Translations under genes and position numbers: made by a program
Notes under the pieces: generated by a model
Seen by the model: the letters and a program-made list of their open reading frames with translations, nothing else
What the model was told of the DNA's origin: nothing
The model's database searches: none
Assembly (NCBI GenBank): GCA_016186625.1
Contig: JACPLG010000008.1
Span: 80,689 to 144,688 of the forward strand
DNA: 64,000 nucleotides
Origin: Candidatus Levyibacteriota bacterium
GTDB lineage: Bacteria > Patescibacteriota > Microgenomatia > Levybacterales > UBA12049
Direction: 5' to 3'
Shown here: piece after piece, positions 1 to 64,000 of the stretch
Layout: every line of letters starts with the position of its first letter
How positions within the stretch are numbered: position 1 is the first letter of the stretch

Positions 1-8
1 GAGGTGGT

Positions 9-305
9 ATGCCAACAGAGGGACGCAGCACTAGATCGGAATATTTTGTGAAAGGTACAGAGCCAACAAGCGAATCCGGGGTTTATAAGAAAAAGGATGA
101 TAAAGTTTACATTTGGCTCCGTGAATCCGATCCCGTCTCAACCGACGGAAAAAATAGATGGCAGGAAGGAATAGACAAATGGATTGAGGAAGTGCATAAA
201 GATGACCCACTATATCATCCGCCCGGAGAAGTTATTAATCCTCCAAGTAGTAGTTCGGAGACTCCAACGCCAAGTCCCACCACTTCCCCCACGCCCGGGG
301 TGTAA
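9..305 (+). CDS. C-terminal part of a hypothetical secreted protein with a Pro/Thr/Ser-rich tail (the ORF probably starts upstream of the window)
   Basis: Open frame from the window edge; ends in TPTPSPTTSPTPGV, a linker typical of surface proteins here. No recognisable catalytic motif. Confidence 0.3.
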   Translation: MPTEGRSTRSEYFVKGTEPTSESGVYKKKDDKVYIWLRESDPVSTDGKNRWQEGIDKWIEEVHKDDPLYHPPGEVINPPSSSSETPTPSPTTSPTPGV

Positions 306-338
306 AGCTAAAACCACACCCGGGGTGGAATAGGGTGG
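303..338. repeat. Partial copy of REP-2 family (ACACCCGGGGTGGAAT...)
   Basis: Resembles TTTACACCCCGGGTGTGGATTTA repeats at 13318, 22176, 37848, 38588, 52316, 52824. Confidence 0.35.
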
Positions 339-344
339 AATATT

Positions 345-2411
345 TTATTTTACTCTTGCGTTAAACTTTGAGGAAATTGCACTGATTACTTGTTCTCTAA
401 TTTCTGAAACTTCTTTGCTTGTTAAATTTCTATCTTCAGCTTGATAAATAATGTGAAAAGTTCTGGCATTTTCAAACTGGTCCTTAAGCTTCACTTCTCT
501 TATCAAAAAACTCTGAAGAGATATCTCCTCAATAACATCTTGAGTTGAAACTGCCTCATCCAAAACAAAAGTAATATCCTCAAAAACTGCCGGAAATTTT
601 GCCAGAGGTTTGTAAACTTTTTTATTGGTTGCGTTTTTAAGCAAGATTTCAAAGTTAATTTCAAAATCTATGAGATTGCTATTTAGAATTTCAATATATC
701 CGACATTTTCGTTTTCAATTGAGATTTCTGCTCCTCCTTCTACTCTATTTTTAACTTTGTAATTTTTTATCTCCAAATCGTCAAATAGGGCTTCGATTAG
801 TCCTTTTACTTCAAAGAAAGAGACTCCCGTTTTTTTAATAAGTCCGGCAAGAGTTAACTTTTCTTTAGGCAGGTTTTGCCCTGAGCCGATTCGGTCTGAG
901 CGGGTTCGACGTCCTGAGCTCACCGTCGAAGGACTCACGGTCGAATGACTTGTCGAACGGGCTTTTTGACTTTTATGATAGGTATTGGCAAGTTCAAAGA
1001 TTTTGATAATTTCTTTTGCCTTATTGTTCTCAGCTACCTCGAGAAGGCTTGGAACAAGAGTATTTCGAAGATATACCATATCCGAAGTTAATGGATTTTT
1101 AAGCTTAATGGCATTATTAATTGGACCGTCAAATAAATCCTCAGAAACCAGGGAATATGTGTAAACCTCAGTGTATCCCCAGTATTTAAGTGCGCTTTTA
1201 ATTCTATCTTCCCAGTAGAAATTGTTGGCATATGGAATCGTTTTGTCACTTAAGAAAGATGGGATAATACTTGGTATCCTATGGTACCCATAAATTCTTG
1301 CTATTTCTTCAATGATGTCTTCTTCTATTTTTATATCATTAATCCGTTCTGATGGAACCTCAACCTTAAAAAAACCTAAATGAGCGCTGACTTTAAAACC
1401 AAGTTTTTGAAGAATTTCAGTTGCGATATTTGGATTTATCCCAACTCCAATTATCTTGTTAATCTTCTCAAGAGAAACCTTTACAGTTTGAGTTTTTGGT
1501 TTGTTAGGATAAACATCCAGGATTTTTGAGACAACTTTTCCCTGTGCAATTTGCTGATAAAGTTCAATTCCTCTTTTTAGCGCAAGTTCCATAAACTCCG
1601 GATCCACTCCCTTTTCGTTAACAATGGCCGCTTCAGTTCTAATTCCAAGACTCATTGAAGTTTGTCTGATACGATCGGGATTATTATTATCAAGAAAAAA
1701 TAGTATTCTTTTGGTTTTTTCATTAACAACAGAATTTGCTGTTCCCATAATTCCCAAAAGGTCGATTATTTCCCCTTCCCCATTGTCAGCAACTATATCT
1801 CCACCCAGTAATCGATACTCTTTCCCATCCAAAGTTGTAATAATTTCTCCTTTTTTTGACCCTCTTATTATCATCTCTTTAGTGTTTAATAAATCGTAGT
1901 CAAACACATGAGCGGGGTGGCCAATTTCGCGCATTACATAATTTGTGACATCAACCAGATTATTAAGACTTCTTATTCCGGAAAGTTCCAGACGATTGGC
2001 AATTTCTTTTGGGCTTTTGCCAATATTAACTTCCAAGACCACAGCCATAATTCTATTTACCAGTTTTGGGTCATTTTTGATTTCAATCGGGAAAGAAATA
2101 TCTCCTTCCGCAACTTTTGGTGTTTTTGGCGGAATGTATTTTGCCGCAATTCCATTCCCTGAAAGTGAAGCCGTTGCCTCTTTTGCAATTCCTGCAACAG
2201 ACATTAAATCCGGCCTGTTGGTTGTAACCTCGATATCATAAGTGTAATCATCTCCAGCTTTCCCGCCTGCAACGCCTGCGCTAGCATAGCGGGCAGGTTC
2301 TGTCTGCCCTACCGAAACAGAAGTCAGGGAAAGTTGCCGGGCAATTTCTGAGGCACTTGCTTTTGTTTCCAAAAATTCTCTTAACCAAGAGTCAACGATT
2401 TTTATTTGCAT
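345..2411 (-). CDS. pheT: Phenylalanine--tRNA ligase beta subunit
   Basis: 688 aa; N-terminal MQIKIVDSWLREFLE..., B3/B4 and B5-like regions, C-terminal FDX-ACB-like domain. Directly downstream of pheS on the same strand. ATG start at 2409-2411. Confidence 0.9.
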   Translation of the reverse strand: MQIKIVDSWLREFLETKASASEIARQLSLTSVSVGQTEPARYASAGVAGGKAGDDYTYDIEVTTNRPDLMSVAGIAKEATASLSGNGIAAKYIPPKTPKVAEGDISFPIEIKNDPKLVNRIMAVVLEVNIGKSPKEIANRLELSGIRSLNNLVDVTNYVMREIGHPAHVFDYDLLNTKEMIIRGSKKGEIITTLDGKEYRLLGGDIVADNGEGEIIDLLGIMGTANSVVNEKTKRILFFLDNNNPDRIRQTSMSLGIRTEAAIVNEKGVDPEFMELALKRGIELYQQIAQGKVVSKILDVYPNKPKTQTVKVSLEKINKIIGVGINPNIATEILQKLGFKVSAHLGFFKVEVPSERINDIKIEEDIIEEIARIYGYHRIPSIIPSFLSDKTIPYANNFYWEDRIKSALKYWGYTEVYTYSLVSEDLFDGPINNAIKLKNPLTSDMVYLRNTLVPSLLEVAENNKAKEIIKIFELANTYHKSQKARSTSHSTVSPSTVSSGRRTRSDRIGSGQNLPKEKLTLAGLIKKTGVSFFEVKGLIEALFDDLEIKNYKVKNRVEGGAEISIENENVGYIEILNSNLIDFEINFEILLKNATNKKVYKPLAKFPAVFEDITFVLDEAVSTQDVIEEISLQSFLIREVKLKDQFENARTFHIIYQAEDRNLTSKEVSEIREQVISAISSKFNARVK
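895..962. repeat. MITE-like TCGAA/CCTGAG-rich repeat inserted in-frame in pheT
   Basis: gttcgacgtcctgagctcaccgtcgaaggactcacggtcgaatgacttgtcgaacggg shares GTCGAATGACTTGTCGAA with the element at 32565-32596. Translated as the low-complexity peptide ARSTSHSTVSPSTVSSGRRTRSDRIGSGQ in a PheT linker. Confidence 0.45.
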
Positions 2412-2475
2412 ACGCTCATGTCATTCTGAGGCTTGCCGAAGAATCTTAAGATCCTTCACTTCGTTCAGGATGACA
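2412..2475. repeat. Related short palindromic repeat in the pheS-pheT spacer
   Basis: atgtcattctgagg...cttcacttcgttcaggatgacat; inverted repeat; shares the CACTTCGTTC motif with the element next to tRNA-His. Confidence 0.3.
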
Positions 2476-3510
2476 TTAAAATTGCTCGAGAAATTCTAAT
2501 TTATTTGAATAGAGTAAGCGCAAATCATCAATTTCGATCCCTTCTTTCATCATTAGAACTCGCTCAACCCCCCAACCGAATGCGAATCCGTTGTGTTTTT
2601 CCGGATCAATCTTGCAGTTTCTTAGAACTTGAGGATGAACCATCCCCGCTCCTCCCAATTCAAGCCAGCCTTCTTTGCAGAGCTTACAGCCCCGGCCTAA
2701 ACAAACACCGCATGTTACATCCACTTCAAAAGATGGTTCGGTAAACTCAAAATGATAAGGTCTTATTCTTGATTTTCGTTCTTCTCCAAAATATGTTTTA
2801 ACAAAATATTCTAGTACTCCCTTAAGGTTTGAGATCGATAAACTAGTATTAACAGCTAATCCTTCAAACTGGTGAAACATTGGGGTATGCGAAACATCAG
2901 ACTGTCTCCTGTAACACCTAGCGATATTTAGCATTTTAATAGGAAGCTTTCCTTTTTCCATCTCTCTAATTTGACCATTTGATGTGTGTGGAGTTAAAAG
3001 CATTGGCCCATATTTTGGATGAGGGGGTGCATCTATGAAAAAGGTTTCCCAGTCATCCCTAGCAGGATGATTTTCCGAAAAGTTGAGAGCTCCGAAGGGG
3101 TACCAGTCCCATTCCACTTCAGGATAGCGGACTCGCCCAAATCCTATTTTTTCAAAAATTGATGTTATTTCCCAAATTGCCTGAGTGATGAGATGTAAGT
3201 GTCCAAGGGGAGGCCTTATTCCCGGGTCGGTTACATCAATTTTTTTGATTCTTTTCCCTAATTCTTGATTCTTAATTCTTACTTCTTGTTCGATAATGGC
3301 ACTTTCAATTGATTCCTTAACTTCATTTGCTAAGATTCCCACCTCTCTTCTTTTCTCAGGATTTATTTTTGGAAGGCGTTTTATAACAAGAGTTAACTGG
3401 CCGCTTTTTCCCAAAAATTGCAGTTTAATATGTTCAAGTTCGTCCGGGTCCTTAGCGTCCAAAATAAGTGACACCGCATTATTTTTGATATTGATGAGTT
3501 CATTTTCCAT
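2476..3510 (-). CDS. pheS: Phenylalanine--tRNA ligase alpha subunit
   Basis: 344 aa; class II aaRS motifs (FRPSYFPFTEPS-like EFTEPSFEVDV, GWAFGLGLERL-like GFAFGWGVERV). ATG start. Confidence 0.9.
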   Translation of the reverse strand: MENELINIKNNAVSLILDAKDPDELEHIKLQFLGKSGQLTLVIKRLPKINPEKRREVGILANEVKESIESAIIEQEVRIKNQELGKRIKKIDVTDPGIRPPLGHLHLITQAIWEITSIFEKIGFGRVRYPEVEWDWYPFGALNFSENHPARDDWETFFIDAPPHPKYGPMLLTPHTSNGQIREMEKGKLPIKMLNIARCYRRQSDVSHTPMFHQFEGLAVNTSLSISNLKGVLEYFVKTYFGEERKSRIRPYHFEFTEPSFEVDVTCGVCLGRGCKLCKEGWLELGGAGMVHPQVLRNCKIDPEKHNGFAFGWGVERVLMMKEGIEIDDLRLLYSNKLEFLEQF

Positions 3511-3628
3511 GATGTTTTAAGGATATCAAATTTAAAGCCAAAATGCAGTCTGCCTGTTTTATAAACATTGTCAGAGCTTGACAAGTGTTTGTGGAAAATG
3601 ATTAGCTAATATCAGATAAGAATTTATT

Positions 3629-5860
3629 ATGCCCGATAATCAGGAGCAAATTGTTGTAAAAGAAAAATCAGGATTTATAAGAAGGGTTCTTGGACCAATT
3701 TTATCCCCCTTTGATAAGCTTTTTAGTATGCTTCCCAAGGATAAACGAAAACTAACACTCCTAATTATTACCCTGGCAATTCCCATAACTGTAATAGCTG
3801 CTCTTATTCAGCAGGAGCTAAGGGGAAGAGCTGCTGGAGAAAGACAGCTCATCATGGGAATGTCTAACAGAGGTGGTTATAGTAGTAAGGATGTTAATGT
3901 TCAAGGAATTAAAGAAGCAATAGAAACAATCAGGAGAGAAACAGGACGATATCCTGCCATTTATCCATTATGGGTAAATTTTGAAGAAAGTCCAGGAAGT
4001 GGTGACCCGAGAGCCTCTTTCCCTAGTAAAGAAATTACAGATTATTTAGATGCCAGAGGTATTGCTGTTGCTATTTTTATGCAGCCCGTTGGCCCTGGGA
4101 TTGGCAGAAATGACGGAAGGTTTATTTTCTCCTCTAATACCTCTTCGTCAGTACCAAATGGCCAGATTAAGTTTGATTCTTCAAATCCCTCAAGTATAAC
4201 AAGGATATATGTAAGTAAAACTTCTTCAGGCACTGAAAATCCTGCAGGGCTTGCTAATACCTGGGTTCCTGGCGCAAAGGCTTCTGTGTTCGGCTCTGAT
4301 TCAAGTGGGAATGTAGCCTATACTGATTCAAATTTTTTTGGTTTCACTGTTAACTCTAAGGCAGACAGCGGGACTTTCTGGACGCTCGGAGTAACTGTAA
4401 ATAGAGCTGGTAGTTTGTCCGGTATTTTTTCAAACGGAAGGCCTGTCTTCATTACGATGGCCGATACTTTTGCCAAAAAATACAGCAATCAATCAATCGC
4501 AAACGGATCGTTTGATCCATTTCTGCGGCAACTTGCACAGGCTGCAAGATCGTATGGGAAACCTGTTCTTCTTAGATATGCTCATGAAATGAATGCACAT
4601 TGGTTCCCATGGACAGTTGGACAACCAGACCCAAAAAAAAGTTATGGAAGATACGTGTATTTTAATCAGGGAAATACGCCTTCGAATTATGTAGCAGCAT
4701 GGAGACGTGTTTATACAGTTATAAAATTGGAAGCTCCGAATGTTAAATTATTCTGGGTTCCATCAAGAGTGGCTCCGACAAAACTTGATATATATGATGG
4801 TTTTTACCCCGGGAATAACTACGTTGATTATGTAGGGTTTGATGCTTATAGCGGTCTAGGCGGAAATAACCCTAAGAACTATATTTCTATGTATGACTCC
4901 TACAAAAGAGTTATGGAAAAGGTACTACAGCTTTCAAATAACAGAAAACCTGTTTTTATAGGTGAAACTGGAGTCAATTCTATAAATGTACCAAGCGGTT
5001 TTAGTAGAGCGGATTGGGTGAGGCGAGGATATAATGATGCATATAACGCATGGCCCAAGCTCGCAGGAATTATTTATTTCAACTTTGATATGAGAGATAC
5101 TGAGAACAATAACTGGTTATTATCTGCTTCTCCCGAAGCGTTGTCAGCATATAGAGATATAGCTTCAAGAGCCAAGTTTCAGGGTAAATTTGAGGAAGGA
5201 TCCACACCAACACCAACCCCAGTCCTTCCAACAGTTCCGCCAATTATAGTATCGCCTACCCCATCCCTAGGTATTTCAGCCTTCATAGAGTCAGGTGGAA
5301 GTGTGGTTATGGAAGCTGAGAATAATGACAAAAGATTTAATAGAGGCAATTATAGGTGGGCAGGTGCGGCACCGGATACTCCACTCACAGCAACCTCTGG
5401 ATATGTGAACGAAGGAACTAGAAAAGGATACACAGCAGTAAGACCAAATGATGATAAAGTAACTTATTTTGAAGGAGGATATAAAAAGGGTCCTGAAGTG
5501 GTGTATAACATTAATTTCTCTTCAACTGGAACATATTATGTTTACATGAGAAGCTCAGGTCCTGATAGCAAATCAGACTCAGCTCACTATGGTCTTGATG
5601 GCGCCTATGATGGCACTATAGCCTTATATTATAGAGGGGAGGGGGGTGCTTCAACTAATTGGCAGTGGAAAGGAAATAATAATGATGGAACAAAAGCTAG
5701 AATTAGAGTTACTACTCCTGGAATTCATACGTTCCATATATACATGCGAGAAGACGGGACACAAATCGATAGAATTCGACTTTTTAAAAATTCTTCCTGG
5801 ACTCCATCACCAGGTCCTGCTGCAGATGGTCCTTCAGAAAGTCTAAGAGGGAAATTCTAG
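3629..5860 (+). CDS. Membrane-anchored glycoside hydrolase family 26-like protein with PT-linker and C-terminal beta-sandwich (CBM-like) domain
   Basis: N-terminal TM helix; LLRYAHEMNAHWFPW matches the GH26 acid/base signature (AHEMN..W..W); FIGETGVNS matches the nucleophile GE.G region; TPTPTPVLPTVPP linker. Confidence 0.55.
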   Translation: MPDNQEQIVVKEKSGFIRRVLGPILSPFDKLFSMLPKDKRKLTLLIITLAIPITVIAALIQQELRGRAAGERQLIMGMSNRGGYSSKDVNVQGIKEAIETIRRETGRYPAIYPLWVNFEESPGSGDPRASFPSKEITDYLDARGIAVAIFMQPVGPGIGRNDGRFIFSSNTSSSVPNGQIKFDSSNPSSITRIYVSKTSSGTENPAGLANTWVPGAKASVFGSDSSGNVAYTDSNFFGFTVNSKADSGTFWTLGVTVNRAGSLSGIFSNGRPVFITMADTFAKKYSNQSIANGSFDPFLRQLAQAARSYGKPVLLRYAHEMNAHWFPWTVGQPDPKKSYGRYVYFNQGNTPSNYVAAWRRVYTVIKLEAPNVKLFWVPSRVAPTKLDIYDGFYPGNNYVDYVGFDAYSGLGGNNPKNYISMYDSYKRVMEKVLQLSNNRKPVFIGETGVNSINVPSGFSRADWVRRGYNDAYNAWPKLAGIIYFNFDMRDTENNNWLLSASPEALSAYRDIASRAKFQGKFEEGSTPTPTPVLPTVPPIIVSPTPSLGISAFIESGGSVVMEAENNDKRFNRGNYRWAGAAPDTPLTATSGYVNEGTRKGYTAVRPNDDKVTYFEGGYKKGPEVVYNINFSSTGTYYVYMRSSGPDSKSDSAHYGLDGAYDGTIALYYRGEGGASTNWQWKGNNNDGTKARIRVTTPGIHTFHIYMREDGTQIDRIRLFKNSSWTPSPGPAADGPSESLRGKF

Positions 5861-5922
5861 CAAGTACCACACATATTGACTTTACTTTCTTATTAATTCT
5901 ATGATCAAATCAGGCAACTTAT

Positions 5923-8900
5923 ATGTCTTATTATTATAAGTTCAATAACCGTCTTGAAGAAGTAAAAAGCAGATCTCAAAAACTCACCAAACTCCTCAAA
6001 AAAAATAAAAAATCCATAATTGCCGTTTTGATTTTAATTGTTTTTCCTGTCTTTGTTATTGCATCTCAGCAGAGACAAGAGACAAGACAATTCGCATCGG
6101 AAAAAAATAAAGAAGAGAAAACTCCTCCACCTTCCCCAAAAGGATATATTGTAGAATTTAGTTCTTCTCCTGCAATTGCTGTTTCATCGGATGAAGAGGA
6201 TGAGGATGAAGATGAAGATAAATTAGACAAAACACTCCTAGAATCTTCCTATGAGTCTAATAAAAATAAAGTTATTGCGGAGCACCAACGCGCAAAAAGT
6301 GATGTTCTTGAAAAAATTGGAAAGAAATCATTTGATTTATCCAAAAGTAAGAAGGGTGATAAAAAAGTTGTACTTCTGTCAGAGTTTCGAAGTATTTTTA
6401 ACGGTATAGCTATTGATGCAGACGAAGAAGATATTGAGAAAATAAAAAAATCCTCATATGTAAAAGCAGTTTATCCAAATCTGGCAGTTGAAACAACACT
6501 AATGGATTCTATCCCTCTAATAAAGGCAGATAAGGTCTGGCAGGATGTTTTAGACTCAACAGGTGCTCCTGTGACTGGGAAAGGAGTAAATGTGGTAATT
6601 TTGGATAGCGGGATAGATTATACGCATGTTGATTTAGGTGGGACAGTTATTGAGGAGAGGCCTCTTGAGAAAATCAGCAATAAACCGATTATCAATTCGT
6701 ATAATACTGACTCTGCATTTTCATATAATCAAAATAGAATTGCCTATGCCTCAGGAGCGGACCAGGTGACAATTTACTCCTTTGATACCAAAAGCAGCGA
6801 AGACGTTAGTTTGGGGACTTCTGATATAACAGATCCATCTCTTCGCTTGGTTCTTCTTGCCGCAGATGAGCTTTTTTACATAAGCGGTTCTTTTAAAGTT
6901 GTTAACTTGTACCTGAAAAATCTTTCAAGTGGGCAGGTAAAGAAAATTGCCAACTTAGTTCAGGTAGACCAACAGGGTCAGGAAGACCTTGCGCTCATTT
7001 CAGGAATTGCTAGTAAATTTACATTTTCCGCCGATAAGCTATACTATGAGCGCCAGACAGGAGCTGTGGATGGTAATAAAAATATTCTTTACGCTCTCTT
7101 TGCCTATGATTTGTCAACGGGACAGGAGACAAAAATCCTGGATGATTCACCCTACGTGAGATTTGCAAAAGCTTCGGAGAATAAGCTTGTTTATTCCGTC
7201 TATGATCCTCAAGCGGCAAACTTCACAAAAAATGTAGTTAGAGATTTAGACACAGGGGAAGAAGAAGATATTATTTTTCCTGGAGTCGGGCCTGCAATTG
7301 ATTTTAAAAATAATTTAATTTTGTCTAAATCTTATGGTTCTTCTAGGACTTATGATTTATATAATATTGAAACAAAAGAGCAAAGAAAGCTTGTCTTTGA
7401 CGATTCAGAATCCGCACAGATTAATTCTCCAAACATAAACGATCTTTATTATAAACTCCCCAAAGGGCTAATTGGAGATAATGTTATTTTCTTTGAAAGA
7501 AACGACTTAACCTATCAGATAGTTGCTTTTGATTTACAAAAAAATAAGTATTCAATTATAAATCTTAAAACTTTCTCGGGGAAAGTTGCGGGTGATGGTA
7601 AAAAAGTATGTTTTGCCGCAAAATTAGATTTTGAAATTTATTGTCACAACTTCGATACTGAGTTTGCCTACCCATTACCGTCCCAAACCTATAATGAAAA
7701 AGTAAAAGGAGGAATTAATTTTTTTGATTCCGGAAAGGACGGACTGGATGATCTGGGACATGGCACTAATGTAGCCGGAGTAGCAGCAGGTAGCGGCAGT
7801 TTAAAAGGAGCTGCCCCCGGCGCTTTCCTATATTCATATAAAGTTGTGTCTGGGGAAGGTTTTGGATATGTTGATAAAATAATTGCGGGTATTGATGCGG
7901 CTGTCCAAACTAATTTTGACCTAGATCCAACGAATGATATCAAAGTTATTAACATAAGCCTTGGAGCAACTTGCGCTGGAAAGTATTCCGATATTTGCGG
8001 GCCCGCTGACCCAATGTCACGCTCAGTTAATAATGCAGTAGGAAGTGGTCTTGTAGTTGTTGCTGGCGCCGGAAATGGCGGAGCATCTGGCGATCTAATT
8101 TCAAGCCCGGGAACAGCAAGAAGAGCAATAACGGTTGGAGCAATTGATAAATCTAAAAAAATTGCGCAGTTCAGCTCACGCGGTCCTGTTATTTGGAACG
8201 ATAAAGATCTTAAAAAACCGGATGTAGTTGCTCCCGGGGTAGAAATCTGCTCCGCTCAGCTGTTTTATATTTATCGTTCATTTTTCAGATGTTTTGATGA
8301 TAAACATATAAAACAATCAGGAACATCCATGTCAACTCCTCACGTCACAGGACTTGCGGCCTTAATTCTTCAGGCTCATCCAGACTGGAGTCCGGCCCAA
8401 GTTAAAAAAGCAATAAAAGATACCGCAGTGGATTTAGATTATAATTACAACAGACAAGGTGCAGGCTTAATTAACGGGACAAAACTTTTTAAGAAATATC
8501 CTCCAGCCACTCCTACCCCAACAGCCGCTCCAACACCTTCTTCAAGAAAAGTAAATTTATTTCCTACCGCTGATTCGTTTGTGAGAAAAGATAGGCCAAA
8601 AAGTAATTTTGGGACTCTTAAATATATTCAGACTGATTCCAGCCCTGATACAATTTCATTTATTAAATTTAATTTAAGAAGTCTTGCTGACAAAAATATA
8701 ATTTCGGCAAAGTTATATTTAAAAGTAGATGATCCAAGCCAAGCAACGCAGTCTCTAAAAAGAGGGGCAGGCAACAACTGGACACAGCGAAATATTAATT
8801 ACAACAACAAGCCTTCTTTTAATGCGACCATCACCACATTTAAGGCAAATAAAAGAAACAAAATTATAGAATTAGATTTAATAAATCTGGTTAGAAATAG

Positions 8901-9015
8901 GAAAGGAGAGGTAATTACCTTAGGAATTACCTCATCCGGCACAAACCCAGCAAAATACTATTCAGTAGAAGCCAATAGATCAAATAGGCCCAAACTTGAA
9001 GTAGAATATAATTAA
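5923..9015 (+). CDS. Large secreted subtilisin-like serine protease (peptidase S8) with I9-like propeptide, a ~350-aa beta-propeller-like insertion and a C-terminal beta-sandwich domain
   Basis: VVILDSGIDYTHVDL (Asp), GHGTNVAGVAAG (His), GAGNGG (oxyanion Asn), GTSMSTPHVTGLAAL (Ser). N-terminal TM; acidic DEEDEDEDED stretch; PPATPTPTAAPTPS linker. Confidence 0.7.
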   Translation: MSYYYKFNNRLEEVKSRSQKLTKLLKKNKKSIIAVLILIVFPVFVIASQQRQETRQFASEKNKEEKTPPPSPKGYIVEFSSSPAIAVSSDEEDEDEDEDKLDKTLLESSYESNKNKVIAEHQRAKSDVLEKIGKKSFDLSKSKKGDKKVVLLSEFRSIFNGIAIDADEEDIEKIKKSSYVKAVYPNLAVETTLMDSIPLIKADKVWQDVLDSTGAPVTGKGVNVVILDSGIDYTHVDLGGTVIEERPLEKISNKPIINSYNTDSAFSYNQNRIAYASGADQVTIYSFDTKSSEDVSLGTSDITDPSLRLVLLAADELFYISGSFKVVNLYLKNLSSGQVKKIANLVQVDQQGQEDLALISGIASKFTFSADKLYYERQTGAVDGNKNILYALFAYDLSTGQETKILDDSPYVRFAKASENKLVYSVYDPQAANFTKNVVRDLDTGEEEDIIFPGVGPAIDFKNNLILSKSYGSSRTYDLYNIETKEQRKLVFDDSESAQINSPNINDLYYKLPKGLIGDNVIFFERNDLTYQIVAFDLQKNKYSIINLKTFSGKVAGDGKKVCFAAKLDFEIYCHNFDTEFAYPLPSQTYNEKVKGGINFFDSGKDGLDDLGHGTNVAGVAAGSGSLKGAAPGAFLYSYKVVSGEGFGYVDKIIAGIDAAVQTNFDLDPTNDIKVINISLGATCAGKYSDICGPADPMSRSVNNAVGSGLVVVAGAGNGGASGDLISSPGTARRAITVGAIDKSKKIAQFSSRGPVIWNDKDLKKPDVVAPGVEICSAQLFYIYRSFFRCFDDKHIKQSGTSMSTPHVTGLAALILQAHPDWSPAQVKKAIKDTAVDLDYNYNRQGAGLINGTKLFKKYPPATPTPTAAPTPSSRKVNLFPTADSFVRKDRPKSNFGTLKYIQTDSSPDTISFIKFNLRSLADKNIISAKLYLKVDDPSQATQSLKRGAGNNWTQRNINYNNKPSFNATITTFKANKRNKIIELDLINLVRNRKGEVITLGITSSGTNPAKYYSVEANRSNRPKLEVEYN

Positions 9016-9028
9016 AATCTACCTAAAC

Positions 9029-9265
9029 CTAGCCCCGTTCTTTACCTCTCATGGTTCCGTTCCAATCTGTCCACGGCACATCAGTTCTAGGTGCTTCTTT
9101 GGTTTCTCGATCTGCCAAAGCGTCTCTATATGCTTTTCCTGCATCATAAACAGGGAAGACGTGTCTTGCACCTGTATGGTCCCTTACAACCTCTGTTCCA
9201 ACTGGTATCGATGCTGACAGTCCACTTTCATTAATTCCTCCTCCAATTGTTTGTCCTGTTTCCAT
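9029..9265 (-). CDS. Hypothetical small protein P1 (paralog of the ORF at 13544-13840)
   Basis: Internal ATG (METGQTIGGG...) preceded by SD AAGGGTGGTGA; TGARHVFPVYDAG and PWTDW motifs resemble RVGHAFAVDGG and PWTEH in P2. GC-richer than flanks. Confidence 0.35.
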   Translation of the reverse strand: METGQTIGGGINESGLSASIPVGTEVVRDHTGARHVFPVYDAGKAYRDALADRETKEAPRTDVPWTDWNGTMRGKERG

Positions 9266-9317
9266 AAATATCACCACCCTTTTGTACGGGTATACTAGTA
9301 TATCCGTAATAATATTC

Positions 9318-9347
9318 TTGTAGCTTTGCAAGGCCTGGCCTTGCAAA
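9318..9347. promoter_or_regulatory. 29-bp perfect palindrome AGCTTTGCAAGGCC-T-GGCCTTGCAAAGCT between leader hairpin and P1 RBS
   Basis: Read directly from the sequence; candidate operator or RNA hairpin. Confidence 0.35.
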
Positions 9348-9363
9348 GCTAATTTAAGACCAC

Positions 9364-9433
9364 AAAAAAACCTCCCGTTTGGGAGGCTTATTGCCGTTTC
9401 TTTTTTACAACAGCACCTTACCTCCCTAGATGG
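9364..9433 (-). promoter_or_regulatory. Conserved leader: intrinsic-terminator-like hairpin CCTCCCAAACGGGAGG + U-run preceded by GGGAGG-containing hairpin (possible attenuator)
   Basis: On the minus strand: ...CCCTCCATCTAGGGAGGTAAGG...GCCTCCCAAACGGGAGGTTTTTTT, ~80 nt upstream of the P1 start. Same architecture at 14477-14553. Confidence 0.4.
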
Positions 9434-9526
9434 AGGGTAAAGAAGAAATATACCGCTGTAACCCTATTCACTAAAATTATAATAGCAAACATCAAAATAA
9501 ATCGCAAGTGACTATCTTACACTTTA

Positions 9527-9551
9527 CCTTCCCACTTTCCATGTGGGAAGG
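9527..9551. repeat. REP-1 copy (CCTTCCCACTTTCCATGTGGGAAGG)
   Basis: Perfect hairpin palindrome; same family flanks RAYT at 31129-31776. Confidence 0.7.
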
Positions 9552-9558
9552 TAGATAC

Positions 9559-9996
9559 TTATTCCGGAAATAAGAATTCTAGAATTCTAGACTGGTCTTC
9601 TATTAAAGCCCTTGGCTCTGGAAACGCTAGTGTTGAAGTATTTAAAACATCTGGAGATGAAAAATCTGCATGACATGTTAGTATTGTTCCGTCAGGCAAA
9701 ATTACCCAATCCATACTTAATACGTCTCTCACGCGGCTTAAGCGTAAGATAGGCGTTTTTGATGTTACATCTGGGATTTCTCCATGTCCATCCTGAATTG
9801 GCTTGGACCCTTTCATGATGTGTGTTTTAAAACGGTCAGGATCAACGATTTGTATTCGCCTAATTATTGTGCCTAGATGCCAAGCAATCTGAGCAGCATG
9901 GTGAATATAAAATCCCTCTAGTCTTGTTCTGGAAGAATCGCGTCCGTCTAATTTAGGACGAGAATCTGGTGTCAGACCTGGTATTTCTCCTGCCAT
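9559..9996 (-). CDS. Hypothetical protein (weak DinB/YfiT-like HH..Q His-rich motif)
   Basis: 145 aa; GFYIHHAAQIAWHLG; no confident family. Confidence 0.35.
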   Translation of the reverse strand: MAGEIPGLTPDSRPKLDGRDSSRTRLEGFYIHHAAQIAWHLGTIIRRIQIVDPDRFKTHIMKGSKPIQDGHGEIPDVTSKTPILRLSRVRDVLSMDWVILPDGTILTCHADFSSPDVLNTSTLAFPEPRALIEDQSRILEFLFPE

Positions 9997-10043
9997 TGCA
10001 GAAAAAGTCTAACAAAAACAGGAATTCCTGTCAATTTCAGTCG

Positions 10044-10388
10044 CTACTTAACTGAGGAAACTATTTGTTTGAAAGTATCCGGATCGTTCTGGACAAGATC
10101 GTTTAAGATTTTTCTGTCCAATTCCACATTTGCCTTTTTAAGTTTATTAATCAAAACACTGTATGAAATCCCCTCTTTTTTTGCAGCCTGCGAAATTCTA
10201 ATGATCCAAAGTGCTCTATTTTCTCTTTTTCTTAGTTTTCTTCCATGATATGCGTACTTCCCAGCATGAAGAGCAGCCTCTCTGGCGTCTCTAACAAGCC
10301 TTGTTTTTGTACCGGTAAAGCCTTTAGTTTGGGCAAATAATTTTTTATGTTTTCTTCGGGACACAGTCCCTCGTTTAACTCTAGACAT
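10044..10388 (-). CDS. rplT: 50S ribosomal protein L20
   Basis: MSRVKRGTVSRRKHKK...; ATG start with AGGAG SD 7 nt upstream. Confidence 0.9.
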   Translation of the reverse strand: MSRVKRGTVSRRKHKKLFAQTKGFTGTKTRLVRDAREAALHAGKYAYHGRKLRKRENRALWIIRISQAAKKEGISYSVLINKLKKANVELDRKILNDLVQNDPDTFKQIVSSVK

Positions 10389-10467
10389 ATGTCAACTCCT
10401 AACTGCTGACTACTAACTTCTAACCTTTGACGTTTAGTTGTTAGTCGTTAGAAGTTATTAGTTGCAG
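10389..10467 (-). promoter_or_regulatory. Long imperfect stem-loop in the rpmI-rplT spacer, immediately upstream of the rplT SD
   Basis: mRNA: ACTAATAACTTCTAAC...GTTAGAAGTTAGTAGT, arms of ~16 nt plus CTGC/GCAG extension. Confidence 0.3.
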
Positions 10468-10671
10468 CTATGCTGCATTAAGTTGTTTCTTTATTTTCTT
10501 ACCAAATACTGGATTTAAAACTCCCGGTTCTTTGCCGCGCCTTAGGTGGCTTTTAGTTTTATTTTTCTTAAGATGTCCAACATTTTGGTGAGAAAACATC
10601 ACTTTTCCGGTTTTTGTGACCTTAAAGCGTCTGCTTACCGACTTCTTGATTTTTTTCTTGTTCTTCTTCAT
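10468..10671 (-). CDS. rpmI: 50S ribosomal protein L35
   Basis: 67 aa, very basic, KKSVSRRFKVTKTGKV matches the L35 core. Confidence 0.85.
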   Translation of the reverse strand: MKKNKKKIKKSVSRRFKVTKTGKVMFSHQNVGHLKKNKTKSHLRRGKEPGVLNPVFGKKIKKQLNAA

Positions 10672-11218
10672 GTTTTTTCTTTTTATCCGGAGAAAGCATT
10701 GAAATTAGCTGCCTTCCCTCAAAATGTGCCTCCTTATCTACTTTTGATATGTCGGAAAGACGTGAAATCGCTTTTCCTATCACTTGATGTCCAAATTCCG
10801 GATGTCCCATTTGACGTCCTTTGAATCTGACAACAAGTTTTACCTTATCATTTCCTTCAAGAAATTCCCTAGCGCGCCTTATCATTGTCTCCAAATCATG
10901 ATCGTCCATGAACGGGCCTAGGCGAATTTCTTTTGTTTCAGAATTTTTTGATTTCTTTTTTTCTTCCCGTCTCTTTTTTTCTTCCTGATAAAGAAATTTC
11001 TTAAAGTCAATAACGCGAGCTACCGGAGGCTTGGCAAAAGGGGCAATTTCTACCAAATCCATTTCCTTTTCCCGGGCAATTTCAAGCGCTTCCCTCTTAT
11101 TAAGTATTCCAATTTGCTTTCCTTTCAGGTCCAAAACCCGAAGCTCGTTTGCAAATATTCGCTCATTGGTTCTATAGAACTTACTGCGCGTTTTATTTTT
11201 GTTATACCTTTTTCTCAA
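10622..11218 (-). CDS. infC: Translation initiation factor IF-3 (apparent non-ATG TTG start, K/E-rich linker and C-terminal tail)
   Basis: NERIFANELRVLDLKGKQIGILNKREALEIAREKEMDLVEI (N-domain) and KVKLVVRFKGRQMGHPEFG (C-domain). The listed start codon reads TTG. Confidence 0.85.
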   Translation of the reverse strand: MRKRYNKNKTRSKFYRTNERIFANELRVLDLKGKQIGILNKREALEIAREKEMDLVEIAPFAKPPVARVIDFKKFLYQEEKKRREEKKKSKNSETKEIRLGPFMDDHDLETMIRRAREFLEGNDKVKLVVRFKGRQMGHPEFGHQVIGKAISRLSDISKVDKEAHFEGRQLISMLSPDKKKKHEEEQEKNQEVGKQTL

Positions 11219-12401
11219 TTTCCTCTTTAACCCTTATTAAAAAATTGGAAAGATTAAGTTTTCCTAAATCTTTCCCATCCCTAGTTCTAAGCGAAATTTC
11301 GTTTTTCTCAATTTCCTTGTCCCCAATTATAACTAAATATGGAATTTTTTGCAAAGTCGCTTCCCTAATTTTTGCCTGAAGGGTATCGGATTTGCCAAAA
11401 ACTTCGGTTCGTATTCCGGCATTTCTTAGTTTGTCAGCGATTTTTTTTGCATAGCCTGTATGTTTATCTGTGATCGGAAGAATGGCCACCTGGACAGGAG
11501 AGAGCCAGAGAGGAAATGCTCCCTGATAATGTTCGGTCAAAATTCCAATAAATCGTTCAAGTGAGCCTGTAACAGCACGGTGTACAATTACTGGCCTTTT
11601 TGGTTTTCCATCCTTGTCAATGTATTCAAGCTTCAGCTTCTGCGGAATTTGAAAATCCAGCTGGATTGTTGCCAACTGCCAGTCTCTTCCTTGCGAATCT
11701 TTAATCTGAATATCAATTTTTGGTCCGTAAAAAGCTCCGTCTTTTTCTTTGACGCCGTATTTAACTTTTGCACTCTTAAGAGCTTTTTCAAGATCTTTTT
11801 CTGCTTCTTCCCATAATTTTTCCTCCCCCATTGCATTATCCGGCTTAGTCGATAGGAAAAATTCTGAGGCGAATCCAAAAATTTTATAAAAATTTTCAAT
11901 AAAAACCAACAACTTCTCAATTTCGTCCTGGATTTGATCAGGTCTTATGAAGTGATGCGCATCATCGATTGTGAATTGTCGTACTCTGAAAAGTCCGCCA
12001 AGTACCCCAGACAATTCGTTTCTATGTAATACTCCAAAATCCGCAATTCTAAGCGGTAGATCAACATAGCTTCTTACTCTGGATTGATAAATAAGGCATG
12101 CCTCCGGACAATTCATTGGTTTTAGCGAATAGAACTCTTTGTCAACCTCAAGTTTAAACATATTCTTATTGTAAAAATCCCAGTGACCAGAACGCTTGAA
12201 GAGATCGTTTTTAACCATTACGGGGGTAAAAACTTCCAAATACCCTTCGTTTAAGAGGTTATTTCTAAGATATTCCTGAAGAATCCTGTAAATTATATAT
12301 CCTTTATGGTGCCAAAAAACTGCGCCGGGTGCCTCTTCATGGAAAGAAAAAAGGTCAAGTTCCGCTCCGATTTGTCTGTGATCCTTAAGCTGATTAGTCA
12401 T
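11202..12401 (-). CDS. thrS: Threonine--tRNA ligase, catalytic plus anticodon-binding domains only (no N-terminal TGS/editing domains)
   Basis: Begins DHRQIGAELDLFSFHEEAPGAVFWHHKGY, aligning to E. coli ThrRS from about residue 243; 399 aa vs ~640 aa full length. Confidence 0.85.
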   Translation of the reverse strand: MTNQLKDHRQIGAELDLFSFHEEAPGAVFWHHKGYIIYRILQEYLRNNLLNEGYLEVFTPVMVKNDLFKRSGHWDFYNKNMFKLEVDKEFYSLKPMNCPEACLIYQSRVRSYVDLPLRIADFGVLHRNELSGVLGGLFRVRQFTIDDAHHFIRPDQIQDEIEKLLVFIENFYKIFGFASEFFLSTKPDNAMGEEKLWEEAEKDLEKALKSAKVKYGVKEKDGAFYGPKIDIQIKDSQGRDWQLATIQLDFQIPQKLKLEYIDKDGKPKRPVIVHRAVTGSLERFIGILTEHYQGAFPLWLSPVQVAILPITDKHTGYAKKIADKLRNAGIRTEVFGKSDTLQAKIREATLQKIPYLVIIGDKEIEKNEISLRTRDGKDLGKLNLSNFLIRVKEEIEKKV

Positions 12402-12445
12402 TGAGTAGGTATTTTATCAATCTAGCTTTGTTTTAGCAATTATGT

Positions 12446-12670
12446 TCATCTTCCGGGAATTTGTAATCTGTTGGAAAGAATATAATTAATGACCCGAGAT
12501 ACAAAATCTCCAACAATCGGAACAAAGTCAATATTTGAGGCAATAAAGCCAAGAATAGCAATAAAAACAGACAAACCGACTGTTACTCCCAATCCCCAGG
12601 CCACTCCTCCAAGAAAATTGTTTGTGAATATTTGTCTTTTATTTTTGTGGATATTTAAGTGTTTTTCCAT
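12446..12670 (-). CDS. Small membrane protein (hypothetical)
   Basis: 74 aa with two hydrophobic helices. Confidence 0.3.
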   Translation of the reverse strand: MEKHLNIHKNKRQIFTNNFLGGVAWGLGVTVGLSVFIAILGFIASNIDFVPIVGDFVSRVINYILSNRLQIPGR

Positions 12671-12707
12671 AGACTGAGTTTAGTTTAGGCAGAAATCCAA
12701 AGAAAAG

Positions 12708-13277
12708 TCAAAGATTTAAGTCTGGTGCAATTTTTTGCATGGCAGAAAGAGCAATTTGGATAAACTGCGGAAGCGCAATGTTTAGTTTTTGCTCACAAAG
12801 TGCTATCTGTTCCCGGTCTGCTCCTTGGGCAAATCCTTTTTCATTATACCTTTTCATTACAAAGTCAGGCGTAAGTGAAGCAAGTTTTTTGTCAGGATGG
12901 ACGAGCGCTGCGGCAATAATAAGACCTGACAGCTCATCACAGCAGTACATGGCCCAATCCATTTGTGATTTTGGTTCTACACCTGTTTTTTGGAAGTTAT
13001 GGGCTTTTATAGCATACATTACATCACTATCCAAAAGGTTCCCAATTCTTTGCTCAAGAACAAGTGTGTGCTGTGTTGGATTATCCCTTGTCAGCTCATA
13101 ATCTGCGTCGTGTAAAAGCCCCACAGTCCCCCATTTATTAAGAGTCAGAGAATCGGCTTTTGGATTAAGCCTCTTGCAAAGTGAGAGCATTATTACTTCA
13201 CACGCAAGATGATGTTTTATAAGATTGGGATTTGAAATAAGTCCAGTTAAAGTTTGAAGCGCGTCTTGTCTGGTCAT
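12708..13277 (-). CDS. HD-domain phosphohydrolase
   Basis: VGLLHDADYELTRD (HD motif) plus upstream His residues. Confidence 0.6.
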   Translation of the reverse strand: MTRQDALQTLTGLISNPNLIKHHLACEVIMLSLCKRLNPKADSLTLNKWGTVGLLHDADYELTRDNPTQHTLVLEQRIGNLLDSDVMYAIKAHNFQKTGVEPKSQMDWAMYCCDELSGLIIAAALVHPDKKLASLTPDFVMKRYNEKGFAQGADREQIALCEQKLNIALPQFIQIALSAMQKIAPDLNL

Positions 13278-13317
13278 GCTTTAAGTTTAGCAGATTTTTA
13301 TCAGGCAATTCATTCGG

Positions 13318-13362
13318 TTTACACCCCGGGTGTGGATTTAAGTTTACACCCTAGGATTTGTG
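13318..13362. repeat. REP-2 copy (TTTACACCCCGGGTGTGGATTTAAGTTTACACCCTAGGA)
   Basis: Two-part repeat identical in structure to copies at 52316 and 52824. Confidence 0.65.
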
Positions 13363-13363
13363 T

Positions 13364-13434
13364 GGACCCGAGAGGTATCGAACCTCTGGCCTCTTCGATG
13401 TCAACGAAGCGCTCTACCACTGAGCTACGAGTCC
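13364..13434 (-). tRNA. tRNA-Val (anticodon GAC)
   Basis: Minus-strand sequence GGACTCGTAGCTCAGTGGTAGAGCGCTTCGTTGACATCGAAG...GGTTCGATACCTCTCGGGTCCA folds as a cloverleaf; anticodon loop TTGACAT. Confidence 0.8.
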
Positions 13435-13490
13435 ATTCAAAGTCGGGCAGGTGTCAATGCAACGCTCTAACCAACTGAGCTACAACTCTA
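13435..13490 (-). pseudogene. tRNA 5'-half fragment (acceptor + D-arm + anticodon-loop TTGACAC, no T-arm) abutting tRNA-Val
   Basis: AGAGTTGTAGCTCAGTTGGTTAGAGCGTTGCATTGACAC then no pairing partner and no GTTCGA box. Confidence 0.4.
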
Positions 13491-13543
13491 TAAAATAAAC
13501 GAGCCCGAAGGCCCGTTTATTTTAACAAAATAAGTTCATTGGA

Positions 13544-13840
13544 TCAAATACAGTTAGTTCGAGGTCTTGGCATGACTTTGGCCATATTCGGTGCCTCTTC
13601 CGGAGGCGGAACATGCATTATTCCTCCATCCACTGCAAATGCGTGACCAACACGCATTGTTATACTCTCTCCGTCAGGAGTTCTTCCTGTGATAAATTCT
13701 TGTGGTGTACCACCATCTATTAATAAACCCGCTCTTCTATGTTCTGTCCATGGGTTTGCTTGTGTTACGCCTGTCATTTTATCCGCTGCATCAGCCGCTG
13801 CCCTTGATTCTCCTGTTTCAAATCCTGTCTCCGTTACCAT
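13544..13840 (-). CDS. Hypothetical small protein P2
   Basis: 98 aa; strong SD GGTAGGGGGTGAT 8 nt upstream of ATG; immediately follows P3 stop; GC-richer. Confidence 0.4.
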   Translation of the reverse strand: MVTETGFETGESRAAADAADKMTGVTQANPWTEHRRAGLLIDGGTPQEFITGRTPDGESITMRVGHAFAVDGGIMHVPPPEEAPNMAKVMPRPRTNCI

Positions 13841-13857
13841 AATTAATCACCCCCTAC

Positions 13858-14463
13858 CTAAAATTTCCCCTTTCCTTTCATTCGCAATTTTCCATTAGTG
13901 GATTCTCTTATTCCGTATCCAACTCCAGCTAATTTAGCTAATTCTTGCCCGATCTCATCATTTCTGCGGAAGGCGTTGACTACCAATACAGTTACTTTTT
14001 TTCTGGGATCTCTTACATCCGGTAATTCGTCTCTTGCGAAGAATGATGTCATGTCACTACCCACTCCAGTTCCTCTAATTTGCGCCCGGTACATTGTTGC
14101 TAACTCTGGTGTGTCTGGAATTGTTGTTAACCCCTGCCTATGTCCTTCGTTATTTGCCAGCCTTTCACCGTCTCTTTTTACCGCTTCCATTAATTCTGGA
14201 ATTTGGTTTGGAGGAAGTCTCCTGGGGTTGATAGAGAAAGTTAAGCTTGCACGTAACGCATCGGCTATAAACCAGCTACCGCCGTTTCCAGATATTGGTT
14301 CTACGCTTATTTTATCTACCTTTGTAGGGTCTATGTATGGATGTCTAGGAGAGTCTGCAATCATTCGCGCAATCACAGCCGCATCATGGCGGGTAAACTC
14401 ACCGGCTCTAAAAAGATCAGGTCTTTGACCTGTTTGTCTTGGTTCAAAATCTTGTCTTCCCAT
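13858..14463 (-). CDS. Hypothetical protein P3 (start taken at internal ATG; listed ORF begins with TTG)
   Basis: 201 aa, Arg/Asp/Gly-rich, no recognised motif; preceded by terminator-like hairpin 27 nt upstream. Confidence 0.4.
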   Translation of the reverse strand: MGRQDFEPRQTGQRPDLFRAGEFTRHDAAVIARMIADSPRHPYIDPTKVDKISVEPISGNGGSWFIADALRASLTFSINPRRLPPNQIPELMEAVKRDGERLANNEGHRQGLTTIPDTPELATMYRAQIRGTGVGSDMTSFFARDELPDVRDPRKKVTVLVVNAFRRNDEIGQELAKLAGVGYGIRESTNGKLRMKGKGKF

Positions 14464-14476
14464 ATTCTTAAGCAAC

Positions 14477-14620
14477 AAAAAAACCTCCCGTTGGGGAGGT
14501 TTCTAAGTTAGTCTAACCTTAATTATGCGTCAGACTTACCTCCCCGTAAGGAGTTGATAAGGACGAGAATAAGGTTTTTAATCTTTTCTACCATAGACAA
14601 ATACTAACAACTGGAAATAC
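14477..14620 (-). promoter_or_regulatory. Conserved leader (paralog of 9364-9433) with candidate promoter TTGACT-N17-TAGTAT and anti-antiterminator/antiterminator/terminator hairpins
   Basis: Minus strand: TTGACTtgagtatttccagttgtTAGTAT ... CTCCTTACGGGGAGGTAAG ... AACCTCCCCAACGGGAGGTTTTTTT then ATG 27 nt later. Confidence 0.4.
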
Positions 14621-14760
14621 TCAAGTCAAGAGGGGAAAAGAAGCGGAGCCCTTAAATAGCTAGAATAGTTGAATGGGTAAAATGGCTATATCATTAAGAG
14701 ACAGAATTATTATAATCGATAAACCATGTAGCCATGAAACAATTTAACAATTTACTGGCT

Positions 14761-15405
14761 TTAGCCTGTTTGGGTTACAACGGCGCGCTCGCCTGATAGC
14801 ATAAATGAGGCACCGTGTTTTTTAGCCAGTACTCCGTATTGACGTGCCGCTTTTTTGCTCCTAAGGGCTTTAAACCAGGCAAGAGAGTCCTCAACGTTTA
14901 GTCTGGCATCTCTTATCCATTCAAGTATCATTTCAACAAAGTTAAGCTGGTATTTGCCCGGAGCCTCAGCCATTTGCTCAAGCGCTATGACTTCAACTTT
15001 CTCTTTAAGCTCCGTTGAGCTGTTTGCAAGCTGTTTTATTTCAATAAGAATCTCCTGGATTTTTACCTGAATTTCGCGACTTTCCTCCCCTGTTTTTCTT
15101 TTTCCTACCTCAACAATTTCTCTATGGTATTGACTTCCCGGTTCTGTCCTTACTTTTGCTTCCTGAATTTTTAAAGCTTCAAAATCAACTTCTTCTCCTG
15201 CTTCCATTTCTCCGCCGGATTCTGTATTACGGACGCCAGATTTTCCCAAGAATTGATCCCACGCGTCATAAACAGAATCCTTCCCTACGTCACGTACTAT
15301 GGATTTTGCAACTCCCTTACCCACTCCAATTAGGGCTTCAAACGGGTTTTCAGAAATATATTGTTTTGGCTCTCTTTTGCCGCTTTTTAATTTTGTATTT
15401 TGCAT
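14761..15405 (-). CDS. Hypothetical protein (coiled-coil, K/E-rich)
   Basis: 214 aa, no motif recognised. Confidence 0.35.
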   Translation of the reverse strand: MQNTKLKSGKREPKQYISENPFEALIGVGKGVAKSIVRDVGKDSVYDAWDQFLGKSGVRNTESGGEMEAGEEVDFEALKIQEAKVRTEPGSQYHREIVEVGKRKTGEESREIQVKIQEILIEIKQLANSSTELKEKVEVIALEQMAEAPGKYQLNFVEMILEWIRDARLNVEDSLAWFKALRSKKAARQYGVLAKKHGASFMLSGERAVVTQTG

Positions 15406-15423
15406 ATTGCGACCACTAATTTA

Positions 15424-16251
15424 TCATAGGTTTCTTAGGAAATCAAGCGTTTTTTGCTGTCTTAAAATAGAAGCGAGAAGATATCTGTTGGCTCGCAGGC
15501 TTTCGCGTTCTTCTGGTTTTGCGTTTTCTATGGTTTTCTCAATCTCCGCTTCCTCCACGGTAATTTTTTCCTCCTGCGCAACTTTCTGAAGAGCAAACTC
15601 AAGTTTTAAGTCTGCCTCGGCTTTTCCTGCGTACTCGGCTCTTAAAGCCTCTGCAGTTTTTCCGGTTGAGGAGAGATATTGATCAAGACTCATTCCGAGT
15701 CTCTTGATCTCATCAAGCGTTTGGCTAAGCAGCCTGTCAACTTCCCTATCAATAAGGACTTTTGGGATTGTGATTTCTGCATTTGCGAGCAAAGCTTTGA
15801 TTATCTCATCAAGTTTTGGTTTTTCCTCCTGTTTTCCAGGCACAATAATTTTACTCTTTGCCGTAACTTTTTTAACTTCTTCTTTATACCCATCTAGCCT
15901 GACTTCGGGCGCTTCAGAAGTTATTGCGTGAAACTGCCAGTCTTTCCCTTCCAAAAGCTCTCCCTCAACATGGATCCTCGGATCCATAATGGGTTTTAGA
16001 TTGTACTCTTTAATTGCCTCTGTATAGGCTCCCGGAAGAATTTGTCTTAAAACCTCATCTTTTACTCTGGCGTTATCCAACTTTTCCTCAACCAGTTTTT
16101 TTGGCGCTTTTCCTTTGCGAAACCCAGGCAGATTGGCATTTTTAACCATTTCCGCAAGAACAATATCCCGTTCTTTTTTGACAATTGCCCAGGGAATGGT
16201 AATTTTTAGCTCAATTGTCCCGTCTGCTGTTCTCTCAATAGTTGTTTTCAT
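15424..16251 (-). CDS. tig: Trigger factor (ribosome-binding N-domain + C-domain; PPIase domain apparently absent)
   Basis: GFRKGKAPKKLVEEK matches the TF signature GFRxGxxP; only 275 aa. Confidence 0.7.
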   Translation of the reverse strand: MKTTIERTADGTIELKITIPWAIVKKERDIVLAEMVKNANLPGFRKGKAPKKLVEEKLDNARVKDEVLRQILPGAYTEAIKEYNLKPIMDPRIHVEGELLEGKDWQFHAITSEAPEVRLDGYKEEVKKVTAKSKIIVPGKQEEKPKLDEIIKALLANAEITIPKVLIDREVDRLLSQTLDEIKRLGMSLDQYLSSTGKTAEALRAEYAGKAEADLKLEFALQKVAQEEKITVEEAEIEKTIENAKPEERESLRANRYLLASILRQQKTLDFLRNL

Positions 16252-16261
16252 AGTTTTTTAG

Positions 16262-16385
16262 TGTTTACACTGAGTGAACGAAGTGCGGACGAGAAGATTC
16301 TCCGCAAATGCACTCGCTTCCGCTTCACAAGCGATCTCCTTCCAGTCCGCTCCCCACGCCTTAAGTAGGCCGGAGAGGACTTGAA
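16262..16385. repeat. MITE-like repeat copy next to the tRNA-Leu 3' end
   Basis: tgagtgaacgaagtgcggacgagaag... contains GAACGAAGTG (reverse complement of the CACTTCGTTC motif seen beside tRNA-His). Confidence 0.3.
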
Positions 16386-16467
16386 CCTCCAAGGGTTTCC
16401 CCATATGGTCCTAAACCATACGCGTCTGCCAATTTCGCCACCGGCCCGCAAATGGTATTATACCTTA
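16386..16467 (-). tRNA. tRNA-Leu (anticodon TAG), class II with long variable arm
   Basis: GGGCCGGTGGCGAAATTGGCAGACGCGTATGGTTTAGGACCATATGGGGAAACCCTTGGAGGTTCAAGTCCTCTCCGGCCTA. Confidence 0.8.
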
Positions 16468-16488
16468 CCCTCCAAAGGCGGGCAAGTT

Positions 16489-17049
16489 TTATAAGGCTAG
16501 GGCTAGGGTAGACTTTCCGTTTCTGAGTCTATATGCTTCAATTCTATTCATAAAAAAAGTAACCCTCTGTGCCCATGTAGGTGATGCAGCATATCTATGA
16601 CCAATCAAATATGGGTTGGAATCTGGATTTTCTCCAAGATAGTTTTGTCTAAGTCCTTTTGAAATTGTTTCAATTCCCTCACTCCATGAGGCAAATCTTA
16701 TAACATTATTTCCATATACTCCCCAACCCCATCCGTTGTAAGAGTTGTAAGGGATATTTTTTCCAAAAGTTGATTCAAGTCCGGCAATTGAGGCAACAAG
16801 TCTCCAGTCAAGGCTGTATTTATCTGCGCTTTCCACAAAATCAGCGGCATAAGGTGCAAGAGGAGAGCCATAGCTTTCTAAAAAGCCCTCAAGAATTTCC
16901 GTCCTATTATCAACAGGTTTTTGAGTTATTGTGGGATTTAGGGTAGCAGAAGAGCCTGATGCCTGTTCAAAAGCATAGGAATCCCCAGATACTTTGGAAA
17001 GCATTAAAATAACTAAAACAAAAGAGACTATTGCTTGGAATTTCTTCAT
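16489..17049 (-). CDS. Secreted glucosaminidase-domain (FlgJ/LytD-like) peptidoglycan hydrolase
   Basis: Signal/TM then ASIAGLESTFGKN...NGWGWGVYG, resembling the glucosaminidase LESGWG...FGI motif. Confidence 0.45.
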   Translation of the reverse strand: MKKFQAIVSFVLVILMLSKVSGDSYAFEQASGSSATLNPTITQKPVDNRTEILEGFLESYGSPLAPYAADFVESADKYSLDWRLVASIAGLESTFGKNIPYNSYNGWGWGVYGNNVIRFASWSEGIETISKGLRQNYLGENPDSNPYLIGHRYAASPTWAQRVTFFMNRIEAYRLRNGKSTLALAL

Positions 17050-17247
17050 AGACGAATAATTAAAATCCCCCGCCAAGCGTTATACTTTGCGGGGAATTAA
17101 AAAATCCTAACGTATGCATTTGGAAAAGCACACCTTAGGATCTAGTTGCGCATTATACTACTAACTATAGGATTTGTCAAGTACTTACTAGAGGATAAAA
17201 TTGCTAATTTTGAGGCTAGAGACCGTAAGTTTGCCCCATGCGTGAGG

Positions 17248-17817
17248 TTACTTCAGCTCTTCCATGATGTGGGTTACGTTTTCAGCCCAATTATTTGTGT
17301 TTCTGGGGTTATATAGGGTGACAATTTCAAATGGCGTGACTAACCCCTTATCTCTATATTTTGTTGACAATGTTTTTGTAATTGTTTCTATCGCCTCAGG
17401 ATAATTATTAAATTTGATAACTTTTCCTCCATAAATTCCCCATCCCCAGCAGTTGTGAGAATTGGCAATTTCTTTTTTACAAAGAGTTGATTCTTGCATG
17501 GCTATTGCGGGAAGCAGCCTAAAATCAATATCATATCTTCGGGCTGCCGCAACAATATCGGCCGAGTATGGCTCAAGAGAAGATGAGTACTTGGCGAAAA
17601 ACTGTCTGACAATTTCTACTTTTGAGTCTTCTTCTTCAATTATATTTTGGATTGTAGTATCTGCGGGCGGAAGAGCAGCGTAAGCTATACCTTGTGTACT
17701 TTCCCCAAGCACCTCTCCCTTTTTACTCGAACTTATGTTAAGAAGAAGAGAAAGAGAAAAGATAAGAAGGAGCGGAGTGAGCGTAAAAAAACCTACAAGG
17801 GCAGCAATTTTCCTCAT
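17248..17817 (-). CDS. Paralogous secreted glucosaminidase-domain protein
   Basis: AIAMQESTLCKK...NCWGWGIYG; same architecture as 16489-17049. Confidence 0.45.
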   Translation of the reverse strand: MRKIAALVGFFTLTPLLLIFSLSLLLNISSSKKGEVLGESTQGIAYAALPPADTTIQNIIEEEDSKVEIVRQFFAKYSSSLEPYSADIVAAARRYDIDFRLLPAIAMQESTLCKKEIANSHNCWGWGIYGGKVIKFNNYPEAIETITKTLSTKYRDKGLVTPFEIVTLYNPRNTNNWAENVTHIMEELK

Positions 17818-18076
17818 GTAAATTATTCTGTCATTTCCCAGGTTTTGTGTCAACTGATCTCTACTATTTCAAACTACTAGACAATTGAGTAATTGAGGCT
17901 ATTCTGTTACAATGTCATTTGATCTTTTTAATTCCAAATAGTGCTCGCCTAGAGCGCTGGCATAGTTACCACCGCTCTAGAGCAACCTTATAGGAAGGAT
18001 CGTCGGGAAGCGGACCGAAGGGAGCTCGCCTGCTTGACAGGGGCGGGAACTGTAGGTTCTGTCCCGAGACTCACTC

Positions 18077-18148
18077 GCGGATGTAGTTCAGCGGTAGAAT
18101 GTCTCGTTGCCAACGAGAAGGTCGCCGGTTCGATCCCGGTCATCCGCT
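18077..18148 (+). tRNA. tRNA-Gly (anticodon GCC)
   Basis: GCGGATGTAGTTCAGCGGTAGAATGTCTCGTTGCCAACGAGAAGGTCGCCGGTTCGATCCCGGTCATCCGCT. Confidence 0.8.
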
Positions 18149-18150
18149 CA

Positions 18151-18645
18151 ATGAGAGCATTTCTGACAGAAGATTTAATTTGGGAGCTCATAAGAGTTAG
18201 TCTTGGATTTATAATGCTTTGGGCTTTTTTGGACAAGCTTTTGGGTCTTGGATTCGCAACTTCCAAGGAGGGCTCATGGCTTGAGGGTGTTTCGCCAACT
18301 GCCGGATTTTTAAAATTCGGAGCCGAAGGACCTTTTTCTCCCCTTTTTCAATCTTTCTCGGGAAGCCTTGTAATTGATTTGCTGTTTATGGCAGGACTTT
18401 TTCTTGTAGGAGCGTCCCTTATTTTGGGGATTGGAATAAAGATTGCAGGATATGCGGGAGCCCTAATGACGTTTTTAATATACTTGTCTCTTTTCCCGCC
18501 AGAGAACAATCCAATTATTGATGAGCACATTATTTACATTATTTTGTTTTTAGGATTGGCAAATACTCAAAAAGGAAGAAAATACAGCTTTTCCAAACAG
18601 TGGGCAACTCTCGATTTAGTTAAAAAATACCCGATTCTTGTTTAA
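18151..18645 (+). CDS. DoxX-family membrane protein
   Basis: ATG immediately after the tRNA; four hydrophobic segments; LDKLLGLGF...LKFG pattern. Confidence 0.45.
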   Translation: MRAFLTEDLIWELIRVSLGFIMLWAFLDKLLGLGFATSKEGSWLEGVSPTAGFLKFGAEGPFSPLFQSFSGSLVIDLLFMAGLFLVGASLILGIGIKIAGYAGALMTFLIYLSLFPPENNPIIDEHIIYIILFLGLANTQKGRKYSFSKQWATLDLVKKYPILV

Positions 18646-18653
18646 TGATTTTG

Positions 18654-18677
18654 CCTTCCCACATGGAATGTGGGAAT
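18654..18677. repeat. REP-1 copy (CCTTCCCACATGGAATGTGGGAA)
   Basis: Palindromic hairpin of the REP-1 family. Confidence 0.65.
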
Positions 18678-18703
18678 TCGGATTGAGCTGTTTATTCCCC
18701 TTC

Positions 18704-19510
18704 CTAGCCTCCCCAGCCGCGGGAGCGGGCGTGGTTAAGAGCAGCCTGCGTGTCACCACCGTAGGACTTTAGCCCCTGCTCCACCCCACCGTGCCTTGCT
18801 ATATAGTTTGCAGCTCCATGTATTGCGTCTACAGCGTTGTTTATATCTGCATTCCCGTTTCCATCTCCATCCACGCCATAAGCTGTCCACGTGCCCGGCA
18901 TAAACTGTAAGGGACCTTGAGCGCCTGTTCCATAGCCACTAGATATTGCTCCGTCCCTCCCTCCTGTTTCCATGATATGCAGGCCATACAGAATTTCCCA
19001 CGGCACGCCGTATTTTGAACCAGCTTGTTTATATACCTCGTCAAACGAGCCTGGCGCACCTTGGGCTTGAGTTGAGGCTCCGGCGACCGTGGTTTGGGCA
19101 GGTTCGATAGAAGGCGAGGGATCCGGTGCGGTTACCTCCTCGTAAATTTTTGCAAGTTTTTCAGAAAGCTTTTCTTCAGCATCTGGTTTAACAGCCAGCT
19201 TTATTTCCCAGCCAGTGTTAATTATTCGCGGGTCTTCAATCCAGGGATTATTATTCCAAAGAGTTGTCCAGAATTTTGAGGAGCCGTAATATTTTTGGGC
19301 AATACCATAAAGAGTATCACCGGAAACAACGGTGTGAGTTTTTGGTGGCTGTGGCGTAGGAGAAGGTGAGGTTGTAGGGCTTGAAATTTGAGAAATGTTG
19401 TTTTGAGGCGGCGGTGGAGGTTTGTTTTCGTCCTTTAAGATTGGCGAAATGATGGTTAAAAGAAAAATAGCTCCTACTACTACTCCTACCATAAAAGACG
19501 ATACTACCAA
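18704..19510 (-). CDS. Membrane-anchored LysM-domain lytic transglycosylase
   Basis: HTVVSGDTLYGIAQKYYG (LysM) and GPLQFMPGTWTAYGVDGDGNGNADI (SLT_2/MltB-like); SPTTSPSPTPQPP linker. Confidence 0.65.
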   Translation of the reverse strand: MVVSSFMVGVVVGAIFLLTIISPILKDENKPPPPPQNNISQISSPTTSPSPTPQPPKTHTVVSGDTLYGIAQKYYGSSKFWTTLWNNNPWIEDPRIINTGWEIKLAVKPDAEEKLSEKLAKIYEEVTAPDPSPSIEPAQTTVAGASTQAQGAPGSFDEVYKQAGSKYGVPWEILYGLHIMETGGRDGAISSGYGTGAQGPLQFMPGTWTAYGVDGDGNGNADINNAVDAIHGAANYIARHGGVEQGLKSYGGDTQAALNHARSRGWGG

Positions 19511-19564
19511 AGGGTAAATAATATGTCAAACCGAGGCTGAAAGGGTTTGTTTTATAGTTACATT

Positions 19565-19650
19565 TGGTGCGGATGAGAGGACTCGAACCTCCACGCTTTT
19601 TAGGGCACAGCCACCTCAAGGCTGCGTGTATACCGGTTTCACCACATCCG
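19565..19650 (-). tRNA. tRNA-Leu (anticodon GAG), CCA encoded
   Basis: GCGGATGTGGTGAAACCGGTATACACGCAGCCTTGAGGTGGCTG...GGAGGTTCGAGTCCTCTCATCCGCACCA. Confidence 0.75.
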
Positions 19651-19651
19651 C

Positions 19652-19777
19652 TCGCCACATGGGACAAACCTCACGGTTTTTCCCAACCTGCCCGCTAATG
19701 CTGCGCATAAGCGTTGCAGGCGGGCGATTTCCCTTTAGGGACCACAAAATCAGCACTCCCAATCCAACGATTTTGTG
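19652..19777 (-). repeat. Conserved tRNA-upstream element (copy 3, with a ~37-nt hairpin insertion)
   Basis: Minus strand: CACAAAATCGTTGGATTGGGAGTGCTGATTTTGTG...CCTAAAGGGAAATCG[insertion]GTTGGGAAAAACCGTGAGGTTTGTCCCATG; matches 20942-21023 and 34643-34730. Confidence 0.5.
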
Positions 19778-19815
19778 TCTTTTATTCTATCAAGATTAGG
19801 TTTAATTTGGAAGTG

Positions 19816-19898
19816 TACCGAGGAGAGGATTCGGACCTCCAATCTCTTGCGAGAACAGCGTTCTGAACGCTGCGCGTCTACCATTTCGCCACCTCGGC
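19816..19898 (-). tRNA. tRNA-Leu (anticodon CAG)
   Basis: GCCGAGGTGGCGAAATGGTAGACGCGCAGCGTTCAGAACGCTG...GGAGGTCCGAATCCTCTCCTCGGTA. Confidence 0.8.
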
Positions 19899-19971
19899 TT
19901 GAATTGATTATATCAAAAATGAGCGTAAAAAGTTGTTATACAAGGCTATCTTTGATAAAATTAGAGCACAT

Positions 19972-20042
19972 TGCCGAGTCGTCTAATGGTAGGACAACGG
20001 ACTTTGGATCCGTTTATTTTGGTTCGAATCCAAGCTCGGCAG
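19972..20042 (+). tRNA. tRNA-Gln (anticodon TTG)
   Basis: TGCCGAGTCGTCTAATGGTAGGACAACGGACTTTGGATCCGT...TTTGGTTCGAATCCAAGCTCGGCA; perfect 7-bp acceptor. Confidence 0.7.
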
Positions 20043-20074
20043 CGAGAAAACCATCCTATATAATTGCTACCTCT

Positions 20075-20578
20075 ATGGCTGATAATATAGAGCGAGTATT
20101 AAGACAAGTTGACAGAGAAAACCCTGGATCTAGAGATACTTCTGATCAGATAAGGGCAATCATGTGGCCTGCTGTTGTGGAAAAAGGGTTTCCTAGACAG
20201 GCTGTCCTTATTGATAACGAACCTTCAGTTTATAGACATCCTCTTTTTGATTTCGTGAATTCAGATGCAAGGTTAGCGATTGGAGAAGATGTTGTCCAGT
20301 TAACATTAACAGAAAATAGATTATTGATTGCATTATGTAGGGAGATTAATAGAGCTGTTTCAAGAGAAAGTTTATTGTCTGCTATAAGCACTGACCCTGC
20401 TTTAGACACAGACCCTAAAACCGTAAATGTTCATATAGGTCACTTGAGAAGAAAGATAGCGAATGGAAGGGAAATAGATAGTCCTATAGAAACCGTTAAG
20501 GGAATTGGATATAGACTTGTAGACCCAACAGTGCCAAACGGTTATGGCTATAGCCATCCGCAGCCTTCCTTGGGTTAA
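20075..20578 (+). CDS. Winged-helix transcriptional regulator (OmpR/PhoB C-terminal DNA-binding domain-like, no receiver domain)
   Basis: LTLTENRLLIALCREINRAVSRESLLSAIS...VNVHIGHLRRKIA...IETVKGIGYRL. The listed ORF start overlaps the tRNAs, so the start is placed at the internal ATG. Confidence 0.5.
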   Translation: MADNIERVLRQVDRENPGSRDTSDQIRAIMWPAVVEKGFPRQAVLIDNEPSVYRHPLFDFVNSDARLAIGEDVVQLTLTENRLLIALCREINRAVSRESLLSAISTDPALDTDPKTVNVHIGHLRRKIANGREIDSPIETVKGIGYRLVDPTVPNGYGYSHPQPSLG

Positions 20579-20941
20579 TCAGGCTAAGGCGGACAAGTCC
20601 CTCAGTGCCTACAATAATTATCTGATTCGAGAGGGAGACCCAGATGATGGATCGGCCGTAAGATCTCGCCCTCTTGGAATTTGAGGATCTGGTCTTCTTC
20701 CTGTAAGAAAAAAATATCTTATTGCTTCAGTCTCATGAGCGATTGCCCTTGGGCTCCCTGGTAAACCAGGATATCTGGGAGGCGGGCAACCAACGAGTGC
20801 GCGATCAGCAACAAATCTTTCTGGCATTTTCAATATACATAATACTTTATTACCCTTTTCAAATCAACTTCCTTGCCTCTTCCCCACGACTTTTGTATAA
20901 TTGTTTTCGATATAAGATAATTGCTCGCCTAATAAAGAGGA

Positions 20942-21023
20942 GCGAAATCGTTGGATTGAGAGTGTCGATTTCGCTACCCCTAAAGGGAAATCGTTGGGAA
21001 AAACCGCGAGGTTTGTCCCATTT
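20942..21023 (+). repeat. Conserved tRNA-upstream element (copy 1): two hairpins directly 5' of tRNA-Phe
   Basis: GCGAAATCG-TTGGATTGAGAGTGT-CGATTTCGC ... GGGAAAAACCGCGAGGTTTGTCCC. Confidence 0.5.
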
Positions 21024-21096
21024 AGCCGAGTTAGCCAAGTTGGTCAAGGCATCCGCCTGAAGAGCGGACTATCTCAGTTCGATTCTGAGACTCGGC
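21024..21096 (+). tRNA. tRNA-Phe (anticodon GAA)
   Basis: GCCGAGTTAGCCAAGTTGGTCAAGGCATCCGCCTGAAGAGCGGACTATCTCAGTTCGATTCTGAGACTCGGCA. Confidence 0.8.
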
Positions 21097-21161
21097 ACAA
21101 TTCGTTTATCCTGACGAGGTCGGAGGAGCTCACATCCTCAGCACAGTTCGAATTAAAATAA

Positions 21162-22115
21162 ATGAATTTAGAATTAGCCGCTGAGAGGTACAACCGCTTG
21201 CCCGAAGCTTCTTATCGCGACACGCGATATATTGATCTCTCTCACTGGGCAGATGGAGAAAGAACAAGAAGAGCTGCGCAAAGAGATCTTGGCCGAAGAA
21301 CTGCCAGAGCAACATTTTCAGCTCTTCCTTCAAATATTCGTGATCGAGAATTTATAGATAGGCCCGTTACCATCCTATTTCCGGGTACTTTAATTCCAGC
21401 AAGTGCTACTTTCAGAGAACAGTTACCGGTAATTGAAGATTCCTCAAAACCTGTACTGTTAGACTATTCAGATAGAAGATTTTCCCAGGAAATACTAAGG
21501 TCTCAGGTTGTAGATTTTATTGAATCGCCTCCCGTAAACGGAAGAGACGTCAATCTCATAGGTTTTTCTTTTGGAGCAGCCAATGTTATTGATCTATTAA
21601 GCCACGAGCCTAGCGTGCGTGAAAGAATCCGTAGAGTAATTTTGATGGGAGCTCTTTTTTCCTCCCATGATCTTAAAAACAGCTTAGGATATAGGGTTGT
21701 AAAAGCTCTTCATCCTGTTGTTCGAGAAGGAACTCTTTGGCCAGTTGTTCCTCTTCTAAGACGCCGGGTTAAGGTAAATGATGACCCAATGCTTTTAGGG
21801 CAAGAAGGAGGCATTCATGGGTCTAAAGCAGCTGTTAGCCACAAAGCGTTCGCTGAGAGGGCTGCTTCAGTTGTATCAAGAGATCCAATTGAAACTCTAG
21901 GACAGATAACGGATATTCCCACTCTATTTTTTTATTGGGAAAACGACGAGTCTGATCCGGGAAGGAGATTAGTTTTGGCAAAAGCATTCCCTAATTCTGA
22001 AACAGTACATGTTTCAGGAAATCACGGACACACCATATCTGAGTCCCATGAAATAAATCCTGAAATTGGCAGATTTCTTGAACCTTCCCACGAAGAGTTG
22101 TTAGCTGCGGCTTAA
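21162..22115 (+). CDS. Alpha/beta-hydrolase fold protein
   Basis: LIGFSFGAANV (GxSxG nucleophile elbow), C-terminal GNHGH; GC-richer than flanks. Confidence 0.5.
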   Translation: MNLELAAERYNRLPEASYRDTRYIDLSHWADGERTRRAAQRDLGRRTARATFSALPSNIRDREFIDRPVTILFPGTLIPASATFREQLPVIEDSSKPVLLDYSDRRFSQEILRSQVVDFIESPPVNGRDVNLIGFSFGAANVIDLLSHEPSVRERIRRVILMGALFSSHDLKNSLGYRVVKALHPVVREGTLWPVVPLLRRRVKVNDDPMLLGQEGGIHGSKAAVSHKAFAERAASVVSRDPIETLGQITDIPTLFFYWENDESDPGRRLVLAKAFPNSETVHVSGNHGHTISESHEINPEIGRFLEPSHEELLAAA

Positions 22116-22127
22116 TTTATTTCTTAT

Positions 22128-22262
22128 TTTCAATGGGGTCGGATTTGGGATTTTGGGAAATCGAAACCACCCCCGAAACCACCCCGGGGGTGGAATTAGG
22201 TTTACACCCTAGGAATTTTCTATAGATTTTTCCTCAATGGGGTCGGATTTGGGGTTTTGGCG
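22128..22262. repeat. REP-2 copy (22176-22218) flanked by ~30-bp direct repeats CAATGGGGTCGGATTTGGGRTTTTGG
   Basis: The second direct repeat encodes the MFS C-terminus (QNPKSDPIEEKSIE); the first is a duplicate downstream of the stop codon. Confidence 0.5.
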
Positions 22263-23474
22263 GCGGGCAAGGTATATAAAAGGAAGAGCTGCTAACTGAA
22301 AGACTGAAGATATTCCGTAAGATATAGGATAACCATAAATATCTGCCGTTTTCCCCAGGGCCGGCTGGATAACAACTCCTCCGCTTGATCCGAGAAGAGT
22401 ATCAAAAGAAAGAACTGTTGCCCTTTGTTCGCTTGGTATTAATCCATTAAGATACGCTTGGCGAATTGGCATTAGTGCAGCAAAAAGCAGTCCCCATAGG
22501 AAAATCAAGCCAATTACCAGCCAGAAATTATTGGCAAAAGCTACCAGAATAAGAATAAGGCCTGTTAAAAATGTTCCCAAAATTAAGGCTGAAGTCCGCT
22601 TTTTAAAAAGTCTTCGGATTCTTGATGCTGCAATTCCTCCTGCAATTTGTGAAAGTCCGGTAAGTGCGGCAATAATCCCTGCTATTGCATATGCTTCTTT
22701 ATCTCCATAAAGCTGCAGTAAAAATGGCTGAAGCGCATAAAAAATATAAAAGCTCACGCCTGTTGCAAAAGGAGCTGTAAACATGATGTAGCGAACAGGA
22801 GGATTCCGCAGCCCGTGGTCAATTGATCTTGAAAAGATTTTTTTCATTTCCAAAAAAGGCTGTTTTGTTTTTTTAGGCGAGAACCCAAGATCCTGCATTA
22901 AAACAAAAGCCGTTGCAAAGTTTATTAATAACACTACGGAGCGAAGAATATAGGGGACTCCAAGGTTAGTTACTTGAGCAATAACTCCCCCACTGATTGC
23001 ACCCGCAAGCATGGCCGTACCTCCAACAATTTGACCTTTTGCAAAAACTCCTTCAAGATGCCCTTTAAAATTTGTTGCATGGAGCGCATCCACCAGCCAC
23101 GCCTCAGTTGCGCCTGAGAAAAAGGTATATCCAAGTCCCAAAAGAACAGATGAGGCAGCCCATCCCCAAAACGGGCCTTGAATTTGCCACATATAAAGAT
23201 ATAGCGCGGTTGATACTGCAAGCGTGAGTGCCCCTAAAAGATAAGAAATACGGCGGCCGTAAGTATCTGCAACAATTCCGGTTGGTATCTCAAATATTAC
23301 GTAGCCTAATGAAAAGAATCCGTTTGCAAGAAATGCTTCAAAGTTAGACAGTCCAGCATCAAGAAGAAATATTGTATTTATCCCCCAGATAAAAGAAGTG
23401 GCCAGGGTGTTTCCTAAGATTAAATAAAGATAGATTGTTTGGATATTACTTGGTTTTCTTAACAATCGAAGCAT
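22209..23474 (-). CDS. MFS transporter
   Basis: 12 TM segments; GIVADTYGRRISYLLG (MFS loop 2-3 motif). Confidence 0.7.
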   Translation of the reverse strand: MLRLLRKPSNIQTIYLYLILGNTLATSFIWGINTIFLLDAGLSNFEAFLANGFFSLGYVIFEIPTGIVADTYGRRISYLLGALTLAVSTALYLYMWQIQGPFWGWAASSVLLGLGYTFFSGATEAWLVDALHATNFKGHLEGVFAKGQIVGGTAMLAGAISGGVIAQVTNLGVPYILRSVVLLINFATAFVLMQDLGFSPKKTKQPFLEMKKIFSRSIDHGLRNPPVRYIMFTAPFATGVSFYIFYALQPFLLQLYGDKEAYAIAGIIAALTGLSQIAGGIAASRIRRLFKKRTSALILGTFLTGLILILVAFANNFWLVIGLIFLWGLLFAALMPIRQAYLNGLIPSEQRATVLSFDTLLGSSGGVVIQPALGKTADIYGYPISYGISSVFQLAALPFIYLARRQNPKSDPIEEKSIENS

Positions 23475-23510
23475 TAGATATTAATATAAATTTTCCAGCA
23501 TATTGTCAAT

Positions 23511-23545
23511 GACCGATTTTAAAAATGTTATAATAACAACTCCAA
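23511..23545 (+). promoter_or_regulatory. Candidate sigma-70 promoter TTGTCA-N17-TGTTATAAT upstream of alr
   Basis: ttgtcaatgaccgattttaaaaatgttataat, read directly from the sequence. Confidence 0.45.
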
Positions 23546-24670
23546 ATGGCAAGGATAATAGATAAACTCCTCGGGAAAAATTATGTACCTCTAAATGTTG
23601 TAGAAGTTTCAAAAAGCTCTTTAATTCATAATTACAAATACCTGACTAAACTTGCCGGGATTCCGGTTGCGCCGGTTCTTAAAAGCAATGCATATGGACA
23701 CGGAATTGAACTGGTTGGAAAAATACTTGACCCACTATCTCCTCCAATGTTTTGCGTCGATAGCATATTCGAAGCATACCAGTTGTTAAAAATTAAAATT
23801 AAAACACCCGTCCTTGTTATGGGATATGTTAGCGGAGAGAATTTAAAAATTAAAAAACTCCCCTTCTCTTTTTCTGCCTATACAAATGAAATGCTTGAAA
23901 ATGTTGCCAAATTTCAGCCACAAGCTCCGGTTCATATTTTCGTAGATACCGGAATGCATAGAGAAGGAGTTCCGCTCGAACATCTTGAGCGGTTTATAAG
24001 AAAAGCACAAAAATTCGGTTTAAAAATAGCAGGTCTTATGTCCCATTCTGCCAAGCCTGACGACCCATTTCATATAAATACTGTGCGGCAAATTAAAAAT
24101 TTTAAAGAGGCTTTTAATATTGGAAAAAGACTGGGAGTCGAGTTTGCCTATATTCATCTCTTTGCATCAGTTGGAGTAATGAATATCAAAAATTTTTCAA
24201 TGAGGGGAAATATGGCAAGGGTTGGAAAAGCACTTTATGGAATTGATGTTGTTGAGAACAGCGAAGAACTAAGGCCTGCCCTAGAGCTTAAATCAACAAT
24301 AATCCAGGTTAAAGACTTGAAAAAAGGAGAAAGAGTCGGGTATGATCTTGTCTTTAAGGCTCCAAAAGATATGGTGACAGCTGTTCTTCCGATTGGATAT
24401 AATGACGGAGTTGATAGAAGGCTTTCAAATAAAGGATTTGTCCAGGTTAATGGAATTTATTGTCAAATAATCGGAAGAGTCAGTATGAATATTACAGTAA
24501 TTGATGTGACTGATGTTAAAAATCCCCGCGTTGGACAAAAAGTTATTATTTTTTCAAATAGACCGAAAGATAAAAACTCAATATTTAATGTGTCCCAAGT
24601 TTGTGATGCAATCCCGTATGAGCTGATGTCTCATATTTACCCAACAACAAGAAGGGTATTGGCCAATTAA
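23546..24670 (+). CDS. alr: Alanine racemase
   Basis: VLKSNAYGHG (PLP-binding Lys motif); two-domain length 374 aa. Confidence 0.85.
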   Translation: MARIIDKLLGKNYVPLNVVEVSKSSLIHNYKYLTKLAGIPVAPVLKSNAYGHGIELVGKILDPLSPPMFCVDSIFEAYQLLKIKIKTPVLVMGYVSGENLKIKKLPFSFSAYTNEMLENVAKFQPQAPVHIFVDTGMHREGVPLEHLERFIRKAQKFGLKIAGLMSHSAKPDDPFHINTVRQIKNFKEAFNIGKRLGVEFAYIHLFASVGVMNIKNFSMRGNMARVGKALYGIDVVENSEELRPALELKSTIIQVKDLKKGERVGYDLVFKAPKDMVTAVLPIGYNDGVDRRLSNKGFVQVNGIYCQIIGRVSMNITVIDVTDVKNPRVGQKVIIFSNRPKDKNSIFNVSQVCDAIPYELMSHIYPTTRRVLAN

Positions 24671-27600
24671 ATTACGTACTCATCCCATGACCTTATTGGT
24701 AGATCCTCGATCCTTTTGGTAGCAATCGTTTTTATAAAAAGCTCTGCTTTTTTTAGATTTGTAAAAAGAGGAATATTGTGATCTACCGCACCTCTTCGCA
24801 TTAAGTAGTCATCGCTTAAGTGCTTGGCCAAATAGATATCTGAAATATTTATGGCCAGATCAATGAATCCTTTTTGGAAATAATCCAAAATATTTGGGTT
24901 TTTGCCCTCATAAATTTTATAGATTCTTTTAACCGTTATACCATTTTGATTTAAGAAATTAGCGGTTTTCTCGGTGGCATAAATTGGAATACCTAGCTTT
25001 AAAAGATATGGGATTGAATCTAGAAATTTTATTTTATTTTCATCTCCTCCAAGAGTAACAAATACTCCTTTTTTTGGGATTTTTCCTCCAACGGAAAGCT
25101 CTGCCTTAAGGAAAGCTTCTTCAAGATCCTGTCCAAAACATGCCACTTCTCCAGTTGAAGTCATCTCAACATCAAGCACCGGATCCGCACCCGCAAGTCT
25201 GGCAAATGAAAATTGAGCAACTTTAGTTGCAACATATGGATAATCCATATGGCCTATTATTTTTTCGTCTTTGCATTTGCCAAAAAAAGAGTCAATTGCA
25301 ACATCCATAAAGTTTATTCGAGTCACTTTTGAAATAAAAGGAAAAGTGCGTGAACTTCTAAGATTAATTTCAATAACAGAAATATCATTATCCTTTGCAA
25401 GACACTGAATGTTAAAAGGGCCGGTTATTAGCAAATTTTTTGCAAGACCCTCGGAAACTGCCCGCAGTTTTCGAAGAGTTTCTATATAAATTTTTTGTGG
25501 GGGAAAAACAATTGATGCATCGCCCGAGTGAACTCCTGCATTTTCAACGTGCTCTGAGACCGCAAAAACTTTTATTTTTCCGTTCTGTGCCACAGCATCT
25601 ATTTCAATTTCTTTCGCATCCTCAATAAATTTGGAAATGGTTACCGGGTACTCTTTTGAGATCACGGAAATTTTTTCAAGAAATGATACCAGTTCTTCAT
25701 TTGAATGAATTATTCTCATGTTGCTTCCCGAAAGCACAAATGACGGACGAACCAATACCGGAAAGCCGACTTTTTTTACAAAATTTAGGGCATCGGAAAC
25801 ATTGGTAAAATTATTCCATGGAGGCTGTTTTATATTTAATTTGTCAAGAAGAGAGGAAAATTTACCCCTGTCTTCTGCTTGATCAATATTTTTAGGATCT
25901 GTTCCCAAAATGTTAAATCCGTAAGCTTTAAGTTCTTTTGCCCTGTTATTTGGGGTTTGTCCCCCAACAGATACAACTGTTCCAAGAGGTTTTTCAAATT
26001 CCAAAATATCCGCAATCCTCTCAAAAGTCAGCTCTTCAAAATATAATTTATCAGAGATATCGTAATCTGTTGAGACAGTCTCAGGATTGCAGTTTATAAC
26101 GATTGTCTTCTTCTTATGTTTTTTAAGAGCTTTAATTGCAGCAACACTTGTCCAGTCAAACTCAACAGAAGATCCAATTCTGTACGGGCCAGATCCTAGC
26201 ACAACAACCCCCAATTTTGCGGAAGGCTTTATGTCATTATGGGAGGCATTGTATGTAAGATATAAGTAATTAGTTTGCGCTGGGAATTCTCCCGCTAGGG
26301 TATCTATTTGAAAAACTGACGGGATAATTCCAAATTTTTTCCTGATTCTTCTAATTTCAAGTCCCAATTTGTCGGTAAGTTCTCCTATTCTTTTGTCTGA
26401 AAAGCCGAGCTGTTTTAACTCAAGGAGCTCGGATTTATCAAATATTAATTTTTTGTTTTTCCTAATTTTATCTTCATGGTTTGTGATGTTTCTGATCCTA
26501 TAGAGAAACCAAGGGTCAATACCGGTGAGTTTATAAACTTTATTGACGGCAGAATTCCTCTTGAAGCTTTCAGATATGGCAAAAATTCGCTCAGGCGTGG
26601 GTTTTTCCAAAGCTTCGGTTAGTCTTCCATTTGAAAAATCAGCAAACATCTCATCGTTTACAACTCCTTCAAAGTCAAGATCCAGCATTCTGATTGCTTT
26701 TTGATATGCCTCACCAAAAGTGCGGCCTATTCCCATCACTTCCCCAACGGACTTCATACTGCTTCCTATTCTGGGATCTGCATTTTTAAATTTATTTATA
26801 TCCCAGCGGGGAATTTTTATGGTTACATAATCAAGAGCCGGTTCAAAGCAAAATTGTGTTGCTTTGGTAACTTTGTTAGTAAGTTCCACTAGATTCATCC
26901 CTAAGGCCAGTTTTGCCGCAACATAAGCCAAAGGATAGCCCGTTGCCTTACTAGCAAGGGCTGAGCTTCTAGAAAGCCTTGCGTTTAGTTCAATTACATA
27001 GTATTCAAGCTGCCCGTTTTTTGGGCGGGGATTTAGCGCAAACTGCACATTACACTCCCCTACAATCCCTAGACTTCTTACTATTTTTATAGAAACGCTC
27101 CTAAGCTTATGGTATTCATTGTTTGTAAGAGTTTGAGAAGGGGCAATTACAACTGATTCTCCGGTATGGATTCCCAATGGGTCCATATTTTCCATATTGC
27201 ACACCGTAACCGCGTTATCAGCGCTGTCCCTAACCACCTCGTATTCAACTTCTTTATAATGGTGAAGATATTTCTCAATTAAAACCTGCGGAACAAATGA
27301 AAACGCTTTTTCCAAAATCCTCTCAAGCTCTTTTTGGCTATTTGCAATTCCTGAGCTCTGACCTCCTAGTGCAAAACCCGCTCTTACCATAACCGGATAT
27401 TTAATTTTGGAAGCAATTTTAATTGCCTCTTTTATGCTTGTTGCAGCTTGACTCGGAGGAGTAAACACATTGATTTTTTTAAGATGTTCAACAAATTTTT
27501 TTCTGTCTTCTGAAATATCAACTGCTGAAATTGGAGATCCTAGAATTTTAACTTTATTTTTTCTAAGAATTCCTTTTTTATTTAGCTTAAGCCCGCAATT

Positions 27601-27885
27601 GAGAGCGGTTTGTCCTCCAAAAGAAATCAAGATTCCGTCTGGCTTTTCTTTTTTAATTATTTTTTCAACAAAAAATGGACTAACCGGGAGAAAATAGACT
27701 TTATCTGCAAGGTAATCTGATGTTTGGATGGTAGCAATGTTAGGGTTTACCAAAACAGTTTTTATTCCCTCTTCCTTAAGTGCTTTTATGGCCTGAGAGC
27801 CAGAGTAATCAAACTCCCCCGCCTCCCCAATTTTTAATGCACCTGAGCCTAGTATCAAGACTTTCTTAATGTTTGCTTTGTTCAT
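24667..27885 (-). CDS. carB: Carbamoyl-phosphate synthase large subunit
   Basis: 1072 aa; duplicated ATP-grasp halves; C-terminal MGS-like domain; conserved CPSase signatures throughout. Confidence 0.95.
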   Translation of the reverse strand: MNKANIKKVLILGSGALKIGEAGEFDYSGSQAIKALKEEGIKTVLVNPNIATIQTSDYLADKVYFLPVSPFFVEKIIKKEKPDGILISFGGQTALNCGLKLNKKGILRKNKVKILGSPISAVDISEDRKKFVEHLKKINVFTPPSQAATSIKEAIKIASKIKYPVMVRAGFALGGQSSGIANSQKELERILEKAFSFVPQVLIEKYLHHYKEVEYEVVRDSADNAVTVCNMENMDPLGIHTGESVVIAPSQTLTNNEYHKLRSVSIKIVRSLGIVGECNVQFALNPRPKNGQLEYYVIELNARLSRSSALASKATGYPLAYVAAKLALGMNLVELTNKVTKATQFCFEPALDYVTIKIPRWDINKFKNADPRIGSSMKSVGEVMGIGRTFGEAYQKAIRMLDLDFEGVVNDEMFADFSNGRLTEALEKPTPERIFAISESFKRNSAVNKVYKLTGIDPWFLYRIRNITNHEDKIRKNKKLIFDKSELLELKQLGFSDKRIGELTDKLGLEIRRIRKKFGIIPSVFQIDTLAGEFPAQTNYLYLTYNASHNDIKPSAKLGVVVLGSGPYRIGSSVEFDWTSVAAIKALKKHKKKTIVINCNPETVSTDYDISDKLYFEELTFERIADILEFEKPLGTVVSVGGQTPNNRAKELKAYGFNILGTDPKNIDQAEDRGKFSSLLDKLNIKQPPWNNFTNVSDALNFVKKVGFPVLVRPSFVLSGSNMRIIHSNEELVSFLEKISVISKEYPVTISKFIEDAKEIEIDAVAQNGKIKVFAVSEHVENAGVHSGDASIVFPPQKIYIETLRKLRAVSEGLAKNLLITGPFNIQCLAKDNDISVIEINLRSSRTFPFISKVTRINFMDVAIDSFFGKCKDEKIIGHMDYPYVATKVAQFSFARLAGADPVLDVEMTSTGEVACFGQDLEEAFLKAELSVGGKIPKKGVFVTLGGDENKIKFLDSIPYLLKLGIPIYATEKTANFLNQNGITVKRIYKIYEGKNPNILDYFQKGFIDLAINISDIYLAKHLSDDYLMRRGAVDHNIPLFTNLKKAELFIKTIATKRIEDLPIRSWDEYVI

Positions 27886-27991
27886 TCAATTGTTTGAATA
27901 ATATTAAATATCAAATATAAAATAGTAAATATACATAGAAAATTTTAAATATATTTTATTTTTGATTTGTATTTTTTAAATTTCATTTTTA

Positions 27992-29047
27992 CTATTTAAT
28001 ATGTTTTAAGAAATAATCAAAGATCCACTCTGTGTCTTCGGGGCCCGGTGTTGCTTCAGGATGAAATTGGACCGACATGACTGGTTTTCTTTTATGAATA
28101 ATCCCCTCGTTTGAATTGTCATTTGCATTTGTAAACCAAGGATAAAAATTTGGCGGAATTTTACTTACTTCAAATCCGTGATTTTGAGTTGTTATAAAAC
28201 ACCGCTGAGTTGGTTTCCCCTTTTCAAATAATAGGCATGGCTGATTTTGACTCCTGTGGCCGTATTTAAGTTTTGCAGTGTCTCCGCCTGAAGCTAAAGC
28301 TAAGAGCTGATTTCCCAAACAAACTCCGAGGATTGGAATGCTCAGAGACATTAATTTCTTAATGTTTTCAATAGTTCGGAGGACAAACTTGGGATTTCCC
28401 GGACCATTTGAAATCACAACTGCGTCAATTCTCATTCTTAGTTCTTCATTTGTCAAATCAAAATCCCAAGGTACAGTGATTACATTTACCTTTCTTTTTA
28501 AAAGAGCCCTCTGAATATTTCTTTTTGCACCGCAATCAATCAGAAGAATATTTTTGGAAGACTTAGAATAAGTCTCCCTGTTAATTTTTTTCGTTGAAAC
28601 TTTCTCTACCAAATTTTCATGGTCAGGATCATAGAACAGTATGTCTTGTTCTAAAACGATTTTTCCAAGAAGCGTTCCTTTTTTTCTTATCATCTGCGTA
28701 AGGAGTCTAGTGTCTTTAATTTGTAACCCGGGAATATTTTCTGAGACCAGCCAATCAGATAAAGATTGCTTACTCTGAAAGTGATATGGTGTGTCTATGT
28801 AGTTACTCACAATGAGTCCAGATACCATAATCTTGTCAGCTTCCCAGAATTTTTTGTCAGGAATTCCATAATTTCCTACCAGAGGATATGTAAGGACAAG
28901 AATTTGTCCTTTGTAAGATGGATCAGTAAGGCTTTCAGGATAACCCATCATTCCGGTTGAAAAGACAACTTCCCCGGCGGAGGATATATTTGCCCCAAAA
29001 CTCTCACCTTCAAAAGTTAAGCCATTTTTAAATACTAACTTCCCCAT
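27992..29047 (-). CDS. carA: Carbamoyl-phosphate synthase small subunit (glutamine amidotransferase)
   Basis: GVCLGNQLLALASGG (class I GATase Cys) and CPSase small N-domain. Confidence 0.9.
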   Translation of the reverse strand: MGKLVFKNGLTFEGESFGANISSAGEVVFSTGMMGYPESLTDPSYKGQILVLTYPLVGNYGIPDKKFWEADKIMVSGLIVSNYIDTPYHFQSKQSLSDWLVSENIPGLQIKDTRLLTQMIRKKGTLLGKIVLEQDILFYDPDHENLVEKVSTKKINRETYSKSSKNILLIDCGAKRNIQRALLKRKVNVITVPWDFDLTNEELRMRIDAVVISNGPGNPKFVLRTIENIKKLMSLSIPILGVCLGNQLLALASGGDTAKLKYGHRSQNQPCLLFEKGKPTQRCFITTQNHGFEVSKIPPNFYPWFTNANDNSNEGIIHKRKPVMSVQFHPEATPGPEDTEWIFDYFLKHIK

Positions 29048-29057
29048 TTCGTTTTAC

Positions 29058-30032
29058 TCACTTACTTTTTCCTAAAATCAAAGCAAGGAGTGCCATTCGG
29101 ATATACATACCGTTTCTAATTTCCGAGCGAAGGTACACCGCATTTGGATTTTTATCAACTTCCGGAAGTATTTCGCCAACGCGGGGCAAAGGGTGCATAA
29201 AAATCGTGTTTTTACCAGCCCTCTCTTTTATAAGTTTGTTATCAAGTACAAAGCGATTTTTTACCTTTTCATACGCGCTTTCGGACTTAAACCTTTCTTT
29301 TTGAACTCTTGTCCAATACCAAAAATCCGCATTTTTTGGAATATCTTTCTCCGATTCAATTTCTACCAACTCTAGCTTCCCACTTTCCATGTGGGAACTC
29401 AGATCTTCCCTGCTTAATCGAAGCTCTTTTGGGGAAAGAAGATAAAGTTTATTACCATTGAACTTTGAGAGACCCCGGATTAATGAATGGATTGTTCTTC
29501 CATTTAACATATCTCCTGCCAAAACTCCTATTAAATTATCTAGTTTTTTTGTTCGCTCATAAATTGTATAAAGGTCAAGCAAAGCTTGTGTGGGGTGTTC
29601 TCCGATTCCGTCACCTGCATTGATAACAGGAACAAACCCAGCTGCCTGGGCTGCCTTAAGCGTCGCTCCTTTCTTTGGATGCCTGAGGACAATTACATCA
29701 CAGTAAGCCTCAAAAACCCTGATCGTATCCTCAAGACTTTCCCCCTTTGAAACCGATGAAAAATGTTCTGGATCAAGAATTTCAACAGTTGAGCCTCCAA
29801 GTTGTTTTACTGCTGCGACAAATGATCCGAAGGTTCTACTTGACGGTTCATAAAAAATAAGGGTAACAATGTTACCCTTAAGAAGATCCGAAGGTCTTGC
29901 GTTTTTGGCAATTAGAAGCATGCCCACGGTTTTCTTAAAAAGAATAGATATGTCCTTAGGGGAAAATTGATCCAGAGAAATAATATCTTTACCTTTGTAT
30001 TTACCATTTATGGGCTCAATCGGACTGACCAT
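29058..30032 (-). CDS. pyrB: Aspartate carbamoyltransferase catalytic subunit
   Basis: FYEPSSRTFGSF (STRTR-type motif), MHPLPRVGEI (HPLPR, ATCase-type rather than OTCase HCLP); adjacent to carAB. Confidence 0.8.
   Translation of the reverse strand: MVSPIEPINGKYKGKDIISLDQFSPKDISILFKKTVGMLLIAKNARPSDLLKGNIVTLIFYEPSSRTFGSFVAAVKQLGGSTVEILDPEHFSSVSKGESLEDTIRVFEAYCDVIVLRHPKKGATLKAAQAAGFVPVINAGDGIGEHPTQALLDLYTIYERTKKLDNLIGVLAGDMLNGRTIHSLIRGLSKFNGNKLYLLSPKELRLSREDLSSHMESGKLELVEIESEKDIPKNADFWYWTRVQKERFKSESAYEKVKNRFVLDNKLIKERAGKNTIFMHPLPRVGEILPEVDKNPNAVYLRSEIRNGMYIRMALLALILGKSK
29376..29397. repeat. REP-1 copy lying in-frame inside pyrB (encodes ...SSHMESGK...)
   Basis: CTTCCCACTTTCCATGTGGGAA within the pyrB ORF. 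Confidence 0.6.
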
Positions 30033-30139
30033 AAAAAAATCCTTCGACTAGCTTAGGATTAACCAGCGAACTCTGGGACTAAAGTCTAACAAAAAGAATA
30101 TCTTGCGTCAATGAGAAAATAGTTTGGTAAAATATCTTT

Positions 30140-31093
30140 GTGAAGAAACACTTCGTTTTCTTTGTTTGCATACTGATAATAGCAGGGAGCGGTTTTGGTC
30201 TTTTTGTGTATCACCAAAAATCACTAGCCAGAAATATTTACTCCCCTCTTCCGGACTCATTGAACAAAAAGGAAAATCCAGAGGTTATGAGTCTTGATTT
30301 TTGGCTGCCGAGTCTGTTTGGTTTTTTTGACAGCGATGATGTCCCCGCGCTTAGTGCAAAATCGGTGTTGGTTTATGATCTTTCGGAAGAAAAGACAATT
30401 TATGAGAAAAATTCCAAAGATCGGCTTCCTATGGCATCTCTCACTAAAATTATGACTGCAATGGTGGCAATTGACCACAAAAGAGAGGATGATCGCTATA
30501 CTATATCTTCAGAGGATCTGGTTGGAGAAAATACAATCGGACTCTCGGCTGGAGAATCAATGAGTTTGGAAGAGCTTCTTTATGGTATTTTTATGTATTC
30601 TGCAAATGAAGCCGCTGAGGCACTTGCATCTAATACTTTAGGCCGCGAAAGTTTTATCAAGGCCATGAATGACAAGGCAAAAGCGCTCGGCCTTGAAAAC
30701 ACAAATTTCACCAACCCAACGGGTTTTGAAGGCGATGGAGACCAATATACTACAGCTTATGACTTACTCGTACTCTCGCGATATGCTGTCACAAACTATC
30801 CTCAAATCATAAAAGCATCAAGCACTGAGAAAATTTTTATTCCGCAAACAGAAGATCACTATGCATATGATATGTATAACCAGACAAATTTAATAACTTC
30901 CTATCCCGGTGTAAAAGGTTTAAAAGATGGATATACTCCCGAAGCAGGGCTTTGTCTGGTTACATATCTTGATTACGGCGGACATAAAATTATAGGAATT
31001 ATTCTGGGAAGTGAAAACAGAAGGCAGGAAATGAAGTCGTTGCTTGATTATTCTCTCCGCCAACAAGGCATCGAACCCCCACCCCACAGCTAA
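30140..31093 (+). CDS. D-alanyl-D-alanine carboxypeptidase (peptidase S11, PBP5-like)
   Basis: SLTK (SxxK), SANE (SxN), KDGYT (KTG-like); N-terminal TM anchor. Confidence 0.8.
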   Translation: MKKHFVFFVCILIIAGSGFGLFVYHQKSLARNIYSPLPDSLNKKENPEVMSLDFWLPSLFGFFDSDDVPALSAKSVLVYDLSEEKTIYEKNSKDRLPMASLTKIMTAMVAIDHKREDDRYTISSEDLVGENTIGLSAGESMSLEELLYGIFMYSANEAAEALASNTLGRESFIKAMNDKAKALGLENTNFTNPTGFEGDGDQYTTAYDLLVLSRYAVTNYPQIIKASSTEKIFIPQTEDHYAYDMYNQTNLITSYPGVKGLKDGYTPEAGLCLVTYLDYGGHKIIGIILGSENRRQEMKSLLDYSLRQQGIEPPPHS

Positions 31094-31097
31094 TGTA

Positions 31098-31120
31098 CCT
31101 TCCCACATGGAAAGTGGGAA
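31098..31120. repeat. REP-1 copy flanking RAYT-1
   Basis: CCTTCCCACATGGAAAGTGGGAA. Confidence 0.7.
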
Positions 31121-31128
31121 CACAGAAT

Positions 31129-31776
31129 TCAGTCATCGATGTCGATTAGAGAATCAAAAAGCGCCGGGTCAATATCATTAGTTTCCTCGACAAAACTTTG
31201 ATAGTCTCTTTCTGGATTCGATCGCGCAAAATAAGAAAGAATAAAACCTGTATCACAAAAAACATGTTTTTCCCCATAAATATAGTTACAATAAGACGAA
31301 TATGGGTAAACTCTACATTCACACATGGAAAGTGGGAAAGGGTTTCGGTGAATATATTTTGACAGTTGCAGAAGATGCCCATCGCTTTCAATATACTTTG
31401 CTTTAAAACTTCCTTGAAACAGTGGTCCTACTCTATCGTACTTAGTATTGAAATACCTTGTATAACTGTCTGATAATTTTCTTAGAAAGTGTGTAATGCC
31501 ATTATCGGTTAATTGTTTGACTAGGAGATGAAAATGGTTAGGCATCAAGCAAAAACAAAAAATACTTACTAGTTCTGTTTGGCTGTCTACTTTCTTAAGT
31601 TTAACGATTCCCCTTCTGTAGTCAGATAGTTTCATGGGCTGAGGAGATTTTCGATAAAAGTCCAGAGTTTCTAAAAATCTAAGATAGTCCCACCTATCCA
31701 AAAAGATATCTCTTTTTTCCACACCTCTATTATAAATGTGGAAGAATCCGTCGGTGATAAAAGGAGGATTCTTCAT
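31129..31776 (-). CDS. REP-associated tyrosine transposase (RAYT; IS200/IS605 TnpA-like HUH Y1 transposase), family 1
   Basis: HIYNRGV, MPNHFHLLV (HUH), YIHRNP (catalytic Tyr); flanked by REP-1 copies on both sides. Confidence 0.8.
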   Translation of the reverse strand: MKNPPFITDGFFHIYNRGVEKRDIFLDRWDYLRFLETLDFYRKSPQPMKLSDYRRGIVKLKKVDSQTELVSIFCFCLMPNHFHLLVKQLTDNGITHFLRKLSDSYTRYFNTKYDRVGPLFQGSFKAKYIESDGHLLQLSKYIHRNPFPLSMCECRVYPYSSYCNYIYGEKHVFCDTGFILSYFARSNPERDYQSFVEETNDIDPALFDSLIDIDD

Positions 31777-31806
31777 AAGCGTAATATATTAATTTAACCA
31801 TAAGTA

Positions 31807-31831
31807 CCTTCCCACATGTCAAGTGGGAAGG
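31807..31831. repeat. REP-1 copy flanking RAYT-1
   Basis: CCTTCCCACATGTCAAGTGGGAAGG. Confidence 0.7.
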
Positions 31832-31896
31832 TAAACTTTCCCTCTGGAGCTTGGGTTTGATATGCGCTTCTTATCCTTGTATAATATTAGCTACGC

Positions 31897-31979
31897 GCCG
31901 CGGTGGTGGAATGGTAGACACGAAGGCCTTAAGAGCCTTTGCCCTCACGGGTGTGAGAGTTCGAGTCTCTCTCGCGGTA
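31897..31979 (+). tRNA. tRNA-Leu (anticodon TAA), preceded by a TTGTATAAT -10
   Basis: GCCGCGGTGGTGGAATGGTAGACACGAAGGCCTTAAGAGCCTT...GAGAGTTCGAGTCTCTCTCGCGGTA. Confidence 0.8.
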
Positions 31980-31981
31980 CC

Positions 31982-32015
31982 GGGGACTAGCTCAGTTGAA
32001 GTAGCGACTAATTTT
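31982..32015 (+). pseudogene. tRNA 5'-fragment (acceptor + D-arm only)
   Basis: GGGGACTAGCTCAGTTGAAGTAGCGACTAATTTTC then intact tRNA-Pro begins. Confidence 0.3.
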
Positions 32016-32089
32016 CGGGGTGTAGCGTAGTTGGCTAGCGCGCCTCGTTTGGGACGAGGAGGTCGTCGGTTCGAATCCGACCACCCCGA
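32016..32089 (+). tRNA. tRNA-Pro (anticodon TGG)
   Basis: CGGGGTGTAGCGTAGTTGGCTAGCGCGCCTCGTTTGGGACGAGGAGGTCGTCGGTTCGAATCCGACCACCCCGA. Confidence 0.8.
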
Positions 32090-32099
32090 CTGGAAGTAT

Positions 32100-32411
32100 T
32101 TAAGGTTGGCCTTCTTCGAGATATGGGACGGGAATATCAGTTTCTAGTGCCCTATTTGATAATGCTACTTCTATGGCTCCAATTTGCTCATCAGTTGGAT
32201 CAGGTATGTCTCTCTTTGCAGCAATTGTTGCTGTGCTCCATCTTACATCAGCATGAAACCTTCGATCAATTTCAGCAACAAAACTTGGGTCAGGACCATC
32301 TAATTCTTCCGTTGTGTGGGATTGCTCATTTAGCCCAGGTCCATTAACTACTCGTGGAATAAAGGGAATCGGTCCTAAAAATGCCTCGTGTCTTGAAGAA
32401 CTATTTGCCAT
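32100..32411 (-). CDS. Hypothetical acidic protein
   Basis: 103 aa; GC-richer; weak RBS; no motif. Confidence 0.3.
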   Translation of the reverse strand: MANSSSRHEAFLGPIPFIPRVVNGPGLNEQSHTTEELDGPDPSFVAEIDRRFHADVRWSTATIAAKRDIPDPTDEQIGAIEVALSNRALETDIPVPYLEEGQP

Positions 32412-32466
32412 AATTAATCCGCAATATAAATCATCTATAGCTATAAGTCAAGAAAGCAGAATCTGA

Positions 32467-32598
32467 GCGGGTGAAGGGAATCCCATTCGACTTCGCTCAG
32501 GGTAAACTTCTCATCCCTTCACGCTGGATTCCACCAGCCCACCGCGAATGGTGAGCAATTCGTCATGAGCTCATTGTCGAATGACTTGTCGAATCCAG
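32467..32598. repeat. MITE-like element at the tRNA-Gly 3' end, bounded by a partial duplicate of the tRNA 3' end (GAGCGGGTGAAGGGAATCCC)
   Basis: Intact tRNA 3' AGAGCGGGTGAAGGGAATCGAACCC at 32598-32621 and partial copy at 32467-32488; between them ATTCGAC...GTCGAATGACTTGTCGAA. Confidence 0.5.
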
Positions 32599-32669
32599 AG
32601 CGGGTGAAGGGAATCGAACCCTCGTATCCACTTTGGAAAAGTGGTGTTCTGCCATTGAACTACACCCGC
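32599..32669 (-). tRNA. tRNA-Gly (anticodon TCC)
   Basis: GCGGGTGTAGTTCAATGGCAGAACACCACTTTTCCAAAGTGGATACGAGGGTTCGATTCCCTTCACCCGCT. Confidence 0.8.
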
Positions 32670-32862
32670 GCGCGAAGCGTGGGACGAAACCAAGGGTTTC
32701 TTCCCAACGATCTTCCTTTAAGGATGCACGAGGCCGGTAAAATCATCAAGCGAGCGGCCCTGACGTGCAATATCTAGCGTTTTGCGTAATCTTAATTCTA
32801 TCAAACTTGAGTGGTTATATTCAATTATTTCACGGCGCGGAGGACGAAAGCGCGGTTGATTA

Positions 32863-33534
32863 TTATTCTTTTGGAGTTGGAGTTACGGATGAGAGATCGC
32901 TTCCTACAATAACTAATACTTCCCCATCTTCTCCAGTGGCAAATTTTTCAATCTTACCAACCGGCCCTCTTTCTTCAAGAACTTTTGTGAGTTCTTCTAT
33001 AAATTCTTCCGCAACGTCACTATTTACAGTTATAATTGTTTCCGTATAGTTTGAATTGTCGGCATTCCCTACGGTAGAAACTACAAATCCAGCACCTTCA
33101 AGAAGCTCTTTTACCCGTGCTCCCTCTCCGGCTATGCCGCTGCCGTTTTGCACTTCAATTTCATAAGCTTTCCTGTCTACATCTACTTTCGTTGGGGTTG
33201 GTGAAGTTTGCGGTAGTTTGATTGACTTTTCAGGCTTATCACTTAAAAAGCTGGGATTGAAGTTCTGGCTGAAAAAAAGAAAACCCCCAAACATCAAAAA
33301 TCCTACGGGAACGACAACCAGTATTATTAAAAGGATTTTTTTCCAGCTGATTCCTCCCGAGCTCTCAATTTCATCGAGGCTGTCTGCGGTTTCCTCAGGC
33401 TTAACCTCAGCCGGAGCCTGGTCTGTGGTCTTATCATCACCGGCTTTTTCTTCGTTTTCTTCCACCTCAATAGTAACTTTTGCTTCCGGTATTTCAGTTA
33501 CTTTTTTTATTCTTTTAGGTTTTTTCTCGGCCAT
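32863..33534 (-). CDS. LytR_C-domain membrane protein
   Basis: Acidic N-terminus, one TM, EIEVQNGSGIAGEGARVKELLEGAGF...TETIITVNSD (LytR C-terminal domain pattern). Confidence 0.5.
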   Translation of the reverse strand: MAEKKPKRIKKVTEIPEAKVTIEVEENEEKAGDDKTTDQAPAEVKPEETADSLDEIESSGGISWKKILLIILVVVPVGFLMFGGFLFFSQNFNPSFLSDKPEKSIKLPQTSPTPTKVDVDRKAYEIEVQNGSGIAGEGARVKELLEGAGFVVSTVGNADNSNYTETIITVNSDVAEEFIEELTKVLEERGPVGKIEKFATGEDGEVLVIVGSDLSSVTPTPKE

Positions 33535-33585
33535 TTAAAATCCGCCTACTTATATAGTAAATATACTTTGTAGCAAATGTCAAAC

Positions 33586-34566
33586 TTATTTAAATGAGCG
33601 GATGGTTATTATTGCGGCGGAGACAAACGGAATTGAGAGAAGAGCGCCCATTACCCCAAATAATCTTGCCCCAATTAAAATTGCAACAATTATTACAACA
33701 GGATTAAGTCCTACTGCTTTTTGCATTATTTTGGGTACCAGAATATTATTTTCCGCAAGCTGAATGCCAATGTAGGCCAAAACCACAGAAACAGCCATAA
33801 CGGGCGAGATTGCAAGGCCAACTATTACAGCTGGAATTGCGGCAATTATCGGTCCAAGTGTTGGAATAATTTCCAGTATTCCTGCCAAAATTGCCAGGGG
33901 AAGCGCAAAGGGAACTCCAAGAACAGTTAGGACAATCCAGGTAATTGTCCCAACCACTAAAGATAATACAATCTGACCCCTAAGCCATGCTCCGAGCTTT
34001 TGTTCCACCAGATGAATTGTCAGAATTATCTTTTGCCTATATCTCTCCGGTAAGAGATTTGGAATTTCCCTTCCAATTTTCTCCCGCTCAATCAGCATAT
34101 AAAAACTTAAAACAAATATTGAAATAACAGTAAATATTCCTCCAAAAAACCGTGTTGTAAAAGACAGAGCATTTTGTCCAATCAGGCCTGTTAATGGTGA
34201 TAAATAGTTTTCTATCTGAGCATTACTAACCTGAAATCCTAAGACTTGGCTAGCCAAATTTAGATACGTTGGGATTGCCTTAAATAATGCCTGGATTTGG
34301 GAAATGAAAAAAGGAAGGATCGGGACTACCAAAAGAACAATTGCGGCTATTACAAGGCTATATACAACAGTTACTGTAAGAAAGTTTGGAAGTCTAAAGC
34401 GTTTCAGGCCGCGAACAATAGGAGTTAGTGCTGCCATTATAATGTAGGAGATGAAAAGCGCAAGAAGGATACTTCTTATCTGGTAAAGAAAAAGGGCAAG
34501 AGCTACCAGGAGAACTGTAGCTAAGATATGGTTATTGAGTACGTATTTAACTATAGGATTTTGCAC
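33586..34566 (-). CDS. AI-2E family transporter (PerM/UPF0118)
   Basis: 326 aa, 8 TM segments, family-typical topology and loop motifs. Confidence 0.55.
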   Translation of the reverse strand: MQNPIVKYVLNNHILATVLLVALALFLYQIRSILLALFISYIIMAALTPIVRGLKRFRLPNFLTVTVVYSLVIAAIVLLVVPILPFFISQIQALFKAIPTYLNLASQVLGFQVSNAQIENYLSPLTGLIGQNALSFTTRFFGGIFTVISIFVLSFYMLIEREKIGREIPNLLPERYRQKIILTIHLVEQKLGAWLRGQIVLSLVVGTITWIVLTVLGVPFALPLAILAGILEIIPTLGPIIAAIPAVIVGLAISPVMAVSVVLAYIGIQLAENNILVPKIMQKAVGLNPVVIIVAILIGARLFGVMGALLSIPFVSAAIITIRSFK

Positions 34567-34642
34567 TGCTTCAATTATAGCATATTTTGTTTGATTTTGA
34601 GCGGATTTCGAGGTAAAATAGTATGGTAACCTTTTAGATTAA

Positions 34643-34730
34643 CGCAAAATCGCTGGATTGGGAGTGTCGGTTTTGCGAATCAATAAAGGGAAAATCGTTG
34701 GGAAAAAACCGTTAGGTTTTGTCCCATTTA
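34643..34730 (+). repeat. Conserved tRNA-upstream element (copy 2)
   Basis: CGCAAAATCG-CTGGATTGGGAGTGT-CGGTTTTGCG ... GGGAAAAAACCGTTAGGTTTTGTCCC; stem changes relative to copy 1 are compensatory. Confidence 0.5.
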
Positions 34731-34772
34731 GGCCCTGTAGCTCAACGGATAGACCTGCCCGCTAAGCAGCAT
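34731..34772 (+). pseudogene. tRNA 5'-fragment (acceptor + D-arm + degenerate anticodon arm)
   Basis: GGCCCTGTAGCTCAACGGATAGACCTGCCCGCTAAGCAGCATG; no T-arm. Confidence 0.35.
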
Positions 34773-34845
34773 GCGCCCGTAGCTCAACGGATAGAGCAAG
34801 ACGGTTCTAACGTCAAGGTTGGGGGTTCGATTCCCTCCGGGCGTG
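34773..34845 (+). tRNA. tRNA-Arg (anticodon TCT)
   Basis: GCGCCCGTAGCTCAACGGATAGAGCAAGACGGTTCTAACGTCAAGGTTGGGGGTTCGATTCCCTCCGGGCGTG. Confidence 0.75.
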
Positions 34846-34855
34846 CAAGTATGGT

Positions 34856-34911
34856 AGGCAGGGCGAGTGCGTTCTAAGCACCAGGTTGGGGGTTCGATTC
34901 CCTGCCTGCCG
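34856..34911 (+). pseudogene. D-arm-less partial tRNA-Arg(TCT) copy
   Basis: GGCAGGG-CGAGTGCGTTCTAAGCAC-CAGGTTGGGGGTTCGATTCCCTGCCTGCC; same anticodon loop GTTCTAA as the neighbouring tRNA. Confidence 0.4.
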
Positions 34912-35072
34912 GCAGGCAGGCCTCCGGGGTCGCACTTCGGCATCAGTCCGGCAAACTCATGACAAGAGCTCAGTGCAAGCTGAGTTTGACGAAGCGACCT
35001 GAGGGATGAGAAGTTTACCCTGAGTACTTCGGTTTACTCAGCATAAACGAAGTCGAAGGGATTCCCTCCAGG
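34912..35072. repeat. MITE-like repeat with partial tRNA 3' duplicate (GATTCCCTCCAGGGTC)
   Basis: cgaagtcgaagggattccctccagggtc; CCTGAG and TCGAA motifs as in the other copies. Confidence 0.35.
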
Positions 35073-35073
35073 G

Positions 35074-35541
35074 TCACAGATGTCTTCCCCTGAGGTAAGC
35101 TTCGGCAGCCTCTCTCATTGAGTGTTCAGGGAATTCTCCTGTACGATTATGCGCAAACCGTTGATAAATACTGCCACGTAAAAGCTCGAGTTTTTCGGTT
35201 GTTAAAAATCTGAAGTCATTTGCTAAAGCAAATCCCTCTCCAACAACTTCTATTACTTTTTCCATAGGTACATCGTGAGACGCCCGAACATTATCTGGAT
35301 GAATTCTATCAGCCACAGATTTAATTGCTTGCAGCTTTGATTGATCTTCCAATAAAGCTTCTCGTAACTCTAAAGGATTTTCACCAGTTTCTCTGACTAT
35401 AAGGGCTATAACTGCTCCTTGCGCAGTAACGGAAGCAGGACAAGCCATGCTAGCTCTAATGAAATAAAAATAGGCTATTTCCGCCATACTCCTTGGGAAG
35501 CCTTCACTCATGTCAGTTTGCGCAGTTTCAGCTGTACTCAC
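35074..35541 (-). CDS. Hypothetical protein
   Basis: 155 aa, GC-richer; no motif. Confidence 0.35.
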   Translation of the reverse strand: MSTAETAQTDMSEGFPRSMAEIAYFYFIRASMACPASVTAQGAVIALIVRETGENPLELREALLEDQSKLQAIKSVADRIHPDNVRASHDVPMEKVIEVVGEGFALANDFRFLTTEKLELLRGSIYQRFAHNRTGEFPEHSMREAAEAYLRGRHL

Positions 35542-35572
35542 AGGTGAATTCTAAATTAAGCCATGTTAAATT

Positions 35573-36379
35573 TCAATTACCCAGTAGGTATTGGGCCGCT
35601 TCTTGGTCAAGTACAGCCGTTACTCTTGGATGGATGCGTAAAAACGAGGCTGGAGCGTCTGATGAAACTGGACCTTTCAGTGTGCGATTTACACCCCAAG
35701 CCTTATGTACTCCTTTTGCAATTAATATAATCCATCGAGCTCTTAGTATGTCCCCTATACCTTGAGTTAATGCTCCTTCTGGAATTTGACTTGGATCTTC
35801 AAAAAGTCTTGCGTTTGCTTCTCTGGTTTGAAGGTCTAGTGTGACATATCTTACAGTTGAGTCAGGTTCTGATCCTTTTTCGTTAAAACCAATATGACAC
35901 GTTGTGCCAGGGCCAATACCCACCACCGCAAGATCTACCGGTTGTCTTGCCTCAAGTAACGCTCTGTATCGCTGGGCTTCTTCATCTGCGCTTGGGGCTC
36001 CCCCGTTTGGAATATTCCATTCACCAACCGGAACGTGATCCATTAAATGCCTCCGCATAAAGCTAGCATAACTATCTAGGCTAGCTGGATCGATTGGATG
36101 GTATTCGTCCAGATTAACTATCGTAGTTTTACTTAAATTCACTATTCCCTCTTGAGCGCTAGCTACGATTAGTCCGTACATACCAATAGGTGTGTTCCCA
36201 GTAGGTAAAGTCAATACTGAAGTAGGTTTTGTTCTAATTTGTTCGATAATCAAACCAGCTGCATATGCGTCTACAGCTTCCGCGTTTGGGAGTACAACTA
36301 ACTCAGGTGGATAAGTAACTGAGCTAGGCTCAGGAAAGCGCCCCTCTGGTACTACAATCCTACTTTCAGCTGCTGTCAT
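35573..36379 (-). CDS. Glucosamine-6-phosphate deaminase/6-phosphogluconolactonase-family protein (NagB-like)
   Basis: LTLPTGNTP and VGIGPGTTCHIGFNEKGS resemble NagB GLPTGSTP and GIGPDGHIAFNEP; GC-richer. Confidence 0.55.
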   Translation of the reverse strand: MTAAESRIVVPEGRFPEPSSVTYPPELVVLPNAEAVDAYAAGLIIEQIRTKPTSVLTLPTGNTPIGMYGLIVASAQEGIVNLSKTTIVNLDEYHPIDPASLDSYASFMRRHLMDHVPVGEWNIPNGGAPSADEEAQRYRALLEARQPVDLAVVGIGPGTTCHIGFNEKGSEPDSTVRYVTLDLQTREANARLFEDPSQIPEGALTQGIGDILRARWIILIAKGVHKAWGVNRTLKGPVSSDAPASFLRIHPRVTAVLDQEAAQYLLGN

Positions 36380-36531
36380 TTTTAGTATAAAAACTTATTG
36401 CGAAGAATTCTACATAATAATATTTCTTTTTGCAAGTAAATTAAAAAATTTACACTAGATTGTCTAGATTGTAGAATATAGTCATTACTGCAGGTTTGAA
36501 GACTCGGGAGAGGCTGTGATATACTTTTTGA

Positions 36532-37098
36532 ATGAAGTTGGCAGTTTTGGGGGGAAGATTTGATCCTATTCATACTGGTCATATTTTGGTTGCTCGTCAG
36601 GTTTTAGAACTTGTTCCTGACATTGATAAAGTTCTGTTTATCCCAGCAAACAAGCATCAGTGGAAATCAACAGTTGCTGATGCCAACGATCGGATGGAGA
36701 TGATCAAACTTTGTCTTGAATATAAAATGGAGGTTTCAGATATCGAGTTGAAAAGAAAGGGAATAAGCTACTCAATAGATACGATAAGAGCATTAAAGCA
36801 AGAAAGAGGAGCACAAATTTTTTGGATAATAGGTTCTGATATAGTTACGGAGTTTGACCGGTGGAAAAAAGCAGATGAACTGGTAAAAGAAGCTACTTTT
36901 CTTGTTTTTCCAAGAGACCCTTATGATCTTCCCACGAACCTACCGGTTGGATTCGAACTAATTTCAGGACCAAATCTTTTGGTAACTAGCTTCTCAGGGA
37001 CTGCAATTAGAGAGAGAGTAAAAACGGGAAAATCAATAAAGTATCTTGTACCAGAACCGGTTGAGCGATATATTAAAGAAAATAAGCTTTATGTTTAG
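36532..37098 (+). CDS. nadD: Nicotinate-nucleotide adenylyltransferase
   Basis: GGRFDPIHTGH (HxGH nucleotidyltransferase motif), ISSTAIRERV-like SGTAIRERV. Confidence 0.85.
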   Translation: MKLAVLGGRFDPIHTGHILVARQVLELVPDIDKVLFIPANKHQWKSTVADANDRMEMIKLCLEYKMEVSDIELKRKGISYSIDTIRALKQERGAQIFWIIGSDIVTEFDRWKKADELVKEATFLVFPRDPYDLPTNLPVGFELISGPNLLVTSFSGTAIRERVKTGKSIKYLVPEPVERYIKENKLYV

Positions 37099-37846
37099 TC
37101 TACCCCAAATTAATCCCGAAGCAGAAGAAAAAAAGATCGTCTCTTTTTTGAGAAAAACGTTTCACGAACAAAAGATTGAAAAAGCAGTAATTGGAGTTTC
37201 AGGAGGAATTGATTCGTCGGTAAGCTTGACACTGCTTGCTAAAGCTATACCTGCAGAAAATATTTTAGCCCTAAACCTTCCCTATTTTAATGAAATTGAT
37301 AAAGACATTCCAGAACTTGAGAAAACACTTAATATGCGAATAACTACTGTATCGATCAAAAAAACAACGGATGAAGTAATCTCTCGTTTAGAAATTTCTG
37401 AGGAAGAGGCACTTCGCCGCGGCAATATTTCGGCAAGAGTCCGAATGATTGTCCTCTATGATTTTGCTAAAAAACATAGCTCTCTTGTTGTAGGTACTGA
37501 AAACAGATCTGAACACCACATGGGCTATTTTACGCGCTTTGGTGACGAAGCGTCAGATATTGAGCCAATCCAGCATTTGTATAAAACCCAGGTTTATGAA
37601 TTAGCAAGATATCTTGGAATTCCGCGTTCGATTATTGACAAATCTCCTTCTGCTAATCTTTGGCAACAGCAGACTGATGAAGGCGAATTCGGGTTTTCTT
37701 ATGCTGAAGCTGACCAAGTTCTTTATCGTTACTTTGATAAAAAGGAAAAGACCGAACAAATCGAAAAAGATTTTCCAAGTGCAGGAAAAATTATCGACTT
37801 TGCCAATAAAAACTCCTACAAACACCACGTCCCATACCACCTTTAG
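37091..37846 (+). CDS. nadE: NH3-dependent NAD+ synthetase
   Basis: VIGVSGGIDSSV (PP-loop SGGxDS); internal ATG at 37091 chosen because the listed ORF overlaps the nadD end. Confidence 0.85.
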   Translation: MFSLPQINPEAEEKKIVSFLRKTFHEQKIEKAVIGVSGGIDSSVSLTLLAKAIPAENILALNLPYFNEIDKDIPELEKTLNMRITTVSIKKTTDEVISRLEISEEEALRRGNISARVRMIVLYDFAKKHSSLVVGTENRSEHHMGYFTRFGDEASDIEPIQHLYKTQVYELARYLGIPRSIIDKSPSANLWQQQTDEGEFGFSYAEADQVLYRYFDKKEKTEQIEKDFPSAGKIIDFANKNSYKHHVPYHL

Positions 37847-37847
37847 C

Positions 37848-37903
37848 TTTACACCTTTACACCCCGGGTGTGGATTTACCTTGACACCCCAGGGATTTAG
37901 ATT
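37848..37903. repeat. REP-2 copy flanking RAYT-2
   Basis: CTTTACACCTTTACACCCCGGGTGTGGATTTACCTTGACACCCCAGGGA. Confidence 0.65.
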
Positions 37904-37917
37904 TAAAGTTAGTTTAT

Positions 37918-38580
37918 ATGCCAAGAAGGAGATTTGTTTTAGCTACCAATGAAACTTACCACATATATAACAGGTCTGTTGCTAAGGAGTCGATATTTTC
38001 TTCAGCTACTTGTTTAAACAAGATAATCGAGATATCAGACTATTATCGATACCATCAAGAGCTTAGGCTGTCTAAGTTTAAAAAATTACCCGTTGATCAG
38101 AAAAAGAGCTATTTAGATTCGATTAAGAACAGGGAGAAACTTGTAGACATCTATTCATTTGCTTTTATGCCTAATCACTACCATTTCTTATTGAAACAAC
38201 TGGTCGATAATGGAATCGTAAATTTTATTTCTAATTTTCAAAATAGTTTTGCTAAATACTTTAATATAAAAAATGATCGAAACGGTGCTTTATTTCTGAA
38301 CCCCTTTAAAGGAAAAAGAATAGAGTCTGAAGACCAGTTTGTTCATGTCTCAAGATATATTCACCTAAATCCTGTCACTTCATACTTGGTTGAGTTTAAA
38401 GACTTACCAGATTATCCTTGGACTTCTTTTAGAATCTACCATTACGGTTTAAATTTATTTGTAAATACTAAGCTGATACTGGAGAGTTTTAAATCCATAA
38501 AGAGTTATTACAATTTTGTGGAAGATCAAGTAGATTATCAAAGAAGTCTTGCTTTAATAAAGGATTTAGTTCTTGAGTGA
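37918..38580 (+). CDS. REP-associated tyrosine transposase (RAYT), family 2
   Basis: HIYNRSV, MPNHYHFLL (HUH), YIHLNP (Tyr); flanked by inverted REP-2 copies. Confidence 0.8.
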   Translation: MPRRRFVLATNETYHIYNRSVAKESIFSSATCLNKIIEISDYYRYHQELRLSKFKKLPVDQKKSYLDSIKNREKLVDIYSFAFMPNHYHFLLKQLVDNGIVNFISNFQNSFAKYFNIKNDRNGALFLNPFKGKRIESEDQFVHVSRYIHLNPVTSYLVEFKDLPDYPWTSFRIYHYGLNLFVNTKLILESFKSIKSYYNFVEDQVDYQRSLALIKDLVLE

Positions 38581-38587
38581 TTTACCT

Positions 38588-38630
38588 AATATCCTAGGGT
38601 GTAAACCTAAATTCACCCCCGGGGTGTATG
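38588..38630. repeat. REP-2 copy (inverted orientation) flanking RAYT-2
   Basis: CTAGGGTGTAAACCTAAATTCACCCCCGGGGTGTA. Confidence 0.65.
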
Positions 38631-38682
38631 CGGGACGATATTTGCTTGATTTGGGGTTCAGTTAGTTTTAAGATTGTAGTCA

Positions 38683-39363
38683 ATGATTCCTATTGCTGAT
38701 TCTGTAAAAGCCAAGCGTTTCCCCATTTTCAATATAGGAATAATTATTCTCACAGTTTTTGTTTTTTATCTTCAAATAACCAGTCCTGAATCATTCACCT
38801 ATCAATATGCCTTAATTCCTTCCCAAATCGACTTTGCTAACTTCTCAACTTTGTACCCTTTTGTTACCTCAATATTTCTTCACGGCGGATTTTTACACAT
38901 TATTTCCAATATGATATTTCTCTGGGTATTTGGAGATAATGTTGAGGGACACTTTCCTTTCTTAACCTACCCCTTTTTATACATTGGGTCAGGAATAGTG
39001 GCTAGCCTTGCACAGTACATTATTAGCCCAGCGTCAAATATACCCATGCTGGGGGCATCCGGTGCTGTTGCAGGGGCATTGGGCGCATATTTTGTGTTAT
39101 TTCCCCACCATAAAATAAAGACCTTTGTCCCTTTCTTTGGCTTCTTTACTATGGTAAATATAAGCGCAGTTTTTATGCTTGGGTATTGGTTTGTTTTGCA
39201 AATCTTATCAGGAGCGGCAAGTTTATCCGGACCATCTGATATTGGTGGTGTTGCTTTCTGGGCACATGTGGGAGGATTTGTCTTTGGCGCAGCCGCAGCG
39301 AAACTCCTTGACCTATTCAAACACGAAGAACAACACACAGATCATGCCGAGCTTTCCCCATAG
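38683..39363 (+). CDS. Rhomboid-family intramembrane serine protease
   Basis: HGGFLHIISNM, GASGAVAGALGAY (GxSG), later His in FWAHVGGF. Confidence 0.75.
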   Translation: MIPIADSVKAKRFPIFNIGIIILTVFVFYLQITSPESFTYQYALIPSQIDFANFSTLYPFVTSIFLHGGFLHIISNMIFLWVFGDNVEGHFPFLTYPFLYIGSGIVASLAQYIISPASNIPMLGASGAVAGALGAYFVLFPHHKIKTFVPFFGFFTMVNISAVFMLGYWFVLQILSGAASLSGPSDIGGVAFWAHVGGFVFGAAAAKLLDLFKHEEQHTDHAELSP

Positions 39364-39392
39364 CCTCAGAAGATGATATAATTAGCAAGAGT

Positions 39393-39467
39393 GGTGGATG
39401 TAGCTCAGTGGTAGAGCTCCTGGTTGTGGTCCAGGTGGCCGCGGGTTCGATCCCCGTCATCCACCCA
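39393..39467 (+). tRNA. tRNA-His (anticodon GTG) with G(-1)
   Basis: gGTGGATGTAGCTCAGTGGTAGAGCTCCTGGTTGTGGTCCAGGTGGCCGCGGGTTCGATCCCCGTCATCCACCCA. Confidence 0.8.
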
Positions 39468-39898
39468 TTCGACTCACTTCGTTCGCTCATGGCTGTAAGC
39501 CGGAGTCGAATGTCCTGAGTTCATCGAAGGACAAAATGTCTTTTTTCATTTACATTCTCCGTAGCTCATCCAATCAACTATATATTGGACAAACGAATAA
39601 TTTTGAAAATCGGACAAAGCAACATATTGCAAAAGATTGTAAAGCAGCGAAATTTACTAAAGATCATGAAGACTTCAAGCCCGTTTATAAAGAGGAGTAC
39701 CCTACAAGATTAGAAGCAATGAGAAGAGAAGCACAGATTAAAAAATGGTCAAGAGCAAAAAAAGAAGCGCTTATTGCAGGAAATTTGAAAGAACTTAAAA
39801 ATTTAAGCAAAAAGAAATAGTAAGTGAGATCATCGAGCCTGAGCCTGAGGTTCACTTCAGAGTCGAAGACCTGTCGAACCATCCCCGTCATCCACCCA
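39468..39898 (+). mobile_element. Minimal tRNA-integrated cassette: GIY-YIG nuclease gene bounded by a 16-bp direct repeat of the tRNA-His 3' end and ATTCGAC.../...GTCGAACC termini
   Basis: CCCCGTCATCCACCCA at 39453-39468 and again at 39883-39898; left end ATTCGACTCACTTCGTTCGCTCA, right end GAGTCGAAGACCTGTCGAACCAT. Confidence 0.55.
39536..39820 (+). CDS. GIY-YIG nuclease-domain protein (UPF0213/YhbQ-like)
   Basis: FFIYILRSSSNQLYIGQTNNFENRTKQH matches the GIY-YIG core. Confidence 0.7.
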   Translation: MSFFIYILRSSSNQLYIGQTNNFENRTKQHIAKDCKAAKFTKDHEDFKPVYKEEYPTRLEAMRREAQIKKWSRAKKEALIAGNLKELKNLSKKK

Positions 39899-40068
39899 AA
39901 TTAAATGCGCTCGGACTCACAAATGCAGTTTGGCTTGCTATAACAGGCAAATCATATCTTTTTCATCTTCACTTTTTCTGATTTGATTGGAAACTTTCTG
40001 AATGTATGCAAATGGAGTTCGGATATCTATGGTGAGCTTTTCCATACTTATACCTAGCAAGACGTAGC

Positions 40069-41019
40069 TCAATAACCTAAGTGTTTACCAAATGTAGTTG
40101 TGTCAATTGGTAAACTGGCTACATATTGGTTTATGCAATATCTTAAAGTTTCTCTCTTATTTTGCCATCTATGGTTATTGCCCAGTTTCTTAGCTATTTG
40201 TTTCTCAAAAGAAGTTTCCCATATGGCCTTAAGCAATACCATATCATCTGTAAAACTTGATAGATCCTCTAACTCAAGATCGCTGGCCGTAGCATCAATT
40301 GTATCTAAATATTTTCTTATCTGTTTTTCACTGAAATCATAAGCTAACTGACTAGTACCATCAGGTGCTGTGAAGTTCCAGAATCGGCCAGTGAAAGGGC
40401 TAGTGATTACATCGAATCCCACAGGAGCGATAAACTTATGCTCAAAATCCATGACTCCACCTGGCAACATATTAAATGGTCCTAAATCACCGTGCGTTAA
40501 AACTTGTGGTAGATTGACGACTCTTGCCTCTGCCATAGCGAATGCTTTCTCGAGATCTTCTATGCTAAGGTCAGGATTTTCCTCGATAACATTATCTAAG
40601 TTAACCCCGTCACGCAAATTACCTTGTTCTCTAAATGAAGGAGCAGATTTTAACTGTGCAACTAAAAATAGACTTGCAATACGGCAGTATTGATCAAAGG
40701 AAGTCTCTTCTATGACGCCGGTGGCCGCGTATTCTTCCCTAAATATATCGCCAAAAGTTCTAGTGCCTAGAGAGGATTCGGTAAAATAGTATGTATCAGC
40801 ATCAATTTCTCCATCACTTAATACTTCTGGAGTAGGAAATCCCATATCATGCAGAGTTCTTGCAAACTCTACTTCATCACGGATACTATTCTTAGACCCA
40901 GTTTTTAAATATCTGTCGCCATAGATAGATAGGTAGACAATTCCTTGACTTATAGTACGTGCCTTTACAAAATGCCAATCAGTATTCTCGAGTTGCAGCT
41001 GTTGTTTTAATACTTCCAT
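40069..41019 (-). CDS. Aminoglycoside/choline-kinase-like phosphotransferase (APH fold)
   Basis: THGDLGPFNML (Brenner motif HGDxxxxN) and VMDFEH (D-F/W-E metal-binding motif). Confidence 0.7.
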   Translation of the reverse strand: MEVLKQQLQLENTDWHFVKARTISQGIVYLSIYGDRYLKTGSKNSIRDEVEFARTLHDMGFPTPEVLSDGEIDADTYYFTESSLGTRTFGDIFREEYAATGVIEETSFDQYCRIASLFLVAQLKSAPSFREQGNLRDGVNLDNVIEENPDLSIEDLEKAFAMAEARVVNLPQVLTHGDLGPFNMLPGGVMDFEHKFIAPVGFDVITSPFTGRFWNFTAPDGTSQLAYDFSEKQIRKYLDTIDATASDLELEDLSSFTDDMVLLKAIWETSFEKQIAKKLGNNHRWQNKRETLRYCINQYVASLPIDTTTFGKHLGY

Positions 41020-41224
41020 CGTTAATTAGACCATAAACGAATAATTATTACATATACGTAGACGAGGCGGTAAGGTGCAATCTTACTATTTACAAAATAG
41101 ATTTTATACTATTAATTCTAATAGTCAATATCAGGGAGTTTATGCAACTTATGGAAACTCCTAATCACATAACTCAAAAAGCCTTGAGGCTATATAACTA
41201 GGCAAAATAAAACTTAATCATCCT

Positions 41225-42385
41225 CTACATTAAACTGAGGAGGTTGGGCCTTATTCCAAATGTTGAATAAAGATCGTTGAGCGTCATTTCGGGATGTTTT
41301 TTACGCCGAGACTCCGACTCAGAAAGTATTTTACGCATTGAACTCTCCTCACCCGATATAGCTTCCGCAACTCTGGGCGTAGACATGGATCCATCGATGA
41401 AAGACTGTAAAACACTTTGGACATTCACAAAACCCTCCGACTGCAACCAAACTTCCTCTATCAGGGAGCGAACAATTTTTCTAAGTACGTACGAGTGCCT
41501 CTTATTTCCGGGCATTAACCCTTCTGCTGTTAGCTCATCTATCACGCGACAAAGATTCGCCATGTAATGAGCATCCAAATCAGAGATATGACCAAATGTA
41601 CCCTTGAATTGCTCCGCTAGCTTTCTCCATGGCATCAATGAAAATTTATTTTCACCTGTTAGTGCACGTTCAACCCTGCCCATGCCCAGGCCCACATCAA
41701 ATGCCGTGTGTTCAAAAGGAACTACTGATGTGCCTTCGGAAATTCCATCAATGTCCACAATCCTACCAATCTGCAGACAATCAGATAAGTCTTGATTCTG
41801 ATCATAGCCTTCTGAAGCGAACCACGCGATTACCCCACGCCCGTGCAGGTCCCCTTCTCCAAAGCTCCATTCATGCTTCAATACTTCAGGGTCTTCAATG
41901 ATACGAACCTGATTTGGGTCTAGAGAGGCAGACCTTAGTGCCGACTCTAGAGGATGACCTCCAATTGTAGAGAATATTAGGTTCTTTTTGTTAAGCCCCA
42001 GTGCACTTAACATATCAACAAAATATTCCATTGCCTTATCATGACTCACATTGAAAAGACCGCTGCCAAGCATGTGAAATAATGATGTATAATTTATATC
42101 TACACGAGCAGTGTCAAAAGTGCCGCCAGTTCCACCTAAGCGAAGACATTTTTGTATAAAAGCAAAATTGGAAGGGGTCGTATCACCGGAGAACATCGAT
42201 TTGAACGGAGTGATTGTCGCATTAGTAAACAAAACTGTGGGATCGTCAATGACTAATGGGAAAGAATCGTGCGTCGTAAATCCATTGTCTTGATGATATT
42301 CCAGAAATGAAGATTTTATAGATTCTACTACAGCGACTTCTTTATCTTGATGATATTCCTGAGGTGAAGATTTTATAGATTCCAT
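41225..42385 (-). CDS. Standalone alanyl-tRNA synthetase catalytic-domain paralog (no editing or C-Ala domains)
   Basis: DPTVLFTNATITPFK, IQKCLRLGG...TSLFHMLGSGLFN, DVGLGMGRVERAL, HSYVLRKIVRSL align to AlaRS residues about 1-370 (LLFTNAGMNQFK, CVRAGG...HTFFEMLGNFSFG, DTGMGLERI, RGYVLRRIIRRA). Confidence 0.7.
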   Translation of the reverse strand: MESIKSSPQEYHQDKEVAVVESIKSSFLEYHQDNGFTTHDSFPLVIDDPTVLFTNATITPFKSMFSGDTTPSNFAFIQKCLRLGGTGGTFDTARVDINYTSLFHMLGSGLFNVSHDKAMEYFVDMLSALGLNKKNLIFSTIGGHPLESALRSASLDPNQVRIIEDPEVLKHEWSFGEGDLHGRGVIAWFASEGYDQNQDLSDCLQIGRIVDIDGISEGTSVVPFEHTAFDVGLGMGRVERALTGENKFSLMPWRKLAEQFKGTFGHISDLDAHYMANLCRVIDELTAEGLMPGNKRHSYVLRKIVRSLIEEVWLQSEGFVNVQSVLQSFIDGSMSTPRVAEAISGEESSMRKILSESESRRKKHPEMTLNDLYSTFGIRPNLLSLM

Positions 42386-42509
42386 TACAGCGACTCCTTA
42401 GATGCTGGGCAAGTTTTATAAAAGTACAGTATAGTATCATAATGAACTAATCTTGTAAAATAATTAAAACTACCTTCATTAAATGAGAACAGACCATGAA
42501 GGGTATCTA

Positions 42510-43142
42510 TCACTCGTGATCGCCCAGTCTCCATACGTTACCGCGGCCCACTTTATGCTCACCCGTTGAGTCTATACGCAAGGCAGCACCCTCGCCAATT
42601 GCCACAAAAGGGCATGTGCCAACCTTATGAAAACTTGTCCATGCAGACCTGGCTTTATCGAAGGAATCTTGATTTGCGTGCACCTGCACACAAGCAGAAA
42701 CGATCCCCCAACCTTTCCTCACCTCAAATACGTCGCTACCTTCGTGAATATACCAAGAAGATAGAGCCTGAGCCCCGGCGCTCATTCCAGCAATGTGAGC
42801 ACCTCGCTCAAAAGCCGCAATTAAAAGCCCCACAATGTCCCATTCAGAAAATAATCGCATTAACTGATCAGTATCACCACCACCTAAATATATCACCGAT
42901 GAAGACTTGATCGCATTGATCGCATACTCACGACCCTTTTTCTCCGTAGGGACCAAAACCTTAAATTTATCGCCAAAAACAGATGTAATGGAATCAGAAT
43001 ATGCAACGCTATCTTGTGCCGCAAAGCCAAAAAAAGCGAAGGTAGATCCTTCAGACGCAAGAGACTTTATATCCTCATCGATCTGATATGTCTCACCGTC
43101 TCTAATTTCTCCACCACCGATTAAATAAATTGAACCTATCAT
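42510..43142 (-). CDS. Peptidase S51 family protein (dipeptidase E/cyanophycinase-like)
   Basis: HIAGMSAGAQAL (GxSAG nucleophile), downstream His/Glu candidates; 210 aa. Confidence 0.65.
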   Translation of the reverse strand: MIGSIYLIGGGEIRDGETYQIDEDIKSLASEGSTFAFFGFAAQDSVAYSDSITSVFGDKFKVLVPTEKKGREYAINAIKSSSVIYLGGGDTDQLMRLFSEWDIVGLLIAAFERGAHIAGMSAGAQALSSWYIHEGSDVFEVRKGWGIVSACVQVHANQDSFDKARSAWTSFHKVGTCPFVAIGEGAALRIDSTGEHKVGRGNVWRLGDHE

Positions 43143-44626
43143 ATCGACATACGAATCAAAGGATTTTTATTAGAGCGTATATTTGCGCTAGACTGACACA
43201 CCCCACTCATTAGCTTAACTGAAACAGCATGAGTATCAATATTTGATTTCACATCACTTATATTGATTCGTCCAAGGATAAACTCAATAAACTCACGTAT
43301 AACACGATCTTTGGCTTTCTCCCCCGTAAGTCCAGTAACGTCAGCCTGCTGTTCTAGATCACGAGCAGATATCCTAAAGAAGGCTTTGCCTTCGCCAAAC
43401 ATACCAACATTGCGAAATACGTATATTTCAAAATGATTGTTACCGCCAACCTCAAATTCATCGGAATTATCAACATCATGCTGATGCTTGGATTGATAGT
43501 TATGAATCTGAATACACTGAAAAGGACCTTGTTGAATAATAAATTGCTGATGCTTTACCCTACCATTGCCTTTATACAGATCAGCATTTGGCGCAGCCCA
43601 TGAACGCCTCGAGAAGCTACTGTGCATCAAATTCACAGAGATATTGCAAATATTCTCACCGCTCCTAAGCAGCCGAATAATGTTAAACGAATCCACCTCG
43701 CCATAATCAGAAATTTTGTCTAGGTATTGCTTCGAAGAAAGACCAGTCCGCTCGTAATCAGATCCAAAATATCTAATGTAGTCTTCCTCATTTAAATTAA
43801 GAATGAGTCCACTCGGAGTCAATGGAGATGAAAAAATCTCTAATTGATCAGGTTGCTTATCATCAACAAGGCCAGACTGATACATTTGCCAGGCCATATC
43901 GAACAAGTGATACCCACTAAATGCTACTTTTCCAAAACCATCCTTAAGACCATGAGATTCTTGGGTTATTACCTCCTGCGGAAACCTCCACGAACCATCA
44001 GCATGCATAATCTGCATCGACGTTACGGGTACATTAAATTTTTTCGCTGTCCCTGAAATCAGTTCTCGGACTTTATCGAAGCCATACTCGTATCTTCGCT
44101 GAACATCTATAGAAAAAATGGTTGGTTTGTCGGCCAGATGCAACTTGTACAGATCCAGAAGTTCACTGTAATCATCAATTAAACCCATAGCTTGAGAACG
44201 ATCAACACTGATCGCCTTCCTAGCTGTAATGGGCTTATCCATAAGAATATGCAACCCTTTGCGAAGAGCCCATTCGGCATATGCCTTATGAGCTGTAGGC
44301 TCTGTAGCAATCACAACCCCTTGTATATCAAATTTATTAACCAAAGCATCTAACATCGCCCTAGAGTGATCAGGAATGCCATCAGCTGTATCAAAAGAGT
44401 CAAGATATAACATCTCCAAATCATACCTCTGATCTTTAAGGTATGAATCCACAGTATCCATTTGCCGCTTCAGATCTACAGCTGCAATTAAGCGTATAGG
44501 ATAATCTGCAGCCAACCTAAAAAAGGCAGGGACATAGATCCGCTTCGCATGAGGCCCAACTCCAATTAGCAGTAAATTTACAGTTTTCATATTGTTATCT
44601 TTTATCATATTATCAATCTTATACAC
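43139..44626 (-). CDS. Gfo/Idh/MocA-family NAD(P)-dependent oxidoreductase-like protein
   Basis: VNLLLIGVGPHAKRIYVPAF (Rossmann), GVVIATEPTAHKAYAEWALRKGLHILMDKP (EKP-type motif). Its 3' end overlaps the start of the S51 gene by 4 nt. Confidence 0.55.
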   Translation of the reverse strand: MYKIDNMIKDNNMKTVNLLLIGVGPHAKRIYVPAFFRLAADYPIRLIAAVDLKRQMDTVDSYLKDQRYDLEMLYLDSFDTADGIPDHSRAMLDALVNKFDIQGVVIATEPTAHKAYAEWALRKGLHILMDKPITARKAISVDRSQAMGLIDDYSELLDLYKLHLADKPTIFSIDVQRRYEYGFDKVRELISGTAKKFNVPVTSMQIMHADGSWRFPQEVITQESHGLKDGFGKVAFSGYHLFDMAWQMYQSGLVDDKQPDQLEIFSSPLTPSGLILNLNEEDYIRYFGSDYERTGLSSKQYLDKISDYGEVDSFNIIRLLRSGENICNISVNLMHSSFSRRSWAAPNADLYKGNGRVKHQQFIIQQGPFQCIQIHNYQSKHQHDVDNSDEFEVGGNNHFEIYVFRNVGMFGEGKAFFRISARDLEQQADVTGLTGEKAKDRVIREFIEFILGRINISDVKSNIDTHAVSVKLMSGVCQSSANIRSNKNPLIRMSI

Positions 44627-44673
44627 AACTGCAAGAATGCACTTCTTGTCAATTCACTTCTTTCTATGATACG

Positions 44674-45561
44674 ATGAGATCCTTTAAGTTACAAATTAGG
44701 AGCAATGGACAGAATATGAACCACATAGAGAATCGAGAGAATATGAACCACATAGAGAATCAATGGGGAGTTGAACGTCTGAGTCCAGATAACTCAGCCG
44801 AAGCATGTGAGCTCCTACCTGCACTCGCATCAAACGAAATTGCAGCTATTCAAATTGCTCAATTCTTAGGTAGACAAGACTTGGATATCGTCATTCAGAA
44901 CATGAGCCGACAAAATATACAATGGTACGAAAACAGAGAGTTCCAACAGGGTAGAATTGGCATAAACGCCACAGGATTTGGTTATGAATCTGGCGGCAAG
45001 CAAAGATACTTTGACCTCACCCCAGAAGCCGCGAAGGTTCGAGATGAAATATTTAAGGGAGCTTCAAACCCAATTGATAAAATTATTAAATTCTTTTCAT
45101 CAAATGGATATAATGCATCCATAGCGACTGAACCAGGCATGCAAAATGCGCAGTACTTCGCAGGCCTCATTAGAGCAATGGGAGCAAAAAGCACGCTGCA
45201 TTTTGACTATGCTCCAAACCAGCTTCCAGGCTGGAGCGTCTCTGATGCAGATGAACAATATGGTCTCGTTTTATACCTTCAGATGCCAACTGAAGGAGGG
45301 GAATTAACTGTCTACAATCGCCCATGGCAGCCAGAAGATGAGTCCCACAACAATGATATTGGACAAAAGGGAAGATACGGATTCGCAGAGGATTTCCTAG
45401 AAGACACACCGCATGCCACAATATCGCCTAAAGCGGGAGACTTAGTAGTATTTAAAACACGCAACTTCCATCAAGTAGCGGCTATCAACTCAGATAAACC
45501 AAGATTAGGCCTTACCACCTTCATGACATTGAAAGATGGGTCGCTATCGTTGTGGAGCTAA
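44674..45561 (+). CDS. 2-oxoglutarate/Fe(II)-dependent oxygenase-like protein
   Basis: LHFDYAP (HxD), GGELTVYN, TRNFHQV (distal His). In-frame 24-bp tandem duplication at the N-terminus (MNHIENRENMNHIEN). Confidence 0.5.
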   Translation: MRSFKLQIRSNGQNMNHIENRENMNHIENQWGVERLSPDNSAEACELLPALASNEIAAIQIAQFLGRQDLDIVIQNMSRQNIQWYENREFQQGRIGINATGFGYESGGKQRYFDLTPEAAKVRDEIFKGASNPIDKIIKFFSSNGYNASIATEPGMQNAQYFAGLIRAMGAKSTLHFDYAPNQLPGWSVSDADEQYGLVLYLQMPTEGGELTVYNRPWQPEDESHNNDIGQKGRYGFAEDFLEDTPHATISPKAGDLVVFKTRNFHQVAAINSDKPRLGLTTFMTLKDGSLSLWS

Positions 45562-45575
45562 CTACACACATTTAC

Positions 45576-46409
45576 TTACCAAAGATCTGACTCGAAAAAA
45601 CTGCGAAACTTCCTCATAACCTCTTTAGTAAAGGGCCCAACTGATCCGTCCCCCACGGGAACGTCATTCAACTTGGTCACGGGCATTATGTCCATTCCGG
45701 TAGCGGTGATAAACAGTTCCGACGCACCTAGTAGCTCCTGTACAGAAAAGTCACAAGCCTCAGCCCGAACAGAAAGTTGTAATTTATTAATTATGATATC
45801 GCGCGTAATCCCCTCCAGAATCCCTGTTTTAGGAGTCACAAGAGAACCATCTATTGCTGCAAATACATTACTCATCGTTCCTTCGCGTACCATACCTTCG
45901 GAATGATAGATAACCTCATCTATGTCATTAGGGATAGAATTGAATTGACGAATCGCCTCTATGTAATTATTCGTTTTGGCTTGTGGTTTATACCTTTGAA
46001 ATTCGGAAAGTAAAACATGGACTCCGTTAGCATAATCTTCAGAGGGGCGCGGAATACGCTGGTCAACCATAATAACTATTGTAGGTATTTTCGTTGTAGA
46101 GAGTGTCATTGAGGGCCCACCAGAAATAGTGACACGCATAACCTTTTCGCCCTCAACAGACTCATTCGCTTTAAGTGTTTGTACCACCCACTCAGTAATC
46201 AGCTCTTTTGGCCAAGGCAAATTCAGTGATATTTCCTGACAAGATCGATAAAGCCTATCTATATGTTTTTCTAACATAAACGGACGCCCCTTTGAAGTCA
46301 TCATAAACTCAAAAACAGCGTAGCCACGCGAATAGCCTAAATCACGTGGAGATATAAGCAGATCATCTTCATTGACAAGTTGACCATTTAAGAAATGCAC
46401 ACTCTTCAT
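45576..46409 (-). CDS. Class IV (fold type IV) PLP aminotransferase (BCAT/DAAT/ADCL family)
   Basis: AKTNNYIEAI (catalytic Lys..NYL), EGTMSNVFAA, GILEGITR. Confidence 0.7.
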   Translation of the reverse strand: MKSVHFLNGQLVNEDDLLISPRDLGYSRGYAVFEFMMTSKGRPFMLEKHIDRLYRSCQEISLNLPWPKELITEWVVQTLKANESVEGEKVMRVTISGGPSMTLSTTKIPTIVIMVDQRIPRPSEDYANGVHVLLSEFQRYKPQAKTNNYIEAIRQFNSIPNDIDEVIYHSEGMVREGTMSNVFAAIDGSLVTPKTGILEGITRDIIINKLQLSVRAEACDFSVQELLGASELFITATGMDIMPVTKLNDVPVGDGSVGPFTKEVMRKFRSFFESDLW

Positions 46410-46577
46410 AAAATAAATTACCTCTTATTATACACCCCTCCATGTCCCACCCTACGGTACTGCAAGGATGAGCGGAACACTTAGAGCCCGAGGCGTGCAA
46501 TGATACTAGATGGAGAGTAAGCTATACGAATTCAGTGAAAGAGGTGCGATAAAATGCTAGTTCTTGTGCTTGGAGAG

Positions 46578-46614
46578 TGCTATAATAGGTCCGAACATCA
46601 TTCGGTAGGCTACC
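46578..46614 (+). promoter_or_regulatory. Extended -10 promoter TGCTATAAT followed by palindrome CCGAACATCATTCGG (copy 1)
   Basis: Near-identical 37-nt block repeated at 47259-47296. Confidence 0.5.
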
Positions 46615-46681
46615 CCAAGTTTTTTGGCCTCGATTTTTGACACCCAGATTCGCAAGTTCGAACCTTTGGTATAATACTTTT

Positions 46682-47194
46682 ATGCAGAAAACTAGCAAAC
46701 CATTAGCACATATTATTATTGGATTTGTAGGTTCTGGAAAGACAACATTTGCTCGTAAACTTGAAAAAGAAACAGGAGCCGTTCGGTTTACCAAAGATGA
46801 ATGGATGGTAAGAGTATTTGGAAATACTCCTCCTAAAGACAAATTTGAAGAATATGATAGTAAAATGACATCGCTTGCAACAGAAATGGCGCTTAAATGC
46901 TTAAAAGCAGGAATAAGTGTCATTATTGACGAAGGATTTTGGGTAAAAGAGCACCGAGAAGCAATCAGAGAAAAAGTAAATAGTGTGGGTGCTATCCCAA
47001 AACTTTATTATATTGAAGCACCTTTTGAGACGATGAAAGCAAGAACTTTAAGAAGAACAGAAAATCCTCCTGTTGATTCTTTTACGATTGACGAAGAATC
47101 TTTTAATCAATACTGGAGACATTTTCAGCCTCCCGATAAAGATGAAGAATTTAAATTAATAAGTCAAGAAGATTTAAACCAACCGCTACGATAA
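46682..47194 (+). CDS. P-loop NTPase/kinase (AAA_33, zeta-toxin/CPT-like)
   Basis: IIIGFVGSGKTTFARKL (Walker A), DEGFW (Walker B-like); start at internal ATG. Confidence 0.6.
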   Translation: MQKTSKPLAHIIIGFVGSGKTTFARKLEKETGAVRFTKDEWMVRVFGNTPPKDKFEEYDSKMTSLATEMALKCLKAGISVIIDEGFWVKEHREAIREKVNSVGAIPKLYYIEAPFETMKARTLRRTENPPVDSFTIDEESFNQYWRHFQPPDKDEEFKLISQEDLNQPLR

Positions 47195-47258
47195 AGTCTT
47201 TTTCAATATAGAACCGCAAACGCGGTATTGTAAAGCTCTATTTCCTGAAGTTGCAGTT

Positions 47259-47296
47259 TGCTATAATAAGTCCGAACATCGTTCGGCAGGCTACCC
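47259..47296 (+). promoter_or_regulatory. Extended -10 promoter TGCTATAAT followed by perfect palindrome CCGAACATCGTTCGG (copy 2)
   Basis: tgctataataagtccgaacatcgttcggcaggctaccc. Confidence 0.5.
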
Positions 47297-47349
47297 ATTT
47301 TTAGCCCTATAGTTTATTTAAGGCTCATTTTTTGATATAATTCCTCCTT

Positions 47350-48429
47350 ATGCCGCAAGACAGACAATTTGAGGAACGACAAAGAGAAAGCGAGCCATCG
47401 CCTTTGATATCAATTACAGCTGTAGGATTTGAACACAGATTTTATAATATTCAATGTTTAGGATCTGTTTTTGAACAAACACACGTAGCCCTGTCGGCGA
47501 ACAGATCGGCAAGAAATATAGTCTATTTAGAAGATGCAGGGAAGACCGTAGTAGTCGCAGATGCACGAAAAAGAGACGTTGAGGTATTTGGACTTGCAGG
47601 TTTTTTAGTAAAGGAAGCTTTTGTGGCACAATTCAGAACCGAGCCCGACAGGACCTATGTTGCAGCTATGGTAAGAAAAATTGGGACGGAAATTTCAAGA
47701 GGCGACTTCTCGAGTCTGCCCGTAACAAGCGTCCAAAATTTTGTTCTGAATCTAGGTCTTGATGATATAAGGACAGACAGATATTTTGATGTTGAATTTG
47801 AAGCTCATACGCCAGGAGCTATTAGAAACGATAATAAATCCCAAGAAAGATTCCAGAGACTATCAGCAGAAGCCATTAGTAAGTGGGAGAGTGGTCAATT
47901 TGATGAGTCTTTAAGTGCTTACAAACGTGCTAAAGCTGTAATCCACGCATCCGGAGCAGCAAGAAATCCAGAAATTGTCCAACAAATTAGAAGATTAGTA
48001 AAAGAATTAGCTAATAATCCTCAAGGCGGAAATATCGTTTTACTTTTAGGAGAAAGTCATTTGCCGGTCATTGACATGCTTCAAAGACAAATTGGCAATA
48101 TGCCATCTGTCACGTTCGACAAGAAAAGAGGAAAAGTTTTTGCTGACAGCCCAGAAGGAAAATTGGATAAAGCTATGTTATCTAAAGAACAAGCACCTGA
48201 TTTAACCTATGTCCAATCTCTTTTACTTGTTCATGCTATTGGCGAGTTGGCTCAAATGTATATGGCGAGCCAAGATATGGGAACTTTTATGACAAATTAT
48301 GAGGATGTTTATAAAAAATGCGCAGAGATTACAGAACGGTTAAGCATCGATGAGATTAGACAATTATGTGAGAGTAGAACTCAAATTGGCCAATACTTTC
48401 TAAGAAAAATATTACCCAATCTCCGTTAA
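47350..48429 (+). CDS. Hypothetical protein (GC-richer, 359 aa)
   Basis: No recognisable motif; follows operator copy 2. Confidence 0.4.
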   Translation: MPQDRQFEERQRESEPSPLISITAVGFEHRFYNIQCLGSVFEQTHVALSANRSARNIVYLEDAGKTVVVADARKRDVEVFGLAGFLVKEAFVAQFRTEPDRTYVAAMVRKIGTEISRGDFSSLPVTSVQNFVLNLGLDDIRTDRYFDVEFEAHTPGAIRNDNKSQERFQRLSAEAISKWESGQFDESLSAYKRAKAVIHASGAARNPEIVQQIRRLVKELANNPQGGNIVLLLGESHLPVIDMLQRQIGNMPSVTFDKKRGKVFADSPEGKLDKAMLSKEQAPDLTYVQSLLLVHAIGELAQMYMASQDMGTFMTNYEDVYKKCAEITERLSIDEIRQLCESRTQIGQYFLRKILPNLR

Positions 48430-48654
48430 TTTCGACTGAGGAAATATCGGTTCCGATACCTGATTTGTACGTAATTGTTCTAAGAACTCATCCCTTAGAT
48501 TTCACTCCCTCCAAAGGCGGGCAGGCAGGATAAACATCATGGACTTGCTTCTTTTTAGCCTCAAATCTGCTATAATCCCCTCTTATGGGAGTCGAGGATT
48601 ATTTTCCAAACATCCAATTTCCCATAGCCTAGCTTATTTGTTATACTATATTTT

Positions 48655-48888
48655 ATGTTTCTGTTGACGCTTCCAGTAAAAATTCTCGGAATCACGGGAA
48701 CAATAATCTTAATTACAGTTGTTTACTGGCTGTTTGTAGGAGTAGGGCTAAATTTTGGAGTAAAGAATGAGCCATGCGCACAAGTTATGGCAAAGGCAAA
48801 AAATCCCATCTCAGGAGTGGAGCGTGAATTTTCCAGTCCGTGCAAAGTGCCAGTGGGCTGGCAGATAACAGAAGAAGGAAGGTTATAA
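48655..48888 (+). CDS. Small membrane protein
   Basis: 77 aa, one TM; TGCTATAAT -10 at ~48567. Confidence 0.3.
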   Translation: MFLLTLPVKILGITGTIILITVVYWLFVGVGLNFGVKNEPCAQVMAKAKNPISGVEREFSSPCKVPVGWQITEEGRL

Positions 48889-49401
48889 TCTTTCTACAGA
48901 ATGAAGAAGTAGAACTGATCCCTCAGACCATCTTCCAATACCGCTATCATCAAGAGCAATATCCTTCCCGTCCAGAGGAAGTCCGATGGCTCGCTCAAGT
49001 TCAACTCTATCCATGATCCTTACCCTTCCTTTAAGATGAACATTCACAGTTTCTCCGAGCCCAACCTCGCCTTCTACCGTGTCTTTTGGTAGCACAAATA
49101 TTGTTTTTGAGATGATAAGAAGACGTCCTTGCTGACCGAGTAATCCTTGCCCACCTGCATTAACAAAAAAAACTCTTTTTGTCACCCAGTCGGTGATCTG
49201 AGAATCCACTTCAACAGTTAGCCCATCATATACCAACGGGTCCTTTATAACATTTGCAGCCTCAACTGTTATCTTGACAGTCTCTTTGTCTCTTGCGTCT
49301 TCCTTTGCAGGCTGTGTAGCCCGGCTTAGTATAAAAAGCAGTATAAAAATAACCGCAAAAATTATTACGACAATTGAAATTAATATGGATCTTTGTCCCA
49401 T
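48883..49401 (-). CDS. Membrane-anchored hypothetical protein
   Basis: N-terminal TM then a soluble domain; start at the internal Met. Confidence 0.4.
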   Translation of the reverse strand: MGQRSILISIVVIIFAVIFILLFILSRATQPAKEDARDKETVKITVEAANVIKDPLVYDGLTVEVDSQITDWVTKRVFFVNAGGQGLLGQQGRLLIISKTIFVLPKDTVEGEVGLGETVNVHLKGRVRIMDRVELERAIGLPLDGKDIALDDSGIGRWSEGSVLLLHSVERL

Positions 49402-49450
49402 AGTGCTACGTATTATAGGATATCTTTTGTGGAAATGCAAGCGTGGTTAA

Positions 49451-50620
49451 TTAGATTTGACGTTTTATAAATGAGGTCAGCTTTTTTACTTTCTCAATCC
49501 CACTCTGCCCTTCTTTTAAAATCTCAAACTCATCATGAATTTCCCCAACCAGACTTTCAACTGCGTCTTCAAGCGTAACAATTCCCTGAGTTTGCCCTTT
49601 CTCATTCCTAACTGCCGCCATATGAATTCTCCTTGCTCTCATCATAAGCATAACATCGTCTATTTTTTCGCTGCCAAATACTTTAGGAAGACTTCTAATT
49701 ATTCCAAGTTCTCCAAGTGTTTTGTCTCTATTCCTTAAGACAAAGGTCCTATACAAGTCTTTTATCAGTTCAATTTTAGGTTGGGAGACTAGATTTCTAA
49801 AGACATCTTTGATGTGAATGAAGCCTACAACATTATCTATTGTCCTCTCATAGATAGGAAAACGGCTATGTGGATTTTGCTGTAAAGTTTTGATGACCTC
49901 TTTTAGAGGAGTTGACCTTTCAAACGCAATGACTCTTTCTTTAGGAACCATAATTTTTTCAACCGGAGTATCTCCAAGCCGCAGCACCGAATAGACCATT
50001 TCAGCTTCTTCCTTTTCAATTGCACCCTCCTGCGCGCTTTGAGCTAGTATCATTTTTATTTCTTCTTCTGAGTGAACCAGCTGATGTCCGGATGGCGCTT
50101 TAAAACCGATTGCTTTTAAAACAAGTATTCCAGCGCCATTTAATATAAAAATAAAAGGTTTGAAAATAGTAGTAAAAATGCTAAGTGGTGTGATTATAAG
50201 AAAAGAGGTTTTTTCGGCACGTTGCAGAGCAATTGACTTTGGAGCTAGCTCTCCCAGGACTATATGAAGAAAAGTTATAGCGGAAAAGGCTATTGCAAAT
50301 GACAGTCCGTGCGCGGAAAGCGAGACTACGCCATTCGGCAAAAAGCTTTGAAGAGATGGTTCAATAAGTCGGGCTAGAAACGGCTCACCAACCCATCCAA
50401 GACCAAGGCTGGCAATTGTAATTCCAAGCTGGGTTGCGGAAATAAAAGTATCAAGATTTTTTAGGGATTTCTGGACAAGTACCGCTGTCTGATTTCCCTC
50501 TTTTACCAGCTCATCAATTCTGGTTTTTCTAACACCAACAAGGGCAAACTCAGAGGCTACAAAAAATCCGTTGAGAAAAACTAGAAAAATAAGAAACAGA
50601 AGCTGGGGAATAACGTCCAT
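49451..50620 (-). CDS. HlyC/CorC-family transporter (DUF21/CNNM + CBS pair + CorC_HlyC)
   Basis: LLFLIFLVFLNGFFVASEFALVGVRKTRI (DUF21), CBS-like repeats, C-terminal transporter-associated domain. Confidence 0.75.
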   Translation of the reverse strand: MDVIPQLLFLIFLVFLNGFFVASEFALVGVRKTRIDELVKEGNQTAVLVQKSLKNLDTFISATQLGITIASLGLGWVGEPFLARLIEPSLQSFLPNGVVSLSAHGLSFAIAFSAITFLHIVLGELAPKSIALQRAEKTSFLIITPLSIFTTIFKPFIFILNGAGILVLKAIGFKAPSGHQLVHSEEEIKMILAQSAQEGAIEKEEAEMVYSVLRLGDTPVEKIMVPKERVIAFERSTPLKEVIKTLQQNPHSRFPIYERTIDNVVGFIHIKDVFRNLVSQPKIELIKDLYRTFVLRNRDKTLGELGIIRSLPKVFGSEKIDDVMLMMRARRIHMAAVRNEKGQTQGIVTLEDAVESLVGEIHDEFEILKEGQSGIEKVKKLTSFIKRQI

Positions 50621-50663
50621 TGAGAAATAAGTATAACACTTAGTTATACTTGGAGCAATTAAG

Positions 50664-51725
50664 TTATGCGAGTAAATCCTCGGGAGGGAAGCGGTTGGGA
50701 GAGCTAACGGTTGCCAGATTTGAAGCGTTAGATGAGATATCCTGTCCTTCTGGGGGTAATGGATGTGGAGCTCTAAGCGTAACAATTCCGTTTACATTTG
50801 CAGTTTGTGAATATCCCTTATAGGATCTAGCTAGAGTGGGAACTCGTCTAGCAATAGGGGACATAATTTGCGATTTCATCTCACCAGGGATGTTAAAAAA
50901 AGTATCAGAGGCTTTTATTAGATCCCTCAGCGAAATACTACCATAGTATGGTAAAGAATCATTGCTTCCGGTATAAATATTGCCATCGCTATTCAGTTGA
51001 ATACTAACAGAAGCAGTTGTTATGGACGGATCATCCTGATCAGCAACTTGTATTGCAAAACTCCAAATTGCTGATTCTGGATCAAATAAATTTCTTGTCT
51101 CCGGAAAAATATAATAGATAACTCCTCCTTCATAGTACTCATAATCTCTATAGCCTAAACTATCCAAAATTTCAATGTGTTTGGAGGGATTTACCACAAT
51201 TCTTGCGTATGTTTCCTGAATAAATGGATCCGAGTTTGTCTGCAGAAACTCTCCCATCACGTCAATAGCAACTTGATATTTTCCATTTTGTTGTTCTCGT
51301 TCTTCTTGCGCTTCATTCTCTGCGTCTGAATTACCAGAGGTAACCTCCGCTGAAATATTTTGTGTTCTTAGAGAGGGTATTTCGCTGGCTGTTTCTATTG
51401 CCGGAGGGAAAGTTATGTCTTCTCTGAATTCCGAAGATTGAAACGGATTTTCTGCGGCAAACACATGTTTTTCACCAGATATTCCAGGATTCAGCGCTGA
51501 TCCATCTGCTGGAAGAGAATCTTGAGGGAAAGTTATGTCAACTTGATAGGCGCCGGTGTGAGCTGAAACTTTTTGTCCGGTTGTGCGTAACTCTCCTGAT
51601 TCGACAATTGGCGGAGGGAATGGTGGGAGTGACTCTTGTTGAGAGGAAACAGGAGCGGCAACACCAGTAACCCCAGCGGCAGTTGCTAATAAAGTTTTTA
51701 ATAATCTCTCTCTTCCCGCGCTCAT
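50664..51725 (-). CDS. Secreted hypothetical protein
   Basis: Signal peptide LLKTLLATAAGVTGVAAPV; no motif. Confidence 0.4.
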   Translation of the reverse strand: MSAGRERLLKTLLATAAGVTGVAAPVSSQQESLPPFPPPIVESGELRTTGQKVSAHTGAYQVDITFPQDSLPADGSALNPGISGEKHVFAAENPFQSSEFREDITFPPAIETASEIPSLRTQNISAEVTSGNSDAENEAQEEREQQNGKYQVAIDVMGEFLQTNSDPFIQETYARIVVNPSKHIEILDSLGYRDYEYYEGGVIYYIFPETRNLFDPESAIWSFAIQVADQDDPSITTASVSIQLNSDGNIYTGSNDSLPYYGSISLRDLIKASDTFFNIPGEMKSQIMSPIARRVPTLARSYKGYSQTANVNGIVTLRAPHPLPPEGQDISSNASNLATVSSPNRFPPEDLLA

Positions 51726-51805
51726 CCCCGAACTTAAACCATCTTTAAAACTATAACACAACATAACAAATATATCTATAGGGTAGAATTTTGGGCAACT
51801 TGAAA

Positions 51806-52177
51806 TTATATTAGGGAGCCGTGTTTTGATACAAATTGCCGGGTAGGCTCGGATAAGTGAAGCTTCTGCACTTCACCAAGCGTAAAAAAATCCAGGAGCT
51901 GTCCCTCACCCCGTTCTATTTTGTTTACATTATCATCAGTTAACCTTGCGTGATAACAATTTTCTGAGATAAACTCCACTTCTTCTATTTTTATGCTTGC
52001 TTCTTTTTCAACGCGCCGCGCCATGGCTTCTTCAAATGATTCTCCGCCGTCTTTTTCTCCACCAATAAAACACCATTCATGCTCTTTGGCATCAAGTGGT
52101 CCGCTCATTTTATACATAAGAAGCGCTTTTCCTTTGTAAGTTAGAAGAATTAAGCAGGTTAGGGTCTTATCATCCAC
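51806..52177 (-). CDS. NUDIX hydrolase
   Basis: GGEKDGGESFEEAMARRVEKEASI (Nudix box GX5EX7REUXEEXGU). Confidence 0.7.
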   Translation of the reverse strand: MDDKTLTCLILLTYKGKALLMYKMSGPLDAKEHEWCFIGGEKDGGESFEEAMARRVEKEASIKIEEVEFISENCYHARLTDDNVNKIERGEGQLLDFFTLGEVQKLHLSEPTRQFVSKHGSLI

Positions 52178-52315
52178 AACTTTATTATAGACTTATTTAA
52201 CAAGAAAAGTTGGAGGAAAAAGTATGTCAGGGGTAATTATAGCAGAAGATACCATATTTTAAGAACAAGAAAATCCTTAAGATTACATCCAAGCGTAAAT
52301 TCAAGCTTACACAGT

Positions 52316-52358
52316 TTACACCCCGGGGGTGGATTTAGCTTTACACCCCAGGATTTAA
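52316..52358. repeat. REP-2 copy upstream of C39-like gene
   Basis: TTTACACCCCGGGGGTGGATTTAGCTTTACACCCCAGGA. Confidence 0.65.
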
Positions 52359-52404
52359 TTTAAGTGCGCAAGGCACTTGTTAATAAAATTATAAATTCTA
52401 CAAT

Positions 52405-52806
52405 GTGTCTATGAAAGCCGTGAGACAAGAGCATTTTTCAGGATGTGCTGTTGCTTGTGTTGCATTTGTTTTACGAACAAACTATAAAAGCGCACTTAAG
52501 AGTTTTGATAAAGGTTCGGAAAGAGCCCGAATTCGTGGTTTTTATAGCCGCGAGATTATTGTTGCACTTGAAAGAAATGGGCTTAAATACGCTCTTAAAT
52601 ATGTGGGAAGAAAAAAGAATGATGATTACCCTAAAGGCACAATTGTCTTTACCAAGAGAGACTCAAAACGACCTTTCGGACATTATCTTTGCAAAACAGA
52701 AAAAGGATGGATGGATCCATGGATAAATTTCCCAAGACTGAGTGCTAAAGCCGGCTTTCGCAAACACCTCCCCGGAAAAGCAGTTTATGCAATAATAAAA
52801 CATTGA
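52405..52806 (+). CDS. Small peptidase C39-like (papain-fold) domain protein
   Basis: SGCAVACVAFVL (Cys) and FGHYLC...GWMDPW (His, Trp), in the order expected of C39-like peptidases. Confidence 0.45.
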   Translation: MSMKAVRQEHFSGCAVACVAFVLRTNYKSALKSFDKGSERARIRGFYSREIIVALERNGLKYALKYVGRKKNDDYPKGTIVFTKRDSKRPFGHYLCKTEKGWMDPWINFPRLSAKAGFRKHLPGKAVYAIIKH

Positions 52807-52823
52807 AATTTCCGCTCCTAGGT

Positions 52824-52866
52824 TTACACCCCGGGTGTGGATTTAGCTTTACACCCCAGGAGTTTG
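52824..52866. repeat. REP-2 copy downstream of C39-like gene
   Basis: TTTACACCCCGGGTGTGGATTTAGCTTTACACCCCAGGA. Confidence 0.65.
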
Positions 52867-52893
52867 TTAGAGTTGTTGAGAGTTGTTGGATCA

Positions 52894-54084
52894 TTACTTC
52901 CTGACAAAGAGGAGGGCGTTGGGGATTGCGCGGCCGGGCCCGACTTTATATCCTCCGCTCCAAAGAGCGGTTGAGCCGCCAGAGTCTAAGTTCAGGGCAT
53001 TTTGAATGCCCATTGCGTGTAAAACGCGTGCCATCTGTGCTGCGTTTACTCCGTGTACTACTCCGATGTAAGCAGTTGAACCGGTTGCTCCTGCAAAACT
53101 TCTGCTTCCTGCACCAGCCCGTTTTACTTCATCATCTCCTCCAAAAACCACATTCCCACCGGAGACAAGAAGTGGTTGATTTGCCAAAACGCTATCTACT
53201 CCAGTATCTCTTCCCCACCCAGAACTTGCTCCAATAAATCTCGCAGAATTTCCTGAGAAAATTACAGCCGGAACACTGCTATAAACATTGTTATCAGAAT
53301 TAAAATAAACCTTATTCTTATTCATAAGAAGAGTGTCAAATGAGTTAGCCTTACCCGCGCAGCTTGGGTATGAAGCCGGACAAAAATACGAACCGTTAAC
53401 TCCGGCAAATGCTCCGCTTCTTGCCACATAATCGCCCAGAGCAAGGACTGGACAATTGTCGCGGCAGTCCCCGTCTGATGCTGTATCCACAATTACTCTT
53501 GTTGAGGCAAGATCCGCTGCGACGACGTCAACTATAAATTCTCCAAAATCAGTTTTGACTTTTTGTCTTGAGTAACCGGAGCCAGGCACGGCATTACTCA
53601 CTGGAACGCTTGCTGAAGAAGCAGCAATATTTGAAGAGGTAGGCGTCTTTGGTGCTTCCTGATCGATCTTTAAACTAAGCTGGGAAAACTGGGCAGAGGC
53701 AGATGAATAGTTTCTTTTTGAGAGAAGACTAAGCGCATTTGCAAATGTTTTTTCGTAATCGGAAACATTCCTCTTTGCGTCTTTAGCATCTATTATTTTC
53801 TCATAAAGCAAAACCGCCTGGATATAAGTTTTTTCAATGTTGCTAATTGTTTCCTCAAGTTCTTTATTTTTTTTGTACTGATCTTCTGATTTAAGTTTTG
53901 TTAGCTCTTTTTCAATATTTTGGTTTGTGGTCTTTAGGTTCTTATTTTCTTTTTTTGTTTGGGCTGTTAGGGCGGTTAGGGATATTAGGGCTATTAGGGA
54001 TATCGCAAGTGCGAGCCCTGGAAGGCTGAGGTGTTTAGGGAGAATGGAAAGATTATTGAAATAAGACTTTATCCTGGGATTCAT
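52894..54084 (-). CDS. Phosphodiester glycosidase (NAGPA/DUF2233) family membrane protein
   Basis: NALNLDSGGSTALW (NAGPA signature), N-terminal TM, coiled-coil spacer. Confidence 0.6.
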   Translation of the reverse strand: MNPRIKSYFNNLSILPKHLSLPGLALAISLIALISLTALTAQTKKENKNLKTTNQNIEKELTKLKSEDQYKKNKELEETISNIEKTYIQAVLLYEKIIDAKDAKRNVSDYEKTFANALSLLSKRNYSSASAQFSQLSLKIDQEAPKTPTSSNIAASSASVPVSNAVPGSGYSRQKVKTDFGEFIVDVVAADLASTRVIVDTASDGDCRDNCPVLALGDYVARSGAFAGVNGSYFCPASYPSCAGKANSFDTLLMNKNKVYFNSDNNVYSSVPAVIFSGNSARFIGASSGWGRDTGVDSVLANQPLLVSGGNVVFGGDDEVKRAGAGSRSFAGATGSTAYIGVVHGVNAAQMARVLHAMGIQNALNLDSGGSTALWSGGYKVGPGRAIPNALLFVRK

Positions 54085-54404
54085 TTTTTGCTTTCTTCAA
54101 TATCTTTATGAAGCTGCCGTTTTAATTCTTCTGCTGTTTTTTTAATCTTATCTTCTATGTTGTCAACGCTTTTTGTAAGAAGTTTCCAGATTTTTTGTTG
54201 TTCATCTTCTGCCAGAAGCTTTAAAAATTCCTGTTTATCAATTTCAGTGAGCTCTGAAAGGACAACGTCTAGAATCGCATGGTGCAGATTGTCCTGCGCC
54301 AGTTCAATCAAGTGCTTCCTTTCTTCCTGGCTTAGATCCATGTCTGCCAAAGCAAGGCTAAGCGAAGAAGTTTCTATAACATGTGAATAAAAATGCGTTT
54401 TCAT
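54081..54404 (-). CDS. Hypothetical protein
   Basis: Start at the internal Met; coiled-coil-like; ATGA overlap with the downstream gene. Confidence 0.3.
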   Translation of the reverse strand: MKTHFYSHVIETSSLSLALADMDLSQEERKHLIELAQDNLHHAILDVVLSELTEIDKQEFLKLLAEDEQQKIWKLLTKSVDNIEDKIKKTAEELKRQLHKDIEESKK

Positions 54405-54441
54405 AAAATGAGAATTGTTCGATTGCTCGATTGTTTCATTG

Positions 54442-55311
54442 TTAAATTGGATCAACTGGTCCCAATGGTATAGTATCATTAGGATCGTCAATAAAAAAAT
54501 ATAGCACAGGTCCAACTCCCCCTCCGTCAACACGCTCCAAATATTTCATTACCTCAGGGGAGCCTCCCAAATGTTTTCCTGTCCACTCAGCCGGGCCTGC
54601 ATCCCCAATAACAGCAACCATTGCCCTGCCGTTTTGCGGATTTACAACAAGCATTTTTCGGAATTTAAAAAAATCCCGATACTGGGCAATCCTTTGATTG
54701 AACTGCGGAGCAAGAAAAGTTTGGACAGCAATATAATACTTCTCTTGTGCTACATCTTGTTGAGTCATGTTTGCCCTGGATGTGGTGAAATAACCCCACG
54801 CGCCAAGGCCGGGAGCCATACCGGATGAATAATAGGCTGAAGCTTCCTGCCTGTTACCGTCAAAATGGGAGGACATATTGTCACCCGGGTAGCGGGCTAG
54901 GTGCTGCTCTGCTCCTATTAAGCCATAACTTCTATTAAGTCGCAAGCCAGAAAGTTGGGCGCTTACCTTCATCCCATATTTTTTTGAAAGAATTTGGCCA
55001 ATCTCCTCTTCTTCCTGGGAAGTTAAGGGTCTTACTGTATTAGGCAGTATTGATGACAAATCTGAAATCACAAAGGCTCTATCAACAACTTCTTCTGAAA
55101 CTTGATTTTGGGGGACCTGGGCAGGCGTTGTACTTTTTTGAATAGGGGAAGTGAGTAACACCAAACTCCCAAGAGAGCCCACCGCCAGTTGTTTGGTATT
55201 TCGGCTTAGCCATTCAAAAGAGTTTTTATGTTTTTTAATGAGGGTTTTTTGAAGATTTTTGTGTTTTTTTACCCACCTCTGCCTGAGGAATTGGTAATTC
55301 TGAGACTGCAT
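54442..55311 (-). CDS. Membrane-anchored RlpA-like double-psi beta-barrel protein
   Basis: MLVVNPQNGRAMVAVIGDAGP...GSPEVMKYL resembles RlpA vrVtN.eNGksvvVrVnDRGP. Confidence 0.4.
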   Translation of the reverse strand: MQSQNYQFLRQRWVKKHKNLQKTLIKKHKNSFEWLSRNTKQLAVGSLGSLVLLTSPIQKSTTPAQVPQNQVSEEVVDRAFVISDLSSILPNTVRPLTSQEEEEIGQILSKKYGMKVSAQLSGLRLNRSYGLIGAEQHLARYPGDNMSSHFDGNRQEASAYYSSGMAPGLGAWGYFTTSRANMTQQDVAQEKYYIAVQTFLAPQFNQRIAQYRDFFKFRKMLVVNPQNGRAMVAVIGDAGPAEWTGKHLGGSPEVMKYLERVDGGGVGPVLYFFIDDPNDTIPLGPVDPI

Positions 55312-55435
55312 ACAAAAATTGTAACAAAAAAAAGACTAGTCAAGCAATTTTTGTGTATAATTGCATGGTTGTCCCGTTAGATATTTAGCGGGCTAAATTA
55401 AGAATGATTTGTGATAATAACAAGATATCTAACGG

Positions 55436-55570
55436 GATGAAAGAGAAAATGTTTGAAATCGTTTTGTTTTTAGTGGGTCTTGCTGGTCTTTTAATTCTTT
55501 TTACATTGCTTTACGCCGGGCCAAGATTTATTTTTAATAAGGTTTTAGATATCCTTAACATAACCTTATG
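55436..55570 (+). CDS. 44-aa membrane peptide translationally coupled (ATGA) to the next gene
   Basis: MKEKMFEIVLFLVGLAGLLILFTLLYAGPRFIFNKVLDILNITL. Confidence 0.25.
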
Positions 55571-56026
55571 AAGTTTAAATTTATTATAGCTGTGGCTCTT
55601 ATCGTATTGGCAGTCGCGGCGATTATTTTAAACAAAGAAAAGAATAATAAATCTTTAGTTGATTCAACCAAATCTCATCAGGATTTAAAAAAATCTGAGA
55701 GCTTTTCTATAGTTCTTAATGAGCAAAACGCTTCTGGTCAAAGTGGACTTGCAACCATTGAAGCAAAAAATGATGTAATTGAGGTAAGAATTCTATCAGT
55801 CGGGTTTTCTCCAAACATTAATCAAGGATCAAATATTCACTCAGGCAGTTGTCAAAATGTGGGAAAAGAAATATATAAATTAGTTCCCGTGGCTAATGGC
55901 AAATCAGAAACAGTTATTATTGCTACGTGGAAAGAGTTTGAGGATCAGCTTCCGCTTGTTCTAGTTATTAATAGTCCAGAAGAATTACCAAGCATTTCCT
56001 CATGCGGTGAAATCAGTATTCAATAA
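55568..56026 (+). CDS. Secreted CHRD-like domain protein
   Basis: Signal/TM; SGQSGLATIE...NIHSGSC pattern reminiscent of the CHRD AHIH.G motif. Confidence 0.3.
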   Translation: MKFKFIIAVALIVLAVAAIILNKEKNNKSLVDSTKSHQDLKKSESFSIVLNEQNASGQSGLATIEAKNDVIEVRILSVGFSPNINQGSNIHSGSCQNVGKEIYKLVPVANGKSETVIIATWKEFEDQLPLVLVINSPEELPSISSCGEISIQ

Positions 56027-56110
56027 AAACCCACTCTCTCATAAAACGATCTTTAAATCATTAGTAGAAAGAGTGGGATAATAATAACTGCGTAAATAAG
56101 CCTAACAGGT

Positions 56111-56341
56111 TTATCTTTTGGACATTTTTGTCCAAGCGTCATAGCCGAGCCAAAGCCCTGATGCTCCTACTAATACGTATACCAACCATTCAACTTGTGG
56201 CCACGCGCCAAGAACCAAATTTACAACGTTCCAGTTAGCTCCTAAGAATCCTCCAAGTCCAACAAGTCCCCAGTTGACGGCTCCTACTACAACAAGAAAT
56301 GTCGCAGATGTTTCTACCCATTTCATGCTTTGTGCGTTCAA
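56111..56341 (-). CDS. DUF378-family small membrane protein
   Basis: VGAVNWGLVGL...GYDAW typical of DUF378. Confidence 0.55.
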   Translation of the reverse strand: MNAQSMKWVETSATFLVVVGAVNWGLVGLGGFLGANWNVVNLVLGAWPQVEWLVYVLVGASGLWLGYDAWTKMSKR

Positions 56342-56397
56342 ATTATTTCACCCCCTTTCGCCCTATATATCTAGTTATGCATATCCCAAAAATTCTG

Positions 56398-57972
56398 TCA
56401 AGAGCCTATATTTAGTGTGAAGCCAAGAGGCTTAACGCTATTCCACTTCTCTTTGGTTATCTCTTTAAGTGTTGAGTTTTTTATTAAGAGACAGGATGGG
56501 TTTCCATTTATCGAGAGTCTCTCATAGTTTTGTTCAATTTCTAGCAAATATGCTCTATGTTTTTTGTTCTGCCCAAAACAGGCATCAAAGTAAAAATCAG
56601 GCGGCTTGCTTTCAAACATAAGCAATCTATCTTCTTTAAATCTATCAATTAATGGCATATGGGCTGTGTACCACGTATGCTGATATGCGGAGGGCCTATT
56701 TGCAATCCAATAAATTAAGTCATCTCTTTCTTCAACAAATATTGTGTCATTTTCTTTTGATAATAACTTAATAGCACTACCGTACGTAAATTCCTGGGCA
56801 TAATTAGTATTAAATTCCGAAACACGGTCAATCTTTTCCCAAATAAAAAAACTAGGAGAGATAAAAATAAAAATTGCCATAACAAAAAAAGGCATCAAAA
56901 AATTGAATCTGAGCTTTTTATTCCAAGCGTTAAATAATTCAAAAACGATTAGAAAAGTAACAAAGATAAAAAGGCCATACCAAACATTCATATGGTATGC
57001 CTCATAAAACATTTTCCCAGGCACCGTTGGTCTAATATTTGAAATTGCTAGAATTATAAACATAATAATAAATCCAACCCTTTTTAATTTAAAAGAATAA
57101 AAGATACCGGCCGATAGAAAAACGGCACTGAAGAAAATTAAAATTTGCCTTAGTAAATTATTTTCACCTTCAGTAAAAATACGAAGAGGATATGAGAGGG
57201 TATTTAAAATTCCCAGGCCATAAACATTATTTCCCCTCAGCTCTTGTCCGATTATTTCTTTATTATAAAAATAGACATTTAATAAGAAATCCTTAACGGA
57301 AACAGTCAGTATTGATACGAGCGAAAGCGTTACAAAAATTGCCAAGGAATAAGCTTTCTTTTTTAAGTCTTTTCTGCCAACAAGGACCATTAGTAACAAG
57401 ATTATAGAAAGAGGCGCATACGGCTCTCGTATTGCCGCACAAAACCAGCCAAATACTCCAGCTAGTATATAGTCAAGCTTAGATAATTCTCTTTCGTTTA
57501 CTTTCTCCCAAACTATACCCACCAAATACATTAAAGGGTATATTATGAAACTTTCTCCTAAGAAATGGTCGCCAAAAACGTAAAATTTTGTTGCCTCAAA
57601 AAAAATTAATGCCAAAGCAGCTTTAATCCTAAATCTTAAAATGAGTAGAATTCCAAATGCAAAAGAAAATAAAAATAGAAAAATTTTGTGTATAAGAATT
57701 AAAGAATAAATTGTGCTCGGCTGGGAAATTTTTTGAATTAAAAAACTAATAAACGGAAGCAGAAAACTGTGGTTAAAGAAAAAATCTACATAGATTTCCT
57801 TGCCATTTAGTAAGAAATACCCTCCCATGTAGTTAAAACAATCATCAAAACAACCAAAAGCCGCTAAGCGCTGATAATAAAAATAAGTGAAGAAAAGAAA
57901 AACTCCGCAGTATGCTATAAATGCCGTTAGGAGAGTCTTGTTGTCTAAAACAATTTTTTTAAGCCTATCCAC
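56398..57972 (-). CDS. Polytopic membrane protein (possible GT-C-type glycosyltransferase)
   Basis: More than 12 TM segments and a C-terminal soluble domain; family assignment uncertain. Confidence 0.35.
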   Translation of the reverse strand: MDRLKKIVLDNKTLLTAFIAYCGVFLFFTYFYYQRLAAFGCFDDCFNYMGGYFLLNGKEIYVDFFFNHSFLLPFISFLIQKISQPSTIYSLILIHKIFLFLFSFAFGILLILRFRIKAALALIFFEATKFYVFGDHFLGESFIIYPLMYLVGIVWEKVNERELSKLDYILAGVFGWFCAAIREPYAPLSIILLLMVLVGRKDLKKKAYSLAIFVTLSLVSILTVSVKDFLLNVYFYNKEIIGQELRGNNVYGLGILNTLSYPLRIFTEGENNLLRQILIFFSAVFLSAGIFYSFKLKRVGFIIMFIILAISNIRPTVPGKMFYEAYHMNVWYGLFIFVTFLIVFELFNAWNKKLRFNFLMPFFVMAIFIFISPSFFIWEKIDRVSEFNTNYAQEFTYGSAIKLLSKENDTIFVEERDDLIYWIANRPSAYQHTWYTAHMPLIDRFKEDRLLMFESKPPDFYFDACFGQNKKHRAYLLEIEQNYERLSINGNPSCLLIKNSTLKEITKEKWNSVKPLGFTLNIGS

Positions 57973-58084
57973 TTATTCATTATAATACTTTTAAGTTTTT
58001 TAAAAACTGATCTATTTTGAGCATTTGTATTCTACTTTTGTTCTATTGATATTCGTAAAAATTTCTCATATATTGGTTAGGTAT

Positions 58085-58200
58085 GCCCTTTACTGCTCAG
58101 AATACATTTTTCGCCTCGTTCTCTTCGATTCCACTCAGGGTAAACAGGGTAAATCTTGTTCGTATACTCAGAAAAATCTTCAAAATGTATATGTTCTGGT
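58085..58200. repeat. MITE-like repeat copy upstream of dinB
   Basis: cgattccactcagggtaaacagggtaaa shares CTCAGGGTAAAC with the element at tRNA-Gly. Confidence 0.3.
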
Positions 58201-58216
58201 TTTTGGCTTAAAGTAG

Positions 58217-58239
58217 CTTCCCACATGGAAAGTGGGAAG
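58217..58239. repeat. REP-1 copy
   Basis: CTTCCCACATGGAAAGTGGGAAG perfect palindrome. Confidence 0.7.
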
Positions 58240-58253
58240 CAAGTTCTTATTAT

Positions 58254-59528
58254 TTGTTTATGAAACGAGTGATTCTTCATATTGACTTCGATTCGTATTT
58301 TGCATCTTGCGAACAGCAGTTTGACCCAACGCTGCGAGGCAAACCGATTGGAGTTACCGCAACAAACGGCAGGACTTGTATTATTGCCGCAAGTAGAGAA
58401 GCTAAAAAGCTTGGAATTCCCAGCGTTTCAAGAGTTTGGGAGGCGCGGAAGGTTTGCCCGCAGCTAATTACAGTTGGGGCTCATTTTGAAAAATATTGGG
58501 AAATAACCAAGCTTTTCTTAAATATTTGCAAAGATTACTCCCCTTATGTTGAGCTATTTTCACTGGATGAAGTATTTATTGACATAACTGGGACAGAAAA
58601 TTTGTTCGGCGGAAGATATAAGATTGTTGGGACAATAAAAAGCAGAGTGGAAAAAGAAATTGGTGAATATATTACTGTTTCAGTCGGACTTTCTTACAAC
58701 AGACTTCTTGCCAAACTTGCTTCAGGACTGAATAAACCTAATGGTTTCGTTGAGATTGGCCCAACGGACGTTGAGAAAGTTTATTCAAAAATAAAATTAA
58801 CAGATTTTTGTGGGATTGGGGCTCGTATTGAGCGGCGCTTAAACAAGATTGGTATTTATACTCCTTTACAGCTTCGTGCCGCCTCTTTGGAAGTTTTGAT
58901 TGCCGAATTTAAAGACGTTGAAGGTCATTTTTTGAAAAAATTAGGTTTGGCCCAAGATGATTCGGAAGTTATCCCCTATTATTTAGGAGGAGAAACCAAG
59001 TCTGTAGGTAGAAGTTATTGTCTTCCAAAGAACGAATATGATCAAAGGGTAATTTTACAAAACATATATGAACTTTGCGAAGAAATAGGGATAAAGCTTC
59101 GCCGGCTAAACAAAAAAGCAAAAACCATTGGGCTGTATTTGGGAGGAGGACAAAATCATCACGGTAGAAAAACGGTAACCGATTATATTGACTGGGGTTC
59201 TGATATTTTTGGTTTGTGCAAGGCTTTATATAACGAATGGGAGTTTGAAAAACTATCTCGCGAGGAAGGAATGGTAAGGCAAATCAGTGTTTGGGCCGGA
59301 AATTTAGAAGACGGTTCGAACCTAACCCTATTGCTTTTTGATCAGCCCAAAAGTTCAAAACTCCAAAAAGCAGTAGATCAAATAAATGAAAGATTTGGGG
59401 ATCACACAATTAGAAATGGTTTTGTTCACAACTGCCCAAATCTTAAGACTGTACCCAATGGCTATATGGCAGATAAATTTGAAAGACAAAAATTAGCGAA
59501 GGAGTTCAGAGACTACATACAAAATTAG
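58254..59528 (+). CDS. dinB: Y-family DNA polymerase IV
   Basis: ILHIDFDSYFASCE (Y-family motif I), SVGLSYNRLLAKLAS, HhH region. Confidence 0.85.
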   Translation: MFMKRVILHIDFDSYFASCEQQFDPTLRGKPIGVTATNGRTCIIAASREAKKLGIPSVSRVWEARKVCPQLITVGAHFEKYWEITKLFLNICKDYSPYVELFSLDEVFIDITGTENLFGGRYKIVGTIKSRVEKEIGEYITVSVGLSYNRLLAKLASGLNKPNGFVEIGPTDVEKVYSKIKLTDFCGIGARIERRLNKIGIYTPLQLRAASLEVLIAEFKDVEGHFLKKLGLAQDDSEVIPYYLGGETKSVGRSYCLPKNEYDQRVILQNIYELCEEIGIKLRRLNKKAKTIGLYLGGGQNHHGRKTVTDYIDWGSDIFGLCKALYNEWEFEKLSREEGMVRQISVWAGNLEDGSNLTLLLFDQPKSSKLQKAVDQINERFGDHTIRNGFVHNCPNLKTVPNGYMADKFERQKLAKEFRDYIQN

Positions 59529-60315
59529 CCTCTTTTATAATTTCTTCAATTTTATTTTTAGGAATATTTATTTGATTTAAAAAATTTGGATTTTCGCAGA
59601 TTTGCTTGATGAGGACTACATCTCTTGAGAGGAGTTCCTGTTTTTGAGTTAGTGATAGATATGAAAGCTGGGTTATAGGATATAATTTGTATTTCTCAAT
59701 GAGCTCTCTTAGGCTTGAGTCTTCCGGATAAGTCCAGCTTATCACATCAATTCCTTCACAAAGTGCGTAGGAGAGGGCATCTGAGGTAATTTTAGTATTT
59801 GTGACAAGAAGCGCTTTTGAAAAGTTGTGCTTTTGCCTGATGTCATCAAATCTTGCTTTCGTATACAAAGAAACATGTATTTGGGATTTAATCCCAGGTC
59901 TGTTATGAAATTTACACTCGACAAATATTTTTTTATCTTTTGATTTTGCAACTATATCTATTTCATGGTTTACACATTTGCCAACAAGAAATGTACCGAT
60001 CTCTGTTTGAAATCCCTGGGCTTTTAAAATCTGGGCAACGTAAACTTCAAAAGGAAAACCAGTGGGACCAAGTTGCATAATTGAGCTTTTAAGGGAATAT
60101 TTAGTTCTGACATAGGGTTCATTGTTTTCCTCCAAAAATTCCTCAATATGACGATAGATCTCATAGGTTGGGATGTTGTCGTAAATGCGTTTTTTTATAT
60201 GCTCTAGGACAAGACTATGCAGCCTTGAAGGAACACCTGCTCTTCTAATTGATGAGAGCAGTTTTTCTTCTGAAAAATCCTCGCTCGTCCCATCCGCTTT
60301 AATTACCTGGAGCAT
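59506..60315 (-). CDS. ATP-cone domain fused to Mrr-like restriction-endonuclease (PD-(D/E)xK) domain
   Basis: N-terminal MLQVIKADGTSEDFSEEKLLSSIRRAG (ATP-cone), then FEVYVAQILKAQGF...DIVAKSKDKKIFVECKF. Confidence 0.55.
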   Translation of the reverse strand: MLQVIKADGTSEDFSEEKLLSSIRRAGVPSRLHSLVLEHIKKRIYDNIPTYEIYRHIEEFLEENNEPYVRTKYSLKSSIMQLGPTGFPFEVYVAQILKAQGFQTEIGTFLVGKCVNHEIDIVAKSKDKKIFVECKFHNRPGIKSQIHVSLYTKARFDDIRQKHNFSKALLVTNTKITSDALSYALCEGIDVISWTYPEDSSLRELIEKYKLYPITQLSYLSLTQKQELLSRDVVLIKQICENPNFLNQINIPKNKIEEIIKEANFVCSL

Positions 60316-60329
60316 ATAACTATATTAAT

Positions 60330-61757
60330 CTAACGGTTAATTCTTTTAAATACATAAAAGCCTCCTGACTTAAAAATCGGTATAAAGTCAGGATCAGATT
60401 TAATTTTTTCAAAAGCAGCCTTCTCACCGCTATTCATAGACCTACTTGTCAGAAAAATTGCTTTATCTGCAATATCCAGTCCCCTTGGGATAACATAAAC
60501 ATGGCGTCTTTGAGAAAGCTGAGCCCCAATATTATTTGTGGCTGCAATCTTTTCATCGGGAGTAAGCAATGAAATGTAGCTATAAATTTCCATTTTCTCA
60601 GGAAGCGCTCTTTTGTAGGTTTTAAGGCTTGGATGACGGGAATAAGGAAGAGGTCCATAGTCATAAGCGGAAATGATTGAGAAAATAATAATCATTGCTC
60701 CAAACGCGTTGTATGAAATCTGAGGAATTTTTGATTTTAGAAATTTAATTCCAAATATTGCGGAGATAAAAATAAAAGGAGTGATAGCTGCTGAGTATTG
60801 GTAATAAATCTGGTGAAGCGGATTACTCGCGCTTAAAAGATTAATTACAAGGTCTGGCCCGGCAAAAATTAAAAATAGCGGAGCAAAAAATGAAAGATAT
60901 CCAAGAGGAATAAATAGCTGTTTTATAAATAAAATTCTGTCGGGCATAAGAAGAGTTTTAATCGTTTTTTGCGGTTCAAGAAAAATGTTTGCAGCAATCT
61001 CAAGCGGAGAATCTCCAAAGCTTGAGTAATAAGGAATTGCAAAATGTTGTTTTCCTAAATTCTGAGGCATCAAATGCCAGATTAATAGGTAAAAAATAAA
61101 GAAAGAAGAAAGAGTAATAAATGTTCCAAGCATTTTCTTTTTGTGGGCAAAAAACAAATAGATTCCAACAAGTCCGGTTATAAGCCAAATTTGCTCTTTG
61201 GTAATCGCGGCAAGAATTAGAAAAATAAGCATGGATCTCCAGTTTTTTTTAAACATAAAATAAAAAGCGCACAGAAAAAATGTTGTCGCAAGAGTTACAG
61301 AATGAAAATCAAAAAGGTTTGTAAAGTGGACGGCAGGGCTTAAAAAATAAGAAAGCGCAAAAACCAAAGATATGTTTTTATTTTTCAAAACATGGTTTGA
61401 TATTAAATATACAAATAATCCACCGAATGAGAGAACTATTGTTTGAATTAATAAAAGAGTACGCGGGTCTTCCCAAATTAAGTAAAAAGGAGCAAATAAG
61501 ACAAGTATAAAATCCGAATGGAAGGCAAGCCGGGATACTTCCCGCGTTGCATTTGGATCTGTGAGCATAAAAATATTTCCGTGGGCGCTGTTCCATACGG
61601 TCTGCACCATATTGCCGAGGTCAAACTTGCCGGCGTAGAAGTTCTCGTATCGAAGAAACGTTGCATACGTAAAATAGCTCAAATAGCTAATTGTCAGAAT
61701 AGCTAAAATTATTTCGTGGGCGTATTTTTTTAGATTTTTCGGTAAGACTTTTCCCAT
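60330..61757 (-). CDS. DUF2079-family polytopic membrane protein
   Basis: RYENFYAGKFDLGNMVQTVWN (hallmark FDLG..Q..WN). Confidence 0.55.
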   Translation of the reverse strand: MGKVLPKNLKKYAHEIILAILTISYLSYFTYATFLRYENFYAGKFDLGNMVQTVWNSAHGNIFMLTDPNATREVSRLAFHSDFILVLFAPFYLIWEDPRTLLLIQTIVLSFGGLFVYLISNHVLKNKNISLVFALSYFLSPAVHFTNLFDFHSVTLATTFFLCAFYFMFKKNWRSMLIFLILAAITKEQIWLITGLVGIYLFFAHKKKMLGTFITLSSFFIFYLLIWHLMPQNLGKQHFAIPYYSSFGDSPLEIAANIFLEPQKTIKTLLMPDRILFIKQLFIPLGYLSFFAPLFLIFAGPDLVINLLSASNPLHQIYYQYSAAITPFIFISAIFGIKFLKSKIPQISYNAFGAMIIIFSIISAYDYGPLPYSRHPSLKTYKRALPEKMEIYSYISLLTPDEKIAATNNIGAQLSQRRHVYVIPRGLDIADKAIFLTSRSMNSGEKAAFEKIKSDPDFIPIFKSGGFYVFKRINR

Positions 61758-62698
61758 ATTAACACTGAAAAAAGGAAAATTAACTCGGAAATTACCAAGA
61801 TTATTCTTGAAAAAATTGAGACAGCCCCGGCATCTTGGACACTTAAGATTTGAGATAACCCTAAAGTCACAACAAGTTCCCTTACCCCAAGACCCATCGG
61901 GGTTATAAAACTAAGATACCCTATTAAAAGAGAAAATACAAAAAAAGAACCAAGTATTAAAAAAAGATTAAGTCCAAGTGAAAAAATTGAGATAAAAATA
62001 AAATAATTACCTGTCCCAAAAATAAAATATGTTAAAACCGAAAATAGTATAAGTTTGATTTTCGATTTTCCGCTGAATCCCGGAAGAAGGTAGTTTGATA
62101 CTCGTTTTGTAGCTGAATATTTTTTATTATAGATTATGCCTGTTACTATGAAGAAGATAAAAGTCGCAATAAGTACTAGCGGTAAAAGGGATATTAGTTT
62201 TGTTTGCAATGTCCCCGGGTTAAGAAACCACGGAATCGAAAATATTGAAACAATACCGCAGCCTATTATGACAAGCTGAATATCCGCAATAATTGAAACG
62301 CCGAGAGTTTTTTTATCAATTCCAAGAGCGCTAAATTGCTCCGCACGGCCTAAAAATGACCAGATGTTGCCGGGCGTATACCTTTTTAACTCCGAAAAAG
62401 AAAATCTATATGTGTTTTCTCTAAAATTTATTTTATATCCAAGTTCGGCAAGTTCCAGCTGCCAGAGAAAGCTTCGCATAAGAAAATAAATAAAAAATGC
62501 AAAAATTCCCAGGATTAGATAGAGGAGACTTATATTGCCAAGATTTATGTTAAGCTCGGTACTTTTATCGGCAATAAGTTTGAGAATAAATAAAATTGAA
62601 ACAAATGAGATCGGCCAACCGATTAAAAACTTCCCCCAGGAAATTAGTTGATTTTTGTTTACGCCCACCAAGTTTATTATATATTTTTTATGGAGCAA
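61730..62698 (-). CDS. Flippase-like/lysylphosphatidylglycerol-synthase-TM-family membrane protein (UPF0104)
   Basis: YTPGNIWSFLGRAEQ motif; 8 TM segments. Confidence 0.45.
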   Translation of the reverse strand: MLHKKYIINLVGVNKNQLISWGKFLIGWPISFVSILFILKLIADKSTELNINLGNISLLYLILGIFAFFIYFLMRSFLWQLELAELGYKINFRENTYRFSFSELKRYTPGNIWSFLGRAEQFSALGIDKKTLGVSIIADIQLVIIGCGIVSIFSIPWFLNPGTLQTKLISLLPLVLIATFIFFIVTGIIYNKKYSATKRVSNYLLPGFSGKSKIKLILFSVLTYFIFGTGNYFIFISIFSLGLNLFLILGSFFVFSLLIGYLSFITPMGLGVRELVVTLGLSQILSVQDAGAVSIFSRIILVISELIFLFSVLIWEKSYRKI

Positions 62699-62713
62699 TT
62701 GTAGGCCTCCGGC

Positions 62714-63295
62714 CTAGAGAGCCTGTTGTACGGTGGGAGTTGGGGTAAAAGTTGGGGTTGGAGACGACTGGGCCCCACTATATACAAAATTTCTCGTGAG
62801 TGTTTTTTGAGCGTTACCCACAACGCTTTTTACCCTTAGATCAAATTTAATATTTCCGTTTGGAAGATTATAAAGAGCGATTGATCTGTCATCATATGAA
62901 GACCAAGTGCCATTGCTTATTCGATAAGACCAAACAACTGCGCAATAATCTCCGGCAATATAATCTATATCAACCATCACTGGATTATCCGATACGTTTT
63001 CATTTTCATCAGGATTTGAAATTGAAATATCACCGATTCCGCTTTTGCACGCCTCTTTAGTTACAATGATTTCTTTTTCGTTTGGCGCAGCCTGTGTGAT
63101 AACAATAGTTTCATTTTTAGCGTTATCCTTTTCACTGCCCTTACTGCCTGTTAAATTGTTTAGATTTAGAATAATAACGGTTAAAAGAACTGGAATAGTA
63201 AGAAGAGCAGTGAAAAATTCAATGTGCGGTTTTTTGGTATGAAACTCCTTAATTGATCTCTTTAATCTCGTCCAGCTATGCTTAATGCCTTCCAT
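62714..63295 (-). CDS. Membrane-anchored hypothetical protein with PT-linker
   Basis: TM, then SPTPTFTPTPT tail. Confidence 0.35.
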   Translation of the reverse strand: MEGIKHSWTRLKRSIKEFHTKKPHIEFFTALLTIPVLLTVIILNLNNLTGSKGSEKDNAKNETIVITQAAPNEKEIIVTKEACKSGIGDISISNPDENENVSDNPVMVDIDYIAGDYCAVVWSYRISNGTWSSYDDRSIALYNLPNGNIKFDLRVKSVVGNAQKTLTRNFVYSGAQSSPTPTFTPTPTVQQAL

Positions 63296-63357
63296 GTGAT
63301 AAAAAATGACCCCTCCGAGCCATTATCATTGTATCAGATTGATCCATTTTTGCAAAT

Positions 63358-63390
63358 TTGTTGAGGATTATGAGGCTATCTGATAAAATG
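63358..63390 (+). promoter_or_regulatory. Candidate promoter TTGTTG-N17-TGATAAAAT driving the tRNA-Arg locus
   Basis: ttgttgaggattatgaggctatctgataaaat; the tRNA fragment starts ~8 nt downstream. Confidence 0.4.
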
Positions 63391-63396
63391 AATGCG

Positions 63397-63438
63397 TGCA
63401 CCCGTAGCTCAATGGATAGAGCACATCGCTTCGGATCA
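63397..63438 (+). pseudogene. tRNA-Arg(TCG) 5'-fragment (acceptor + D-arm + anticodon loop CTTCGGA, no T-arm)
   Basis: GCACCCGTAGCTCAATGGATAGAGCACATCGCTTCGGATCAC; no matching 3' half downstream. Confidence 0.4.
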
Positions 63439-63478
63439 CAAATTGATTTCAAAGCACAAATAACTTATAATTTGAGCT

Positions 63479-63916
63479 ATGAAGAGATGTAGTAGGTGTA
63501 AAAAAGAAAAGTCTATTGAAGATTTTAATTTTAAAAATAGAGCTAAGCAGACTCGGCAATATCAGTGCAAAGATTGCAGCCGAATATATATAAGGTCACA
63601 TTATGAAAGAAACAAGAAGTACTATCTTTTAAAAGCAAAGCTCAGAAATGAAGCAAACAGAAAGGAAATCAAAGCATATATATGGAATTTTCTCAATAGT
63701 AATCCATGCGTAGACTGTGGGGAGAAAGATCCGATAGTTTTAGAATTCGATCACTTATCGGACAAGATAGCAGATATCTCCGCAATGTACAGAAATTATA
63801 ATTTGCAAAAAGTTAAAAGTGAAATTGAAAAGTGTCAGGTCAGATGCGCAAATTGTCATAGAAGAAAAACGGCAAATGAGCAGGGATGGAATAAAAATTT
63901 TGCCTCTGTAGCTTAA
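63479..63916 (+). CDS. HNH endonuclease with N-terminal CxxC...CxxC zinc finger
   Basis: CVDCGEKDPIVLEFDHLSDK...CQVRCANCHRRKT (HNH). The 3' end overlaps the tRNA-Arg 5' end by ~15 nt. Confidence 0.7.
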   Translation: MKRCSRCKKEKSIEDFNFKNRAKQTRQYQCKDCSRIYIRSHYERNKKYYLLKAKLRNEANRKEIKAYIWNFLNSNPCVDCGEKDPIVLEFDHLSDKIADISAMYRNYNLQKVKSEIEKCQVRCANCHRRKTANEQGWNKNFASVA

Positions 63917-63973
63917 CGGATAAAGCGCTGGTCTTCGGAACCAGTAATGCGGGTTCGATTCCTGCCAGGGGCG
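63902..63973 (+). tRNA. tRNA-Arg (anticodon TCG)
   Basis: GCCTCTGTAGCTTAACGGATAAAGCGCTGGTCTTCGGAACCAGTAATGCGGGTTCGATTCCTGCCAGGGGCG. Confidence 0.75.
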
Positions 63974-64000
63974 CAACGTATTGCTGCAAGGTAGCACGTT

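Follow-up and report, generated by a model that had tools for sequence, protein, structure and literature searches.

The tRNA-His gene in the window, by which we mean the whole 64-kb stretch of DNA that was analysed, is followed by an insert of about 430 bases in which a single nuclease gene lies between direct repeats of the tRNA 3' end. This insert belongs to a family of tRNA- and tmRNA-linked mini-cassettes that extends across the Patescibacteria (CPR). From the comparative analysis, we consider with a probability of about one half that the segment 39468-39898, in what is a Candidatus Levybacteria genome, is a selfish, free-standing cassette of the homing type, which would replace the 3' end of its tRNA target and displace the native one, its activity, cut site and mobility being putative. 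The observations behind this reading are the insertion architecture, the linkage with tRNA and tmRNA genes, the covarying helices of a leader, the ORF-less derivatives and an empty syntenic site. In the literature that we searched, no description of GIY-YIG cassettes linked to tRNA 3' ends was found. The features of the locus are the following.

39393-39467, + strand: tRNA-His(GTG), including G-1 (39393) and discriminator C73 (39465), then CA (ARAGORN, Rfam)
39450-39467, + strand: direct repeat copy 1, ATCCCCGTCATCCACCCA, from T-loop A58 to 2 nt beyond the discriminator
39464-39537, + strand: conserved structured leader, model R1 (cmsearch, covariation, fold)
39466-39475 paired with 39503-39512: P1 of the leader
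39483-39492: J segment of the leader, TCGCTCATGG
39491-39501: P2 hairpin of the leader
39512-39532: P3 hairpin of the leader, GTCCTGAGTTCATCGAAGGAC
39536-39820, + strand: gene for a GIY-YIG / UPF0213 (YhbQ-like) nuclease of 94 aa (Pfam, alignment of relatives)
39821-39870, + strand: 3' spacer with degenerate P3-like motifs (CCTGAGCCTGAGG...GAGTCGAAGAC)
39871-39880, + strand: right terminus CTGTCGAACC, with GTCGAA inverted relative to the left TTCGAC
39881-39898, + strand: direct repeat copy 2, the displaced or duplicated tRNA-His 3' end without a tRNA body

ARAGORN and Rfam both find tRNA-His(GTG), at 39394-39466/39465 (Rfam tRNA score 67.5 bits), and the gene is presumably intact and functional; its start at 39393, as given by a sequence-only reading of this DNA that preceded our analysis, is borne out as the position of G-1. 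The same reading had noticed a 16-nt repeat of the tRNA 3' end about 430 bp downstream, which is indeed exact and at that distance, but 18 nt long: ATCCCCGTCATCCACCCA occurs in two exact copies, 431 nt from start to start, spanning T-loop position 58 to two bases beyond the discriminator, and none of 100 dinucleotide shuffles contained any match at 2 mismatches or fewer. The cassette in the window thus has a tRNA 3' segment directly repeated at both ends, as integrative elements do. Its termini had been quoted correctly, the left one reading ATTCGACTCAC... and the right one ...CTGTCGAACC, and together they form the 6-bp inverted pair TTCGAC/GTCGAA. A promoter and terminator scan of the locus, uninformative for CPR promoters, returned no consensus sites, and no terminator-like site between tRNA-His and the ORF.

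A 94-aa GIY-YIG ORF had been proposed as the only gene of the insert, and the results agree: 39536-39820 is the sole sizeable ORF between the repeats, the only one of at least 60 aa on the coding strand, so that the element itself has no recombinase gene. Its product matches Pfam GIY-YIG (PF01541) with E=2.2e-19 over residues 3-76, while a profile of 28 relatives retrieves from the PDB 1zg2 (UPF0213 BH0048) with E=2.8e-14, and also 1ywl; the label YhbQ-like is fair, since the nearest solved structures are the UPF0213 proteins BH0048 (1zg2) and EF2693. Judged by its sequence, the protein is a member of the GIY-YIG superfamily, in its UPF0213/YhbQ-like branch, with a predicted nuclease activity. 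We know of no role established for the UPF0213/YhbQ family, even if structures have been solved. The 94 residues consist of a catalytic domain of ~76 aa and an 18-aa basic, Lys-rich tail, and neither Pfam nor the alignment reveals a second domain such as a sequence-specific DNA-binding module. Y6, Y16, G18, R26 and E65, which by analogy with I-TevI we take to be the catalytic residues, are invariant in the 28-sequence family alignment, with H or Q in the place of the I-TevI His; mean identity across classes in this alignment is 66%. An exact look-up of the window protein found no identical protein on record, a PHROGs search with it gave no match, and no other GIY-YIG gene was found within the 64-kb window. 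Recombinase and domain screening of the window outside the element covered selected ORFs.

The leader that precedes the gene is recognised in the window by cmsearch with 78 bits (E=3e-17) and folds with z=-3.9, and across 37 sequences three of its helices have covariation support, while G-U pairs reveal that the structure is strand-specific. Throughout the family it starts exactly at the tRNA NCCA end, and the left terminus TTCGAC is nearly invariant. The 3' strand of P3 contains an SD-like AAGGA (39527-39531), 4 nt upstream of the ATG. An alternative pairing, P0, joins the flanking N73-CCA-U with an internal A-UGG-N', the flanking NCCA(+1) lying ~22 nt upstream of the internal AUGGN', which is beside P2. 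P0 is 93.7% paired, with compensatory changes in four of its five pairs, the discriminator pair included; none of 500 shuffles scored as high, and slid controls reached 10-41%. It overlaps P1 and P2, both of which covary too. P0 covaries also at loci where CCA is not encoded in the tRNA gene (CAGU/ACUG, CACU/AGUG); on this ground a T-box-like sensing of mature tRNA in trans was rejected, the partner in P0 being the adjacent genomic or precursor sequence. To our knowledge, such pairing with the NCCA end is otherwise found in T-box leaders and RNase P. Scans with Rfam 15, T-box included, of the cassette region, of 13 related loci and of 31-36 kb of the window gave hits to the tRNA and tmRNA models alone, with E up to 0.5-1 in the window region and those loci. 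The hairpin CCUGAG...CGAAGG was also considered as a hammerhead or K-turn, and inspection by eye rejected both: the core is without CUGAUGA and there is no 3-nt bulge.

Downstream of the gene, the 3' spacer (39821-39870) shows no significant fold and is dispensable, since it is missing from the relatives L081 and L123. At the right end, 28 nt (CTGTCGAACC plus the tRNA fragment) are identical between the window and L081, even if synonymous sites between the two are saturated (dS about 2.4). L123, which is nearer to the window than L081, has 3 changes in the same 28 nt and a tRNA fragment with 2 substitutions, and the fragment of L083 has decayed. Both the right terminus and the gene, the dN/dS of which is 0.03-0.16, are under purifying selection, strong in the case of the gene.

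How general is this arrangement? Of the 36 closest genome loci, 19 have a tRNA or tmRNA gene that ends on the same strand no more than 400 nt upstream, as do 9 of the 44 more distant ones (four of these nine carry taxon labels: two Peribacteria, one Parcubacteria and one Flavobacterium MAG); none of 33 viral loci has one. Among the relatives in Patescibacteria the gene lies 60-350 nt downstream of the tRNA or tmRNA, on the same strand; viral contigs contain only relatives at 44% identity or less, none adjoining a tRNA, and the UPF0213 proteins of Firmicutes and archaea have no tRNA link in the loci examined. The targets comprise the tRNAs for Gln, His, Asn, Asp, Trp, Tyr, Glu, Met, Leu and Val, plus tmRNA, and most loci without a called tRNA still have a tRNA 3' fragment with NCCA directly before the leader. 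Tandem and nested arrays occur, each bounded by tRNA 3' fragments, including the order tRNA, ORF-less insert, fragment, cassette in L023, L031 and L035. Many matches to the family are on very short contigs or on contigs broken at the cassette, as is the case for repeats. His-linked proteins form one clade of the protein tree, and in the remainder Gln-linked proteins dominate, with Asn-, Asp- and tmRNA-linked ones interspersed; this clade pattern suggests lineages that are mostly faithful to one target, with occasional switches.

Under a criterion of at most 2 mismatches in 14 nt, which no shuffle out of 200 passed, the downstream copy of the tRNA 3' end is retained in 8 of 32 cassettes, at four tRNA identities. 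Where present, the fragment always matches the adjacent tRNA, while the left boundary of the repeat varies between loci from 14 to about 30 nt. In L020 the copy departs from the functional end within the acceptor arm, which would be expected if one of the two were foreign. No recognisable downstream fragment is found in ~70% of the cassettes, including most of those at tRNA-Gln, and the duplication has therefore either decayed or is not obligatory. The sequence-only reading had seen in the locus a signature of site-specific integration into a tRNA 3' end; insertion by an integrase-free element with a single GIY-YIG gene is supported, whereas site-specific integration in the integrase sense is putative.

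Comparison with the tRNA-His loci of relatives adds two observations. In close relatives, at 87-89% aa identity, what is shared with the window is confined to tRNA-His and the cassette (77-88% nt identity), and the flanks are unrelated to those of the window (P0005 and P0008, available as protein only and not as DNA, were left out of the locus comparison). L089, in contrast, is syntenic with the window over the AI-2E permease, tRNA-Arg, a 235-aa gene, the rhomboid gene and tRNA-His, yet its tRNA-His has no cassette and thus constitutes the kind of empty site for which a comparison of related loci had been suggested, in a distant relative (rhomboid identity 67%). Presence and absence between related genomes, as expected of homing genes, is seen between the window and this distant relative. 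The predicted empty junction, ...CCACCCA joined directly to AATTAAATG, and the right-end junction had no matches in exact-pattern scans of metagenomes, which found no filled/empty polymorphism among close strains. The rhomboid-anchored loci L085, L086/L087 and L088 have lost synteny and are uninformative for the His site.

Two ORF-less relatives of the cassette lie in the same window, at tRNA-Gly and tRNA-Arg, and related GC-rich TTCGAC elements occur without ORFs, one of them in-frame inside pheT. The window contains also two RAYT-like genes (Pfam Y1_Tnp; NCBIfam REP_Tyr_transpos, below cutoff), one of which is syntenic in L089; a RAYT was rejected as mobiliser of the cassette, since both genes are flanked by REP hairpins of their own, which differ from the cassette and are unrelated to it. 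The earlier idea of a nuclease-mobilised mini-element holds in part: tRNA linkage, arrays, ORF-less derivatives and L089 support insertion, and mobilisation by the nuclease, a bare catalytic domain, is putative.

In mechanistic terms, the homing-type reading would work as follows. The nuclease would cut tRNA genes that lack the cassette, within or close to the TTCGA that encodes the T-loop, and repair would copy the cassette from a filled allele, the homology arms being the tRNA body on the left and, on the right, the short piece of tRNA 3' end that follows the cassette; the tRNA would stay intact, its old 3' end remaining as the downstream direct repeat. Because tRNA sequence is nearly universal, such arms would be portable and could account for movement between genomes with unrelated flanks. 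Expression may proceed by read-through from the tRNA promoter, P3 might keep the nuclease low by hiding the ribosome-binding site, and P0, in which the tRNA NCCA pairs with AUGGN', would be mutually exclusive with P1 and so couple the folding of the leader to the unprocessed tRNA 3' end.

By our analysis, the closest architectural precedent for such a cassette is found in fungal mitochondria, in the homing-type association of a mobile ORF with a replacement 3' end, rather than in the integrase island. The mobile endonuclease ORFs (mORFs) that produce 'gene hybrids' at atp6 of Allomyces macrogynus and at atp6, atp9, cox2 and nad3 of Glomus bring along a 3' end that takes the place of the native one, which is displaced downstream; the ORF at atp9 is a GIY-YIG (PMC3630166). 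They share with the cassette the succession of gene core, replacement 3' end, free-standing endonuclease ORF and displaced native 3' end (18 nt in the window, present in 8/32 members and divergent in L020), a target gene that stays functional and a spread between genomes, which for the cassette is putative. They differ in targeting organelle protein genes rather than bacterial tRNA and tmRNA genes, and the cassette differs from them by its 14-30-nt duplicate, its 94-aa bare catalytic domain and the structured leader starting from the NCCA end. A nuclease precedent is SegB, a free-standing GIY-YIG homing endonuclease of T-even phages that cuts inside tRNA genes at RAWTSGAAC and the gene of which, in T4/T6, adjoins tRNA genes in a tRNA cluster, similarly to the cassette gene (PMC13096335). 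On our own reading, T-loop DNA (GTTCSAWTY) would be complementary to this motif; the TCGAAC/TTCGAC core of the motif recurs at the cassette termini, and the cassette duplicate begins in the T-loop. SegB is larger than 94 aa, phage-borne and without a fixed association with one tRNA 3' end, and has neither flanking repeats of tRNA fragments nor a leader that pairs with NCCA. Within the CPR, rRNA genes contain non-intron insertion sequences encoding GIY-YIG proteins, which resemble the cassette in host group, nuclease family and a stable-RNA target without intron features; the text describing them makes no mention of tRNA (PMC11270868).

Several observations weigh against homing. The bare catalytic domain is unlike the characterised site-specific GIY-YIG homing enzymes, in which a domain of its own binds the DNA; for RecA-type repair, a right arm of 18 nt is short; and the functional tRNA copy keeps an intact T-loop, which leaves the avoidance of self-cleavage unexplained. 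The high conservation of the protein across classes would fit a host-beneficial gene equally well, and the absence of a tRNA link for UPF0213 of Firmicutes and archaea, of the downstream fragment from ~70% of cassettes, and of any empty site beyond the distant relative or strain polymorphism in the exact-pattern metagenome scans, weighs against homing as well.

Some of these observations would suit a domesticated relic, an explanation that we hold to be unlikely: an old entry into the tRNA locus, now a vertically inherited host gene that is co-transcribed with the tRNA (for instance for a repair or structure-specific nuclease), with a leader that would serve cis-regulation or processing in an ordinary way, and with the 18-nt repeat as a scar that by chance is intact in the window. 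The strong purifying selection with very high conservation across CPR classes, the tRNA-Gln cassettes without a fragment, the altered fragments of L123 and L083, the single tRNA identity per clade and the lack of strain-level polymorphism in the metagenome scans all favour it. It accounts poorly for a cassette found at >10 tRNA identities plus tmRNA, in tandem and nested arrays and with ORF-less derivatives, common to genomes with unrelated flanks and absent from a syntenic relative; contigs that are short or broken at the cassette suggest repeats, and a dead scar would not persist with its non-tRNA right end, CTGTCGAACC, identical at dS about 2.4.

Distinctly speculative is the proposal of an autonomous element of ~0.4 kb, with the domain-only 94-aa GIY-YIG nuclease as its sole protein, that would choose its targets by nucleic-acid pairing and not by a protein DNA-binding domain, with AUGGN' reading N73-CCA and the termini mimicking the T-loop. 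If true, insertion would be driven by the nuclease with the assistance of a guide, and bacteria might have no smaller autonomous mobile element; its ORF-less MITE-like derivatives would land at other tRNAs and in-frame in protein genes.

Quite improbable, in our estimate, is a recombinase acting in trans, by which the cassette would be a minimal integrative satellite (a cis-mobilisable element or one like an integron cassette), inserted and excised by a tyrosine integrase or Xer from elsewhere, with the GIY-YIG gene as cargo and, as attP, the tRNA 3' segment between inverted GTCGAA/TTCGAC arms. Integrases that target tRNA genes classically leave a block of identity reaching from the T-loop to the tRNA 3' end, and their sublocation classes were reportedly set out by Williams in 2002 in NAR; the joined ends would give GTCGAACC-[18 nt]-TTCGAC, with inverted arms around a core, and tmRNA genes, a classic integrase target, are used too. 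Prophages, genomic islands and ICEs integrated at tRNA or tmRNA genes likewise have the T-loop-to-end repeat and leave the tRNA intact, but the cassette has no integrase (selected ORFs were scanned in the rest of the window) and measures ~0.4 kb against >5 kb. Moreover, the left boundary of its repeat is variable, its arms, about 20 nt apart, are too far for a tyrosine-recombinase core, the integrase would need to recognise >10 tRNA cores, and a nuclease gene plus leader as constant companion is odd for cargo.

We regard as very improbable a guide-directed single-strand transposition with the logic of IS200/IS605, in which the AUGGN'-NCCA pairing would set the left cleavage and insertion point on one of the DNA strands and catalysis would fall to the GIY-YIG nuclease itself or to a Y1 (RAYT-like) transposase acting in trans. 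The covariation of P0 with its shuffle test speaks in its favour: at IS200/IS605 left ends too a flanking tetranucleotide covaries with an internal segment by a hairpin ~20 nt away. The order of target, ~20 nt, guide and hairpin, with strict orientation, resembles the left end of IS608, the geometry of which was reportedly described by Barabas in 2008 and Guynet in 2009, and the strand-specific G-U pairs, the RAYT-like genes in the window and the ORF-less TTCGAC relatives, which recall the palindromic derivatives of IS200/IS605, agree with it. Yet elements of the IS200/IS605 family do not duplicate their target, and any NCCA would receive their right end, whereas the cassettes have a flanking duplication, a right-hand fragment that always matches the adjacent tRNA, no guide visible at the right end and no HUH/Y1 gene. 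Furthermore, the putative guide overlaps the hairpin stem and P0 the covarying P1/P2, so that P0 may be an alternative RNA fold; the RAYT-like genes have REP hairpins of their own, and one is syntenic in L089. We know of no GIY-YIG transposase.

A chance repeat or an assembly artefact is negligible, even for a metagenome-assembled genome, given the shuffles, the same architecture in four independent assemblies from other samples (L081/L082 from Logan, L123/L124 from ENA) and analogous architecture at other tRNAs in other genomes.

If the homing-type cassette is mobile as proposed, integrase-free elements would have colonised the tRNA and tmRNA genes of CPR bacteria at a tenth of the size of any tRNA-targeting island known so far, their portable homology arms being supplied by the near-universal tRNA sequence. 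The leader provides a new covariation-supported motif, of RNA or single-strand DNA, that pairs with the upstream tRNA NCCA end, and a tiny nuclease with a programmable-looking target-pairing segment might become a tool. In CPR genomes, the cassettes and their ORF-less relatives break up assemblies and give rise to pseudo-fragments of tRNAs and to in-frame insertions, and they could be used to trace gene flow; for the UPF0213/YhbQ family, the proposed role would, if true, constitute a first functional context.

The window, with a G+C content of 39%, belongs to a Candidatus Levybacteria MAG (Patescibacteria/CPR); its GIY-YIG and rhomboid proteins are 100% matches to NCBI records so named. In it, the gene for tRNA-His is followed by a small cassette, the locus having these features:

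39394-39466 (or 39465), plus strand: tRNA-His(GTG), called by ARAGORN and Rfam
39450-39467 and 39881-39898: exact copies of the direct repeat ATCCCCGTCATCCACCCA
39536-39820: GIY-YIG gene of 94 aa (Pfam GIY-YIG, E = 2e-19)

One base ahead of the tRNA call lies G-1 (39393), which is typical of bacterial tRNA-His. The repeat runs from A58 of the T-loop to two bases beyond the discriminator, has no further match at up to two mismatches and gave zero matches in 100 dinucleotide shuffles. Hence, the duplication of the tRNA 3' end noticed in the sequence-only reading is real and exact, but its length is 18 nt and not the 16 nt then given; the quoted termini were correct (left, CCCA followed by TTCGACTCAC; right, CTGTCGAACC followed by ATCCCC), as was the description of the GIY-YIG gene as the single real ORF between the copies. 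The nearest solved structures to its product are the UPF0213 proteins BH0048 and EF2693.

Relatives of this protein number more than 950, almost all unnamed or from Patescibacteria, and are highly conserved (mean column identity of 66% among 28 sampled sequences); like repeats, they are often found on very small contigs or where a contig ends. A scan of species-representative genomes provided 80 loci, for which linkage was defined by a same-strand tRNA or tmRNA ending no more than 400 nt upstream of the GIY-YIG gene. Such a gene precedes 19 of the 36 closest loci (at least 48% identity), 9 of the 44 more distant ones, many of which belong to Firmicutes or archaea, and none of 33 viral loci; by our own estimate, a random gene would have such a neighbour by chance in about 1% of cases, taking a genome of 1 Mb and some 45 tRNAs. 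Four of the nine linked distant loci carry a taxon label: two Peribacteria, one Parcubacteria and one Flavobacterium MAG. Most targets are tRNA-Gln; the others are His, Asn, Asp, Trp, Tyr, Glu, Met, Leu and Val tRNAs, together with tmRNA in four loci. Most loci lacking a called tRNA have an NCCA-ending tRNA 3' fragment directly ahead of the cassette, and some of them (L023, L031 and L035) present arrays of tRNA, ORF-less insert, fragment and then cassette. In the protein tree the His-linked sequences form one clade, and those linked to Asn, Asp and tmRNA are dispersed among the Gln-linked ones.

In 8 of 32 testable cassettes, the ORF is followed by a copy of the last 14 nt of the upstream tRNA, with two mismatches at most (0 of 200 shuffles): all four of the His lineage, L012 (Asn, 24-30 nt), L020 and L056 (Gln) and L025 (Asp). 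The duplicate has no fixed left boundary: in most cases this falls in or beside the T-loop, and the range is 14 to ~30 nt. The His cassettes of L081 (Logan; 87% aa identity) and L123/L124 (ENA; 89%) have the order tRNA-His, leader, gene, (C/T)TGTCGAACC and fragment, and can be aligned with the window only at the tRNA and cassette (77-88% nt identity), both flanks being unrelated. Their gene shows dN/dS values of 0.03-0.16. Between the window and L081 synonymous sites are saturated (dS ~2.4) while the 28-nt right end is identical, and L123, which is nearer to the window (dS 0.39), has three changes in the same stretch. The right terminus is thus under selection in at least some copies, since ten of its bases do not derive from the tRNA and could not be maintained by tRNA conversion. 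The empty site which the sequence-only reading proposed to seek in relatives is found in the syntenic L089, with the order AI-2E permease, tRNA-Arg(TCT), a 235-aa gene at the position of the RAYT (REP-associated Y1 tyrosine transposase; no Pfam match on record for the 235-aa gene), rhomboid and tRNA-His: here only 76 nt separate tRNA-His from the next gene, with no cassette, and tRNA-Arg is likewise simple. A domesticated or relic gene would fit the conservation and the numerous copies without a fragment; the range of targets, the arrays and the conserved non-tRNA terminus are at odds with it, and we consider it unlikely.

From the tRNA end to the start codon, all the tRNA-linked loci share a leader of the form (CCA)TTCGACTCGCT...TCGCTCATGG-hairpin-...GAGTCGAATG-TCCTGAG...CGAAGGA, for which Rfam has no corresponding family in the window region or the related loci. 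A covariance model, R1, built from 12 compact examples finds plus-strand matches in ~36 CPR loci, directly 5' of the GIY-YIG gene and with E values as low as 4e-21, and gives the window's own leader 78 bits (39464-39537), with far lower scores on the reverse strand and no match in L049-L055, L057-L064 and L066-L080, many of which are from Firmicutes or archaea. The cassette of leader and gene follows tmRNA, starting from its ACCA end, in L014 (1936-2500), L033, L042 and L045, and L014 has two leader-like units in tandem. In a 37-sequence alignment the helices P1-P3 are paired at 86%, versus 21-48% in slid controls, and 12 of 21 helix pairs show compensatory changes (0 of 500 shuffles as high); for instance, two compensatory pairs of P1 distinguish the window from L081 (CATTCGACTC/GAGTCGAATG vs CATTCGATGC/GCATCGAATG). 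Since G-U pairs occur in these helices, the fold is that of the sense strand, as RNA or top-strand DNA. Hairpin P3 contains a tandem G.A motif, and its 3' strand is the Shine-Dalgarno-like AAGGA, in the window 4 nt 5' of the ATG; P3 thus probably masks the site of ribosome binding.

An alternative pairing, P0, which was outside the fitting of R1 and is incompatible with P1 and P2, brings together N73-C-C-A of the tRNA, plus the base after it, and A-U-G-G-N', which lies immediately 5' of P2. P0 is paired at 93.7% (slid controls, 10-41%) and compensatory in four of its five pairs (CCAU/AUGG, CCAC/GUGG, CCCC/GGGG, CCCU/AGGG, CAGU/ACUG, CACU/AGUG), with discriminator pairs G:C in 15, A:U in 5 and G:U in 3 cases and a covariation score of 0.234 versus 0.098 in shuffles (0 of 500 as high). 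P0 covaries even where CCA is not encoded, so the pairing is with neighbouring sequence in cis rather than with mature tRNA in trans.

Related elements without an ORF lie elsewhere in the window, in or beside the genes listed with them:

32598-32669, minus strand: tRNA-Gly(TCC)
32483-32597, minus strand: ORF-less insert after tRNA-Gly, 115 nt, helix on the tRNA side, terminal CCCTGAGCGAAGTCGAATGG
32465-32482, minus strand: exact 18-nt copy of the tRNA-Gly 3' end, GATTCCCTTCACCCGCTC
34731-34754, 34865-34903 and 35060-35077: pieces of an older tRNA-Arg, acceptor arms still complementary
34773-34846: intact new tRNA-Arg(TCT), within the first gap of the older one
second gap of the older tRNA-Arg (locus 34731-35077): ORF-less element of ~155 nt with the shared GATGAGAAGTTTACCCTGAG
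345-2411, minus strand: pheT

Both inserts open with a helix at the tRNA end, close with a P3-like CCCTGAG...GAAGTCGAA(T)GG abutting the tRNA fragment and have GATGAGAAGTTTACCCTGAG in common. The tRNA-Gly insert is a small version of the His cassette that has no gene. At the tRNA-Arg(TCT) locus, an older tRNA-Arg, similar to that of L086, seems to have been broken in three, with a new tRNA-Arg nested inside. In L086 itself (another Levybacteria genome, 1916-2391), a 92-aa GIY-YIG gene that belongs to another subfamily and lacks the R1 leader lies ~120 nt beyond tRNA-Arg(TCT). At tRNA-His of L083 (2536-2928), a 5' tRNA-His fragment, interrupted by a small hairpin, is followed by a GIY-YIG gene of a second kind (80 aa) and next by the complete tRNA, the mirror image of the window cassette, while L089 (3441-3498) has only a 13-nt 5' fragment and hairpin, with no ORF; this suggests a second type of cassette, which would duplicate the tRNA 5' end. 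The L083 contig holds three GIY-YIG genes in 3.3 kb. Within pheT, an in-frame palindromic block (~878-962; 57% G+C vs ~33% around) has the same motifs as the related elements (TTCGAC, GTCCTGAGC...GTCGAAGGAC), as well as TTCGACAAGTCATTCGAC, and forms an extra loop of the PheRS beta subunit that is absent from PDB 2rhq_B, recalling the Rickettsia palindromic elements, which also lie within coding genes. Separately, a 386-aa ORF (41225-42385, minus strand) has a match to class II alanyl-tRNA synthetase that is confined to the N-terminal catalytic portion of that enzyme (positions 2-360 of 552 of the Pfam tRNA-synt_2c profile); the ORF may be a split or truncated AlaRS.

How could such a cassette move? 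In fungal mitochondrial mORFs (mobile endonuclease ORFs), one of which, in atp9, is GIY-YIG, the native 3' end is displaced by a replacement that the element supplies, and endonuclease-driven mobility has been demonstrated in Allomyces (PMC3630166); the parts stand in the same order as in our cassette, namely gene body, 3' end, endonuclease ORF and a further 3' end. Moreover, the phage GIY-YIG homing enzyme SegB adjoins tRNA genes and cleaves within them at RAWTSGAAC (PMC13096335), which in our own reading would be the complement of T-loop DNA; its core, TCGAAC/TTCGAC, is present also in the cassette termini. Given this arrangement and this precedent, homing is the model we prefer, its mechanism being inferred. 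The nuclease would break an empty tRNA gene in its T-loop region, and a filled allele would template the repair, its tRNA body and short 3' fragment serving as arms. Expression would come from tRNA read-through, kept low by P3. A terminator scan of the window cassette found no terminator-like site between tRNA and ORF. Homing would account for the intact tRNA and for where the duplicate lies, as well as for the unrelated flanks, for the arrays and the ORF-less hitch-hikers and for the selected right end, and is consistent with the different acceptor sequence of the L020 fragment, as tRNA co-conversion. The model leaves unexplained how its site is found by a 94-aa enzyme without a binding domain, why the filled allele is spared and why most Gln cassettes lack the fragment, and it gives no role to P0.

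Movement by a recombinase acting in trans would fit the block of identity from T-loop to 3' end and the inverted GTCGAA/TTCGAC arms. We regard it as quite improbable, considering that the element, to which our screen was confined, has no recombinase of its own, that the repeat boundary varies and that more than 10 distinct cores would have to be recognised. Guide-directed single-strand transposition is the sole model assigning a role to P0, and agrees with the left-end geometry of IS608; it is nonetheless quite improbable, because the family of IS608 makes no duplications and the two RAYT-like genes of the window have their own, unrelated REPs:

31129-31776, minus strand: RAYT-like gene, with inverted hairpin repeats CCTTCCCACATG..GTGGGAAGG at 31098 and 31807
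37918-38580, plus strand: RAYT-like gene, with inverted hairpin repeats of CACCCCGGGGTG type at 37860 and 38618

The RAYT-flanking motifs recur elsewhere in the window, for example at 18654, 9540, 13322, 22180, 52319 and 52827, and bear no relation to the TTCGAC elements. As to artefact or chance, the recurrence of the cassette in independent assemblies excludes an assembly origin of the repeat and leaves this explanation with practically no weight.

GIY-YIG genes are known from rRNA insertions of CPR bacteria (PMC11270868), and transferred GIY-YIG genes have been noted (PMC12455944), whereas a full-text literature search returned no report of tRNA-3'-linked GIY-YIG cassettes or their leader, nor of UPF0213 function. 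We rate homing-type endonuclease cassettes with replacement of the target end, and insertions targeting tRNA genes, as already known kinds; the cassette is unusual in three features, namely its size, its domain-only nuclease and its NCCA-pairing leader.

Follow-up and report, generated by a model that had tools for sequence, protein, structure and literature searches.

A five-gene cassette built around a truncated alanyl-tRNA synthetase paralog in Patescibacteria

Does a compact run of eight genes in a small bacterial genome specify a single small-molecule pathway, and what would such a pathway make? The question is raised by a locus in a 64,000-nt window (the whole stretch of DNA that was analysed) from a Candidatus Levybacteria MAG; the source is a CPR bacterium, as a sequence-only reading of the locus had supposed. 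All eight open reading frames on which that reading relied are present as described between 40069 and 48429, and its family assignments were borne out by Pfam, the eighth gene having no match (Table 1). Its single cluster of eight genes was not upheld, because synteny in relatives extends to just five of them (41225-46409); the idea of a conserved functional unit outside housekeeping is supported for these five.

Table 1. Coordinates and family matches of features at the locus
Feature	Coordinates	Strand	Match
APH-like kinase, 316 aa	40069..41019	-	Pfam APH, PF01636, E 1.3e-9
Truncated AlaRS paralog, 386 aa, subfamily A	41225..42385	-	Pfam tRNA-synt_2c, PF01411, E 6e-22
S51 serine peptidase, 210 aa	42510..43142	-	Pfam Peptidase_S51, PF03575, E 3e-20
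Long-form Gfo/Idh/MocA NAD(P) oxidoreductase, 495 aa	43139..44626	-	Pfam GFO_IDH_MocA
WelO5-like Fe(II)/2OG oxygenase	44674..45561	+	Pfam 2OG oxygenase (best hit WelO5), PF22814, E 1.7e-19
Fold type IV (class IV) PLP aminotransferase, 277 aa	45576..46409	-	Pfam Aminotran_4, PF01063, E 5e-39
AAA_33 P-loop kinase-like gene (gene 7)	46637..47194	+	Pfam AAA_33, PF13671, E 7e-23
Hypothetical protein, 359 aa (gene 8)	47350..48429	+	No Pfam, NCBIfam or PADLOC match
66-nt promoter/leader-like repeat, copy 1, upstream of gene 7	46550..46615	+	
66-nt promoter/leader-like repeat, copy 2, upstream of gene 8	47231-47296		

The conserved core consists of the class IV aminotransferase, the WelO5-like oxygenase, the long Gfo/Idh/MocA (GFO-like) oxidoreductase, the S51 peptidase, and the truncated AlaRS paralog. 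It recurs in Levybacteria, Saccharimonadales, and Nomurabacteria and on at least 14 further contigs, with many metagenome contigs among the sources. Order and orientation of the five genes are mostly kept, the flanking genes differ in every genome, and in at least three Patescibacteria lineages the synteny survives where protein identity has fallen to 47-49%. All five enzymes retain their catalytic residues. The five-gene cassette has no conserved companion gene for a transporter or a regulator, and nucleotide genes, those for NUDIX enzymes and phosphatases included, are not a conserved part of type I cassettes. The higher GC content that had been proposed does not hold for the region as a whole (0.403 versus 0.393, with 37% of equal-sized windows as GC-rich or richer) but does hold at third codon positions of the core genes (GC3 of 0.355-0.399 versus 0.315 ± 0.035; Mann-Whitney p = 8e-5), and the codon-usage divergence of the core exceeds that of all 797 contiguous five-gene controls. 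The 4-nt overlap said to mark a four-gene minus-strand operon is real but is limited to one pair, in which the GFO-like gene overlaps the start of the S51 gene (43139-43142); the remaining gaps are 124 and 205 nt. The oxygenase gene is divergent from the GFO-like gene and convergent with the aminotransferase gene.

The APH-like kinase gene, downstream of the AlaRS paralog, has its sole orthologue in a close relative (L095/L099, 90% identity) and a background-like GC3 of 0.297; it is a lineage-specific accessory outside the core. Unrelated APH-like kinases adjoin GFO-like paralogs at loci L115, L139, and L144. The P-loop kinase gene (GC3 of 0.215) and the hypothetical gene, neither of which has an orthologue in any related locus examined, are unrelated neighbours of the cassette. 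The repeat upstream of each consists of TGCTATAAT followed by the hairpin CCGAACATCATTCGG; its two copies are 79% identical, and the window contains exactly two occurrences of a 38-nt core, with none expected.

The AlaRS paralog comprises the aminoacylation domain and most of the tRNA-recognition domain; neither Pfam nor an AF2 model reveals an editing or C-Ala domain. It matches positions 2-360 of the 552 in tRNA-synt_2c, scores 61.5 bits against TIGR00344 (cutoff 457), and yields a model (pLDDT 89) with TM scores of 0.72-0.75 to AlaRS catalytic fragments. At the 5' end of the gene, 57 nt are duplicated in tandem (42285-42398). All 119 members of the family come from Patescibacteria-type sources, and approximately 27 residues are invariant in it, including catalytic ones. 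The class II core is kept (motif-2 Arg69 and Phe90, Trp170, Asp235/Gly237, and the motif-3 Arg), and two active-site changes are invariant: the Mg-binding Glu is replaced by Gln and an Asn of the amino-acid pocket by Arg. None of the 18 subfamily-A members examined has the Asp with which AlaRS, in its 'YDTYGFP' motif, reads G3:U70 of tRNA-Ala; 10 of them keep the Asn303 equivalent. Because this Asp is lost and the editing and C-terminal domains are absent, the paralog is predicted not to be a translation enzyme. Its two substitutions may abolish adenylate formation or alter the amino acid used, which is presumably alanine.

That such a ligase could acylate an amine, as had been suggested, has a precedent in the ascamycin pathway of Streptomyces sp. 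80H647; the two invariant active-site substitutions of the paralog weigh against it. AcmF, a truncated AlaRS-like protein with aminoacylation and tRNA-recognition domains only, N-alanylates an amine on a nucleoside scaffold, and the hydrolase paired with it, AcmE, removes the alanine (Zheng et al., 2024, reviewed in PMC12945691). The analogy to MshC that had been drawn is functional only; MshC, aa:carrier-protein ligases, AsnA, and PoxA/GenX likewise re-use an aaRS catalytic domain on a non-tRNA acceptor but belong to other aaRS classes or families, none being AlaRS-derived or found in this gene context. An embedded carrier domain was considered as well and rejected on testing.

Wherever a module-bearing locus is covered by enough sequence, an aaRS or aaRS-like gene lies next to the module. 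This is the AlaRS paralog in 13 module loci; elsewhere it is ProRS (two tandem copies in L104; L105), LeuRS with an inserted NUDIX domain (L113), or class I LysRS (L093). The full-length neighbours in these small genomes could be housekeeping copies. Ligases are paired with hydrolases, subfamily A with S51 and subfamily B with an S66 MccF-like peptidase. Subfamily-B genes also cluster with Orn/DAP-type decarboxylase and SAM-methyltransferase-like genes, a neighbourhood that presumably resembles the tailoring and immunity genes of microcin C (MccD, the N-terminal domain of MccE, and MccF); no MccB or precursor peptide was seen, and the likeness belongs to this sister subfamily, not to the window cassette.

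The S51 gene always adjoins a GFO-like or AlaRS-like gene in related loci. Its Ser-His-Glu triad is intact, with the GMSAGA Ser, VHA(N/Q) His, and GEGAA Glu conserved in the orthologue alignment, and the nearest solved structures are cyanophycinase (7uqv) and PepE (7c9b). To our knowledge, the S51 enzymes characterised to date act on Asp-containing peptides, a preference that counts against cleavage of an alanyl amide.

The GFO-like gene is the most conserved of the cassette, and its protein is modelled as a complete Gfo/Idh/MocA fold. The nearest structures are the sugar/nucleotide-sugar 3-dehydrogenases WlbA, GenD2, and GnnA, which act together with aminotransferases, and enzymes of sugars, cyclitols, or nucleotide sugars make up nearly all of its top structural neighbours. 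Because of these partnered 3-dehydrogenases, the oxidise-then-transaminate logic proposed for the locus is reasonable. The 'standard' route to amino sugars does not apply as proposed, since kanosamine-type routes employ a fold type I sugar aminotransferase and the window enzyme is of fold type IV. Known sugar/nucleoside aminotransferases (such as Pur4, WlbC, and GenS2) are of fold type I, and fold type IV counts against a sugar or nucleoside scheme. The window enzyme belongs with the DAAT/BCAT/(R)-amine transaminases and reaches none of the NCBIfam equivalog cutoffs; it keeps the catalytic Lys, lacks the DAAT Arg98/His100 trap, and has 7p8o and Bacillus DAAT as its nearest solved structures. 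Compared with the sugar 3-dehydrogenase/aminotransferase pairs (WlbA/WbpB-WlbC, GnnA-GnnB, GenD2-GenS2, and RifL-RifK/NtdC-NtdA), the GFO-like protein shares 13-16% identity and is approximately 150 residues longer, its partner is of another fold class, and the cassette is not accompanied by conserved nucleotide-sugar genes. Genes neighbouring GFO-like paralogs encode nucleoside 2-deoxyribosyltransferase-like, deoxynucleoside kinase, thymidylate-kinase-like, NUDIX, CYTH, and cytidine-deaminase-like proteins, a context that favours nucleoside chemistry at least as much as sugar chemistry.

The oxygenase recovers only WelO5-type enzymes in a PDB profile search (E 1e-10). Its H-F-D...H triad is invariant in the orthologue alignment, which predicts a hydroxylase-type enzyme, not a halogenase. 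A 27-nt tandem duplication (44704-44757) lies in the 5' part of the gene, and the true start is probably at about 44716-44758.

A possible reading, and the one tentatively preferred here, is that the cassette links an aaRS-type enzyme to the redox and amino-group tailoring of a small molecule, in the biosynthetic direction: an amine is installed, alanylated, and de-alanylated by the S51 peptidase. From the observed families and residues we infer the reactions, their order, acceptor, and product, and a direction (biosynthesis versus degradation). The oxygenase (HxD motif) would hydroxylate a C-H bond, the Gfo/Idh/MocA enzyme would turn a secondary alcohol on a sugar-like or ribose-like ring into a ketone, and the aminotransferase would make an amine from it. 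The AlaRS paralog would join an amino acid, presumably alanine, to the new amine, either through an aminoacyl-adenylate in the retained class II site or by AcmF-like transfer from a charged tRNA. The S51 peptidase would cleave the same amide for self-protection, activation, or recycling, and the APH-like kinase may have been added in this Levybacteria lineage for tailoring or resistance. The scheme accounts only loosely for the oxygenase. In its most specific version the product would be a puromycin-like alanyl-aminonucleoside or an aminoacyl-nucleotide mimic; the alanyl-aminosugar suggested earlier would be pure conjecture. The puromycin/A201A/cystocin/ADG aminonucleoside core comprises the dehydrogenase Pur10, the aminotransferase Pur4, the NUDIX enzyme Pur7, the phosphatase Pur3, and the coupling enzyme Pur6. 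The cassette is alike by role, with an NAD-dependent oxidoreductase, an aminotransferase, and aminoacyl coupling, and the surroundings of GFO-like paralogs repeatedly include NUDIX and kinase genes. It differs in the fold of its aminotransferase, in having no NUDIX or phosphatase gene in the window, in coupling by an aaRS paralog instead of Pur6, and in its extra oxygenase and S51 peptidase.

A rather unlikely alternative, which differs solely in ligation chemistry and fits either scaffold, is that the paralog makes no adenylate and instead moves alanine to the acceptor amine from Ala-tRNA(Ala) charged by the housekeeping AlaRS, as in the AcmF system. AcmF is reported to lack most ATP/Ala-activation residues and carries N219Q and D232E (PMC12945691). 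The window paralog has the same truncated architecture, keeps most of the tRNA-recognition domain, is substituted at the Asn corresponding to the first of these sites, and has lost the Mg-binding Glu. It nonetheless keeps the motif-2 Arg and Phe, the motif-3 Arg, and Asp235, contrary to AcmF, which was compared by description only. The universal loss of the G3:U70-reading Asp and the partial retention of Asn303 among the 18 subfamily-A members also argue against tRNA-dependent transfer, as does the lack of a dedicated full-length AlaRS like AcmD. The cassette further lacks sulfamate-nucleoside genes, and its hydrolase is an S51 peptidase whereas AcmE is an alpha/beta hydrolase.

It is unlikely that the oxygenase, dehydrogenase, and aminotransferase instead remodel a free amino acid (hydroxy to oxo to amino), to which the paralog would add alanine to give a bacilysin-like Trojan-horse dipeptide, with S51 as the dipeptidase and the full-length ProRS, LeuRS, and LysRS as analogue-resistant copies. 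Four of the five enzyme families act on amino acids or peptides where characterised (Aminotran_4, free-substrate 2OG oxygenase, S51 dipeptidase/cyanophycinase, and aaRS), the tandem pair of ProRS genes in L104 hints at specialisation of one copy, and optional YqcI/YcgG-like and FAD-monooxygenase genes are typical of amino-acid tailoring. The GFO-like enzyme speaks against such a pathway through its sugar-type structural neighbours and the nucleoside-type operons of its paralogs, and we know of no characterised Gfo/Idh/MocA member that oxidises a hydroxy amino acid.

Improbable is a resistance or detoxification island directed at aminoacyl-nucleoside or aaRS-targeting antibiotics of hosts or neighbours, in which S51 cleaves the aminoacyl group, kinases modify the drug, and the paralog is a decoy for an Ala-AMP mimic: the hydrolase and aaRS pairs resemble immunity logic (as with the S66 MccF-like peptidase of subfamily B), APH-type kinases are recurrent neighbours, and the cassette is mobile and compositionally foreign, but detoxification needs no conserved trio of oxygenase, dehydrogenase, and aminotransferase, and this trio keeps its catalytic residues and is more conserved than the peptidase. 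That the genes have no joint function, their adjacency being historical and the paralog a decaying or regulatory remnant, was already disfavoured and is hardly credible, for although the two intergenic gaps leave room for separate promoters, synteny persists at 47-49% identity while all flanks change, and the invariant residues of the paralog family include catalytic ones.

Of the three outcomes that the sequence-only reading had named as counting against it (unrelated primary-metabolism families, scattering, and lost Ala-AMP residues), none was found in full, because the genes remain clustered, not scattered, in distant Patescibacteria. The locus holds a five-gene cassette, with a truncated AlaRS copy at its centre, that has spread among Patescibacteria by horizontal transfer and whose probable role is to make and trim a small molecule tagged with an amino acid.

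The eight ORFs that the sequence-only reading had grouped into one cluster are all found exactly where it placed them, and every one of its family calls is reproduced by profile searches (see table). Its view of the genome as CPR-like also holds, since the AlaRS paralog (a truncated alanyl-tRNA synthetase copy) has the same sequence as a hypothetical protein from a Candidatus Levybacteria MAG. The proposed extent does not hold, as the unit comprises five genes. Related loci in other genomes and metagenome contigs (L numbers) were looked up for the AlaRS paralog and for the long-form Gfo/Idh/MocA oxidoreductase (GFO-like), with tblastn searches using the window proteins and a single scan of metagenomes for which the GFO-like alignment was the query, after which neighboring ORFs were clustered. 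At the relatives' loci five genes travel together: the aminotransferase, the oxygenase on the opposite strand, and the GFO-like, S51, and AlaRS paralog genes. The APH gene is ruled out as a conserved member because its sole orthologue is in a close relative (90% identity), as is the AAA_33 gene, which has no orthologue at any related locus; the hypothetical gene 8 likewise has no orthologue at these loci. Of the tight minus-strand operon initially described, what stands is a 4-nt overlap between the GFO-like and S51 genes only; the other gaps are 124 and 205 nt.

Features of the window and of related loci, with coordinates on the sequence named
Feature	Sequence	Coordinates	Strand	Content or best profile match
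tRNA-rich region	window	13362-39466		tRNA genes
220-aa ORF	window	37918-38580		IS200-like Y1 transposase, sub-threshold (E 1.3e-4)
Candidate mini-element	window	39394-39898		GIY-YIG insertion
18-nt repeat, copy 1	window	39450-39467		tRNA-His 3' end
94-aa ORF	window	39536-39820		GIY-YIG nuclease
18-nt repeat, copy 2	window	39881-39898		
Gene 1	window	40069-41019	-	APH (PF01636)
Five-gene core	window	41225-46409		
AlaRS paralog (386 aa)	window			AlaRS catalytic-domain fragment (PF01411, model positions 2-360 of 552)
Duplication, AlaRS paralog 5' end	window	42285-42398		57-nt unit, two copies
S51 gene	window			Peptidase_S51
GFO-like gene (495 aa)	window			Rossmann domain of Gfo/Idh/MocA oxidoreductase
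Oxygenase gene	window			2OG oxygenase, WelO5 family best
Duplication, oxygenase 5' end	window	44704-44757		27-nt unit, two copies
Aminotransferase gene	window			Class IV aminotransferase
66-nt repeat, copy 1	window	46550-46615		Upstream of gene 7
Gene 7	window	46637-47194	+	AAA_33 P-loop kinase
66-nt repeat, copy 2	window	47231-47296		Upstream of gene 8
Gene 8	window	47350-48429	+	No profile match
Optional gene (~217 aa)	L095	8610-9260		YqcI/YcgG (PF08892), weak (E 2e-4)
Optional gene (~217 aa)	L096	9326-9997		YqcI/YcgG (PF08892), weak (E 2e-4)
Tandem ProRS paralogs	L104	2045-4003		ProRS
76-aa ORF	L105	3257-3487		AlaRS paralog, weak (E 8e-4)
76-aa ORF	L107	1-231		AlaRS paralog, weak (E 8e-4)
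LeuRS with NUDIX insertion (949 aa)	L113	10269-13118		LeuRS, NUDIX

The cassette is also present in Levybacteria, Saccharimonadales (61-76% identity), Nomurabacteria (45-67%), and a further lineage (L007; 49-63%), and its genes occur on more than 12 further metagenome contigs. Gene order and orientation are mostly constant among relatives; L006 and L110 are rearranged, yet S51 still adjoins the AlaRS paralog gene. Optional additions are an FAD monooxygenase (L004) and, at seven loci including L095 and L096, a gene of ~217 aa between S51 and the AlaRS paralog, which is missing from the window. Different genes flank the cassette in each genome. A PADLOC search returned no relevant match, and a reading as an anti-phage defense system was dropped on that result. 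Literature searches, including those on Patescibacteria, found no description of the gene combination or of the AlaRS-paralog clade.

The higher GC content initially reported for the cluster fails for the eight-gene region (0.403 vs. 0.393, with 37% of equal-length windows as high or higher) but stands for the core at GC3, where all five genes are raised (0.355-0.399 vs. 0.315 ± 0.035; one-sided Mann-Whitney p = 8e-5). In codon usage the core departs from the remainder of the window more strongly than do all 797 contiguous five-gene control sets, and GC3 of genes 1, 7, and 8 is at background or lower. The composition of the core and its variable flanks therefore indicate that it was gained by horizontal transfer.

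Two exact direct copies of the 18-nt sequence ATCCCCGTCATCCACCCA, one of them at the tRNA-His 3' end, flank the GIY-YIG nuclease ORF, in what looks like a 431-bp mini-element inserted there. Because the duplicate brackets only this insertion and not the cluster, tRNA-His is not the integration site of the core, and a genomic island at that tRNA was rejected. A GIY-YIG gene lies near the cassette in L007 as well. About 1.5 kb upstream of tRNA-His is the ORF with the transposase match, and 12 of the window's 13 tRNA genes, four of them tRNA-Leu, fall within one 26-kb region, a high density. Genes 7 and 8 are each directly preceded by a copy of a 66-nt repeat (79% identical; its 38-nt core occurs exactly twice vs. 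0 expected) containing TGCTATAAT followed by a CCGAACATC(A/G)TTCGG hairpin; it probably acts as a promoter and 5' leader common to the two genes and sets them apart as a regulatory pair. A promoter/terminator scan was uninformative because its counts equal those in shuffled sequence. The AlaRS paralog and oxygenase genes carry in-frame tandem duplications at their 5' ends (MESIKSS...EYHQD twice and NMNHIEN twice, respectively), both missing from orthologues.

The AlaRS paralog is not a translation enzyme. Against the TIGR00344 equivalog it scores 61.5 bits (cutoff 457), below canonical AlaRS, and it lacks the full canonical architecture of aminoacylation, tRNA-recognition, editing, and C-Ala domains. 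Its AF2 model (pLDDT 89) matches AlaRS catalytic fragments only (TM 0.72-0.75), and the protein therefore consists of the aminoacylation domain and the greater part of the tRNA-recognition domain. The family comprises 119 clusters at 90% identity, with members of ~367-390 aa and source names that are all Patescibacteria-type; subfamily A contains the cassette-linked paralogs, and subfamily B is a sister group with other gene neighbors. The paralog was aligned with A. aeolicus and E. coli AlaRS, whose active site we take to include Arg69, Trp170, Glu209, Asn212, Val214, Asp235, and Gly237 (E. coli numbering). It keeps motif-2 Arg69, the stacking Phe, Trp170, Val214, Asp235/Gly237, and the motif-3 Arg, while the motif-2 loop residues (KHND...RHH in AlaRS) are substituted. 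In subfamily A, Glu209 is invariantly Gln and Asn212 invariantly Arg, so that the AlaRS 'EIWN' motif reads 'QIGR', changing the Mg-site Glu and the pocket Asn212. As judged from the alignment, the class II active site is largely intact with two diagnostic substitutions, which may alter or abolish alanine activation. Subfamily B retains 'EIGN', and its Asp235 is often Glu.

The family-invariant C-terminal 'TFGIRP' is the counterpart of the AlaRS 'DTYGFP' motif, the Asp of which is presumably E. coli Asp400, assumed here to read the G3:U70 identity pair together with Asn303. All 18 subfamily-A members have Ser, Ala, or Gly in place of this Asp (of L-x-D-T-Y-G), which 5 of 7 from subfamily B retain; an Asn303 equivalent is present in 10 of the 18 from subfamily A, so the paralog does not carry the canonical set of tRNA-Ala identity readers. 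If Asp400 and Asn303 have these roles, subfamily A would have lost canonical tRNA-Ala reading. A search for a canonical AlaRS gene in the window found none. The pattern DPTLLFTNA is common to the paralogs and housekeeping AlaRS, and the 80 loci from a genome-collection scan were all canonical AlaRS for that reason.

The GFO-like protein has the two-domain fold of the Gfo/Idh/MocA oxidoreductases, its N-terminal Rossmann domain scores higher than the Pfam gathering threshold, and structure comparison supports, at fold level, the dehydrogenase half of an amino-sugar route; its family has 1,099 matches. Weak DltC matches (E 0.003) had raised a carrier-protein domain within it, but these are spurious because the putative attachment residue, Ser313, is not conserved (of 36 homologues, 19 have Ser there and 16 have Ala), and the model is one continuous Gfo/Idh/MocA fold. 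The oxygenase scores 70.9 against the Pfam WelO5 family (cutoff 27). A WelO5-type carrier-independent halogenase would have Gly or Ala in place of its carboxylate iron ligand (H-x-G or H-x-A), so that halide can bind; here all 7 orthologues compared keep the H-F-D of the H-F-D...H triad, and the enzyme is therefore a hydroxylase-type WelO5 relative rather than a halogenase. The S51 protein is a family member (73.1 bits, cutoff 23.9) that keeps the Ser-His-Glu triad in orthologues and falls below the PepE and cyanophycinase equivalog cutoffs. The aminotransferase has fold type IV and the catalytic Lys, with all NCBIfam scores under cutoff (e.g., DAAT, 146.7 vs. 277), so that it is neither a DAAT nor a branched-chain equivalog. 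Compared with the DAAT carboxylate trap Tyr31/Arg98/His100, the enzyme has Phe for Tyr31 and lacks both Arg98 and His100; the substrate may be a D-amino acid, a branched-chain amino acid, or an (R)-amine/ketone. The pairing had been read as the standard amino-sugar (kanosamine-type) route, which does not fit, as that route uses a fold type I DegT/AHBA-type aminotransferase and the enzyme here is Aminotran_4.

In every locus with enough flanking sequence an aminoacyl-tRNA synthetase (aaRS)-type gene lies beside the oxygenase and GFO-like module. The partner is the AlaRS paralog in 13 loci and ProRS in L104 and L105; in L104 the GFO-like gene is followed directly by two tandem ProRS paralogs, which share 43% identity across the portion available. 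In L113 an S51 peptidase and the oxygenase/aminotransferase/GFO-like module adjoin a LeuRS that has a NUDIX insertion at residues 411-515, just past the editing domain, and in L093 a class I LysRS is immediately upstream of the GFO-like gene. With ~20 aaRS genes assumed in a ~900-gene genome, four of four such adjacencies in the non-AlaRS variants would arise by chance at roughly 1e-4 and are unlikely to be fortuitous; these aaRS genes may be second or sole copies. The 76-aa ORFs beside the oxygenase in L105 and L107 could be what is left of an AlaRS paralog lost in lineages where ProRS adjoins the module; a 376-aa protein of L105, considered as a cryptic AlaRS paralog, has no similarity to it.

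The GFO-like family is also a hub of two further operon types (L091-L094, L112-L176), for which no description was found in the literature. Type II (~31 loci) contains genes for a TPP enzyme and SHMT-like, alanine-racemase-like, and nucleoside 2-deoxyribosyltransferase-like proteins, with a deoxynucleoside kinase and thymidylate-kinase-like, NUDIX, and HDAC-like genes; type III (~20 loci) contains a TauD dioxygenase, a 2-hydroxyacid dehydrogenase, GT28, a polysaccharide deacetylase, radical-SAM/SPASM, and a methyltransferase. Single loci place GFO-like paralogs with an APH-thymidylate-kinase fusion, a CYTH-Ldh_2 fusion, or a cytidine-deaminase/nucleotidyltransferase-like gene. By such neighbors the family is linked to nucleosides. 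Subfamily-B loci (L009/L010, L177/L178, L179) encode an S66 (MccF-like) peptidase and an Orn/DAP/Arg-type decarboxylase; here too a serine peptidase accompanies an AlaRS-like enzyme. These clusters also include SAM-methyltransferase-like genes, two dCTP-deaminase-like genes, AdoMet decarboxylase, carbamoyltransferase, a second AlaRS-like gene (440-469 aa), and a 368-aa stand-alone class II aaRS core; we take the set to resemble the tailoring and immunity genes of the microcin C (mcc) operon without MccB.

The original proposal is partly supported: its undescribed small-molecule pathway and its dehydrogenase-aminotransferase-ligase logic stand, and its specific alanyl-aminosugar product does not. 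In a general scheme the oxygenase would hydroxylate a substrate, the GFO-like enzyme would oxidize a ring alcohol to a ketone, the fold-IV transaminase would turn the ketone into an amine, the AlaRS paralog would acylate the amine with alanine, and S51 would cleave the alanine amide. The data show the gene families, their intact catalytic residues, the conserved synteny, the foreign composition of the core, and its association with aaRS and nucleoside genes; the reactions and their order we infer, and we hold the scheme tentatively, at rather less than an even chance. The addition and removal of alanine match AcmF and AcmE of the ascamycin pathway, and the proposed order is that of the puromycin pathway (Pur10 dehydrogenase, Pur4 aminotransferase, aminoacyl coupling); the puromycin-type aminonucleoside core and dehydrogenase-aminotransferase pairs of the WlbA/GnnA/GenD2 type are the closest pathway logics. 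The likeness to puromycin is in logic alone: of the Pur10, Pur4, Pur7, Pur3, and Pur6 set there is only an oxidoreductase and an aminotransferase of another fold, and genes for a NUDIX protein, a phosphatase, and Pur6 are missing from the window. The cassette matches none of canonical AlaRS, WelO5 halogenases, DAAT/BCAT equivalogs, the kanosamine route, or the Pur gene set. The scheme is weakened mainly by an aminotransferase whose fold class is not that of known sugar- or nucleoside-aminating enzymes, by the lack of a conserved nucleotide-handling gene in type I cassettes (those as in the window), by an oxygenase whose role it leaves unexplained, and by the Glu-to-Gln and Asn-to-Arg changes of the AlaRS paralog, with which alanine activation may be altered or lost.

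The closest characterized relative in function is AcmF, which has aminoacylation and tRNA-recognition domains only and carries N219Q and D232E (PMC12945691). By this description, the paralog has the same truncated architecture. Among the ATP and alanine activation residues of the paralog, the Asn position is Arg and the Mg-binding Glu is gone, and Asp235, the motif-2 Arg/Phe, and the motif-3 Arg are kept; subfamily B's Asp235-to-Glu change is like D232E. The paralog may form an adenylate or use charged tRNA. An AcmF-like tRNA-dependent ligation step, with Ala-tRNA(Ala) as acyl donor, is possible but doubtful; it concerns mechanism alone and fits the general scheme too. About as improbable is an amino-acid antimetabolite or dipeptide pathway in which the neighboring aaRS is a resistant copy; the tandem arrangement in L104 suggests that its second ProRS is specialized or resistant. 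A resistance or detoxification island is very improbable. Least credible of all is that the genes have no joint function.

Within the general scheme, a specific alanyl-aminonucleoside version is unlikely. It is similarly hard to credit that the AlaRS catalytic domain was re-purposed to aminoacylate a free amino-nucleoside from the adjacent dehydrogenase and transaminase, giving either a puromycin-like compound that imitates the alanyl-tRNA 3' end or an aminoacyl-adenylate mimic. In this reading sister cassettes would use ProRS, LeuRS, or LysRS for other amino acids. If true, ultra-small episymbionts would make aaRS-templated translation inhibitors, with the S51/S66 peptidases as immunity.

CPR/Patescibacteria have minimal genomes. 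To our knowledge, almost no specialized metabolism has been recognized in them, and AcmF is the single characterized member of the class of truncated AlaRS paralogs. The aminoacylation of a small molecule by an aaRS paralog is of a known kind; the organism group is unexpected. The findings add a large truncated-AlaRS clade and reveal a long-form Gfo/Idh/MocA family at the hub of three operon types. A cassette conserved and exchanged across lineages, always with an aaRS-type enzyme, would be a rare dedicated small-molecule system in these bacteria that could serve interaction with hosts, and it could lead to new aminoacyl-conjugate chemistry or new translation inhibitors.

Follow-up and report, generated by a model that had tools for sequence, protein, structure and literature searches.

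Why a member of the ultra-small Patescibacteria (CPR bacteria) should carry a shortened gene for alanyl-tRNA synthetase (AlaRS) among genes for tailoring-type enzymes is the question raised by the 64-kb window, by which we mean the whole stretch of DNA analyzed here. An earlier note had described a reading frame for a 386-residue protein, read as the bare catalytic domain of AlaRS that had been recruited from translation to serve as an amino-acid ligase. The reading frame is as described and lies on the minus strand (Table 1), and its neighbors do encode tailoring-type enzymes according to their Pfam assignments.

Homology, fold and start region of the AlaRS-like protein

The protein is an AlaRS homologue, as shown by its Pfam match, by a PDB search and by a structural model of high confidence. 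Its residues 23-352 match positions 2-360 of the 552 positions in the Pfam profile for class II AlaRS (PF01411) with E=6.4e-22 and 78.2 bits, above the cut-off of 30.3 bits that defines the AlaRS superfamily, so that the assignment in the earlier note holds under a profile HMM. AlaRS catalytic fragments were also the top matches when the PDB was searched by sequence (1riq, E=1.4e-17), and the AlphaFold2 model (pLDDT 86.8) superposes on AlaRS structures, the best matches in Foldseek being the fragments 5knn, 1riq and 3hxu (E ~1e-20, TM 0.72-0.75).

After a 19-residue N-terminal extension, the protein has the aminoacylation domain followed by most of the helical tRNA-recognition domain, and it aligns with residues 6-412 of E. 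coli AlaRS, its C-terminal end falling at 412. The editing, tRNA-recognition and C-Ala domains had all been reported missing. This is right for the editing domain (tRNA_SAD; PF07973, PF02272), which has no Pfam match in the protein, and for C-Ala, which is absent from the alignment, but not for the tRNA-recognition domain, most of which is kept, because the acceptor-stem helix (PGNKRHSYVLRKIVRS) and the motif STFGIRP, a version of the DTYGFP-type motif, lie in the stretch aligned up to E. coli residue 412. About 130 residues of this domain are strongly conserved in the family, the acceptor-stem helix YVLRK-IR is preserved in the subfamily to which the window protein belongs, and the core without the extension measures 366-370 residues in family members. 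Since the protein lacks a tRNA_SAD domain with its HxxxH/CxxxH zinc motif, we rejected a free-standing editing protein of the AlaX type.

The start region of the gene is duplicated in tandem. A period of 42 bp and a recent slippage had been suggested, and neither is supported: Tandem Repeats Finder places the period at 57 bp, or 19 codons, with 85% matches, and in the best register the copies agree at 50 of 57 bases, whereas the 42-bp register yields only 19 of 71, the level of chance. The Shine-Dalgarno sequence (AAGGAG) and the ATG belong to the first copy and have decayed in the second to AAGAAG and GTA. The 19-residue extension is present in eleven relatives, including P0002-P0004, P0006-P0011 and P0013, at 73-87% identity, and because it is common to the whole clade, the duplication is old and fixed. 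A 27-bp duplication in the oxygenase gene (Table 1) is another of the six tandem repeats in the window.

Departure from canonical AlaRS

The gene is very probably not the housekeeping alaS, as indicated by its scores far below the alaS cut-offs, its changed invariant residues, its rarity and the presence of an alaS beside the operon in a relative. The scores are 61.5 bits for TIGR00344 (cut-off 457) and 27.2 bits for NF002436 (cut-off 529). As a control, the neighboring protein in the related locus L026 reaches 505 and 641 bits, respectively, and has an editing domain, and a genuine alaS therefore adjoins the module in a genome that bears the family. Members of the family were found in 13 of 185,579 GTDB species representatives, the window's own assembly (MBI2621620.1, locus tag HYW63_03195) not being among those found, and in 119 clusters among 5.8 billion proteins. 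In a neighbor-joining phylogeny they form a clade apart from canonical AlaRS (bootstrap 100/100), and comparison of the AlaRS-like gene with its orthologues gives dN/dS of 0.10-0.23, indicating purifying selection. A reduced or split AlaRS acting as the sole or essential alanine-charging enzyme would suit the reduced genomes of CPR bacteria and the retention of the catalytic fold together with a portion of the tRNA-recognition domain, and no second alaS was found within the 64-kb window. Besides the evidence above, the substitutions N212R and D400S (see below) and the presence of the entire module in two copies in one locus (L012) speak against such an enzyme, which we consider highly improbable.

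For the comparison of single residues, 31 canonical or mini AlaRS served as the reference set, in which 54 positions are at least 93% invariant; the window subfamily retains 25 of these. The Arg of CLRLGG and the Asp and Gly that bind alanine, to which the earlier note had drawn attention, are conserved as R82 (R69 in E. coli), D230 and G232, and W173 is kept as well. In E. coli numbering, the retained residues include R69, F90, W170, D235, G237 and the motif-3 Arg, R242. Throughout the family there is no variation at R82 (motif-2 Arg), F103 (the stacking Phe), D230, G232 or the motif-3 Gly-x-Gly-x-x-Arg (R237); a distant subfamily carries D235E, whereas the window subfamily keeps D235. Five positions that are invariant in all 31 reference sequences are changed in the subfamily (M43I, E183I/V, E209Q, N212R and E241G/S), and H86 and G42 (E. 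coli numbering) are also lost. Among the residues that read the G3:U70 pair, Asn303 is kept (N294 in the window protein) and Asp400 is replaced by Ser here and by Ser or Ala across the subfamily. The protein thus shares with canonical bacterial AlaRS and the 461N-type fragment the class II fold, motifs 2 and 3, the Ala pocket (R69/W170/D235/G237) and the acceptor-stem helix, and it differs from the canonical enzyme in its end at residue 412, its two missing domains, the five substitutions together with D400S, and its status as a rare accessory gene within a tailoring operon.

The loss of several catalytic-site invariants could also mean that the protein is a non-catalytic paralogue, either a regulatory or substrate-binding subunit resembling HisZ, an aminoacyl-tRNA synthetase (aaRS) paralogue with a regulatory role, or an immunity decoy that would sequester a toxin resembling alanyl-adenylate, the toxin being a product of the module. 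The extra AlaRS copies in some loci could then reflect a product that targets AlaRS. However, R69, F90, W170, D235, G237 and the motif-3 Arg are invariant under strong purifying selection, a HisG-like partner enzyme is absent, and the AlaRS-like enzyme AcmF, compared below, is catalytic despite comparable losses, and we regard a non-catalytic role as unlikely.

A conserved five-gene module

The AlaRS-like gene is the last of a module that also encodes a D-amino-acid-type aminotransferase, a 2-oxoglutarate (2OG)/Fe hydroxylase, a sugar-type Gfo/Idh/MocA dehydrogenase and an S51 peptidase (Table 1), and that was found in metagenome-assembled genomes of Levybacteria, Saccharibacteria and Nomurabacteria. 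All five genes occur together in 11 of the 12 further loci with the window subfamily, the exception being L026, which lacks the S51 gene. Four loci (L020, L021, L010 and L029) have, in addition, operon-linked mini-AlaRS genes with the full set of catalytic residues. The APH-family kinase gene is accessory: a homologous reading frame follows the AlaRS-like gene in the closest relative (L017, 8829-9782), and an APH gene lies near the module in a Nomurabacteria locus (L005, 5600-6517).

Table 1. Positions of the module genes, an accessory gene and two tandem duplications in the window
Feature	Position	Strand	Details
APH-family small-molecule kinase, accessory gene	40069..41019	minus	PF01636
AlaRS-like protein gene	41225..42385	minus	uninterrupted ORF, 386 aa
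57-bp tandem duplication, 2.1 copies	42281..42399	minus	spans ribosome-binding site, start codon and first 14-15 codons of the AlaRS-like gene
Peptidase S51 family protein (PepE/cyanophycinase-like), 210 aa	42510..43142	minus	PF03575, E=3.4e-20
Gfo/Idh/MocA-type NAD-dependent dehydrogenase, long (~483 aa)	43139..44626	minus	PF01408
WelO5-family 2-oxoglutarate/Fe(II) oxygenase	44674..45561	plus	PF22814, E=1.7e-19; likely true start ATG 44743
27-bp tandem duplication, 2.1 copies	44704..44761	plus	start region of the oxygenase gene; 93% matches (Tandem Repeats Finder)
Class IV (fold type IV) aminotransferase	45576..46409	minus	PF01063, E=5e-39

The true start of the dehydrogenase is likely the ATG at 44590 (MKTVN...), and its orthologues begin with MKTVN. 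In the AlphaFold2 model (pLDDT 87.2), its fold is that of the sugar and cyclitol secondary-alcohol dehydrogenases, with scyllo-inositol dehydrogenase, glucuronide 3-dehydrogenase, DgpA and levoglucosan dehydrogenase as the best Foldseek matches, and its distant homologues neighbor NUDIX genes and other aaRS-type genes. A weak DltC-like match in residues 304-348 (E=0.003) raised the question of an amino acid:carrier-protein ligase system, which we rejected: the matching segment, the conserved DSFNIIRLL, forms a beta-strand of the Gfo C-terminal sheet in the model, and no carrier protein or carrier domain adjoins the AlaRS-like gene. The oxygenase has WelO5 among its PDB matches and an invariant motif, STLHFDYAP, in five orthologues. 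Because this motif holds an H-x-D triad, not H-x-G/A, the oxygenase is predicted to be a hydroxylase, and a halogenase was discarded. The aminotransferase falls under all NCBIfam equivalog cut-offs and is closest to D-amino-acid transaminases (7p8o and 1daa being the best PDB matches, E ~1e-33).

In almost all loci, the gene immediately preceding the AlaRS-like gene is the one for the S51 peptidase. The encoded protein matches cyanophycinase and PepE weakly, and five orthologues share the motifs GMSAG (Ser), VHA (His) and IGE (Glu). Distant members of the AlaRS-like family adjoin a peptidase of another family, S66 (MccF-type).

Three further readings of the locus were discarded. PADLOC gave no matches in the module except generic 2OG and P-loop ones, arguing against anti-phage defense; no relatives occur in IMG/VR, arguing against a phage-borne origin; and an island integrated at tRNA-His is not supported because neither an att-like repeat of the tRNA 3' end nor a distinct base composition was found.

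A possible AcmF-like role in a biosynthetic module

The conserved five-gene module, the failed alaS cut-offs, the separate clade and the alaS that coexists with the family in L026 together suggest that the protein is most likely a non-translational AlaRS paralogue recruited to a tailoring or biosynthetic context. The central idea of the earlier note therefore stands, with more support than it had, as far as recruitment is concerned. As to the ligase that it proposed, a transferase that uses aminoacyl-tRNA is, by analogy with AcmF, at least as likely as an ATP-dependent ligase. Nor are catalytic-fragment AlaRS paralogues without precedent, as had been supposed, since AcmF, an AlaRS-like, Ala-tRNA-dependent transferase of 370 residues from the ascamycin biosynthesis of Streptomyces, has already been characterized (PMC12945691; PMC4257720). 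AcmF keeps the motif-2 Arg, has Gln in place of Asn and Glu in place of Asp, and is altered at the readers of G3:U70; its gene is adjoined by acmE, which encodes a de-alanylating hydrolase (PMC12945691; PMC4257720).

The parallel, which we draw from published descriptions of AcmF, is partial but covers several features. Both proteins comprise about 370 residues (366-370 in the core of our family) with aminoacylation and tRNA-recognition domains only, both fall outside the canonical AlaRS clade (AcmF by its published description), both keep the motif-2 Arg and are changed at the Asn212 position and a G3:U70 reader, and both are encoded next to a hydrolase that removes, or here may remove, a cap (acmE and, in nearly all loci, S51, respectively). 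An AlaRS copy also lies nearby in some of the AlaRS-like loci (L020, L021, L010, L029 and L026), as AcmD does in the ascamycin case. The two differ in that Asn is replaced by Gln in AcmF and by Arg here (N212R), Asp by Glu in AcmF while Asp235 is kept here, the host is Streptomyces there and belongs to the Patescibacteria here, and the partner genes are for sulfamate formation and halogenation there but for a dehydrogenase, an aminotransferase, a 2OG oxygenase and an S51 peptidase here.

On this analogy, the AlaRS-like protein may well be an AcmF-like aminoacyl-transfer or capping enzyme in an accessory module of the Patescibacteria with an amino-sugar or nucleoside product. The Gfo/Idh/MocA dehydrogenase would first oxidize a ring hydroxyl on a sugar-, cyclitol- or nucleoside-like scaffold, the class IV aminotransferase would turn the ketone into an amine (or, alternatively, supply a D-amino acid), and the 2OG/Fe oxygenase would add a hydroxyl. 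The AlaRS-like protein would then cap the scaffold amine with a small amino acid, and the S51 serine peptidase encoded upstream might later take off the cap, whether to activate the product, to protect the producer itself or to allow recycling. By the same analogy, the scaffold may occupy the former adenylate pocket, and the donor would most likely be an aminoacyl-tRNA bound to the retained tRNA-recognition domain, not an adenylate formed in situ. The acceptor is probably not a nucleoside sulfamate because the partner genes differ from those of AcmF.

Several observations count against an AcmF-like enzyme. D235 is kept and the two arginines that bind ATP in class II enzymes do not vary, which makes adenylate chemistry possible; the window's own module has no second AlaRS gene; and the module is not accompanied by any conserved exporter or regulator. 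Aminotransferases of amino-sugar pathways are usually of the DegT type, and the fold type IV enzyme found here therefore weighs against an amino sugar. The S51 family is known for the cleavage of Asp-X and cyanophycin, specificities that are not obviously compatible with an alanyl cap and thus argue against a decapping role of the peptidase.

The puromycin, A201A and cystocin aminonucleoside pathway, with its dehydrogenase Pur10, aminotransferase Pur4 and coupling enzyme Pur6 (PMC11641026), offers a second comparison. In both cases a dehydrogenase and an aminotransferase would place an amine on a (nucleoside) sugar, followed by acylation with an amino acid, possibly via aminoacyl-tRNA. The aminotransferase is DegT-like there and fold type IV here, the coupling enzyme here would be AlaRS-derived, and no homologues of the NUDIX protein (Pur7), the phosphatase (Pur3) or Pur6 are conserved in the module. 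The Pur10/Pur4 logic also fits the ATP-dependent ligase of the earlier note, which would make an aminoacyl-adenylate and, with no tRNA involved, acylate an amine or hydroxyl of a small molecule directly, for example that of a 3'-amino nucleoside at the A76 site, giving a puromycin-like amide. The residues listed above as invariant across the family are consistent with such a ligase, N212R and E209Q could amount to the Arg-for-Mg2+ swap that is known in HisRS, and the NUDIX and aaRS-type neighbors of distant dehydrogenase homologues point in the same direction. Against it are the loss of the acidic E183 and E209, invariant in 31 of 31 canonical or mini AlaRS, and of E241, H86 and G42; the strongly conserved tRNA-recognition residues, which a tRNA-free ligase would not need; the position of NUDIX, Pur3-like and Pur6-like genes outside the conserved module; and the use of aminoacyl-tRNA by AcmF, the sole characterized truncated AlaRS paralogue. 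We therefore consider the tRNA-free ligase possible but fairly unlikely.

Other aaRS paralogues in metabolism include the SerRS-like amino acid:[carrier protein] ligases, SbzA (IleRS-like), AsnA and EpmA/PoxA (in part PMC12945691). They likewise reuse an aaRS catalytic scaffold to acylate non-translational targets, but they derive from other parents than AlaRS. In addition, our module has no carrier-protein gene, unlike the carrier-protein ligases, and no target of the lysine/EF-P type is indicated here, unlike for EpmA/PoxA.

If the AcmF-like role is correct, the acylation of a small molecule by a former tRNA synthetase would no longer be confined to one Streptomyces pathway but would also occur in a distinct, deep-branching enzyme family of uncultured Patescibacteria, and the product would presumably be new because the partner enzymes differ from those of AcmF. 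Patescibacteria are thought to be biosynthetically poor, and this compact set of five genes would be among the few defined specialized-metabolite operons of CPR bacteria. A broader picture, speculative and rather unlikely, is that some Patescibacteria have a family of small gene clusters centered on enzymes derived from AlaRS, that these clusters make inhibitors of translation similar to puromycin or ascamycin (amino sugars or aminonucleosides with an aminoacyl cap), each with its own uncapping peptidase (S51 or S66), that the active site of the window subfamily has been re-engineered for a new acceptor by E209Q and N212R as an Arg-for-Mg2+ swap, and that these compounds would form a new class of Trojan-horse antibiotics of uncultured episymbionts. 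If the AcmF-like role holds, the repeated occurrence of AlaRS-like genes beside genes for serine peptidases (S51 in the window, S66 in its relatives and AcmE for ascamycin) would provide a simple genome-mining rule for aminoacyl-capped prodrugs.

Fold and domain limits of the AlaRS-like protein

Residues 23-352 of the window protein align with positions 2-360 of the 552-position profile of the class II AlaRS catalytic-domain family (PF01411; E=6.4e-22, 78 bits), and the solved structures that it matches best are AlaRS catalytic fragments (1riq, E=1.4e-17). An AlphaFold2 model built from 14 family sequences is confident (pLDDT 86.8, pTM 0.84), and every one of its top Foldseek hits is an AlaRS fragment (5knn, 1riq, 3hxu; E ~1e-20, TM 0.72-0.75). 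The homology to alanyl-tRNA synthetase (AlaRS) proposed in an earlier note therefore holds under a profile HMM. The protein had also been described there as a catalytic domain only, which is right for the editing and C-Ala domains, neither of which was found in a Pfam domain search, but the alignment with E. coli AlaRS runs from E. coli residue 6 (residue 21 of the window protein) to 412 (its last residue), and the helical tRNA-recognition domain is therefore included. In this domain the acceptor-stem motif P(G/S)NK..YVLRK.IR is almost unchanged; the DTYGFP-type motif of the protein reads STFGIRP.

The tandem repeat at the 5' end of the gene had been taken for a 42-bp unit that arose by recent slippage. 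Its best register is 57 bp, and at a 42-bp period only 19 of 71 bases match, which is the chance level. The upstream copy carries a Shine-Dalgarno AAGGAG and an ATG, decayed to AAGAAG and GTA in the downstream copy. The resulting 19-residue extension is common to 11 relatives at 73-87% identity, while other relatives, up to 87% identical, are without it; the repeat is a start-region duplication that is fixed and fairly old, and not the outcome of recent slippage. The 27-bp duplication at the start of the oxygenase gene yields 'NMNHIENRENMNHIENQ', and orthologues begin at the second Met, whose ATG lies at 44743. Of the six tandem repeats in the 64-kb window, the two described here are each at the 5' end of a module gene.

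Coordinates of features in the window and in related loci
Feature	Location	Strand	Remark
AlaRS-like ORF	41225..42385	-	386 codons, uninterrupted; PF01411 match
Tandem repeat, 5' end of AlaRS-like gene	42281-42399	-	Period 57 bp (19 codons); 50/57 bases identical
Tandem duplication across start of WelO5-like oxygenase gene	44704-44761		27 bp, 2.1 copies, 93% matches
ACACCCCGGGTGTG sites	290-328, 13321, 22179, 37859, 38613, 52318, 52826-52864
IS200-like Y1 transposase ORF	37918-38580		ACACCCCGGGTGTG copy on each side
Second Y1_Tnp-like ORF	31129-31776
tRNA-His gene	39394-39466		Just past APH end of module
Small GIY-YIG nuclease ORF	39536-39820		Just past APH end of module
B-type mini-AlaRS genes	L020 2334-3629; L021 2693-4012; L010 3885-5207; L029 9161-10552
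YqcI/YcgG-like genes	L017 6569-7231; L018 7308-7970; L024 7326-7997; L021 9122-9772
Distant truncated-family members	L008/L009 (L008 gene 8575-9732), L010/L011, L028, L029

Divergence from housekeeping AlaRS

Against the alaS equivalog HMMs the window protein scores far below cut-off (TIGR00344, 61.5 bits against 457; NF002436, 27 bits against 529). Across E. coli residues 1-412, 54 positions reach 93% invariance or more among 31 canonical or mini AlaRS; the subfamily of the window protein retains 25 of them. The alanine pocket of AlaRS comprises M43, R69, W170, N212, D235 and G237 in E. coli numbering (PMC12467997). R69, W170, D235 and G237 are retained in the window protein, so that the Arg and the Asp/Gly alanine-binding residues singled out in the earlier note are all in place, and M43I and N212R are changed. 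The subfamily also carries E183I/V, E209Q, E241G/S, H86Y and D400S, and D400 is, of the two residues that read the G3:U70 pair, one. An ATP-dependent ligase is possible, as Asp235, the stacking Phe and the two class II arginines do not vary, and the E209Q/N212R combination might put an Arg in place of Mg2+, an exchange known from HisRS. Against such an enzyme speak the lost E183, E209 and E241 and a tRNA-recognition domain that is strongly conserved. A regulatory or decoy paralogue is less likely because the residues that hold the ligand are conserved.

In a neighbour-joining tree (100 bootstraps), the phylogeny suggested in the earlier note, all 100 bootstraps split the truncated family from canonical AlaRS as a separate clade, and all 100 recover a monophyletic window subfamily. 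The gene is under purifying selection (dN/dS 0.23 and 0.10 against two orthologues).

The family is also rare. An identical protein is recorded (MBI2621620.1, HYW63_03195, hypothetical protein) in a Candidatus Levybacteria MAG, and a word-indexed search of 5.8 billion proteins returned only 119 relatives, nearly all of 366-375 aa and from Patescibacteria. When 1.84 billion cluster representatives were searched with a profile, ~13 full-length clusters ranked first (>340 bits), then a few other truncated forms (190-220 bits), and canonical AlaRS of 800-900 aa last (≤187 bits). When one genome per GTDB species was scanned (n=185,579), 13 carried the family, mostly Saccharibacteria and other Patescibacteria; no relative turned up among the IMG/VR viral contigs. 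Three family-bearing MAGs (L018, L020, L022) are labelled Pseudomonadales, Dormiibacterota and Bdellovibrionales, with module proteins 51-68% identical to those of Patescibacteria; the labels probably reflect mis-binning or mislabelling, or possibly horizontal transfer.

The 64-kb window holds no second alaS. In the Saccharibacteria locus L026, a 625-aa protein with an editing domain adjoins the module and exceeds both cut-offs (TIGR00344, 505 bits; NF002436, 641 bits), so a genuine alaS coexists with the family in that genome. Because of this coexistence, and because so few of the thousands of Patescibacteria species carry the family, a housekeeping role as sole AlaRS is very unlikely, which for the window genome we infer; the sub-cut-off scores, lost invariant residues and separate clade also speak against it.

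A conserved module with variable neighbors

The AlaRS-like gene is the last member of a five-gene module that is intact in 11 of 12 further loci with the window subfamily, in the same or a simply rearranged order, in MAGs labelled Levybacteria, Saccharibacteria and Nomurabacteria. The other members encode a class IV aminotransferase (closest to the D-amino-acid transaminases 7p8o and 1daa, E ~1e-33), a WelO5-family 2OG/Fe oxygenase whose H-x-D triad marks it as a hydroxylase, a Gfo/Idh/MocA dehydrogenase of ~483 aa and, directly upstream of the AlaRS-like gene in the window, an S51 peptidase with conserved Ser/His/Glu motifs. Structural matches of the dehydrogenase model, which is confident (pLDDT 87.2), are secondary-alcohol dehydrogenases of sugars and cyclitols (scyllo-inositol dehydrogenase, glucuronide 3-dehydrogenase, DgpA, levoglucosan dehydrogenase). 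None of the module proteins matched known defence systems.

Accessory genes differ between loci (APH-type kinase, YqcI/YcgG-like protein, alpha/beta hydrolase, FAD monooxygenase, SDR), and specialised-metabolite clusters typically combine a conserved core with tailoring genes that vary. The APH-type kinase gene occurs in the window and in L017, the closest relative, and also close to the Nomurabacteria module. The YqcI/YcgG-like protein (~220 aa; weak match, E=2.7e-5, below the Pfam cut-off) is missing from the window; in several relatives its gene separates the S51 gene from the AlaRS-like gene or follows the latter. On CAYPUA010000018.1 (L012/L013/L022) the whole module occurs twice in tandem (~6.25-kb repeat, the two copies with identical HMM scores); the module was duplicated recently, or the assembly is at fault.

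The palindromic motif ACACCCCGGGTGTG has 12 copies in the window against 0.04 expected by chance and, with the Y1 transposase, forms a REP-element/RAYT-like arrangement. The 3' end of the tRNA-His gene has no att-like repeat elsewhere in the 64-kb window.

Four loci (L020, L021, L010, L029) carry in the same operon a 'B-type' mini-AlaRS of ~430-440 aa, with the full canonical catalytic residue set and tRNA-recognition domain and without editing or C-Ala domains. These proteins score 316-455 bits against TIGR00344 (the L010 copy just below cut-off) and group as one clade, with 100% support, inside canonical AlaRS and close to the Saccharibacteria alaS of L026. Their genes lie upstream of the aminotransferase in L020 and L021, and in L010 and L029 a mini-AlaRS of 440 aa is in tandem with distant truncated-family members, which there also have a 368-aa class II Asp/Lys/Asn-type aaRS core nearby. 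The distant members (28-39% identity) retain N212 and D400 and mostly have D235E. Their clusters differ from the window module and combine S66 (MccF-type) peptidase, Orn/DAP/Arg decarboxylase, methyltransferases, two dCTP-deaminase-like genes, AdoMet decarboxylase and a deoxyhypusine-synthase-like gene, a set reminiscent of microcin-C-like or polyamine-linked aminoacyl chemistry.

A putative AcmF-like role

The earlier note named the AlaX editing-domain proteins, and not catalytic-domain-only proteins, as the well-known standalone AlaRS fragments, yet AcmF of the ascamycin pathway, with 370 aa, is a precedent (PMC4257720). In AcmF most residues for ATP and alanine activation are lost (N to Q, D to E), as are the Asp and Asn readers of G3:U70, but the motif-2 Arg is retained. 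AcmF moves alanine from Ala-tRNA(Ala), supplied by the cluster AlaRS AcmD, to a nucleoside that occupies the former adenylate pocket and accepts it at its sulfamate nitrogen (PMC12945691); the hydrolase AcmE, encoded between acmD and acmF, takes off the alanyl cap (PMC4257720). The window protein matches AcmF in size and domain boundaries and is comparable in the residues kept and lost, its gene follows directly on a peptidase gene, and some genomes have an operon AlaRS copy; by analogy, an AcmF-like role is therefore favoured.

Amine installation by the module dehydrogenase and aminotransferase would follow the logic of Pur10/Pur4 of aminonucleoside antibiotics (PMC11641026). However, the aminotransferase is of another class and none of the remaining pur genes is present, which makes this resemblance rather than membership. 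More distant dehydrogenase homologues occur with NUDIX genes, or other aaRS-type genes and an aminoacyl-tRNA-dependent transferase domain, which fits a nucleotide and aminoacyl theme and proves nothing. The long dehydrogenase family is ~10 times the AlaRS-like family (1099 matches), and members at 47-51% identity occur in other clusters. Those of L014 and L016 contain an SHMT-like PLP enzyme, a TPP enzyme, an SDR, 2-3 NUDIX genes and a radical SAM gene, and that of L015 a WelO5-like oxygenase, a class I LysRS-like gene, an 824-aa class II aaRS-type gene, an LPG_synthase_C domain, a NUDIX gene and an ABC exporter.

We infer donor, acceptor, step order and peptidase function as follows. The dehydrogenase and aminotransferase would install an amine on a sugar-, cyclitol- or nucleoside-like ring, as suggested by the dehydrogenase fold and the presence of the aminotransferase; the AlaRS-like protein would cap a small-molecule amine with a small amino acid, most likely from aminoacyl-tRNA; and the S51 peptidase would reverse the capping. 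AlaRS-derived transferases in secondary metabolism are already known, and what is new here is the unexpected lineage and the new partner enzymes.
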